A stretch of 64,000 nucleotides of DNA, taken from the NCBI GenBank assembly GCA_964016885.1, contig OZ024748.1, positions 34,348,001-34,412,000 on the forward strand, written 5' to 3'. Below, piece by piece: positions 1 through 64,000 of this stretch (the first letter of the stretch is position 1; each line of letters starts with the position of its first letter). The notes under the pieces were generated by a model that was not told where the DNA came from, made no database searches, and was given only the letters and a program-made list of their open reading frames with translations. The DNA is from Eledone cirrhosa (lineage: Eukaryota). Both the position numbers and the translations under genes were made by a program.

Positions 1-3000
1 ACACCACACCACCACACTCTCACACTCACACATTGACACACACCACACCACCACACTCTTACACTCCCACATTGACACAACACCACACCACCACACTCTT
101 ACACTCCCACATTGACACAACACCACACCACCACACTCTTACACTCCCACGCTGACACAACACTACACCACCACACTCTTACACTCCGACAAGAACACAA
201 CACCACACCACCACACTCTTACACTCCCACAAGAACACAACACCACACCACCACACACTTACACTCCTACAAGAACACAACACCACACCACCACACTCTT
301 ACACTCCCACATTGACACAACACCACACCACCACACTCTTACACTCCCACAAGGACACAACACCACACCACCACACTCTTACACGCCCACAAGAACACAA
401 CACCACACCACCACACTCTTACACTCCCTCATTGACACAACACCACACCACCACACTCTTACATTCCCACATTGACACAACACCACACCACCACACTCTT
501 ACACTCCCACAAGGACACAACACCACACCACCACACTCTTACACGCCCACAAGAACACAACACCACACCACCACACTCTTACACTCCCACAAGGACACAA
601 CACCACACCACCACACTCTACGACTCCCACAAGGACACAACACCACACCACCACACTCTCACACTCCCACATTGACACGACACCACACCACCACACTCTT
701 ACACGCCCACATTGACACAACACCATACCACCACACTCTTACACTCCCACATTGACACAACACCACACCACCACACTCTTACACTCCGACAAGAACACAA
801 CACCACACCACCACACTTTTACACTCCCAACAAGGACACAACACTACACCACCACACTCTCACACTCCCACAAGAACACAACACCACACCACCACACACT
901 TACATTCCTACAAGGACACAACACCACACCACCACACTCTTACACTCCTACATTGACACAACACCACACCACCATACTCTCACACTCCCACATTGACACA
1001 ACACCACACCACCACACTCTCACACTCCCACATTGACACAACACCACACCACCACACTATAACACTCCCACATTGACACAACACCACACCACCACACTCT
1101 TACACTCCTACATTGACACAACACCACCACAATCTTACACTCCGCACATTGACACAACACCCCACCCCCACACTCTTACACTCCCACATTGACACAACAC
1201 CACACAACCACACTCTCACACTCCCATATTGACACAACACCACACCACCGCACTCTTACACTCCGACAAGAACACAACACCACACCACCACACTCTCACA
1301 CTCCCCACATTGACACAACACCACACCACCACACTCTTACACTCCGACAAGAACACAACACCACACCACCACACTCTTACACTCCCACAAGAACACAACA
1401 CCATACCACCACACTCTTACACTCCGACAAGAACACAACACCACACCACCACACTCTTACACTCCCACATTGACACAACACCACACCACTACACTCTTAC
1501 ACTCCCACATTGACACAACACCACACCACCACACTCTTACACTCCCACATTGACACAACACTACACCACCACACTCTTACACTCCGACAAGAACACAACA
1601 CCACACCACCACACTCTCACACTCCCACAAGAACACAACACCACACCACCACACTCTTACACTCCTACATTGACACAACACCACACCACCACACTCTTAC
1701 ACTCCCACATTGACACAACACCACACCACCACACTCTTACACTCCCACATTGACACAACACTACACCACCACACTCTTACACTCCCACATTGACACAACA
1801 CCACACCACCACACTCTTACACTCCCACATTGACACAACACCACACCACCACACTCTTACACTCCCACAAGGACACAACACCACACCACCACACTCTTAC
1901 ACTCCGACAAGAACACAACACCACACCACCACACTCTTACACTCCCAACAAGGACACAACACTACACCACCACACTCTCACACTCCCACAAGAACACAAC
2001 ACCACACCACCACACACTTACACTCCTACAAGAACACAACACCACACCACCACACTCTTACACTCCGACAAGAACACAACACCACACCACCACACTTTTA
2101 CACTCCCAACAAGGACACAACACTACACCACCACACTCTCACACTCCCACAAGAACACAACACCACACCACCACACACTTACACTCCTACAAGGACACAA
2201 CACCACACCACCACACTCTTACACTCCTACATTGACACAACACCACACCACCATACTCTCACACTCCCACATTGACACAACACCACACCACCACACTCTC
2301 ACACTCCCACATTGACAGGACACCACACCACCACACTCTTACACTCCTACATTGACACAACACCACACCACCACACTCTCACACTCCCACATTGACACAA
2401 CACCACACCACCACACTCTCACACTCCCACATTGACACGACACCACACCACCACACTCTCACACTCCCACATTGACACAACACCACACCACCACGCTCTT
2501 ACACGCCCACATTGACACAACGCCACACCACCACACTCTCACACTCCCACAAGTACACAACTCCACACCACCACACTCTCAAACTCCCACATTGACACAA
2601 CACCACACCACCACACTCTTACACTCCCACATTGACACAACACCACACCACCATAAAATCACACTCCCACATTAACACAACACCACACCACCACACTCTC
2701 ACACACCCACATTAACACAACACCACACCACCACACTCTTACACTCCCACGCTGGCACAACACTACACCACCACACTCTCACACTTCCACAAGAAAACAA
2801 CACAACACCACACCACCACACTCTCACACTCCCACATTAACACAACACCACACCACCACATCCTCACACTCCCACAAGGACACAACACCACACCACCACA
2901 ACCACACACTCCCACAAGAACACAACACCACACCACCACACTCTAACACACCCACAAGGACACAACACCACACCACCACACTCTCACACTCCCACATTGA

Positions 3001-6000
3001 TACAACACCACACCACCACACTCTTACACTCCCACATTGACACAACACTACACCACCACACTCTTACACTCCCCACATTGACACAACACTACACCACCAC
3101 ACTCTTACACTCCCCACATTGACACAACACCACACCACCACACTCTCACACTCCCACATTGACACAAGACCACCACAATCTTACACTCCCCACATTGACA
3201 CAACACCACACCCCCACACTCTTACACTCCCACATTGATACAACACCACACCACCACTCTCTTACACTCCCCACTTTGACACAACACCACACCACCACAC
3301 TCTTACACTCCCCACATTGACACAACATCACACCACCACACTCTTACACTCCCACTTCGACACAACACCACACCACCACACTCTTACACTCCCCACAAGG
3401 ACACAACACTACACCACCACACTCTTACACTCCCACAAGAACACAACACCACACCACCACACTCTTACACTCCTACATTGACACAACACCACACCACCAC
3501 ACTCTTACACTCCCACATTGACACAACACCACACGACCCCACTCTTACACTCCCACATTGACACAACACTACACCACCACACTCTTACACTCCCACATTG
3601 ACACAACACCACTCCACCACACTCTTACACTCCCACATTCACACAACACCACACCACCACACTCTTACACTCCCACAAGGACACAACACCACACCACCAC
3701 ACTCTTACACGCCCACAAGAACACAACACCACACCACCACACTCTTACACTCCGACAAGAACACAACACCACACCACCACACTCTTACACTCCCAACAAG
3801 GACACAACACCACACCACCACACTCTTACACTCCCACAAGGACACAACACCATACCACCACACTCTTACACTCCCACATTGACACAACACCACACCACCA
3901 CACTCTCACACTCCCACATTGACACGACACCACACCACCACACTCTTACACGCCCACATTGACACAACACCAGACCACCACACTCTTACACTCCCCACAT
4001 TGACACAACACCACACCACCACACTCTTACAATCCTACATTGACACAACACCACACCACCACACTCTTACACTCCGACAAGAACACAACACCACACCACC
4101 ACACACTTACACTCCCAACAAGGACACAACACTACACCACCACACTCTCACACTCCCACAAGAACACAACACCACACCACCACACACTTACACTCCTACA
4201 AGGACACAACACCACACCATCACACTCTTACACTCCTACATTTTCACAACACCACACCACCACACTCTCACACTCCCACATTGACACAACACCACACCAC
4301 CACACTCTTACACTCCCACATTGACACAACACCACACCACCACACTCTTACACTCCCACATTGACACAACACCACACCACCACACTCTTACACTCCCACA
4401 AGGACACAACACCACACCACCACACTCTTACACTCCGACAAGAACACAACACCACACCACCACACTCTTACACTCCCAACAAGGACACAACTCTACACCA
4501 CCACACTCTCACACTCCCACAAGAACACAACACCACACCACCACACACTTACACTCCTACAAGAACACAACACCACACCACCACACTCTTACACTCCCAC
4601 ATTGACACAACACCACACCACCACACTCTTACACTCCCACATTGACACAACACCACACCACCACACTCTTACACTCCCACAAGGACACAACACCACACCA
4701 CCACACTCTTACACGCCCACATTGACACAACACCACACCACCACACTCTTACACTCCCACAAGGACACAACACCACACCACCACACTCTTAGACTCCCAC
4801 AAGGACACAACACCACACCACCACACTCTTACACTCCCACATTGACACAACACCACACGACCACACTCTCACACTCCCACATTGACACGACACCACACCA
4901 CCACACTCTTACACGCCCACATTGACAAAACACCACACCACCACACTCTTACACTCCCCACATTGACACAACACCACACCACCACACTCTTACACTCCCA
5001 CATTGACACAACACCACACCACCACACTCTTACACTCCGACAAGAACACAACACCACACCACCACACTCTTACACTCCCAACAAGGACACAACACTACAC
5101 CACCACACTCTCACACTCCCACAAGAACACAACACCACACCACCACACACTTACACTCCTACAAGGACACAACACCACACCAGCACACTCTTACACTCCT
5201 ACATTGACACAACACCACACCACCACACTCTCACACTCCCACATTGACACAGCACCACACCACCACACTCTCACACTCCCACATTGACACAACACCACAC
5301 CACCACACTCTAACACTCCCACATTGACACAACACCACACCACCACACTCTTACACTCCTACATTGACACAACACCACACCACCACACTCTCACACTCCC
5401 ACATTGACACAACACCACACCACCACACTCTCACACTCCCACATTGACACGACACCACACCACCACACTCTCACACTCCCACATTGACACAACACCACAC
5501 CACCACACTCTTACACGCCCACATTGACACAACGCCACACCACCACACTCTCACACTCCCACAAGGACACAACTCCACACCACCTCACTCTCAAATTCCC
5601 ACATTGACACAACTTCACACCACCACACTCTTACACTCCCACATTGACACAACACCACACCACCATAAAATCACACTCCCACATTAACACAACACCACAC
5701 CACCACACTCTCACACTCCCACATTAACACAACACCACACCACCACACTCTTACACTCCCACGCTGACACAACACTACACCACCACACTCTCACACTCCC
5801 ACAAGAACACAACAGCTCACCACCACACTCCTACACTCCCACATTGACACAACACCACACCACCACAAACTCACACTCCCACATTAACACAACACCACAC
5901 CACCACACTCTCACACTCCCACATTAACACAACACCACACCACCACACTCTTACACTCCCACGCTGACACAACACTACACAACCACACTCTCACACTTCC

Positions 6001-9000
6001 ACAAGAAAACAACACAACACCACACCACCACACTCTCACACTCCCACATTAACACAACAGCACACCACCACATCCTCACACTCCCACAAGGACACAACAC
6101 CACACCACCACAACCTCACACTCCCAGAAGAACACAACACCACACCACCACACTCTAACACACCCACAAGGACACAACACCACACCACCACACTCTCACA
6201 CTCCCACATTGATACAACACCACACCACCACACTCTTACACTCCCACATTGACGCAACACTACACCACCACATTCTTACACTCCCCACATTGACACAACA
6301 CCACACCACCACACTCTCACACTCCCACATTGACACAAGACCACCACAATCTTACACTCCCCACATTGACACAACACCACACCCCCACACTCTTACACTC
6401 CCACATTGATACAACACCACACCACCACACTCTTACACTCCCCACTTTGACACAACACCACACCACCACACTCTTACACTCCCCACATTGACACAACATC
6501 ACACCACCACACTCTTACACTCCCCACATTGACACAACACCACACCCCCACACTCTTACACACCCCACATTGACACAACACCACACCACCACACTCTTAC
6601 ACTCCCACATTGACACAACACCACACCACCACACTCTTACACTCCCACATTGACACAACACCACACCACCACACTCTTACACTCCCCACATTGACACAAC
6701 ACCACACCACCACACTCTTACACTCCCACATTGACACAACACCACACCACCACACTCTTACACTCCCCACATTGACACAACATCACACCACCACACTCTT
6801 ACACTCCCACATTGACACAACACCACACCACCACACTCTTACACTCCCACATTGACACAACACCACACCACCACACTCTTACACTCCCACAAGAACACAA
6901 CAACACACCACCACACTCTTAGACTCCCACATTGACACAACACCACACCACCACACTCTTACACTCCCACTTCGACACAACACCACACCACCACACTCTT
7001 ACACTCCCACATTGACACAACACCACACCACCACACTCTTACACTCCCACATTGATACAACACCACACCACCACACTCTTACACTCCCCACAAGGACACA
7101 ACACTACACCACCACACTCTTACACTCCCACAAGAACACAACACCACACCACCACACTCTTACACTCCTACATTGACACAACACCACACCACCACACTCT
7201 TACACTCCCACATTGACACAACACCACACGACCCCACTCTTACACTCCCACATTGACACAACACTACACCACCACACTCTTACACTACCACATTGACACA
7301 ACACCACACCACCACACTCTTACACTCCCACATTGACACAACACCACTCCACCACACTCTTACACTCCCACATTGACACAACACCACACCACCACACTCT
7401 TACACTCCCACAAGGACACAACACCACACCACCACACTCTTACACGCCCACAAGAACACAACACCACACCACCACACTCTTACACTCCCACAAGGACACA
7501 ACACCACACCACCACACTCTTACACTCCCACAAGGACACAACACCACACCACCACACTCTTACACTCCCACATTGACACAACACCACACCACCACACTCT
7601 CACACTCCCACATTGACACGACACCACACCCCCACACTCTTACACGCCCACATTGACACAACACCAGACCACCACACTCTTACACTCCTCACATTGACAC
7701 AACACCACACCACCACACTCTTACACTCCCACATTGACACAACACCACACCACCACACTCTTACACTCCGACAAGAACACAACACCACACCACCACACAC
7801 TTACACTCCCAACAAGGACACAACACTACACCACCACACTCTCACACTCCCACAAGAACACAACACCACACCACCACACACTTACACTCCTACAAGGACA
7901 CAACACCACACCACCACACTCTTACACTCCTACATTTTCACAACACCACACCACCACACTCTCACACTCCCACATTGACACAACACCACACCACCACACT
8001 CTCACACTCCCACATTGACACAACACCACACCACCACACTCTCACACTCCCACATTGACACAACACCACACCACCACACTCTAACACTCCCACATTGACA
8101 CAACACCACACCACCACACTCTTACACTCCTACATTGACACAACACCACACCACCACACTCTCACACTCCCACATTGACACAACACCACACCACCACACT
8201 CTCACACTCCAACATTGACACGACACCAAACCACCACACTCTCACACTCCCACATTGACACAACACCACACCACCACACTCTTAGACTCCCACATTGACA
8301 GAACACCACACCACCACACTCTTACACTCCCACATTGACACAACACCACACCACCACACTCTCAAACTCCCACATTGACACAACACCACACCACCACACT
8401 CTTACACTCCCACATTGACACAACACCACACCACCACAAAATCACACTCCCACATTAACACAACACCACACCACCACACTCTTAGACTCCCACATTGACA
8501 GAACACCACACCACCACACTCTTACACTCCCACGCTGACACAACACTACACCACCACACTCTCACACTCCCACAAGAACACAACACCTCACCACCACACT
8601 CTTACACACGCACATTGACACAACACCACACCACCACAAACTCACACTCCCACATTAACACAACACCACACCACCACACTCTCACACTCCCACATTAACA
8701 CAACACCACACCACCACACTCTTACACTCCCACGCTGACACAACACTACACCACCACACTCTCACACTTCCACAAGAACACAACACAACACCACACCACC
8801 ACACTCTCACACTCCCACATTAACACAACACCACACCACAACATCCTCACACTCCCACAAGGACACAACACCACACCACCACAACCTCACACTCCCACAA
8901 GAACACAACACCACACCACCACACTCTAACACTCCCACAAGGACACAACACCACACCACCACACTCTCACACTCCCACATTGATACAACACCACACCACC

Positions 9001-12000
9001 ACACTCTTACACTCCCACATTGACACAACACTACACCACCACACTCTTACACTCCCCACATTGACACAACACTACACTACCACACTCTTACACACCCACA
9101 TTGACACAACACCACACCACCACACTCTCACACTCCCACATTGACACAAGACCACCACAATCTTACACTCCCCACATTGACACAACACCACACCCCCACA
9201 CACTCTTACACTCCCACATTGACACAACACCACACCACCACACTCTTACACTCCCCACTTTGACACAACACCACACCACCACACTCTTACACTCCCCACA
9301 TTGACACAACACCACACCACCACACTCTTACACTCCCCACATTGACACAACACCACACCCCCACACACTTACACTCCCCACATTGACACACCACCACACC
9401 ACCACACTCTTACAATCCCACATTGACACAACACCACACCACCACACTCTTACACTCCCACATTGACACAACACCACACCACCACACTCTTACACTCCCC
9501 ACATTGACACAACACCACACCACCACACTCTTACACTCCCCACATTGACACAACATCACACCACCACACTCTTACACTCCCCACATTGACACAACACCAC
9601 ACTACCACACTCTTACACTCCCCACTTGACACAACACCACACCACCACACTCTTACACTCCCCACATTAACACAACACCACACCACCACACTGTTACACT
9701 CCCCACATTGACACAACATCACACCACCACACTCTTACACTCCCCACATTGACACAACACCACACTACCACACTCTTACACTCCCCACATTGACACAACA
9801 CCACACTACCACACTCTTACACTCCCCACATTGACACAACACCACACCACCACACTCTTACACTCCCCACATTGACACAACACCACACCACCACACTCTT
9901 ACACTCCCCACATTGACACAACATCACACCACCACACTCTTACACTCCCCACATTGACACAACACCACACTACCACACTCTTACACTCCCCACATTGACA
10001 CAACACCACACTACCACACTCTTACACTCCCCACTTTGACACAACACCACACCACCACACTCTTACACTCCCCACATTGACACAACACCACACCACCACA
10101 CTCTTACACTCCCCACATTGACACAACATCACACCACCACACTCTTACACTCCCCACATTGACACAACACCACACTACCACACTCTTACACTCCCCACAT
10201 TGACACAACACCACACCACCACACTCTTACACTCCCCACATTGACACAACACCACACCACCACACTCTTACACTCCCACATTGACCAACACCACACCACC
10301 ACACTCTTACACTCCCACATTGACACAACACCACACCACCACACTCTTACACTCCCACATTGACACAACACCACCACACTCTTACACTCCCCACTTTCAC
10401 ACAACAACACACCACCACACTCTTAGACTCCCACATTGACACAACACCACACCACCACACTTTTACACTCCCACTTCGACACAACACCACACCACCACAC
10501 TCTTACACTCCCCACAAGGACACAACACTACACCACCACACTCTAACACTCCCATAAGAACACAACACCACACCACCACACTCTTACACGCCCACAAGAA
10601 CACAACACCACACCAGCACACTCTCACACTCCCACATTGACACAACACCACCACACTCTTACACTCCCACATTGACACAACACCACACAACCACACTCTC
10701 ACACTCCCACATTGACACAACACCACACCACCACATTCTCACACTCCCATATCGACACAACACCACACCACCACACTCTTACACTCCCACAAGAACACAA
10801 CACCACACCACCACACTCTTACACTCCCACAAGAACACAACACCACACCACCACACTCTTACACTCCGACAAGAACACAACACCACACCACCACACTCTT
10901 ACACTCCCAACAAGGACACAACACTACACCACCACACTCTCACACTCCCACAAGAACACAACACCACACCACCACACTCTTACACTCCTACATTGACACA
11001 ACACCACACCACCACACTCTTACACTCCCACATTGACACAACACCACACGACCCCACTCTTACACTCCCACATTGACACAACACCACACCACCACACTCT
11101 TACACTCCCACATTGACACAACACCACACCACCACACTCTCACACTCCCACAAGGACACAACACCACACCACCACACTCTTAGACTCCCACATTGACAGA
11201 ACACCACACCACCACACTCTTACACTCCCACATTGACACATCACCACACCACCACACTCTTACACTCCCACATTGACACAACACCACACCACCACAAAGT
11301 CACACTCCCACATTAACACAACACCACACCACCACACTCTTACACTCCCCACAAGGACACAACACTACACCACCACACTCTAACACTCCCATAAGAACAC
11401 AACACCACACCACCACACTCTTACACGCCCACAAGAACACAACACCACACCACCACACTCTTACACTCCTACATTTTCACAACACCACACCACCACACTC
11501 TCACACTCCCACATTGACACAACACCACACCACCACACTCTCACACTCCCACATTGACACAACACCACACCACCACACTCTAACACTCCCACATTGACAC
11601 AACACCACACCACCACACTCTTACACTCCTACATTGACACAACACCACACCACCACACTCTCACACTCCCACATTGACACAACACCACACCACCACACTC
11701 TCACACTCCCACATTGACACGACACCACACCACCACACTCTTACACTCCCACATTGACACAACAGCACACCACCACACTCTCACACTCCCACATTGACAC
11801 GACACCACACCACCACACTCTTACACTCCCACATTGACACAACACCACACCACCACACTCTCACACTCCCACATTGACACAACACCACACCACCACTCTC
11901 CCACACTCCCACATTGACACAACACCACACCACCACACTCTCACACTCCCACAAGGACACAACACCACACCACCACACTCTTAGACTCCCACATTGACAG

Positions 12001-15000
12001 AACACCACACCACCACACTCTTACACTCCCACATTGACACATCACCACACCACCACACTCTTACACTCCCACATTGACACAACACCACACCACCACAAAG
12101 TCACACTCCCACATTAACACAACACCACACCACCACACTCTCACACTCCCACATTAACACAACACCACACCACCACACTCTTACACTCCCACGCTGACAC
12201 AACACTACACCACCACACTCTCACACTCCCACAAGAACACAACACCTCACCACCACACTCTTACACTCCCACATTGACACAACACCACACCACCACAAAC
12301 TCCCACTCCCACATTAACACAACACCACACCACCACACTCTCACACTCCCACATTAACACAACACCACACCACCACACTCTTACACTCCCACGCTGACAC
12401 AACACTACACCACCACACTCTCACACTTCCACAAGAACACAACACAACACCACACCACCACACTCTCACACTCCCACATTAACACAACACCACACCACCA
12501 CATCCTCACACTCCCACAAGGACACAACACCACACCACCACAACCTCACACTCCCACAAGAACACAACACCACACCTCCACACTCTAACACTCCCACAAG
12601 GACACAACACCACACCACCACACTCTCACACTCCCACATTGATACAACACCACACCACCACACTCTTACACTTCCACATTGACACAACACTACACCACCA
12701 CACTCTGACACTCCCCACATTGACACAACACTACACCACCACACTCTTACACTACCCACATTGACACAACACCACACCACCACACTCTCACACTCCCACA
12801 TTGACACAACACCACCACAATCTTACACTCCCCACATTGACACAACACCACACCCCCACACCCTTACACTCCCCACATTGACACAACATCACACCACCAC
12901 ACTCTTACACTCCCACATTGGCACAACACCACACCACCACACTCTTACACTCCCACATTGACACAACACTACACCACCACACTCTTACACTCCCCACATT
13001 GACACAACATCACACCACCACACTCTTACACTCCCACATTGACACAACACCACACCACCACACTCTTACACACCCCACATTGACACAACATCACACCACC
13101 ACACTCTTACACTCCCACATTGACACAACACCACACCACCACACTCTTACACACCCCACATTGACACAACATCACACCACCACACTCTTACACTCCCACA
13201 TTGACACAACACCACACCACCACACTCTTACACTCCCACATTGACACAACACCACACCACCACACTCTTACACTCCCCACATTGACACAACATCACACCA
13301 CCACACTCTTACACTCCCACATTGACACAACACCACACCACCACACTCTTACACTCCCCACATTGACACAACATCACACCACCACACTCTTACACTCCCA
13401 CATTGACACAACACCACACCACCACACTCTCACACTCCCACATTGACACAACACCACACCGCCACACTCTCGCATTCCCAAAAGTACACAACACCACACC
13501 ACCACACTCTTACACTCCCACAAGAACACAACACCACACCACCACACTCTCACACTCCCACATTGACACAACACCACCACACTCTTACACTCCCACAAGA
13601 ACACAACACCACACCACCACACTCTCACACTCCCACATTGACACTACACCACCACACTCTTACACTCCCACATTGACACAACACCACACAACCACACTCT
13701 CACACTCCCACATTGACACAACACCACACGACCACACTCTCACACTCCCATATCAACACAACACCACACCACCACACTCTTACACTCCTACAAGAACACA
13801 ACACCACACCACCACACACTTACACTCCTACATTGACACAACACCACACCACCACACTCTTACACTCCCACATTGACACAACACCACACCACCACACTCT
13901 TACACTCCCACATTGACACAACACCACACCACCACACTCTTACACTCCCACATTGACACAACACCACACCACACCACCACACACTTACACTCCCACAAGG
14001 ACACAACACCACACCACCACACCCTTACACGCCCACAAAAACACAACACCACACCACCACACTCTTACACTCCCACATTGACACAACACCACACCACCAC
14101 ACTCTCACACTCCCACATTGACACAACACCACACCACCACACTCTTACACTCCCACATTGACACAACACCACACCACCACACTCTTACACTCCCACAAGG
14201 ACACAACACTACACCACCACACTCTCACACTCCCACAAGAACACAACACCACACCACCACACACTTACACTCCTACAAGGACACAACACCACACCACCAC
14301 ACTCTTACACTCCTACATTGACACAACACCACACCACCACACTCTCACACTCCCACATTGACATAACACCACACCACCACACTCTCACACTCCCACATTG
14401 ACACAACACCACACCACCACACTCTAACACTCCCACATTGACACAACACCACACCACCACACTCTTACACTCCTACATTGACACAACACCACACCACCAC
14501 ACTCTCACACTCCCACATTGACACAACACCACACCACCACACTCTCACACTCCCACATTGACACGACACCACACCACCACACTCTTACACTCCCACATTG
14601 ACACAACAGCACACCACCACACTCTCACACTCCCACATTGACACGACACCACACCACCACACTCTTACACATCCACATTGACAGAACACCACACCACCAC
14701 ACTCTCACACTCCCACATTGACACAACACCACACCACCACTCTCCCACACTCCCACATTGACACAACACCACACCACCACACTCTCACACTCCCACAAGG
14801 ACACAACACCACACCACCACACTCTTAGACTCCCACATTGACAGAACACCACACCACCACACTCTTACACTCCCACATTGACACATCACCACACCACCAC
14901 ACTCTTACACTCCCACATTGACACAACACCACACCACCACAAAGTCACACTCCCACATTAACACAACACCACACCACCACACTCTCACACTCCCACATTA

Positions 15001-18000
15001 ACACAACACCACACCACCACACTCTTACACTCCCACGCTGACACAACACTACACCACCACACTCTCACACTCCCACATTAACACAACACCACACCACCAC
15101 ACTCTCACACTCCCACATTAACACAACACCACACCACCACACTCTTACACTCCCACGCTGACACAACACTACACCACCACACTCTCACACTTCCACAAGA
15201 ACACAACACAACACCACACCACCACACTCTCACACTCCCACATTAACACAACACCACACCACCACATCCTCACACTCCCACAAGGACACAACACCACACC
15301 ACCACAACCTCACACTCCCACAAGAACACAACACCACACCACCACACTCTAACACTCCCACAAGGACACAACACCACACCACCACACTCTCACACTCCCA
15401 CATTGATACAACACCACACCACCACACTCTTACACTCCCACATTGACACAACACTACACCACCACACTCTGACACTCCCCACATTGACACAACACTACAC
15501 CACCACACTCTTACACTCCCCACATTGACACAACACCACACCACCACACTCTCACACTCCCACATTGACACAACACCACCACAATCTTACACTCCCCACA
15601 TTGACACAACATCACACCACCACACTCTTACACTCCCACATTGACACAACACCACACCACCACACTCTCACACTCCCACATTGATACAACACCACACCAC
15701 CACACTCTTACACTCCCACATTGACACAACACTACACCACCACACTCTGACACTCCCCACATTGACACAACACTACACCACCACACTCTTACACTCCCCA
15801 CATTGACACAACACCACACCACCACACTCTCACACTCCCACATTGACACAACACCACCACAATCTTACACTCCCCACATTGACACAACACCACACCCCCA
15901 CACCCTTACACTCCCCACATTGACACAACATCACACCACCACACTCTTACACTCCCACATTGGCACAACACCACACCACCACACTCTTACACTCCCACAT
16001 TGACACAACACTACACCACCACACTCTTACACTCCCCACATTGACACAACATCACACCACCACACTCTTACACTCCCACATTGACACAACACCACACCAC
16101 CACACTCTTACACACCCCACATTGACACAACATCACACCACCACACTCTTACACTCCCACATTGACACAACACCACACCACCACACTCTTACACACCCCA
16201 CATTGACACAACATCACACCACCACACTCTTACACTCCCACATTGACACAACACCACACCACCACACTCTTACACTCCCCACATTGACACAACATCACAC
16301 CACCACACTCTTACACACCCCACATTGACACAACATCACACCACCACACTCTTACACTCCCACATTGACACAACACCACACCACCACACTCTTACACTCC
16401 CCCACATTGACACAACATCACACCACCACACTCTTACACTCCCACATTGACACAACACCACACCACCACACTCTTACACTCCCCACATTGACACAACATC
16501 ACACCACCACACTCTTACACTCCCACATTGACACAACACCACACCACCACACTCTCACACTCCCACATTGACACAACACCACACCGCCACACTCTCGCAT
16601 TCCCAAAAGTACACAACACCACACCACCACACTCTTACACTCCCACAAGAACACAACACCACACCACCACACTCTCACACTCCCACATTGACACAACACC
16701 ACCACACTCTTACACTCCCACAAGAACACAACACCACACCACCACACTCTCACACTCCCACATTGACACTACACCACCACACTCTTACACTCCCACATTG
16801 ACACAACACCACACCACCACACTCTCACACTCCCACATTGACACGACACCACACCACCACACTCTTACACTCCCACATTGACACAACAGCACACCACCAC
16901 ACTCTCACACTCCCACATTGACACGACACCACACCACCACACTCTTACACTCCCACATTGACACAACACCACACCACCACACTCTCACACTCCCACATTG
17001 ACACAACACCACACCACCACTCTCCCACACTCCCACATTGACACAACACCACACCACCACACTCTCACACTCCCACAAGGACACAACACCACACCACCAC
17101 ACTCTTAGACTCCCACATTGACAGAACACCACACCACCACACTCTTACACTCCCACATTGACACATCACCACACCACCACACTCTTACACTCCCACATTG
17201 ACACAACACCACACCACCACAAAGTCACACTCCCACATTAACACAACACCACACCACCACACTCTCACACTCCCACATTAACACAACACCACACCACCAC
17301 ACTCTTACACTCCCACGCTGACACAACACTACACCACCACACTCTCACACTCCCACAAGAACACAACACCTCACCACCACACTCTTACACTCCCACATTG
17401 ACACAACACCACACCACCACAAACTCCCACTCCCACATTAACACAACACCACACCACCACACTCTCACACTCCCACATTAACACAACACCACACCACCAC
17501 ACTCTTACACTCCCACGCTGACACAACACTACACCACCACACTCTCACACTTCCACAAGAACACAACACAACACCACACCACCACACTCTCACACTCCCA
17601 CATTAACACAACACCACACCACCACATCCTCACACTCCCACAAGGACACAACACCACACCACCACAACCTCACACTCCCACAAGAACACAACACCACACC
17701 TCCACACTCTAACACTCCCACAAGGACACAACACCACACCACCACACTCTCACACTCCCACATTGATACAACACCACACCACCACACTCTTACACTTCCA
17801 CATTGACACAACACTACACCACCACACTCTGACACTCCCCACATTGACACAACACTACACCACCACACTCTTACACTACCCACATTGACACAACACCACA
17901 CCACCACACTCTCACACTCCCACATTGACACAACACCACCACAATCTTACACTCCCCACATTGACACAACACCACACCCCCACACCCTTACACTCCCCAC

Positions 18001-21000
18001 ATTGACACAACATCACACCACCACACTCTTACACTCCCACATTGGCACAACACCACACCACCACACTCTTACACTCCCACATTGACACAACACTACACCA
18101 CCACACTCTTACACTCCCCACATTGACACAACATCACACCACCACACTCTTACACTCCCACATTGACACAACACCACACCACCACACTCTTACACACCCC
18201 ACATTGACACAACATCACACCACCACACTCTTACACTCCCACATTGACACAACACCACACCACCACACTCTTACACACCCCACATTGACACAACATCACA
18301 CCACCACACTCTTACACTCCCACATTGACACAACACCACACCACCACACTCTTACACTCCCACATTGACACAACACCACACCACCACACTCTTACACTCC
18401 CCACATTGACACAACATCACACCACCACACTCTTACACTCCCACATTGACACAACACCACACCACCACACTCTTACACTCCCCACATTGACACAACATCA
18501 CACCACCACACTCTTACACTCCCACATTGACACAACACCACACCACCACACTCTCACACTCCCACATTGACACAACACCACACCGCCACACTCTCGCATT
18601 CCCAAAAGTACACAACACCACACCACCACACTCTTACACTCCCACAAGAACACAACACCACACCACCACACTCTCACACTCCCACATTGACACAACACCA
18701 CCACACTCTTACACTCCCACAAGAACACAACACCACACCACCACACTCTCACACTCCCACATTGACACTACACCACCACACTCTTACACTCCCACATTGA
18801 CACAACACCACACAACCACACTCTCACACTCCCACATTGACACAACACCACACGACCACACTCTCACACTCCCATATCAACACAACACCACACCACCACA
18901 CTCTTACACTCCTACAAGAACACAACACCACACCACCACACACTTACACTCCTACATTGACACAACACCACACCACCACACTCTTACACTCCCACATTGA
19001 CACAACACCACACCACCACACTCTTACACTCCCACATTGACACAACACCACACCACCACACTCTTACACTCCCACATTGACACAACACCACACCACACCA
19101 CCACACACTTACACTCCCACAAGGACACAACACCACACCACCACACCCTTACACGCCCACAAAAACACAACACCACACCACCACACTCTTACACTCCCAC
19201 ATTGACACAACACCACACCACCACACTCTCACACTCCCACATTGACACAACACCACACCACCACACTCTTACACTCCCACATTGACACAACACCACACCA
19301 CCACACTCTTACACTCCCACAAGGACACAACACTACACCACCACACTCTCACACTCCCACAAGAACACAACACCACACCACCACACACTTACACTCCTAC
19401 AAGGACACAACACCACACCACCACACTCTTACACTCCTACATTGACACAACACCACACCACCACACTCTCACACTCCCACATTGACATAACACCACACCA
19501 CCACACTCTCACACTCCCACATTGACACAACACCACACCACCACACTCTAACACTCCCACATTGACACAACACCACACCACCACACTCTTACACTCCTAC
19601 ATTGACACAACACCACACCACCACACTCTCACACTCCCACATTGACACAACACCACACCACCACACTCTCACACTCCCACATTGACACGACACCACACCA
19701 CCACACTCTTACACTCCCACATTGACACAACAGCACACCACCACACTCTCACACTCCCACATTGACACGACACCACACCACCACACTCTTACACATCCAC
19801 ATTGACAGAACACCACACCACCACACTCTCACACTCCCACATTGACACAACACCACACCACCACTCTCCCACACTCCCACATTGACACAACACCACACCA
19901 CCACACTCTCACACTCCCACAAGGACACAACACCACACCACCACACTCTTAGACTCCCACATTGACAGAACACCACACCACCACACTCTTACACTCCCAC
20001 ATTGACACATCACCACACCACCACACTCTTACACTCCCACATTGACACAACACCACACCACCACAAAGTCACACTCCCACATTAACACAACACCACACCA
20101 CCACACTCTCACACTCCCACATTAACACAACACCACACCACCACACTCTTACACTCCCACGCTGACACAACACTACACCACCACACTCTCACACTCCCAC
20201 ATTAACACAACACCACACCACCACACTCTCACACTCCCACATTAACACAACACCACACCACCACACTCTTACACTCCCACGCTGACACAACACTACACCA
20301 CCACACTCTCACACTTCCACAAGAACACAACACAACACCACACCACCACACTCTCACACTCCCACATTAACACAACACCACACCACCACATCCTCACACT
20401 CCCACAAGGACACAACACCACACCACCACAACCTCACACTCCCACAAGAACACAACACCACACCACCACACTCTAACACTCCCACAAGGACACAACACCA
20501 CACCACCACACTCTCACACTCCCACATTGATACAACACCACACCACCACACTCTTACACTCCCACATTGACACAACACTACACCACCACACTCTGACACT
20601 CCCCACATTGACACAACACTACACCACCACACTCTTACACTCCCCACATTGACACAACACCACACCACCACACTCTCACACTCCCACATTGACACAACAC
20701 CACCACAATCTTACACTCCCCACATTGACACAACATCACACCACCACACTCTTACACTCCCACATTGACACAACACCACACCACCACACTCTCACACTCC
20801 CACATTGATACAACACCACACCACCACACTCTTACACTCCCACATTGACACAACACTACACCACCACACTCTGACACTCCCCACATTGACACAACACTAC
20901 ACCACCACACTCTTACACTCCCCACATTGACACAACACCACACCACCACACTCTCACACTCCCACATTGACACAACACCACCACAATCTTACACTCCCCA

Positions 21001-24000
21001 CATTGACACAACACCACACCCCCACACCCTTACACTCCCCACATTGACACAACATCACACCACCACACTCTTACACTCCCACATTGGCACAACACCACAC
21101 CACCACACTCTTACACTCCCACATTGACACAACACTACACCACCACACTCTTACACTCCCCACATTGACACAACATCACACCACCACACTCTTACACTCC
21201 CACATTGACACAACACCACACCACCACACTCTTACACACCCCACATTGACACAACATCACACCACCACACTCTTACACTCCCACATTGACACAACACCAC
21301 ACCACCACACTCTTACACACCCCACATTGACACAACATCACACCACCACACTCTTACACTCCCACATTGACACAACACCACACCACCACACTCTTACACT
21401 CCCCACATTGACACAACATCACACCACCACACTCTTACACACCCCACATTGACACAACATCACACCACCACACTCTTACACTCCCACATTGACACAACAC
21501 CACACCACCACACTCTTACACTCCCCACATTGACACAACATCACACCACCACACTCTTACACTCCCACATTGACACAACACCACACCACCACACTCTTAC
21601 ACTCCCCACATTGACACAACATCACACCACCACACTCTTACACTCCCACATTGACACAACACCACACCACCACACTCTCACACTCCCACATTGACACAAC
21701 ACCACACCGCCACACTCTCGCATTCCCAAAAGTACACAACACCACACCACCACACTCTTACACTCCCACAAGAACACAACACCACACCACCACACTCTCA
21801 CACTCCCACATTGACACAACACCACCACACTCTTACACTCCCACAAGAACACAACACCACACCACCACACTCTCACACTCCCACATTGACACTACACCAC
21901 CACACTCTTACACTCCCACATTGACACAACACCACACAACCACACTCTCACACTCCCACATTGACACAACACCACACGACCACACTCTCACACTCCCATA
22001 TCAACACAACACCACACCACCACACTCTTACACTCCTACAAGAACACAACACCACACCACCACACACTTACACTCCTACATTGACACAACACCACACCAC
22101 CACACTCTTACACTCCCACATTGACACAACACCACACCACCACACTCTTACACTCCCACATTGACACAACACCACACCACCACACTCTTACACTCCCACA
22201 TTGACACAACACCACACCACACCACCACACACTTACACTCCCACAAGGACACAACACCACACCACCACACTCTTACACGCCCACAAAAACACAACACCAC
22301 ACCACCACACTCTTACACTCCCACATTGACACAACACCACACCACCACACTCTCACACTCCCACATTGACACAACACCACACCACCACACTCTTACACTC
22401 CCACATTGACACAACACCACACCACCACACTCTTACACTCCCACAAGGACACAACACTACACCACCACACTCTCACACTCCCACAAGAACACAACACCAC
22501 ACCACCACACACTTACACTCCTACAAGGACACAACACCACACCACCACACTCTTACACTCCTACATTGACACAACACCACACCACCACACTCTCACACTC
22601 CCACATTGACATAACACCACACCACCACACTCTCACACTCCCACATTGACACAACACCACACCACCACACTCTAACACTCCCACATTGACACAACACCAC
22701 ACCACCACACTCTTACACTCCTACATTGACACAACACCACACCACCACACTCTCACACTCCCACATTGACACAACACCACACCACCACACTCTCACACTC
22801 CCACATTGACACGACACCACACCACCACACTCTTACACTCCCACATTGACACAACAGCACACCACCACACTCTCACACTCCCACATTGACACGACACCAC
22901 ACCACCACACTCTTACACATCCACATTGACAGAACACCACACCACCACACTCTCACACTCCCACATTGACACAACACCACACCACCACTCTCCCACACTC
23001 CCACATTGACACAACACCACACCACCACACTCTCACACTCCCACAAGGACACAACACCACACCACCACACTCTTAGACTCCCACATTGACAGAACACCAC
23101 ACCACCACACTCTTACACTCCCACATTGACACATCACCACACCACCACACTCTTACACTCCCACATTGACACAACACCACACCACCACAAAGTCACACTC
23201 CCACATTAACACAACACCACACCACCACACTCTCACACTCCCACATTAACACAACACCACACCACCACACTCTTACACTCCCACGCTGACACAACACTAC
23301 ACCACCACACTCTCACACTCCCACATTAACACAACACCACACCACCACACTCTCACACTCCCACATTAACACAACACCACACCACCACACTCTTACACTC
23401 CCACGCTGACACAACACTACACCACCACACTCTCACACTTCCACAAGAACACAACACAACACCACACCACCACACTCTCACACTCCCACATTAACACAAC
23501 ACCACACCACCACATCCTCACACTCCCACAAGGACACAACACCACACCACCACAATCTCACACTCCCACAAGAACACAACACCACACCACCACACTCTAA
23601 CACTCCCACAAGGACACAACACCACACCACCACACTCTCACACTCCCACATTGATACAACACCACACCACCACACTCTTACACTCCCACATTGACACAAC
23701 ACTACACCACCACACTCTGACACTCCCCACATTGACACAACACTACACCACCACACTCTTACACTCCCCACATTGACACAACACCACACCACCACACTCT
23801 CACACTCCCACATTGACACAACACCACCACAATCTTACACTCCCCACATTGACACAACACCACACCCCCACACCCTTACACTCCCCACATTGACACAACA
23901 TCACACCACCACACTCTTACACTCCCACATTGACACAACACCACACCACCACACTCTTACACTCCCACATTGACACAACACCACACCACCACACTCTTAC

Positions 24001-27000
24001 ACTCCCCACATTGACACAACATCACACCACCACACTCTTACACTCCCACATTGACACAACACCACACCACCACACTCTTACACTCACACATTGACACAAC
24101 ACCACACCACCACACTCTTACACACCCCACATTGACACAACATCACACCACCACACTCTTACACTCCCACATTGACACAACACCACACCACCACACTCTT
24201 ACACTCCCACATTGACACAACACCACACCACCACACTCTTACACTCCCCACATTGACACAACATCACACCACCACACTCTTACACTCCCACATTGACACA
24301 ACACCACACCACCACACTCTTACACTCCCCACATTGACACAACATCACACCACCACACTCTTACACTCCCACATTGACACAACACCACACCACCACACTC
24401 TCACACTCCCACATTGACACAACACCACACCGCCACACTCTCGCATTCCCACAAGTACACAACACCACACCACCACACTCTTACACTCCCACAAGAACAC
24501 AACACCACACCACCACACTCTCACACTCCCACATTGACACAACACCACCACACTCTTACACTCCCACAAGAACACAACACCACACCACCACACTCTCACA
24601 CTCCCACATTGACACTACACCACCACACTCTTACACTCCCACATTGACACAACACCACACAACCACACTCTCACACTCCCACATTGACACAACACCACAC
24701 GACCACACTCTCACACTCCCATATCAACACAACACCACACCACCACACTCTTACACTCCTACAAGAACACAACACCACACCACCACACACTTACACTCCT
24801 ACATTGACACAACACCACACCACCACACTCTTACACTCCCACATTGACACAACACCACACCACCACACTCTTACACTCCCACATTGACACAACACCACAC
24901 CACACCACCACACTCTTACACGCCCACATTGACACAACACCACACCACCACACACTTACACTCCGACAAGGACACAACACCACACCACCACACTCTTACA
25001 CTCCCACATTGACACAACACCACACCACCACACTCTCACACTCCCACATTGACACAACACCACACCACCACACTCTAACACTCCCACATTGACACAACAC
25101 CACACCACCACACTCTTACACTCCTACATTGACACAACACCACACCACCACACTCTCACACTCCCACATTGACACAACACCACACCACCACACTCTCACA
25201 CTCCCACATTGACACGACACCACACCACCACACTCTTACACTCCCACATTGACACAACAGCACACCACCACACTCTCACACTCCCACATTGACACGACAC
25301 CACACCACCACACTCTTACACTCCCACATTGACACAACACCACACCACCACACTCTCACACTCCCACATTGACACAACACCACACCACCACTCTCTCACA
25401 CTCCCACATTGACACAACACCACACCACCACACTCTCACACTCCCACATTGACACAACACCACACCACCACACTCTTAGACTCCCACATTGACAGAACAC
25501 CACACCACCACACTCTTACACTCCCACATTGACACATCACCACACCACCACACTCTTACTCTCCCACATTGACACAACACCACACCACCACACTCTCACA
25601 CTCCCACATTAACACAACACCACACCACCACACTCTTACACTCCCACGCTGACACAACACTACACCACCACACTCTCACACTCCCACAAGAACACAACAC
25701 CTCACCACCACACTCTTACACTCCCACATTGACACAACACCACACCACCACAAACTCACACTCCCACATTAACACAACACCACACCACCACACTCTCACA
25801 CTCCCACATTAACACAACACCACACCACCACACTCTTACACTCCCACGCTGACACAACACTACACCACCACACTCTCACACTTCCACAAGAACACAACAC
25901 AACACCACACCACCACACTCTCACACTCCCACATTAACACAACACCACACCACCACATCCTCACACTCCCACAAGGACACAACACCACACCACCACAACC
26001 TCACACTCCCACAAGAACACAACACCACACCACCACACTCTAACACTCCCACAAGGACACAACACCACACCACCACACTCTCACACTCCCACATTGATAC
26101 AACACCACACCACCACACTCTTACACTCCCACATTGACACAACACTACACCACCACACTCTTACACTCCCCACATTGACACAACACTACACCACCACACT
26201 CTTACACTCCCCACATTGACACAACACCACACCACCACACTCTCACACTCCCACATTGACACAACACCACCACAATCTTACACTCCCCACATTGACACAA
26301 CACCACATCCCCACACTCTTACACTCCCACATTGACACAACACCACACCACCACACTCTCACACTCCCACATTGACACAACACCACCACAATCTAACACT
26401 CCCCACATTGACACAGCACCACACCCCCACACCCTTACACTCCCCACATTGACACAACATCACACCACCACACTCTTACACTCCCACATTGACACAACAC
26501 CACACCACCACACTCTTACACTCCCACATTGACACAACACCACACCACCACACTCTTACACTCCCCACATTGACACAACATCACACCACCACACTCTTAC
26601 ACTCCCACATTGACACAACACCACACCACCACACTCTTACACACCCCACATTGACACAACATCACACCACCACACTCTTACACTCCCACATTGACACAAC
26701 ACCACACCACCACACTCTTACACTCCCACATTGACACAACACCACACCACCACACTCTTACACTCCCCACATTGACACAACATCACACCACCACACTCTT
26801 ACACTCCCACATTGACACAACACCACACCACCACACTCTTACACTCCCCACATTGACACAACATCACACCACCACACTCTTACACACCCACATTGACACA
26901 ACACCACACCACCACACTCTCACACTCCCACATTGACACAACACCACACCGCCACACTCTCGCATTCCCAAAAGTACACAACACCACACCACCACACTCT

Positions 27001-30000
27001 TACACTCCCACAAGAACACAACACCACACCACCACACTCTCACACTCCCACATTGACACAACACCACCACACTCTTACACTCCCACAAGAACACAACACC
27101 ACACCACCACACTCTCACACTCCCACATTGACACTACACCACCACACTCTTACACTCCCACATTGACACAACACCACACAACCACACTCTCACACTCCCA
27201 CATTGACACAACACCACACGACCACACTCTCACACTCCCATATCAACACAACACCACACCACCACACTCTTACACTCCTACAAGAACACAACACCACACC
27301 ACCACACACTTACACTCCTACATTGACACAACACCACACCACCACACTCTTACACTCCCACATTGACACAACACCACACCACCACACTCTTACACTCCCA
27401 CATTGACACAACACCACACCACCACACTCTTACACTCCCACATTGACACAACGCCACACCACACCACCACACACTTACACTCCCACAAGGACACAACACC
27501 ACACCACCACACTCTTACACGCCCACAAAAACACAACACCACACCACCACACTCTTACACTCCCACATTGACACAACACCACACCACCACACTCTCACAC
27601 TCCCACATTGACACAACACCACACCACCACACTCTTACACTCCCACATTGACACAACACCACACCACCACACTCTTACACTCCCACAAGGACACAACACT
27701 ACACCACCACACTCTCACACTCCCACAAGAACACAACACCACACCACCACACACTTACACTCCTACAAGGACACAACACCACACCACCACACTCTTACAC
27801 TCCTACATTGACACAACACCACACCACCACACTCTCACACTCCCACATTGACATAACACCACACCACCACACTCTCACACTCCCACATTGACACAACACC
27901 ACACCACCACACTCTAACACTCCCACATTGACACAACACCACACCACCACACTCTTACACTCCTACATTGACACAACACCACACCACCACACTCTCACAC
28001 TCCCACATTGACACAACACCACACCACCACACTCTCACACTCCCACATTGACACGACACCACACCACCACACTCTTACACTCCCACATTGACACAACAGC
28101 ACACCACCACACTCTCACACTCCCACATTGACACGACACCACACCACCACACTCTTACACATCCACATTGACAGAACACCACACCACCACACTCTCACAC
28201 TCCCACATTGACACAACACCACACCACCACTCTCCCACACTCCCACATTGACACAACACCACACCACCACACTCTCACACTCCCACAAGGACACAACACC
28301 ACACCACCACACTCTTAGACTCCCACATTGACAGAACACCACACCACCACACTCTTACACTCCCACATTGACACATCACCACACCACCACACTCTTACAC
28401 TCCCACATTGACACAACACCACACCACCACAAAGTCACACTCCCACATTAACACAACACCACACCACCACACTCTCACACTCCCACATTAACACAACACC
28501 ACACCACCACACTCTTACACTCCCACGCTGACACAACACTACACCACCACACTCTCACACTCCCACAAGAACACAACACCTCACCACCACACTCTTACAC
28601 TCCCACATTGACACAACACCACACCACCACAAACTTACACTCCCACATTAACACAACACCACACCACCACACTCTCACACTCCCACATTAACACAACACC
28701 ACACCACCACACTCTTACACTCCCACGCTGACACAACACTACACCACCACACTCTCACACTTCCACAAGAACACAACACAACACCACACCACCACACTCT
28801 CACACTCCCACATTAACACAACACCACACCACCACATCCTCACACTCCCACAAGGACACAACACCACACCACCACAACCTCACACTCCCACAAGAACACA
28901 ACACCACACCACCACACTCTAACACTCCCACAAGGACACAACACCACACCACCACACTCTCACACTCCCACATTGATACAACACCACACCACCACACTCT
29001 TACACTCCCACATTGACACAACACTACACCACCACACTCTGACACTCCCCACATTGACACAACACTACACCACCACACTCTTACACTCCCCACATTGACA
29101 CAACACCACACCACCACACTCTCACACTCCCACATTGACACAACACCACCACAATCTTACACTCCCCACATTGACACAACACCACACCCCCACACCCTTA
29201 CACTCCCCACATTGACACAACATCACACCACCACACTCTTACACTCCCACATTGACACAACACCACACCACCACACTCTTACACTCCCACATTGACACAA
29301 CACCACACCACCACACTCTTACACTCCCCACATTGACACAACATCACACCACCACACTCTTACACTCCCACATTGACACAACACCACACCACCACACTCT
29401 TACACTCACACATTGACACAACACCACACCACCACACTCTTACACACCCCACATTGACACAACATCACACCACCACACTCTTACACTCCCACATTGACAC
29501 AACACCACACCACCACACTCTTACACTCCCACATTGACACAACACCACACCACCACACTCTTACACTCCCCACATTGACAGAACATCACACCACCACACT
29601 CTTACACTCCCACATTGACACAACACCACACCACCACACTCTTACACTCCCCACATTGACACAACATCACACCACCACACTCTTACACTCCCACATTGAC
29701 ACAACACCACACCACCACACTCTCACACTCCCACATTGACACAACACCACACCGCCACACTCTCGCATTCCCACAAGTACACAACACCACACCACCACAC
29801 TCTTACACTCCCACAAGAACACAACACCACACCACCACACTCTCACACTCCCACATTGACACAACACCACCACACTCTTACACTCCCACAAGAACACAAC
29901 ACCACACCACCACACTCTCACACTCCCACATTGACACTACACCACCACACTCTTACACTCCCACATTGACACAACACCACACAACCACACTCTCACACTC

Positions 30001-33000
30001 CCACATTGACACAACACCACACGACCACACTCTCACACTCCCATATCAACACAACACCACACCACCACACTCTTACACTCCTACAAGAACACAACACCAC
30101 ACCACCACACACTTACACTCCTACATTGACACAACACCACACCACCACACTCTTACACTCCCACATTGACACAACACCACACCACCACACTCTTACACTC
30201 CCACATTGACACAACACCACACCACCACACTCTTACACTCCCACATTGACACAACACCACACCACACCACCACACTCTTACACGCCCACATTGACACAAC
30301 ACCACACCACCACACTCTTACACTCCGACAAGGACACAACACCACACCACCACACTCTTACACTCCCACATTGACACAACACCACACCACCACACTCTCA
30401 CACTCCCACATTGACACAACACCACACCACCACACTCTAACACTCCCACATTGACACAACACCACACCACCACACTCTTACACTCCTACATTGACACAAC
30501 ACCACACCACCACACTCTCACACTCCCACATTGACACAACACCACACCACCACACTCTCACACTCCCACATTGACACGACACCACACCACCACACTCTTA
30601 CACTCCCACATTGACACAACAGCACACCACCACACTCTCACACTCCCACATTGACACGACACCACACCACCACACTCTTACACTCCCACATTGACACAAC
30701 ACCACACCACCACACTCTCACACTCCCACATTGACACAACACCACACCACCACTCTCTCACACTCCCACATTGACACAACACCACACCACCACACTCTCA
30801 CACTCCCACATTGACACAACACCACACCACCACACTCTTAGACTCCCACATTGACAGAACACCACACCACCACACTCTTACACTCCCACATTGACACATC
30901 ACCACACCACCACACTCTTACTCTCCCACATTGACACAACACCACACCACCACACTCTCACACTCCCACATTAACACAACACCACACCACCACACTCTTA
31001 CACTCCCACGCTGACACAACACTACACCACCACACTCTCACACTCCCACAAGAACACAACACCTCACCACCACACTCTTACACTCCCACATTGACACAAC
31101 ACCACACCACCACAAACTCACACTCCCACATTAACACAACACCACACCACAACACTCTCACACTCCCACATTAACACAACACCACACCACCACACTCTTA
31201 CACTCCCACGCTGACACAACACTACACCACCACACTCTCACACTTCCACAAGAACACAACACAACACCACACCACCACACTCTCACACTCCCACATTAAC
31301 ACAACACCACACCACCACATCCTCACACTCCCACAAGGACACAACACCACACCACCACAACCTCACACTCCCACAAGAACACAACACCACACCACCACAC
31401 TCTAACACTCCCACAAGGACACAACACCACACCACCACACTCTCACACTCCCACATTGATACAACACCACACCACCACACTCTTACACTCCCACATTGAC
31501 ACAACACTACACCACCACACTCTTACACTCCCCACATTGACACAACACTACACCACCACACTCTTACACTCCCCACATTGACACAACACCACACCACCAC
31601 ACTCTCACACTCCCACATTGACACAACACCACCACAATCTTACACTCCCCACATTGACACAACACCACACCCCCACACTCTTACACTCCCACATTGACAC
31701 AACACCACACCACCACACTCTCACACTCCCACATTGACACAACACCACCACAATCTAACACTCCCCACATTGACACAGCACCACACCCCCACACCCTTAC
31801 ACTCCCCACATTGACACAACATCACACCACCACACTCTTACACTCCCACATTGACACAACACCACACCACCACACTCTTACACTCCCACATTGACACAAC
31901 ACCACACCACCACACTCTTACACTCCCCACATTGACACAACATCACACCACCACACTCTTACACTCCCACATTGACACAACACCACACCACCACACTCTT
32001 ACACACCCCACATTGACACAACATCACACCACCACACTCTTACACTCCCACATTGACACAACACCACACCACCACACACTTACACCCCCACATTGACACA
32101 ACACCACACCACCACACTCTTACACACCCACATTGACACAACACCACACCACCACACTCTTACACTCCCCACATTGACACAACATCACACCACCACACTC
32201 TTACACTCCCACATTGACACAACACCACACCACCACACACTTACACTCCCACATTGACACAACACCACACCACCACACTCTTACACTCCCCACAAGGACA
32301 CAACACCACACCACCACACTCTTACACTCCCACAAGAACACAACACCACACCACCACACTCTCACACTCCCACATTGACACAACACCACCACACTCTTAC
32401 ACTCCCACAAGAACACAACACCACACCACCACACTCTCACACTCCCACATTGACACTACACCACCACACTCTTACACTCCCACAAGAACACAACACCACA
32501 CCACCACACTCTTACACTCCCACAAGGAGACAACACCACACCACCACACTCTTACACGCCCACAAGAACACAACACCACACCACCACACTCTTACACTCC
32601 CACATTGACACAACACCACACCACCACACTCTTACACTCCCACATTGACACAACACCACACCACCACACTCTTACACTCCCACATTGACACAACACCACA
32701 CCACCACACTCTTACACTCCCACAAGGACACAACACCACACCACCACACTCTTACACGCCCACAAGAACACAACAGCACACCACCACACTCTTACACTCC
32801 CACATTGACACAACACCACACCACCACACTCTTACACTCCCACATTGACACAACACCACACCACCACACTCTTACACTCCCACATTGACACAGCACCACA
32901 CCACCACACTCTTACACTTCCACATTGACACAACACCACACCACCACACACTTACACTACCACAAGGACACAACACCACACCACCACACTCTTACACGCC

Positions 33001-36000
33001 CACAAAAACACAACACCACACCACCACACTCTTACACTCCCACATTGACACAACACCACACCACCACACTCTCACACTCCCACATTGACACAACACCACA
33101 CCACCACACTCTTACACTCCCACATTGACACAACACCACACCACCACACTCTTACACTCCCACAAGGACACAACACTACACCACCACACTCTCACACTCC
33201 CACAAGAACACAACACCACACCACCACACACTTACACTCCTACAAGGACACAACACCACACCACCACACTCTTACACTCCTACATTGACACAACACCACA
33301 CCACCACACTCTCACACTCCCACATTGACACAACACCACACCACCACACTCTCACACTCCCACATTGACACAACACCACACCACCACACTCTAACACTCC
33401 CACATTGACACAACACCACACCACCACACTCTTACACTCCTACATTGACACAACACCACACCACCACACTCTCACACTCCCACATTGACACAACACCACA
33501 CCACCACACTCTCACACTCCCACATTGACACGACACCACACCACCACACTCTTACACTCCCACATTGACACAACAGCACACCACCACACTCTCACACTCC
33601 CACATTGACACGACACCACACCACCACACTCTTACACTCCCACATTGACACAACACCACACCACCACACTCTCACACTCCCACATTGACACAACACCACA
33701 CCACCACTCTCCCACACTCCCACATTGACACAACACCACACCACCACACTCTCACACTCCCACAAGGACACAACACCACACCACCACACTCTTAGACTCC
33801 CACATTGACAGAACACCACACCACCACACTCTTACACTCCCACATTGACACATCACCACACCACCACACTCTTACACTCCCACATTGACACAACACCACA
33901 CCACCACAAAGTCACACTCCCACATTAACACAACACCACACCACCACACTCTCACACTCCCACATTAACACAACACCACACCACCACACTCTTACACTCC
34001 CACGCTGACACAACACTACACCACCACACTCTCACACTCCCACAAGAACACAACACCTCACCACCACACTCTTACACTCCCACATTGACACAACACCACA
34101 CCACCACAAACTCACACTCCCACATTAACACAACACCACACCACCACACTCTCACACTCCCACATTAACACAACACCACACCACCACACTCTTACACTCC
34201 CACGCTGACACAACACTACACCACCACACTCTCACACTTCCACAAGAACACAACACAACACCACACCACCACACTCTCACACTCCCACATTAACACAACA
34301 CCACACCACCACATCCTCACACTCCCACAAGGACACAACACCACACCACCACAACCTCACACTCCCACAAGAACACAACACCACACCACCACACTCTAAC
34401 ACTCCCACAAGGACACAACACCACACCACCACACTCTCACACTCCCACATTGATACAACACCACACCACCACACTCTTACACTCCCACATTGACACAACA
34501 CTACACCACCACACTCTGACACTCCCCACATTGACACAACACTACACCACCACACTCTTACACTCCCCACATTGACACAACACCACACCACCACACTCTC
34601 ACACTCCCACATTGGCACAACACCACCACAATCTTACACTCCCCACATTGACACAACACCACACCCCCACACCCTTACACTCCCCACATTGACACAACAT
34701 CACACCACCACACTCTTACACTCCCACATTGGCACAACACCACACCACCACACTCTTACACTCCCACATTGACACAACACTACACCACCACACTCTTACA
34801 CTCCCCACATTGACACAACATCACACCACCACACTCTTACACTCCCACATTGACACAACACCACACCACCACACTCTTACACACCCCACATTGACACAAC
34901 ATCACACCACCACACTCTTACACTCCCACATTGACACAACACCACACCACCACACTCTTACACACCCCACATTGACACAACATCACACCACCACACTCTT
35001 ACACTCCCACATTGACACAACACCACACCACCACACTCTTACACTCCCACATTGACACAACACCACACCACCACACTCTTACACTCCCCACATTGACACA
35101 ACATCACACCACCACACTCTTACACTCCCACATTGACACAACACCACACCACCACACTCTTACACTCCCCACATTGACACAACATCACACCACCACACTC
35201 TTACACTCCCACATTGACACAACACCACACCACCACACTCTCACACTCCCACATTGACACAACACCACACCGCCACACTCTCGCATTCCCAAAAGTACAC
35301 AACACCACACCACCACACTCTTACACTCCCACAAGAACACAACACCACACCACCACACTCTCACACTCCCACATTGACACAACACCACCACACTCTTACA
35401 CTCCCACAAGAACACAACACCACACCACCACACTCTCACACTCCCACATTGACACTACACCACCACACTCTTACACTCCCACATTGACACAACACCACAC
35501 AACCACACTCTCACACTCCCACATTGACACAACACCACACGACCACACTCTCACACTCCCATATCAACACAACACCACACCACCACACTCTTACACTCCT
35601 ACAAGAACACAACACCACACCACCACACACTTACACTCCTACATTGACACAACACCACACCACCACACTCTTACACTCCCACATTGACACAACACCACAC
35701 CACCACACTCTTACACTCCCACATTGACACAACACCACACCACCACACTCTTACACTCCCACATTGACACAACACCACACCACACCACCACACACTTACA
35801 CTCCCACAAGGACACAACACCACACCACCACACTCTTACACGCCCACAAAAACACAACACCACACCACCACACTCTTACACTCCCACATTGACACAAAAC
35901 CACACCACCACACTCTCACACTCCCACATTGACACAACACCACACCACCACACTCTTACACTCCCACATTGACACAACACCACACCACCACACTCTTACA

Positions 36001-39000
36001 CTCCCACAAGGACACAACACTACACCACCACACTCTCACACTCCCACAAGAACACAACACCACACCACCACACACTTACACTCCTACAAGGACACAACAC
36101 CACACCACCACACTCTTACACTCCTACATTGACACAACACCACACCACCACACTCTCACACTCCCACATTGACATAACACCACACCACCGCACTCTCACA
36201 CTCCCACATTGACACAACACCACACCACCACACTCTAACACTCCCACATTGACACAACACCACACCACCACACTCTTACACTCCTACATTGACACAACAC
36301 CACACCACCACACTCTCACACTCCCACATTGACACAACACCACACCACCACACTCTCACACTCCCACATTGACACGACACCACACCACCACACTCTTACA
36401 CTCCCACATTGACACAACAGCACACCACCACACTCTCACACTCCCACATTGACACGACACCACACCACCACACTCTTACACTCCCACATTGACACAACAC
36501 CACACCACCACACTCTCACACTCCCACATTGACACAACACCACACCACCACTCTCCCACACTCCCACATTGACACAACACCACACCACCACACTCTCACA
36601 CTCCCACAAGGACACAACACCACACCACCACACTCTTAGACTCCCACATTGACAGAACACCACACCACCACACTCTTACACTCCCACATTGACACATCAC
36701 CACACCACCACACTCTTACACTCCCACATTGACACAACACCACACCACCACAAAGTCACACTCCCACATTAACACAACACCACACCACCACACTCTCACA
36801 CTCCCACATTAACACAACACCACACCACCACACTCTTACACTCCCACGCTGACACAACACTACACCACCACACTCTCACACTCCCACAAGAACACAACAC
36901 CTCACCACCACACTCTTACACTCCCACATTGACACAACACCACACCACCACAAACTCACACTCCCACATTAACACAACACCACACCACCACACTCTCACA
37001 CTCCCACATTAACACAACACCACACCACCACACTCTTACACTCCCACGCTGACACAACACTACACCACCACACTCTCACACTTCCACAAGAACACAACAC
37101 AACACCACACCACCACACTCTCACACTCCCACATTAACACAACACCACACCACCACATCCTCACACTCCCACAAGGACACAACACCACACCACCACAACC
37201 TCACACTCCCACAAGAACACAACACCACACCACCACACTCTAACACTCCCACAAGGACACAACACCACACCACCACACTCTCACACTCCCACATTGATAC
37301 AACACCACACCACCACACTCTTACACTCCCACATTGACACAACACTACACCACCACACTCTTACACTCCCCACATTGACACAACACCACACCACCACACT
37401 CTCACACTCCCACATTGACACAACACCACCACAATCTTACACTCCCCACATTGACACAACACCACACCCCCACACCCTTACACTCCCCACATTGACACAA
37501 CATCACACCACCACACTCTTACACTCCCACATTGACACAACACCACACCACCACACTCTTACACTCCCACATTGACACAACACCACACCACCACACTCTT
37601 ACACTCCCCACATTGACACAACATCACACCACCACACTCTTACACTCCCACATTGACACAACACCACACCACCACACTCTTACACTCACACATTGACACA
37701 ACACCACACCACCACACTCTTACACACCCCACATTGACACAACATCACACCACCACACTCTTACACTCCCACATTGACACAACACCACACCACCACACTC
37801 TTACACTCCCACATTGACACAACACCACACCACCACACTCTTACACTCCCCACATTGACACAACATCACACCACCACACTCTTACACTCCCACATTGACA
37901 CAACACCACACCACCACACTCTTACACTCCCCACATTGACACAACATCACACCACCACACTCTTACACTCCCACATTGACACAACACCACACCACCACAC
38001 TCTCACACTCCCACATTGACACAACACCACACCGCCACACTCTCGCATTCCCACAAGTACACAACACCACACCACCACACTCTTACACTCCCACAAGAAC
38101 ACAACACCACACCACCACACTCTCACACTCCCACATTGACACAACACCACCACACTCTTACACTCCCACAAGAACACAACACCACACCACCACACTCTCA
38201 CACTCCCACATTGACACTACACCACCACACTCTTACACTCCCACATTGACACAACACCACACAACCACACTCTCACACTCCCACATTGACACAACACCAC
38301 ACGACCACACTCTCACACTCCCATATCAACACAACACCACACCACCACACTCTTACACTCCTACAAGAACACAACACCACACCACCACACACTTACACTC
38401 CTACATTGACACAACACCACACCACCACACTCTTACACTCCCACATTGACACAACACCACACCACCACACTCTTACACTCCCACATTGACACAACACCAC
38501 ACCACACCACCACACTCTTACACGCCCACATTGACACAACACCACACCACCACACTCTTACACTCCGACAAGGACACAACACCACAACACCACACTCTTA
38601 CACTCCCACATTGACACAACACCACACCACCACACTCTCACACTCCCACATTGACACAACACCACACCACCACACTCTAACACTCCCACATTGACACAAC
38701 ACCACACCACCACACTCTTACACTCCTACATTGACACAACACCACACCACCACACTCTCACACTCCCACATTGACACAACACCACACCACCACACTCTCA
38801 CACTCCCACATTGACACGACACCACACCACCACACTCTTACACTCCCACATTGACACAACAGCACACCACCACACTCTCACACTCCCACATTGACACGAC
38901 ACCACACCACCACACTCTTACACTCCCACATTGACACAACACCACACCACCACACTCTCACACTCCCACATTGACACAACACCACACCACCACTCTCTCA

Positions 39001-42000
39001 CACTCCCACATTGACACAACACCACACCACCACACTCTCACACTCCCACATTGACACAACACCACACCACCACACTCTTAGACTCCCACATTGACAGAAC
39101 ACCACACCACCACACTCTTACACTCCCACATTGACACATCACCACACCACCACACTCTTACTCTCCCACATTGACACAACACCACACCACCACACTCTCA
39201 CACTCCCACATTAACACAACACCACACCACCACACTCTTACACTCCCACGCTGACACAACACTACAACACCACACTCTCACACTCCCACAAGAACACAAC
39301 ACCTCACCACCACACTCTTACACTCCCACATTGACACAACACCACACCACCACAAACTCACACTCCCACATTAACACAACACCACACCACCACACTCTTA
39401 CACTCCCACGCTGACACAACACTACACCACCACACTCTCACACTTCCACAAGAACACAACACAACACCACACCACCACACTCTCACACTCCCACATTAAC
39501 ACAACACCACACCACCACATCCTCACACTCCCACAAGGACACAACACCACACCACCACAACCTCACACTCCCACAAGAACACAACACCACACCACCACAC
39601 TCTAACACTCCCACAAGGACACAACACCACACCACCACACTCTCACACTCCCACATTGATACAACACCACACCACCACACTCTTACACTCCCACATTGAC
39701 ACAACACTACACCACCACACTCTTACACTCCCCACATTGACACAACACTACACCACCACACTCTTACACTCCCCACATTGACACAACACCACACCACCAC
39801 ACTCTCACACTCCCACATTGACACAACACCACCACAATCTTACACTCCCCACATTGACACAACACCACACCCCCACACTCTTACACTCCCACATTGACAC
39901 AACACCACACCACCACACTCTCACACTCCCACATTGACACAACACCACCACAATCTAACACTCCCCACATTGACACAGCACCACACCCACACACCCTTAC
40001 ACTCCCCACATTGACACAACATCACACCACCACACTCTTACACTCCCACATTGACACAACACCACACCACCACACTCTTACACTCCCACATTGACACAAC
40101 ACCACACCACCACACTCTTACACTTCCCACATTGACACAACATCACACCACCACACTCTTACACTCCCACATTGACACAACACCACACCACCACACTCTT
40201 ACACACCCCACATTGACACAACATCACACCACCACACTCTTACACTCCCACATTGACACAACACCACACCACCACACACTTACACCCCCACATTGACACA
40301 ACACCACACCACCACACTCTTACACACCCACATTGACACAACACCACACCACCACACTCTTACACTCCCCACATTGACACAACATCACACCACCACACTC
40401 TTACACTCCCACATTGACACAACACCACACAACCACACACTTACACTCCCACATTGACACAACACCACACCACCACACTCTTACACTCCCCACAAGGACA
40501 CAACACCACACCACCACACTCTTACACTCCCACAAGAACACAACACCACACCACCACACTCTCACACTCCCACATTGACACAACACCACCACACTCTTAC
40601 ACTCCCACAAGAACACAACACCACACCACCACACTCTCACACTCCCACATTGACACTACACCACCACACTCTTACACTCCCACAAGAACACAACACCACA
40701 CCACCACACTCTCACACTCCCACATTGACACTACACCACCACACTCTTACACTCCCACATTGACACAACACCACACAACCACACTCTCACACTCCCACAT
40801 TGACACAACACCACACAACCACACTCTCACACTCCCATATCAACACAACACCACACCACCACACTCTTACACTCCCACAAGAACACAACACCACACCACC
40901 ACACTCTTACACTCCGACAAGAACACAACACCACACCACCACACTCTTACACTCCTACAAGAACACAACACTACACCACCACACACTTACACTCCTACAT
41001 TGACACCACACCACACCACCACACTCTTACACTCCCACATTGACACAACACCACACCACCACACTCTTACACTCCCACATTGACACAACACCACACCATA
41101 CCACCACACTCTTACACGCCCACATTGACACAACACCACACCACCACACTCTTACACTCCGACAAGGACACAACACCACACCACCACACTCTTACACTCC
41201 CACATTGACACAACACCACACCACCACACTCTCACACTCCCACATTGACACGACACCACACCACCACACTCTTACACGCCCACATTGACACAACACCACA
41301 CCACCACACTCTTACACTCCGACAAGAACACAACACCACACCCCCACACTCTTACACTCCCACATTGACACAACACCACACCACCACACTCTCACACTCC
41401 CACATTGACACGACACCACACCACCAGACTCTTACACGCCCACATTGACACAACACCACACCACCACACTCTTACACTCCGACAAGAACACAACACCACA
41501 CCACCACACACTTACACTCCTACAAGGACACAACACCACACCACCACACTCTTACACTCCTACATTGACACAACACCACACCACCACACTCTCACACTCC
41601 CACATTGACACAACACCACACCACCACACTCTCACACTCCCACATTGACACAACACCACACCACCACACTCTTACACTCCCCACATTGACACAACACCAC
41701 ACCCCCACACTCTCACACTCCCACATTGACACAACACCACACCACCACACTCTCACACTCCCACATTGACACAACAACACACCACCACACTCTCACACTC
41801 CCACATTGACACAACACCACACCACCACACTCTTACACTCCCACATTGACACAACACCACACCACCACACTCTTACACTCCCACATTGACACAACACCAC
41901 ACCACCACACTCTTACACTCCCACATTGACACAACACCACACCACCACACTCTCACACTCCCACATTGACACAACATCACACCACCACACTCTTACACTC

Positions 42001-45000
42001 CCACATTGACACAACACCACACCACCACACTCTCACACTCCCACATTGACACAACACCACACCACCACACTCTAACATTCCCACATTGACACAACACCAC
42101 ACCACCACACTCTCACACTCCAACATTGACACAACACCACACCACCACACTCTTACACTCCCACAAGGACACAACACCACACCACCACACTCTCACACTC
42201 CCACAAGGACACAACACTACACCACCACACTCTTACACTCCCACAAGGACACAACACCACACCACCACACTCTCACACTCCCACAAGGACACAACACTAC
42301 ACCACCACACTCTTACACTCCCACGTTGACACAACACTACACCACCACACACTTACACTCCCACAAGAACACAACACCACGCCACCACACTCTTAAACTC
42401 CCACATTGACAGAACACCACACCCCCACACTCTTACTCTCCCACATTGACACAACACAACACGGCCCCACTCTTACACTCCCACAAGAACACAACACCAC
42501 ACCACCACACTCTTACACTCCCACATTGACACAACACCACACCACCACACTCTCACACTCCCACAAGGACACAACACTACACCACCACACTCTTACACTC
42601 CCACGTTGACACAACACTACACCACCACACTCTCACACTCCCACAAGAGCACAACACCACACTACCACACTCTCACACACCCACATTCACACAACACCTC
42701 ACCACCACACTCTTACACTCCCACAAGGACACAACACCACACCACCACACTCTCACACTCCCACAAGGACACAACACTACACCACCACACTCTTACACTC
42801 CCACGTTGACACAACACTACACCACCACACTCTCACACTCCCACAAGAGCACAACACCACACTACCACACTCTCACACACCCACATTCACACAACACCAC
42901 ACCCCCACACTCTTACACTCCCACATTGACACAACACCACAACACCACACCACCACATTCTCACACTCCCACAAGGACACAACACCACACCACCACACTC
43001 TCACACTCCCACATTGATACAACACCACACCACCACACTCTTACACTCCCACATTGACACAACACCACACCCCCACATTCTTACACTCCCACATTGACAC
43101 AACACTACACCACCACACTCTCACACTCCCACAAGAACACAACACCTCACCACTACACTCTTACACTCCCACAAGGACACAACACCACACCACCACACTC
43201 TCGCATTCCCACATTAACACAACACCACACCACCACACACTTACACTCCCACATTGACACAACACAACACCACCAAGCTCTCACACTCCCACAAGGAAAC
43301 AACAACACACCACCCCACTCTTACACTCCCACAAGGATACAACACCACACCCCCACACTTTTACACTCCCACATTGACACAACACCACACCCCCACACTC
43401 TTACACTCCCACATTGACTCAACACCACACCACACACTCTCACACTCCCACATTGACACAACACCACACCACCACACTCTTACACGCCCACATTGACACA
43501 ACGCCACACCACCACACTCTTACACTCCCACATTGAGACAACACCACACCAGCACACTCTTACACTCCCACATTGAGACAACACCACACCACCACACTCT
43601 TACACTCCCACATTGACACAACACCACACCACCACAGACTCACACTCCCACATTAACAGAGCACCACACCACCACACTCTCACACTCCCACATTAACACA
43701 ACACAACACCACCACACTCTTACACTCCCACAAGAACACAACACCACACCACCACACTCTTACACTCCCACATTGACACAACACCACACCACCACAAACT
43801 CACACTCCCACATTAACACAGCACCACACCACCACACTCTCACACTCCCACATTAACACAACACCACACCACCACACTCTCACACTCCCACAAGGACACA
43901 ACACAACACCACCACACTCTTACACTCCCACAAGAACACAACACCACACCAGCACACTCTTACGCTCCCACATTGACACAACATCACACCACCACACTCT
44001 TACACTCCCACATTGACACAACACCATACCACCACACTCTAACACACCCACATTCACACAACACCTCACCACCACACTCTTACACTCCCACATTGACACA
44101 GCACTACACCACCACACTCTTACACTCCCACATTGACACAACACCACACCACCACACTCTCACACTCCCACATTGACACAACACCATACCACCACACTCT
44201 AACACACCCACATTCACACAACACCTCACCACCACACTCTTACACTCCCACATTGACACAACACTACACCACCACACTCTTACACTCCCACATTGACACA
44301 ACACCACACCCCCACACTCTTACACTTCCACATTGACACAACACCACACCCCCACACTCTTACACTCCCACATTGACACAACACCAAACCACCACACTCT
44401 TACACTCCCACATTGACACAACACCACACCCCCACACTCTTACACTCCCACATTGACACAACACCAAACCACCACACTCTTACACTCCCACATTGACACA
44501 ACACCACACCATCACACTCTTACACGCCCACATTGACACAACGCCACACCACCACACTCTCACACTCCCACATTAACACGCCACCACACTCTCACACTCC
44601 CACAAGAATACAACACCACACCACCACACTCTCACACTCCCACATTGACACAACACCTCACCACCACATCTTACACTCCCATATTGACACAAGATCACAC
44701 CACCACACTCTTACACTCCTACATTGACACAACACTACACCACCACACCCTTACACTCCCACAAGGACACAACACCACACCACCACACACTTACACTCCC
44801 ACAAGGACACAACACCACACCAACACCCTGTCACACTCCCACATTGACACAACACCACACCACCACACACTTACACTCCCACAAGGACACAACACCACAC
44901 CACCACACTCTCACACTCCCACAAGGACACCAAACCATACCACCACACTCTCGCACTCCCACAAGGATACAACACCACACCACCACACTCTCACACTCCC

Positions 45001-46853
45001 ACGTTGACACAACCGCATACCTCCACACTCTCGCACTCCCACAAGGATACAACACAACACCACCACACTCTTACACTCCCACAAGGACACAACACCACAC
45101 CACCACACCATCACACTCACACATTGACACAAAACCATACCACCACACTCTCGCATTCCCACATTGACACAACACCACACCACCACACTCTCGCACTCCC
45201 ACAAGGACACAACACCACACCACCACACTCTTACACTCCCACATTGACACAACACCACACCACCACACTCTGACACTCCCACAAGAACACAACACCACCA
45301 CTCTCTCACACTCCCACACGAACCCAACACCACACCCCCACACTCTTACACTCCCACATTGACACAACACCACACCACCACATTCTCACACTCCCACAAG
45401 GACACAACACCACACCACCACACTCTCACACTCCCACATTGATACAACACCACACCACCACACTCTTACACTCCCACATTGACACAACACCACACCCCCA
45501 CATTCTTACACTTCCACATTGACACAACACTACACCACCACACTCTCACACTCCCACAAGAACACAACACCTCACCACTACACTCTTACATTCCCACAAG
45601 GACACAACACCACACCACCACACTCTTACACTCCCATATTGACACAACACCATACCACCACACTCTTACACTCACACATTGACACAACACCATACCACCA
45701 CACTCTCACACATCCACATTCACACAACACCTCACCACTACACTCTTACACTCCCACAAGGACACAACACCACACCACCACACTCTTACACTCCCACATT
45801 GACACAACACTACACCACCACACTCTCACACTCCCACAAGGACACAACACCACACCACCACACTCTTAGACTCCCAAATTGACAGAACACCACACCACCT
45901 CACTCTCACACTGCCACATTGACACAACACTACACCACCACACCCTTACACTCCCACAAGGACACAACACCATACCACCACACTCTCGCACTCCCACATG
46001 GATACAACACCACCACACCCTTACACTCCCACAAGGACACAACACCACACCACCACACTCTCGCTCTCCCACAAGGACACAACACCACACCACCACACTC
46101 TTACACTCCTACATTGATACAACACGAAACCACGACATCTAACACTCCCACAAGGACACAACACCACACCACCACAGCATCACACTCACACATTGAAACA
46201 ACACCACACCACCACACTCTCACACTCCCACAAGGACACAACACCACACCACCACACTCTCATACTCCCATATTGACACAACACCACACCACCACACTCT
46301 TACACTCCCACAAGGACACAACATCACACCACCACACTCTCACACTCCCACATTGACACAACACCACACCACCACACTCTTACACTCCCACAAGGACACA
46401 ACACCACACCAACACACTCTTACTCTCCCACAAGGACACATCACCCTCTTACACTCCCACAAAAACACAACAACACACCACCACACTCTCACACTCCCAC
46501 AAGAACACAACACCACACCACCACACTTTCACACTCCCACAAGAACACAACACCACACCACCACACTCTCACACTCCCACAAGGACACAACACCACACCA
46601 CCACACTCTCACACTCCCACATTGACACAACACCACACCACCACACTCTTACACTCCCACAAGGACACAACACCACACCAACACACTCTTACTCTCCCAC
46701 AAGGACACATCACCCTCTTACACTCCCACAAAAACACAACAACACACCACCACACTCTCACACTCCCACAAGGACACAACACCACACCACCACACTCTTA
46801 CAGTCCCACAAAGACACAACACCACACTTACACTCCCACAAGGACACAACACA
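1..46853. repeat. 40-bp CA-rich tandem satellite, consensus ACATTGACACAACACCACACCACCACACTCTTACACTCCC, with 35/41/45-bp variants and higher-order repeats
   Basis: Continuous 40-bp periodicity from base 1 (array open at the left edge) to an abrupt end near 46853. Recurrent variants: ATTG/AAGG/AAGA, CTCTT/CTCTC, CTCCC/CTCCCC. Confidence 0.99.
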
Positions 46854-47444
46854 ATAGCGCCATTTTTGTTTCTCCCTTTGTGAGAGGCTGTCGTCTGCTT
46901 CTTTGGAAATGAATCCTTACACAAAGCAAAACAAAAGCAACACCTCATTGCTAATTGAAGCATTCATTAATATTTTTAGTCCGTCGGTCCCGGTGGCCAA
47001 TAAAGTAATCATCATTATTATTACTATATGATCATGAATCATACTTAATTTGCTGTTGTAAGAAAAAACTGCAGGAACTCATTTCCATTAGTCGTTTGTT
47101 ATCATTTACAATGGACGATGAAATGAAAACTGAAACAGGAATTGAATAAATAAAGAACAAACAAAACTAAAGAAGAAGAAGAAGAAGAAGAAAATGAGAT
47201 AGAGGTAAAGAGGTAGAAAGAGAGAGAAAAAATGTGAAATGTCAACGATTTTAATTTGTAATTTGCTGTTGAAAAATATTCTTTTTCTGTTATTTCAGCG
47301 TTCCGGAATGTTTTAGAGGAGGAGGTGGAAATATAGAATATAAATGTCGGATGTTTAATGGAATTTCTTCCGGTATTTACCTTGTTTTCTCTCTGGGAGC
47401 GAACATTCTCCAATGGGTCGGGGACTCACGAAGGCGAACCGGCT

Positions 47445-47670
47445 ACAACACACACACGCGTGCGCATACATGTATACCCTCACACAAACATTCATATACA
47501 CACACACATGTATGCATGCAGGCGCACACACACGCATGCATACTCTCTCACACACCCACACATACATAAATATACTCATTCCCACATACATACACACACT
47601 TACATATACACATTGTGTGTGTGTGTGTGTTTGTTTGTGTGTCTGTGTGTGTGTGTGCATGTGTCTGTAT
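47445..47670. repeat. Degenerate (CA)n followed by (TG)n microsatellite tract
   Basis: Imperfect CA/TACA runs switching to TG runs at ~47614. Confidence 0.9.
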
Positions 47671-48094
47671 TGGATCTCCCTCAGTTCAGATGATGAGTCT
47701 TCTAGTTGTTTGAACAATGGAACAGTCTACTCATGAAATTGACGTGGGTGTTGTTGAACCGGATATTTCACAGACACGTGTACCCTTAATGTAATTATCA
47801 GGGAAATTCAGTGTGTCACAGTGTGACAGGCGTAGTCCTTTGATTTATATGTACAACTTTTGTACAATTTTTGCCACCTGAGTAAACTAAAGTAACATTC
47901 CATAGAAACGTTTGCTACCATTGTCGGGCTGTGTCTAGGGCGAATCTGTGTGATCTCCGAACCAGTAATTTTGTCCGAATGCTCACAGCTGAGTGGATTA
48001 CACTCAGAGTATTCAAGGACCAGGTCGTGCTGTTGAACCAGGTGACAAGTTATGTCTGCCACACAAGAACTTAGAGGATCTCTCACAATTTAGA

Positions 48095-48412
48095 TGAACC
48101 TGCTTGGTATAATTTGGAAGGCAAAACATCTTAGAGTAGGACCATAGTTTTGACTAATACAACTTGTGCTTCTTAGCTCCCCTGTATCAACTAGCCATAC
48201 ACTAGTCATACACCAGCATGTCTAAGTTACAAGCCGAATTTGTTACATATAAGATCGTAAATCCGCCTGATAGAATTTGGAACACACAAACCTTAGAGAA
48301 AGACCATAGTTTTAACAACTACTACTACTATTACAATTTATGCTTCCTATTTCCACTATACACCAACATGTCAAGGTTACAATAAGTGGGGTTTATTACA
48401 TATAGGGCCGCC
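48095..48412. repeat. Old, diverged tandem duplication of about 163 bp
   Basis: AATTTGGAA..CTTAGAG..GACCATAGTTTT..ATACACCARCATGTC..GTTACAA..TTACATATA occurs at ~48111-48250 and again at ~48274-48403. Confidence 0.75.
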
Positions 48413-48856
48413 AAAAAAGCAGCTCTGTAAAAGCTATCTCTGTCACACCGAGGGGTAATTCAGGTAAATTTAGCAAGGCTATTTAGTTCCATTATATTAA
48501 AACTTATAACATTCATTAACGACATGATATCGAACGAAACTCATTAGGCATTAACATTCCTAATCTTGTCTTCACCATTTCCCCTTCTCCTCCCTTGCCT
48601 TCCATTTCCTTCCTTCATACCCTCCTTCCTTTCACTCTTATAAACTTTCTTTCCTTTGTTCCCTACATCTATTCCAGAGTTTTACACATTATTTCCACGA
48701 AATATTTATTCGCTAAAAGTTTTCGCCTAAAAGCTTATTTTTTTGTATTCTTTTTCTTTTAATTTTCTTCATATATTTTTCAGTTTATTTTTTTATTTGT
48801 TATTTGGCATGTTTTATTTATTTATTATCCTTTCTACTTCCTTTGGCTTATATGAA

Positions 48857-49400
<544 letters not shown>

Positions 49401-49681
49401 ACAAACGAAAGTAAAAGTACCAACGAAATAAATATATAAATAACGGTAGCTAAAATTACGTTTTCTGGTAAACAAAAAGCAGGAACCATTATAAACACAC
49501 ACACATATATATACTGCACATAAATACATGCACACATATATATACTGCACATAAATACATGCACACATGCACATGTGTGCATGTACACGTGGATACATGG
49601 CTACATCTACACATGCGCATAAACAAGCCCAAACAAAATATACAAAGCAATATAACAACACATGAACACACACTCTCTCTT

Positions 49682-49753
<72 letters not shown>

Positions 49754-49768
49754 TGTATCTATCTATAT

Positions 49769-50032
49769 ATATATAATCAAGGTTTACAAATAAGAAAAAG
49801 TTTCAAAATAAATTTCAAAAAATTTCGTAATTTGAACTCGGGAATTTTATACTCTCCGAGTGAAAAGAACCTTCTGACGAGAGTTTATCTTTTCAATGGA
49901 AGGCCGCAAGGACTGTCCATTTATTTTTGAAACTCGAAACCGATTTTGGCAAAGGAAACCATAATGAGTACAGTGAATTTTTTGAAATTTATTTTGAAAC
50001 CTTTTCTTATTTGCTAAACCTTGATTATATAT
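49769..50032 (+). mobile_element. ~265-bp non-coding element with ~56-bp inverted repeats enclosing a hammerhead motif, adjacent to TA/TG microsatellite
   Basis: Left arm ATATATAATCAAGGTTTACAAATAAGAAAAAGTTTCAAAATAAATTTCAAAAAATT (~49769-49824) is the near-perfect reverse complement of ~49976-50032 (one indel, one substitution). Mobility is inferred. Confidence 0.7.
49870..49955 (+). ncRNA. Type I hammerhead ribozyme motif with long stem II; U16.1 replaced by C, so probably inactive
   Basis: CCTT-CTGACGA-GAGTTT...AAACTC-GAAA-CCG ATTT TGG-CA-AAGG. Stems I, II and III all pair. Stem II is extended by AATGGA/TCCATT and a CC-GCAA-GG tetraloop. Confidence 0.75.
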
Positions 50033-50110
50033 GTTCTGGCTCGTTGGCATATGGTTGGACATTATATGTGTCCCTGGACGCTTTTTGCGTGTAAGGATAT
50101 ATACTTTATT

Positions 50111-50212
<102 letters not shown>

Positions 50213-50219
50213 GTAATTA

Positions 50220-51656
50220 TATATATCGTTTCTGAATTTGTTTAGCAAGATTCTTTATCTGAAAACGTTTGTTGAAACCGATATTGTTATACTTTGGGAG
50301 GGTGATGTTGCCAATAAGAAACACACGCACCAGTTGCTTTCACTTCAATTTATTATAAATTTGATAAATATAAGTTTGACAAATTTTATAAATTTCCGGT
50401 TGGTTGGTTGGTTCCGCAACCGGATGGTTGTTCATATATTGTCAAAGTTCTTTCGTCACGCATTCTGTGACCTCATCAGTGACCGGGGATTCTTTTCTTT
50501 GTTTTGTGCCTCTCCTTTGTTCTGTCCTATGTTTATGTGTGTGTTGTGTGCTTAGTTTGCGCATGTGTTACATCCGGGTGTCTGTGTGTGTTTTTATTTG
50601 TTTATTTATTTGTTTATTTACATGTTACTAGTTAGCTGTTTGTTCTATGTGTGTGTGTTTTCATTTTGTCCTTAATTATAAATTGTGATGTTTCTATTCC
50701 ATTCATGTTTTCTATTTAATTTTGGTTGGAGTTCATTTATGTTTATTGCCTCTGTGATTTCTCTAAACATTGCGTCTTTTCTGTGTGTAGATTCTATTTT
50801 TATCTCTATGTTCTCTAATTTGTCCTTATGTTCTATTTTAGCTTGTTGGTGGAGTATTGATGAGTCTTTTCTATCTTGGAATTCTCGCCAGTCTTCATTT
50901 AATCGTTCTCCTATGCTACGAGCTGTCACACCTATGTACATTATGTTCTTATTTTTACATTGTCCCTCACTACATCTTATGCTATATACTATGTTTCTAG
51001 TTTTACATTTAATATGGGGTCTTAGCTTACAGATTATGCATTTCCTGTCTATGCAGGAGGTCTTTGAAAAGGGTATGTATTACTAATTAGTGTTTTTATG
51101 GAGGTACCTGGTCTTTCCACTATCTTAATATTTCGTGTAAGTTTATCTAGGGCCCGTCTAAATTTGTAAGCTAGTTCACCTCTAGGGGTTGTATTGATGA
51201 ACATTACACTCTGGTATTTATTGCTATCATACCATGAGTTTATTTTATTAACCTTATTCCTAGTTCTTTCTATTATATTCCAAAATTTGCTCCTATACAA
51301 GGGGCAGGTCCCATTTGTATCATTATTTACCATATTTTCCCATTTGGTTCTAGCTCCTCTATTTTATCTCTCTGATTGTAGCCAGAGAATTGCATATGGT
51401 GGATGAAGTATTGTATGTGCCTCTCTAATTCTTTGGGGTTACACACGCGGGACGCGTTCCTCATCACCCTTACTAAATCCGCAATCAGTATGTTGATTTT
51501 GGTGTGATCCGAAACGGCTGAGTTTCGGTGGATCAGGTATTTGGAAGTCATGGGTTTGGCATAATGGGAATGGAGGATTTGTTGTTTTTTTGTTGTTTTT
51601 TGTTATCAATATTTTATAACCAGAGCTCTGGTTAGAAACCATTAATAACAAAAAAA
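50220..51656 (-). mobile_element. 5'-truncated Penelope-like retroelement (RT thumb, C-terminal GIY-YIG endonuclease, 3' UTR), frameshifted
   Basis: Three minus-strand frames join into ILHSHYAKPMTSKYLIHRNSA...SGY...CPLYRSKFW...SVMFINTTPRGELA...KIVERPG...CIDRKCIIC...CKTRNIVYSIRC...YIGVTARSIGERL...REITEA...LNRKHEW (stop at 50672). A hammerhead lies downstream and the 5' end is palindromic. The 3' boundary is approximate. Confidence 0.88.
50441..50483 (-). ncRNA. Minimal type I hammerhead ribozyme in the PLE 3' UTR/pLTR
   Basis: Minus strand reads GTCA-CTGATGA-G-GTCAC AGAATGC GTGAC-GAAA-G AA C-TT-TGAC: intact core, 4-bp stem I, 5-bp stem II, minimal stem III, same orientation as the PLE ORF. 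Confidence 0.85.
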
Positions 51657-51661
51657 AAAAG

Positions 51662-51822
51662 GGCGGTGGATTGGCAGTATCGGTAGAGCATAGTTTCGCC
51701 CCTTTACGATCTGAGTTAAAATCCCGCCGAGGTTGACTTTGCCTTTCATCCTTACGTGGTCGATAAAATAAAGTACCAGTAATGCACTGGATAATTGCTG
51801 GCCTTGTGCCTAAAGTAGAAAC

Positions 51823-51826
<4 letters not shown>
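51662..51826 (+). mobile_element. tRNA-derived SINE (octopus-type) with (TA)n tail
   Basis: A-box-like TGGCAGTATCGG, B-box-like GAGTTAAAATCCC, central TTGCCTTTCATCCTT..GGTCGATAAAATAAAGTACCAGT segment. A closely similar copy lies on the opposite strand at 59193-59343. Family assignment is from memory. Confidence 0.85.
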
Positions 51827-51864
<38 letters not shown>

Positions 51865-52405
51865 CAGGAAAGAAGGTTGACATGGTTTGCTATACAAAAA
51901 AGGTTTAATCACATAGCTTACATTTGTTTCACTGAGCTGGTAGGTCTAGAGATCGCTATTCGCTTATTTTCGCGTTACTCGATCGCCAATACAAAATTAT
52001 AACCAGTCAGATCTTCGGAGCATGCGAGAATGAAGAAAATACACAGGCAAGAAAAGAATATACAGGCTACTATATGAAGTAGTAATGGCATTCAATTAGA
52101 ACAATAACAACAATTACAACAATGCTATCAATAAATTATTTAAGGAGACCCTGACATTACTTAGGTGGGGGGTATATAATGTATCTAACGTTACGGCGTG
52201 TAAAACTAGCTGTCATGAGGCAAAAGAAAGCGTTTGGCATGTACAGAGTATCGGAGTGTATAGCAATTTTAAATTTTAAAGATAAGCTAGTGTTTACAGT
52301 CTTTCTCTTCATCTTCAATAGTATACATGAGTGGGACAACATTGTCAAAGCTAAATAGTTGTTGAGTTAATACAGAGGTTAACGAAGTAATATATGCATA
52401 TATTT

Positions 52406-52632
<227 letters not shown>

Positions 52633-53485
52633 CAAAGAAATAAGCGTGCTAATTGTAATTATGGCAAAGAAGGTAAAGTTACATTGTAGTAATGATTTGA
52701 GAAAAACTAGGATTTAGGATCAAATGATGGCAGCAGCTGAGAAGAAATAAGTTTGTTGGTAGATGAGGTACTTACAGACAATTATGTGGTATAGACTTGT
52801 GAAGGATAGAGTATACTTAATGAATATATTTCTGTGGGTAGTAGTTATCCTAATTTAAAGCTATGTTATGTTGGTTCGATTCACGGAGGTTTGAATCTTA
52901 TGAATTTAGTGGCTATTCTATGTCTGCAGAAGATAGATCTTTCTAGCTTATTGTTAAGTAGTCTTTTTACATTTTTAAGGATATACAATAGCTCAAGATC
53001 ACATAGCCCGCAGTGGGACATCCCTGTACTATAGGTTTTAGCAGCCGACAACTTCGACCAGTTGATACTGTAGTTAGTGTTACTGTCCTTCAATTCCCAT
53101 ATTTTTTTGGCGAGGGTTGTGGAACCCATAAGTGCACGGTTTTTCATTGAGTGTCTGTGCACATACCATCTTTTTTTAAAAGAACCCGCGGTGGATCCTA
53201 TGTAATTCCAGGTGGAGTTACCCGAGATGACCGTGCACATGTACACCAGGTTCGAATCGAGACATCTGTTCGCCAATGGGCACCTATCTGGGAGGTGACA
53301 GTTACAGTTTGAGGCGCTATTTTGTGCAACTTTTACATTCCTGTTTAGTACTCTGTTATAAGTGAGTTGTGATATACGCCCAATGGGGTTTTGCTGCTGC
53401 GCGTTTGTATGCGCTTGTATGCGCATACAAACGCGCAGCAGCAAAACCCCATTGGGCGTATATCACAACCCACTTATAACAGAGT
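52633..53485 (-). mobile_element. 5'-truncated Penelope-like element (GIY-YIG domain only, Nematis-like) with inverted 5' duplication
   Basis: ORF 52881-53444 contains CNC..CPL...CL...LVYMCTV...YIGST..SFKKRWYVH...TTLAKKIWELK...INW...CGLCDLE...LNNK...CRH. A 65-bp inverted repeat sits at the 5' end. Clade assignment is from remembered motifs and the 3' boundary is approximate. Confidence 0.88.
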
Positions 53486-53490
53486 TATAG

Positions 53491-54370
53491 CACGAAATAC
53501 CTGATTCACAAAAGAAATAGGGATGCAGGCAAGACACCTAGATGTGATAACACGTGCAGACTCTGCAGAACTAACATCGAGGATATCACCCATGTCATAA
53601 GCAGCTATCCAAAGATGTCATCGCGGTACTATCTACCTATGATGCATGATGTAGTGGCCAAAACACTATACAATGCAGTGCGTAAAAAGGATAGCCCCGA
53701 TAATAAACACATTAAAAGCTACAGCAATGTGGTAGACATCCATGTACATAATATGAAAGAGTACTGGTGGAATGTTCCAGTAAAATCCCCAATAAAATGC
53801 AGGCATAACAGACCAGATATTATGATATGGGACAGGGAGAAGAAAACATGCACAGTAGTGGAAATTAGCTGCCCAGCAGATGCCAATATAATATCAAAGA
53901 TTAGTGAAAAGGAGAATATTTATGCAGAACTGATGAGAAATCTGCAGATACTCCACCCTGATTACACCTTCAGATTTATGCCTGTGATTATTGGGACACT
54001 GGGATATGTTAGTAACAGCCTCAATAGAGATCTTGAGAAGCTAGGCTTCACAGGAACAGAAAGGACACAACTAGTTAGGAAATTACAAGTACAATCCATT
54101 AATGGAACAGTAAAAATATGTAAAACATTCCACACATTTTGCATCTAATAACTGCATATACACATGTACAGCAAGAAAGCATATACACATGCACACATAC
54201 AACTCAAAACATCCACATCCACACACACAATAACATCCATATCTACACATGCATACATACATATCTACCTAGTTGATGTTGTGTAAATTCCAATGAGAGA
54301 GTCTTGTGTCTATGTTAGAAACCGACTCTCTCTCTAGTGGGAAAAAGTTTGTGAAATTATAAAACAGAAC
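53491..54370 (+). mobile_element. 3' fragment of an R4/Dong-like non-LTR retrotransposon (CCHC knuckle, restriction-like endonuclease, 3' UTR)
   Basis: CRLC..EDITHVISS, MHDVVAK, HNRPDIMIWD..VVEISCP; ORF stop at 54148. Paralogous to 56990-57870 (14 of 177 aa differ). Followed by (ATAC)n to 54480. Confidence 0.92.
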
Positions 54371-54480
54371 ATACATACATACATACATACATACATACAT
54401 ACATACATACATACATACATACATACATACATACATACATACGTACATACGTACGTACGTACTTGCATACATACATACAT

Positions 54481-54800
54481 GGTGGCTGCCAACTCGTTTT
54501 CGAGTACGGCCACTACTTTATATCCATGTAGGAGAACCCCTACCGATGCGCTGAACGAGTGTGACCCCCCAGTCGAGCCAGCGACTTGAAAACTCTGGTA
54601 CAAACACTACACTTGTGACAATTATTGACACATAGTGCTGGGCCCATGGTACCATGTGACGACAAGTCCAGAGAGATCTCCAGATATAAAGCAATGCCTG
54701 TGCCGTGAAGCTTTTATAGTGAGCAAAGGCACTGCACAAAGCCAGTCCCACTCTCTTAACCAAGATGATATTTACCAAAAAGAAGTCAACATCATTGGAT
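54481..54800 (+). mobile_element. Probable 5' leader/ORF start of the R4-like element
   Basis: Starts immediately after (CATA)n. The first 55 bp recur identically at 57994-58048, again directly after (CATA)n. Assignment to the R4 element is inference. Confidence 0.5.
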
Positions 54801-54992
54801 ACCATCGGGGTTGCAGGTGTTATATCAGAGTTTTCCTTCTCCTAGAATTCTGCCTTCACAAAGGCTAAGAGGTCACGATCAGTCGCATATTTTGGTGTGG
54901 GAGACTATTTGATACCATCAGGGTTGCAGGTGTACATACATACATACATACATACATACATACATACATACATACATACATACATACATACA

Positions 54993-57870
54993 GAGTGCTG
55001 ACCTACGAAAAAACATAGGATATGTGACAATGCTCCTTACATGCAAACAAACACAAAAAAACCTCACTCCTCACCAACAAATAGTGAAAAATAAAATAGA
55101 GACGATGTTTGGTAACAGTAGAACCAGAACTCTCCAATATAAGCTGATCACCCTCAAACAAGAATTGAGAGCTGTTAGCGAAAATCGCCGATACCTGAAG
55201 AAGGTAGATGAGAGAAAAGTGCTTAATAAAAGATTCAGACGAAACCAAACATCAGTCTATAGAGATATGAAGGGCAAAATAATAAGTGCCACTGAGGCCC
55301 CATCCCAGAAAGACATAGATTCCTTTTGGAGAAAAATATGGGGTGAAAAGAAGAATTTCAACTAAGATGCAGTGTGGCTAAGGGAAAAACATACAAAATA
55401 AGTGAGGGTACCATTGAGACTGTGATAGGAAAACTCCAAGATAAGAAAACACCAGGAAGAGACATGATTGTCGGCTACCGGAACAAAAAACTAATATTCT
55501 ATCGGAGGTATCTTACTGACCTCTACCAACAAGTTCTTAAGGGAGATACACTTATACCAGAATGGTTGACATTAGCACAAACGTTACTGGTCCCCAAGAA
55601 CAAAGACACCCACTTGGCAAAAAACTACCGACCCATTGCATGACAGAACCTGATGTATAAGATGTATACAGCCTGCCTCAACCTATTCCTCCAAGATCAC
55701 TGTGAAAATAATAACATCATCACAGATGAACAAGCAGCTGGAAAGAAAGAGGTTTGGGGATGTGCTCAATAACTCCTAATCAACAAAACTGCGATGTCGG
55801 AGGTGCGAGAACTTAGGAGGAATATGACTACAGTCTGGCTGGACTACAGGAAAGCTTTCGATTCTGTTCCCCACTCTTGGATAATAGAGGTCCTCCAACT
55901 TGCTAAAGTCTCAGACCTTATTGTCTTATTGTCAGAGCCATAGAGAGGCTGTCTTCTTCTTGGGCTACTATCCTAAGGTTAAAGACAGAGAGGGACGACT
56001 CTATTTTCACTGATAAAATAAAATATTGCAGGGGTATATTTCAGGGGGACAGTCTCTCTGTGATATTATTCATCTTGTCATTAAACCCCTTGTCCTTTCT
56101 GCTCAAGAAATGTGAGGGATACATCATTGGCTCACAGGAGGACAGCAATACGAACCTAACCCATAATTTCTTTGTGGACGATCTGAAACTATACCATGAA
56201 CATGAATGGGATGAAGAAAAATCTTGACCTGGTTACAACGTTCTCAAAGGATATAGGAATGGAGTTTGGCCAAGATAAATGCTCATACATGACTGTAAAG
56301 CGGGGAAAAACAACAACCCAATCTAGCAACATTGTGATCAATGGCCTAACTATTTCACCGATATCTGATGAGGACTGCTACAGATACCTTGGAATGGATG
56401 AGAACATATCCTATAATGGTATCTATAATAAAGAACGCGTAACCAGGGAATACTACACCCGATTAAGAAAGATCTGGTCATCGGAACTCTCTGCGCAAAA
56501 CAAAACAGTGGCTCACAATGTGTTTGCTGTGCCTGTCCTAACACCAACGTTTGGAATACTCAATTGGACGATAGACGAAATCCGAGCAGTTGATGTTGGA
56601 ACTCGAAAAATACTGAACAACACCGGAAACTTCCACATCAACAGTGACATAGACCGCCTTTACTTGAAACATAAGCAGGGAGGCATAGGCCTAACATCAG
56701 TCCAGACAACATTTGAATGTCGCATCATATCTCTCTGACAACATCTACGAACCTCGAAGCGTAGGGGCCCGTTTCTCAGCAAATCTATCTGCATGAAACA
56801 GATAAGATCATGAGAGTTGGGAAGGAACTCCTTGAGAGATATTCCCTGTGTGATAATCAAAAACTCACACCCAGGGATGTCGCTCAGCAGTATCGCAGTG
56901 AATCAATGGATGAAAAACTGCATGACTATCAGCAAAAAATCATGCATGGATATGTTGCCAGCTTTTGTAATCCAAGAACAGGAGACTAACACGAAATACC
57001 TGATTCACAAAATAGGGATGCAGGCAAGACACCTAGATGTGATAACAAGTGCAGACTCTGCAGAACTAACATCGAGGATATCACCCATGTCATCAGCAGC
57101 TGTCCAAAGATGTCATCGCGGTACTATCTACCTATGAGGCATGATGTAGTGGCCAAAACACTGTACAATGCAGTTCGTAAAAAAGATAGCCCTGATAATA
57201 AACACATTAAAAGCTACAACAATGTGGAAGACATCCATGTACATAATATGAAAGAGTACTGGTGGAATGTTACAGTAAATACCCCAATAAAATGCAGGCA
57301 TAACAGACCAGATAGTATGTTATGGGACAGGGAGAAGAAAACATGCACAGTAGTGGAAATTAGCTGCCCAGCAGATGCCAATATAATATCAAAGATTAGT
57401 GAAAAGGAGAATATTTATGCAGAACTGATGAGAAATCTGCAGATACTCCACCTTGATTACACCTTCAGATTTATGCCTGTGATTATTGGGGCACTTGGGT
57501 ATGTTAGTAACTGCCCCAATACAAATCTTGAGAAGCTAGGCTTCACAGGAACAGAAAGGACACAACTAGTTAGGAAATTACAAGTACAATCCATTAATGG
57601 AACAGTAAAAATATGTAAAACATTCCACACATTTTGCATCTAATAACTGCATATACACATGTACAGATACAAAGCATATACACATGCACACATACAACTC
57701 AAAACATACACATCCACACATACAATAACATCCATATCTACACATGCATGCATACATACATATCTACCTAGTTGATGTTACGTAAATTCCAATGAGAGAG
57801 TCTTGTGTCTATGTTTGAAACCGACTCTCTCTCTATTGGTAAAACTTTGTGAAATTATAAAACCAGAAGA
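54993..57870 (+). mobile_element. Decayed, 5'-truncated R4/Dong-clade non-LTR retrotransposon (RT plus RLE), flanked by (TACA)n on both sides
   Basis: RT motifs KNYRPIA, EQAAGKK, WLDYRKAFDSVPH, GIFQGDSLS, FFVDDLKL, DIGMEFGQDKC, YRYLG; DRLYL..QGGIGL; IQEQE; CRLC..H..C; RHD; RPD..D..EISCP. Several stops and frameshifts; final stop at 57643. Confidence 0.95.
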
Positions 57871-57945
57871 ACATACATACATACAAACATCCATACATAG
57901 ATACAAACATTCATACATACATATATGCATACATACATACATACA

Positions 57946-57979
<34 letters not shown>

Positions 57980-58081
57980 CATACATACATGGTGGTGGCT
58001 GCCAACTCGTTTTCGAGTACGGCCACTACTTTATATCCATGTAGGAGATACTGGTGCGATATAAAAACATACAGATATATA

Positions 58082-58126
<45 letters not shown>
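57871..58126. repeat. (CATA)n tract, 55-bp leader remnant and (GA)n microsatellite
   Basis: Directly visible. Confidence 0.9.
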
Positions 58127-58128
<2 letters not shown>

Positions 58129-58664
58129 GTAGGGGAAAGTTTTCAGTTTCCATCGGTAAGTCTAACTGTAATGGAGTTGATATAACCTTCCAGAAATTGC
58201 CTTTAGATTGTCTGTAGAATTGTTTCCCCAACGATGTTGGCACCAATCTTCCACTTCAAGCGCCAAATTGCTGTTACTTTACAATATGGAGATATGAAGA
58301 AATGGCTTTATTTCAATGTAGGAATGGGACTTTAACCTTTACTGCTTAATTTGATTCAAGTTGAACGGTGATATGTATGAATATGTATTTGTGTGGGGGC
58401 GTGTAAGTGTGTGTGTGTGTGCTATATGGACATGACTAGAACTGTTTTAAAGTCTTGATGGATTCAAAAGATTGAAACATTTCTAGTTCCGTAGAAGTGA
58501 TTTCTACATGAAATAAATATGCACCTTCTCTACTAATGTATTGAGTACCACATTTAAACATGATACTCAATACAAGAAGTCCATTATATTTAAACTGACA
58601 AGATGGTCAGAAATCACGTCTTTTGTTACGGATTCTACTCAATCAGAACTGACCTACGGCTAAT

Positions 58665-58813
58665 CAACAACAACATTAGCAGCAGCAATAACAATAACAA
58701 ATTCTACTACAGCAGTAATAATAAGAACAACAGGAATAACAACGATAACAACAAAAACAACAGTAACAACTGCAGCAACAGCAACAACAATTGTAACAAC
58801 AACAACAACAACA

Positions 58814-58856
<43 letters not shown>

Positions 58857-58872
58857 TCACCGCAACAACAAC
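58665..58872. repeat. (AAC/AAT)n-(TAC)n trinucleotide microsatellite
   Basis: Directly visible. Confidence 0.95.
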
Positions 58873-58952
58873 TGTAGTTTCAAATGGTTGTACTCGACAG
58901 TAGTCTCATATCATTAAATACCCGTAGTTAATCCTGATCAAATAAAGTCTAC

Positions 58953-59420
58953 AAATACCGCAAGGCATTTCGTCCAATACTAACAACTCAACCAATCCCC
59001 ACCCCATTTGATTGATATTTTATTTTATCGACCTTCTGAAGCGACGAAAGACATATCAGACCTCGGCAGGATTTGAACTGAGAGCAGAGACTACAAGAAC
59101 AAATGCCATCATACATATTGTCAAACGCTCTACCAATTCCTCCAACCCACTTTTCTGACTGGTACGTTATTTTATCGACCCCCAGAAATAATTGTTTCTA
59201 CTTTAGGCACAAGGCCAGCAATTACCCAGTGCATTACTGGTACTTTATTTTATCGACCCCGTAAGGATAAAAGGCAAAGTCAACCTCGGCGGAATTTGAA
59301 ATCAGATCGTAAAGGGACGTAACTATGCTGGAAAGCATGGCGTCCCCCAGAAATAATGAAAGACAAAGTGGAACTTGGTAAGATTTGAACTCAGAGTCTG
59401 AATTGTCAGAACAAATACGT
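58953..59420 (-). mobile_element. Nest of same-orientation tRNA-derived SINEs; a younger copy (59193-59343) is inserted in an older copy with a 14-bp TSD
   Basis: TATTTTATCGACC occurs three times and GATTTGAAC/AATTTGAAA (reverse B-box) three times. Direct repeat CCCCCAGAAATAAT at 59179-59192 and 59344-59357. Confidence 0.85.
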
Positions 59421-59429
59421 GTATCGTGT

Positions 59430-61140
59430 ATTTCATATTGTTTCGTGCAATAGTCAACTTTTCGAGTAATCTATCTTTTATGCAATCTCTGCTTTTAAAG
59501 AATTGGTGTGTCTTGTTTTCATATAGTTCATTAGCGAGAATATTCTTTGAAACCCATGCAGACAAATGTGGCATAGAATTATGTCACATTAGTCATAAAA
59601 TTGGATAACAAATCATATTTTGTATTATGAAGTCCATCTTTTATGTCTTCTAACTTGTACAGGTATTAAGGATTATTTTCTATAGAGATCGCTAAATTGT
59701 CTGCTGTTAAACGATAATTCCTCCATTGATCACCAACATCATTAAGTCTGCTTTCTTGCACAATGAATGGGAAATGAACAGCTAACGAAATGATAGATAT
59801 AGGAAAGGTACTGAAATCATGTGCTACATTTGGGTATATCTAATACCTTTAGTTTTGCAATTATTCCATTATCACTGAAAGGAAATATCTTTCTGATTGT
59901 AATACAAAGTTCCACTAGGAATTTCAAACAATCATTTTTAAATCTCCTAACACTGATTTCATCATCAAAAGGTTCATTAAATGAATATCATGTTGCCTTT
60001 CCTGTAAAGAAAACATCATTAATGTTTTGTAGTAACTTTCATAGCTTGGATCAATTTCTAAAAATGTCATGTTATCCATAGGTAATATAGAAACTCAAGA
60101 GATTCTGTAATTGTGATATTATTCAATAGAGATATACCATGGAATGTTTACATTGGAATCAAACCTTCAGTAAATTCACTTTCTCTAGCAAATACTGAAC
60201 ACAAAATGATATATGGCTGCTTCTGCAATTGTTGTATATGTCATAACTTCTGCTACCTTCAACTTAGTCAACTTTCGATTGAATTTGAAAATAGCAAATA
60301 AAGAAAGCAATAAAATGTTCTTCTATTACTGTAATAACTGTTTCTAGATAAATCTATCTTTGTTGAACATATTAAGGTATATTATGGCAACGTATCATCA
60401 CTAATGTGGAATTAAAGTGAAGTGATGTTACGAGAAAAAATACATGTTATATCTTTCTCAGAAAAACTCTAAATATGAGGACAATATATTGGCAGCATAA
60501 CTAGTGCAAAGAATGAAAATTGGCAGATGCACCCTATAATAAAATAGATGTCATACAAGCTTTCGGTAATTTCTGGAACCAATTCCCAGTATCCATGATG
60601 GAGGAATAATCATCAATTACAACGTAGTAACATATCTAAAGTAATAAATATTCTTTCTCACGGCGCACATTTGACAACATTGTAAAGATAGAGGACAATT
60701 GTTTGTTCTACATCTACAACATCTAAAACTCAACATCTAACACTCAACATCTAACACTCTACATCTAACACTCAACATCTAACACTCAACATCTAACACT
60801 CTACATCTAACACTCAACATCTAACACTCAACTTCTAACAGCCACTCAACATCTAACAGTCACTCAACATCTAACACTCGACATCTAACAGTCACTCAAG
60901 ATCCAACACTCGACATCTAACAGTCAAGCATCATGCTTATTGAAATGAAATTATCTCACAACTATAAATATCTTGATGGTAACTGAAATGTTTGCGCTTT
61001 CATCAATTAAAATAGAAAAGTTTTGCGCCTTGCAAATATCTGTTATCGTTATTTTTTTCTATTCATGGGTGACGCTTCTATTCTGAATAGCATAAGAAAG
61101 TTTTGTACTTTTTATTGACGAGTTTCATTTTCTCTTACTG
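59430..61140 (-). pseudogene. Fossil hAT-superfamily transposase
   Basis: Manual minus-strand translation across stops and frameshifts gives, in order: KMKL, FSILIDES (~60996-61019), LDVVDVEQ..LYNVVK, DDYSSIM, GCIC (~60523-60534), FKNDCLKFLVELCITIRKIFPF..LKVLD, DQWRNY, KYDLLSNFM, PHLSAWV/QRIFSLMNYMKTRHTNSL (hAT C-terminal motif, ~59500-59565). Confidence 0.85.
60709..60926. repeat. 14-bp minisatellite CAACATCTAACACT with 18-bp variants (GTCA/GCCA insertion)
   Basis: About 14 tandem units embedded in the hAT fossil. Confidence 0.95.
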
Positions 61141-64000
61141 TCACACAACGTCAGTCCCAATGTAACTACACCAACACCAGTCATTATGTAACCAAACCGA
61201 GGCCAGTCACCATGTAACTAGACCAACCGGGCACAATGTGACTAGACCAACACCAGTCACAATTTCTCTAGACCATCACCAGTCACAATGTAGCTAGACC
61301 AACACCAGTCACAATGTAATTGGACCAACACCAGTCACAATGTCATTAGACCAACACCAGTCACAATGTAACTAGACAAACACCAGTCACCATGTAAATA
61401 GACCAACACCAGTCACAATTTAACTAGACCAACGCCAATCGCAATGTCAGTAGACAAACACCACTCACAATGTAAATAGACCAAAACCAATAACAATGTA
61501 ACTAGACCAACACCAGTCACAATGTCATTAGACCACCACCAGTCACAATGTAACTAGACCAACACCAGTCACCATGTAAATAGACCAATACCAGTCACAA
61601 TGTAACTAGACCAACACCAGTCACAATTTCTCTAGACCATCACCAGTCACAATGTAACTAGACCAAAACCAGTCCCAATGTAACTAGACCAACACCAGTC
61701 ACAATGACATTAGACCATCACCAGTCTCAATGTAACTAGACTTACGCCAGTCATAATGTAACTAGACCAACCGAACACCAGTCACAATATAACTAGACCT
61801 ACGCCAGTCACAATGTGACTAGACCATCACAACACCAGTAACAATGTAACTAGACCTGCGCCAGTCTCAATGTGACTAGACCAACAGCAATCACAATGTA
61901 ACTAGACCAACACCAATCACAATGTCACTAGACCAATACCAGTCAGAATGTAACTAGACCAACACCAGTCACCATCTAACTAGACCAATACCAATCACAA
62001 TGTAACTAAAGCAACCCAACGCCAATCCCAATGTTACTAGACCAACACCAGTCATTATGTGACTAGACCAACACCAATCACGATGTAACTAGACCAGCGC
62101 CAGTCACAATATAACGAGACCAACGCCAGTCAAAATGTTACTAGACCAACATCAGTCACAATGTAACAAGAACAACGCAAGTCACAACGAAATTAGACCA
62201 ACGGCTGTCACAATGTAACTAGACCGACACCAATCCCAAGTTAACTAGACCAAACCAACGACAATAACAATGTACATAGACTTACGCCAGTCATAATGTA
62301 ACTAGACCAACCGAACACAAGTCACAATATAACTAGACCTACGCCAGTCACAATGTGACTAGATCATACCAACACCAGTAACTGTGTAACTAGACCTGCG
62401 CCAGTCTCAATGTGACTAGACCAACACCAATCACAATGTAACTAGACCAACACCAATGACAATGTAACTAGACCAGTGCCAGTCACACTGTAACAGGTCC
62501 AACGCCAGGCACAATATAGCTAGACCAACGCCAGTCATAATGTTACTAGACCAACAACACTCACAATGTAACTAAACCAACATCAATCACAATAAAACTA
62601 GACCAACGCCAATCACAATGTAACTAGACCAACGCCAGTCACAGTGTAGGTAGGCCAACGCCAGTCACAGTGTAATTAGAACAACACCAGTCGCAATCGA
62701 CTAGATCAACGCCAATCGCAATGTAACTAGACCAACGCCAATCAAGTTATAACTGGACCAACTCCAGTCACAGTGTACTTAGACCAAAGCCAATCACAGT
62801 GTGACTACACCAACGCCAATCACAGTGTAATTAGACCAACACCAGTCACAATGTAACTATACCAATGCCAGTCACAATGTAACTAGACCAACGCAATCAC
62901 AATGTAACTAGACCAACGCGAGTCACAATGTAACTAGACCGACGCTAGTCAGAATGTAACTAGACCAACACCAATGACATTGTGACTAGAGCAACACCAA
63001 TCACAATGTAATTAAACCAAGGCCAGTCACAATGTAACTAGACCAACGTCAATCACAATGTAACTAGACCAACACCAGTCTCCATGAGACTAGACCAACG
63101 CCAGTCACAATGTAACTAGACCAACGCCAGTAACAATGTAACTAGACCAACGGCAATCACAATGTAACTAGAATCACACCAGGCACCATGTAACTAGACC
63201 AACGCCAGTCGCAATGTAACTAGACATATCCCAACACCAATAACAATGTAACTGGACCAACGCCAGTAACAATGTAATTAGACCAACAGCAGTCAGCATG
63301 TAACTAGACCAACACCAATCACAATGTAACTAGACCAACCCAACGATAATCACAATGTAACTAGACCTACGTCTGTCATAATGTAACTAGACCAACCCAA
63401 CACCAGTCACAATGTAACTAGACCTACGCCAGTCACAATGTGACTACACCATCCCAACACTAGTAACAATGTAACTAGACCTGCGTCTGTCTCAATGTAA
63501 CAAGACCAACACCAATTACAATGTAACTAGACCAACACCAATCACAATGTTACTAGACCAACACCAGTCACTATGTCATTATACCAACACCAATTACAAT
63601 GTAACTAGACCAGCGCCAGTCACAGTGTAACAAGGCCAACGCCAGTCGCAATGTAACTAGACGAACACCATTCACAATGTAACTAAACCAACACCAATCA
63701 CAATAAATCTAGACCAACACCAATCACAATGTAACGGAGACCAAAGCCAGTCACAGTGTAATTAGACAGACGCCAATCATAATGTAACTACACCAACGCC
63801 AGTCACAATTTAACTAGACCAATATCAGTCACCATTTAAGTAGAATAACACCAGTCACCATGTAACTAGACCAACGCCATTCACAATATAACGAGACCAA
63901 CACCAGTCACAATGTAACCAGACAGACGCCAGTCACAATGTAACTAGACCAACGCCAGTCACAGTGTTATTAGATCAACACCAGTGGCAATCGACTAGAC
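61140..64000. repeat. 26-bp tandem satellite, consensus CACCAGTCACAATGTAACTAGACCAA, with 30-bp variants
   Basis: About 105-110 diverged units running to the window end (array open on the right). Confidence 0.98.

What the first reader, a model, noticed from the sequence alone, without database searches (positions are those of the whole stretch)
49769..50032. Hammerhead ribozyme packaged inside long inverted repeats: candidate retrozyme/MITE-like mini-element
Seen: a ~265-bp unit whose ~56-bp ends are reverse complements. It would fold into a rod carrying a type I hammerhead (CUGACGA/GAAA core; stem I CCUU/AAGG, possibly extended by UACUC/GAGUA; long stem II with a GCAA tetraloop; 3-bp stem III). 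It abuts TA/TG microsatellite and has no credible ORF. Known: PLEs and non-LTR retrozymes carry type I hammerheads, usually in direct repeats, and PLEs make inverted ends and favour microsatellites. Inference: a non-autonomous ribozyme element mobilised by PLE machinery, or a solo pLTR with an inverted duplication. This copy has C in place of the conserved U16.1.
Basis: partly seen in the sequence, partly recalled or inferred. Interest (0 to 1): 0.75.

Follow-up and report, generated by a model that had tools for sequence, protein, structure and literature searches.

The report
Penelope-pasted long-stem hammerhead retrozyme family
This is one damaged, cut-short copy of a roughly 485-base non-coding repeat whose ribozyme motif occurs over 2,000 times in this animal genome; the motif is predicted to cut its own RNA, and the mirror-image ends differ from copy to copy and were likely made during insertion by a Penelope-type jumping gene copying the RNA from two fixed start points.

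Summary
The inverted arms and the hammerhead are real, but the 264-bp unit is not the element. It is a 5'-truncated insertion (49769-50111) of a non-coding, head-to-tail 483-486-bp monomer family; 1,029 + 1,071 exact stem III motifs mark two subfamilies. Arm lengths vary (60-957 bp), so they are not MITE termini. In 79 position-ordered insertions, 30 are two-armed. In 25 of these one arm stops at site A and the other at site B, about 110 nt further on; none has the same end twice. That is the Penelope 'tail' footprint, and the neighbouring autonomous PLE shows it too. U16.1 is intact in 93 of 96 copies; only the window copy has C. Subfamilies show four compensatory pairs. Young arrays of 9-13 units are identical across both arms and carry private alleles, which fits copying round one RNA circle but does not prove it. 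Cleavage, expression, circles and the driver PLE are untested. Verdict: a non-LTR retrozyme variant with an oversized stem II that Rfam misses. This scan has already noted the same two-armed architecture in other families of this genome; no note matched this family's sequence.

The parts
49769..49824 (-). Inverted arm: monomer positions u430-486, ending at fixed site A (..CCTTGATT|ATAT) against (AT)n
49824..50032 (+). Forward arm, u279-486 of the 486-bp monomer; 5'-truncated; 1-nt overlap with the inverted arm
50033..50111 (+).
49870..49955 (+). Type I hammerhead motif with a 55-nt stem II; this copy has C at U16.1 (49950) and is predicted inactive; predicted cut after 49951
49836..49861 (+). 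Hairpin 5' of stem I, with two compensatory pairs between subfamilies
49862..49894 (+). GAAAAGA (49862-68) complementary to UCUUUUC (49888-94): either a stem I-stem II pseudoknot or a blocking fold; 6 of 7 pairs kept, no real covariation
49696..49768 (.). (TA)n/(TG)n microsatellite, left target flank
50112..50226 (.). (AT)n microsatellite, right target flank, shared with the neighbouring PLE
50215..51600 (-). Neighbouring 5'-truncated autonomous-type PLE (C-terminal GIY-YIG with a Cys-rich linker; Neptune/Nematis-like by motif, no tree built) with a minimal hammerhead at about 50441-50483; a separate insertion and only a candidate driver
   Evidence: (Pfam GIY-YIG E 0.009, below cut-off)

Best explanation
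The stretch is one 5'-truncated, core-mutated insertion of a non-coding 483-486-bp tandem repeat family (a non-LTR retrozyme) whose hammerhead is predicted to cut multimeric transcripts into monomers that likely circularise and are likely copied into (TA)n by a Penelope-like reverse transcriptase/endonuclease. Shown: tandem monomer, copy number, intact core in most copies, two fixed 3' ends (A and B, about 110 nt apart), variable 5' ends, (TA)n targets, and A/B pairing in two-armed insertions. Inferred: the PLE protein nicks both strands of (TA)n and primes one cDNA at site A and one at site B on the same RNA species; each cDNA runs a variable distance, often past one full monomer; the two are joined at short microhomologies, giving mirror-image arms, one with a tail. 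If only one priming succeeds (mostly A), a single arm results. The inverted repeat is a by-product of insertion, not part of the RNA. Predicted: after the cut, AAGGU pairs with a second ACCUU at site A and would switch the ribozyme off in the monomer or circle. My odds: PLE-type insertion about 0.9, self-cleavage about 0.8, circular template about 0.55.
For: Copy number: 1,029 and 1,071 exact stem III motifs of two subfamilies, 2,236 of the 5' core, 740 head-to-tail junctions, controls 0. Position-ordered sample of 79 insertions: 30 two-armed (25 A/B, 0 A/A, 0 B/B, 5 with one odd end; 25 of 25 has p = 3e-8 against 50:50); 49 single-armed (42 A, 4 B, 3 other); 101 of 109 3' ends abut AT repeat; 19 of 30 arm junctions overlap by 1-10 nt; 39 of 101 arms exceed one monomer. 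Younger subfamily, 42 insertions (not random): 12 A/B, 1 A/A, 5 odd. The neighbouring PLE family has two fixed ends 63 nt apart; in 28 insertions 9 two-armed ones pair one end of each kind and 2 have the same end twice. PMC11167929 shows an Anolis PLE cutting and extending both strands from two internal start sites that delimit the tail; PMC8557442 describes inverted 5' copies, a one-sided tail and (TA)n preference. Hammerhead: U16.1 in 93 of 96, whole core in 84 of 96; 94.8% of cells paired, compensatory changes at 4 pairs between subfamilies, 2 of them in stem II; the isolated motif folds as a hammerhead. Single template: L232 has 8 full units differing by 1 base but 6 and 12 differences from two other arrays; L282 has 13 segments, 0 of 481 differences between arms and 3 private alleles throughout; arm-versus-arm divergence is 67 of 5,589 bases over 17 insertions; 14 of 34 private alleles occur in both arms.
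Against: Nothing here shows cleavage, transcription or a circle. In full-length context the predicted fold does not form the hammerhead in the 486-bp subfamily (stem I probability near 0; 0.03-0.57 with 50 nt upstream). Stems I and III show no compensatory change, and the count of pairs with two-sided change (5) does not beat shuffles (319 of 500). 5' ends do not pile up clearly at the predicted cut. In 128 older insertions the arms shared no more rare alleles than the nearest other insertion (0.8 vs 0.63 per kb). Only 7 of 17 young two-armed insertions have arms closer to each other than to every other insertion. Two arrays (L233, L285) carry alleles in only some units. Homogeneous arrays also fit a linear transcript of an unsampled homogeneous array, or gene conversion. 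The driver is not identified: the monomer has no significant alignment to the neighbouring PLE's 3' UTR (165 of 500 shuffles as good). The intact-core counts are inflated because part of the sample was picked by a pattern that contains core bases.
Confidence: 0.8

Rival explanations
1. Same family and PLE-type insertion, but the template is an uncut linear multimeric transcript of a tandem source array; the hammerhead is dispensable for copying and no circle is involved.
For: PMC11167929: hammerhead mutants did not affect insertion in vitro and unprocessed RNA was the main substrate. No clear 5'-end peak at the cut site. Predicted folds block the hammerhead in context. Partly shared alleles in L233 and L285.
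Against: Core conserved across subfamilies about 78% alike, with compensatory stem II changes; arrays of 9-11 identical units with array-private alleles; related retrozymes accumulate as circles in coral, mussel and axolotl (PMC7229834).
Confidence: 0.3
2. The unit is the terminal repeat (pLTR) of an autonomous PLE not yet seen; the window copy is an ordinary truncated end with the usual 5' inversion.
For: Same insertion footprint as a real PLE. Only about 170 insertions were read (128, 42), and DNA searches scored only the best 40 candidates. One locus joins the unit to a PLE body (L180/L231).
Against: The unit closes on itself head-to-tail (740 exact junctions; arrays of up to 11 units in one arm). 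No PLE coding sequence is joined to the 5' end of 72 single-armed copies. The tail runs on into the monomer, whereas the neighbouring PLE's end runs on into its ORF.
Confidence: 0.08
3. A MITE-like DNA element with fixed terminal inverted repeats that folds into a rod around the ribozyme.
For: In this one copy the arms are 56/57 bp and 96% complementary.
Against: Arms vary from 60 to 957 bp, 49 of 79 insertions have none, and this copy extends 79 bp past the right arm.
Confidence: 0.01

Closest known systems
Metazoan non-LTR retrozymes (Cervera and de la Pena 2020, PMC7229834, parts 2-4 of 6 read, supplement not readable; Li, Clavereau and Pollet, bioRxiv 10.64898/2026.07.22.740005, parts 1-3 of 5 read)
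   Same: Non-coding tandem monomer with one type I hammerhead per unit, GC below 50%, dispersed monomers to multimers, thousands of copies, co-existing with PLEs.
   Different: Monomer of 483-486 bp (170-400 nt in the 2020 paper; 51-972 bp in the preprint); 55-nt stem II with an internal loop that Rfam misses; insertions carry PLE-type inverted arms and two fixed ends, which the parts read do not describe; no target-site duplication can be read in (TA)n; no pLTR homology to the one PLE tested.
EN+ Penelope-like elements and their non-autonomous derivatives (Craig et al. 2021, PMC8557442, passages read; Frangieh et al. 2024, PMC11167929, parts 1-2 of 4 read)
   Same: 5' truncation, partial tandems, inverted 5' copy, tail at one end only, (TA)n targeting, type I hammerhead.
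   Different: No ORF; tail about 110 bp rather than 30-40 bp; hammerhead has a full stem III and long stem II rather than the minimal PLE form.
Pseudoknotted hammerheads (Perreault et al. 2011, PMC3088659, passages read)
   Same: A possible Watson-Crick contact between the stem I side and stem II.
   Different: Here it would join the 5' flank of stem I to an internal loop of a long stem II; conserved but without covariation, and equally readable as a blocking fold.

Membership tests
Non-LTR retrozyme | Tandem monomers of a few hundred bp, each with a type I hammerhead | tested here: met
   483-486-bp period; arrays of 3, 9 and 11+2 units; 740 exact junctions
Non-LTR retrozyme | Hammerhead core C3-A9, G12-A15, U16, H17 with stems I-III | tested here: met
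   84 of 96 family segments intact; structure kept; not met by the window copy itself (C16.1)
Non-LTR retrozyme | No coding capacity, no LTR/PBS/PPT | tested here: met
   Longest ATG frame 79 codons; no ORF joined to 72 single-armed copies; PBS/PPT not searched separately
Non-LTR retrozyme | Self-cleavage in vitro | not testable with these tools
   Only folding predictions, which are mixed
Non-LTR retrozyme | Expressed as monomeric linear and circular RNA | not testable with these tools
   No RNA holder listed
PLE-mobilised element | Fixed 3' ends with a one-sided tail, variable 5' truncation, inverted 5' copy | tested here: met
   25 of 30 two-armed insertions A/B, none with the same end twice
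PLE-mobilised element | Sequence similarity to an autonomous PLE's terminal region | tested here: inconclusive
   Only a 9-mer shared with the neighbouring PLE (8 of 5,000 shuffles; 0.9% of control windows; post hoc; different offsets from the ends); no global alignment
Autonomous PLE (pLTR of) | RT plus GIY-YIG ORF bounded by the repeat | tested here: not met
   None seen in the insertions read; one ambiguous junction
MITE | Constant terminal inverted repeats and uniform length | tested here: not met
   Arms 60-957 bp; 49 of 79 insertions without arms

The most novel reading that the evidence does not exclude
A PLE protein dimer loads on one 485-nt circular RNA at two structured start sites, primes from both ends of a (TA)n break and rolls round the circle up to 11 times. 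The circle protects itself with a built-in switch in which the site A stem steals the ribozyme's stem I strand, and the hammerhead uses a 7-bp pseudoknot into a long stem II. This family would then be a ready-made, non-coding substrate for reconstituting retrozyme retrotransposition and explaining PLE inverted ends.
Probability: 0.35. Interest if true: 0.7.

Novelty: new variant of a known kind. Interest (0 to 1): 0.45.

Why it matters
How animal retrozymes get back into the genome is proposed but not shown in the papers read (PMC7229834 discussion; the 2026 preprint says the mechanism remains to be elucidated), and how PLEs make tandem/inverted ends and tails is also open (PMC8557442, PMC11167929). 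This family gives exact predicted priming sites, a strict one-of-each rule for the two arms, and very young arrays whose two arms are identical, so both questions become testable with a short RNA. It also shows a hammerhead shape that Rfam misses. The window copy itself is an ordinary dead fragment, and this scan has already noted the same architecture in several other families of this genome, which limits the added value.

Tried and rejected
Rfam: no hammerhead hit for the window, the region or an intact copy; hits are microsatellite noise. Expression: no RNA holder listed; three contig runs of one sample, kind unknown, only confirm the family and the window copy's tail deletion as a departure. 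RNA-editing scar: no A>G excess (68 A>G vs 87 T>C; 5 vs 6 private and 9 vs 15 single alleles in the young subfamily). Peak of 5' ends at the cut site: not clear. Single-template test in older copies had no power. Fold-back copying of the tail-bearing cDNA was rejected as the general model because either arm can be the longer one. Retrozyme-PLE chimeras: L226 and L078 are separate neighbours; L180/L231 fits a template switch or a later deletion at a 3-nt microhomology equally. Driver search: the TTGCTAAAC-(TA)n pattern listed almost only this family and the neighbouring PLE in its first 100 rows, but the pattern was made from them; clustering TA-flank ends gave no better candidate; the top PLE copies are only 95-96% like one query. 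One search used a mis-registered structure (my error) and is void; one search is the corrected count. RNAalifold found no compensatory pair in the A and B end region, so the site A stem and site B hairpin rest on conservation and per-copy folds. Not in print: five paper searches listed no paper on this family or on two-armed retrozyme insertions; subscription papers and the PMC7229834 supplement were not seen and could bear on this. The organism was not determined; 'octopus-like' comes from earlier notes.

Full report
Observation. The two arms (49769-49824 and 49976-50032) are 96% complementary and the 264 nt fold far better than shuffles (z = -10.8). The hammerhead parts sit as described, with C at position 16.1. 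Rfam does not recognise the motif here or in an intact copy. The window lies in a 3.0-Gb animal genome, among microsatellites and retroelement fragments.

What the unit really is. A genome search gave 1,863 first-look candidates, of which 40 were scored. Most match only positions 56-264 of the finding. Reading the loci shows a 486-bp monomer repeated head to tail. The window copy is an inverted u430-486, then u279-486, then u1-108 with a 28-bp deletion, so it spans 49769-50111. Exact-pattern counts are 1,029 and 1,071 for the stem III motifs of two subfamilies, 2,236 for the 5' core and 740 for the unit junction, all with control 0. These count units, not insertions. The second subfamily has 483-485-bp units, is about 78% like the reference and includes very young copies. 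There is no credible ORF.

Architecture. From the first 100 pattern rows on contig 1, in position order, I read 79 distinct insertions (6 duplicate loci dropped). Thirty are two-armed, 49 single-armed. The 3' ends fall at two sites: A (u486) and B (about u100-116 of the next unit). Of 30 two-armed insertions 25 pair A with B, none has the same end twice, and 5 have one odd end. Single arms end at A in 42, B in 4 and elsewhere in 3; independent choice at those rates would give A/B in only 16%. 101 of 109 3' ends abut AT repeat, 5' ends are spread over the unit, 19 of 30 arm junctions overlap by 1-10 nt, and 39 of 101 arms are longer than one monomer. An earlier, partly overlapping and BLAST-biased set of 74 gave 32 A/B, 1 A/A and 3 odd of 36. 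Forty-two young insertions, chosen with a bias to multi-copy places, gave 12 A/B, 1 A/A and 5 odd of 18. Constant terminal inverted repeats are therefore excluded.

PLE footprint. PMC8557442 (passages) describes partial tandems, an inverted 5' copy, a 30-40-bp tail often at one end only, and (TA)n targeting. PMC11167929 (parts 1-2) shows a PLE protein cutting and extending both strands, starting at two internal RNA sites that delimit the tail, with a predicted dimer. The PLE beside the finding (50215-51600, minus strand; weak Pfam GIY-YIG) has two fixed ends 63 nt apart; in 28 insertions 9 two-armed ones pair one end of each kind and 2 repeat an end. This makes PLE-type insertion the best reading (inferred). 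Which PLE drives the family is open. The neighbour shares only TTGCTAAAC near one end (8 of 5,000 shuffles, post hoc, different offset) and no global similarity, and that motif is also part of an internal stem of the retrozyme.

Ribozyme. U16.1 is present in 93 of 96 segments, with the only C in the window copy; 84 of 96 have the whole core; the triplet is GUA. Part of this sample was chosen by a core-containing pattern. On 30 aligned copies 94.8% of cells pair. Four pairs change on both sides between subfamilies, two in stem II and two in an upstream hairpin; stems I and III are invariant and so uninformative, and the number of such pairs does not beat shuffles. The isolated motif folds as a hammerhead, but in full context the 486-bp subfamily is predicted to misfold through GAAAAGA/UCUUUUC. 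That 7-bp match is conserved without covariation and could be a pseudoknot of the kind in PMC3088659 (passages) or a blocking fold. After the cut site, AAGGU can pair with a second ACCUU at site A (kept in 26-28 of 28 copies per pair). Predicted stem I probability falls once that strand is made (0.80 to 0.37 in a young copy; 0.25 to 0.04 in an older one), which suggests an off switch for the finished monomer. All of this is prediction.

Template. L232 has 8 full units differing by one base, but 6 and 12 differences from two other arrays. L282 has an 11-unit and a 2-unit arm with 0 of 481 differences and three private alleles throughout. Over 17 young two-armed insertions the arms differ at 67 of 5,589 bases, in 7 of 17 they are closer to each other than to any other insertion, and 14 of 34 private alleles are in both arms. 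So both arms likely came from one sequence. A circle explains this simply, but a transcript of a homogeneous parent array or gene conversion is not excluded, two arrays are mixed, and older copies gave no signal. No RNA data could be used.

The window copy has one hammerhead, a mutated core and under one unit of sequence, so it could not release a monomer. Its rod-like fold is a by-product of insertion.

Comparison and verdict. It works like, and on every testable feature is, a metazoan non-LTR retrozyme (PMC7229834, parts 2-4; bioRxiv 10.64898/2026.07.22.740005, parts 1-3); cleavage and circles are untested. It differs in the long stem II and in the two-armed, 110-bp-tail footprint, which five searches did not find in print (PMC11722881 passages). 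Earlier unchecked notes of this scan report the same architecture for 310-, 422-, 467- and 520-600-nt families of this genome; none matched this family's sequence. New variant of a known kind; interest 0.45.

Noticed in passing
window 1-46827 and 61152-63985: A 40-bp satellite of about 1,170 copies fills most of the window; a 26-bp satellite of about 107 copies ends it.
   Followed up: no
window 50215-51600 (-): High-copy (TA)n-targeting PLE family (4,007 first-look candidates) with a minimal hammerhead and two fixed ends 63 nt apart; its ORF starts about 45 nt past the distal end in L159 and L161.
   Followed up: partly
window 52881-53462 (-), palindrome at 53376-53459: A second GIY-YIG-like frame with a CxC..CP..C linker (Hydra-like by recall; no Pfam hit) whose 5' end is an 84-bp fold-back.
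   Followed up: no
window 53480-54150 and 54913-57643 (+): Two broken copies of a non-LTR retroelement with RT, CCHC and restriction-like endonuclease motifs followed by (ACAT)n (R2/R4-type by recall).
   Followed up: no
L180 1871-4001 / L231 699-2862: Retrozyme u258-486,u1-390 joined through a 23-nt inverted PLE piece to a PLE body; template-switch chimera or later deletion.
   Followed up: partly
L176 5365-7293 (+): A 643-aa open PLE frame of another family begins right after an end of the neighbouring PLE family.
   Followed up: no
L233, L285: Young arrays in which several alleles are shared by only some of the units, unlike the uniform L232 and L282.
   Followed up: partly
L095, L101, L028 flanks: Another repeat sitting in (TA)n with a long internal palindrome (CCCCGACGG..CCGTCGGGG) recurs beside these insertions.
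   Followed up: no
L232 and the 483-bp subfamily: Stem III loop is the palindrome GAUC rather than AUU, a shape that may allow cleavage as a dimer as in newt and axolotl motifs (PMC7229834).
   Followed up: no
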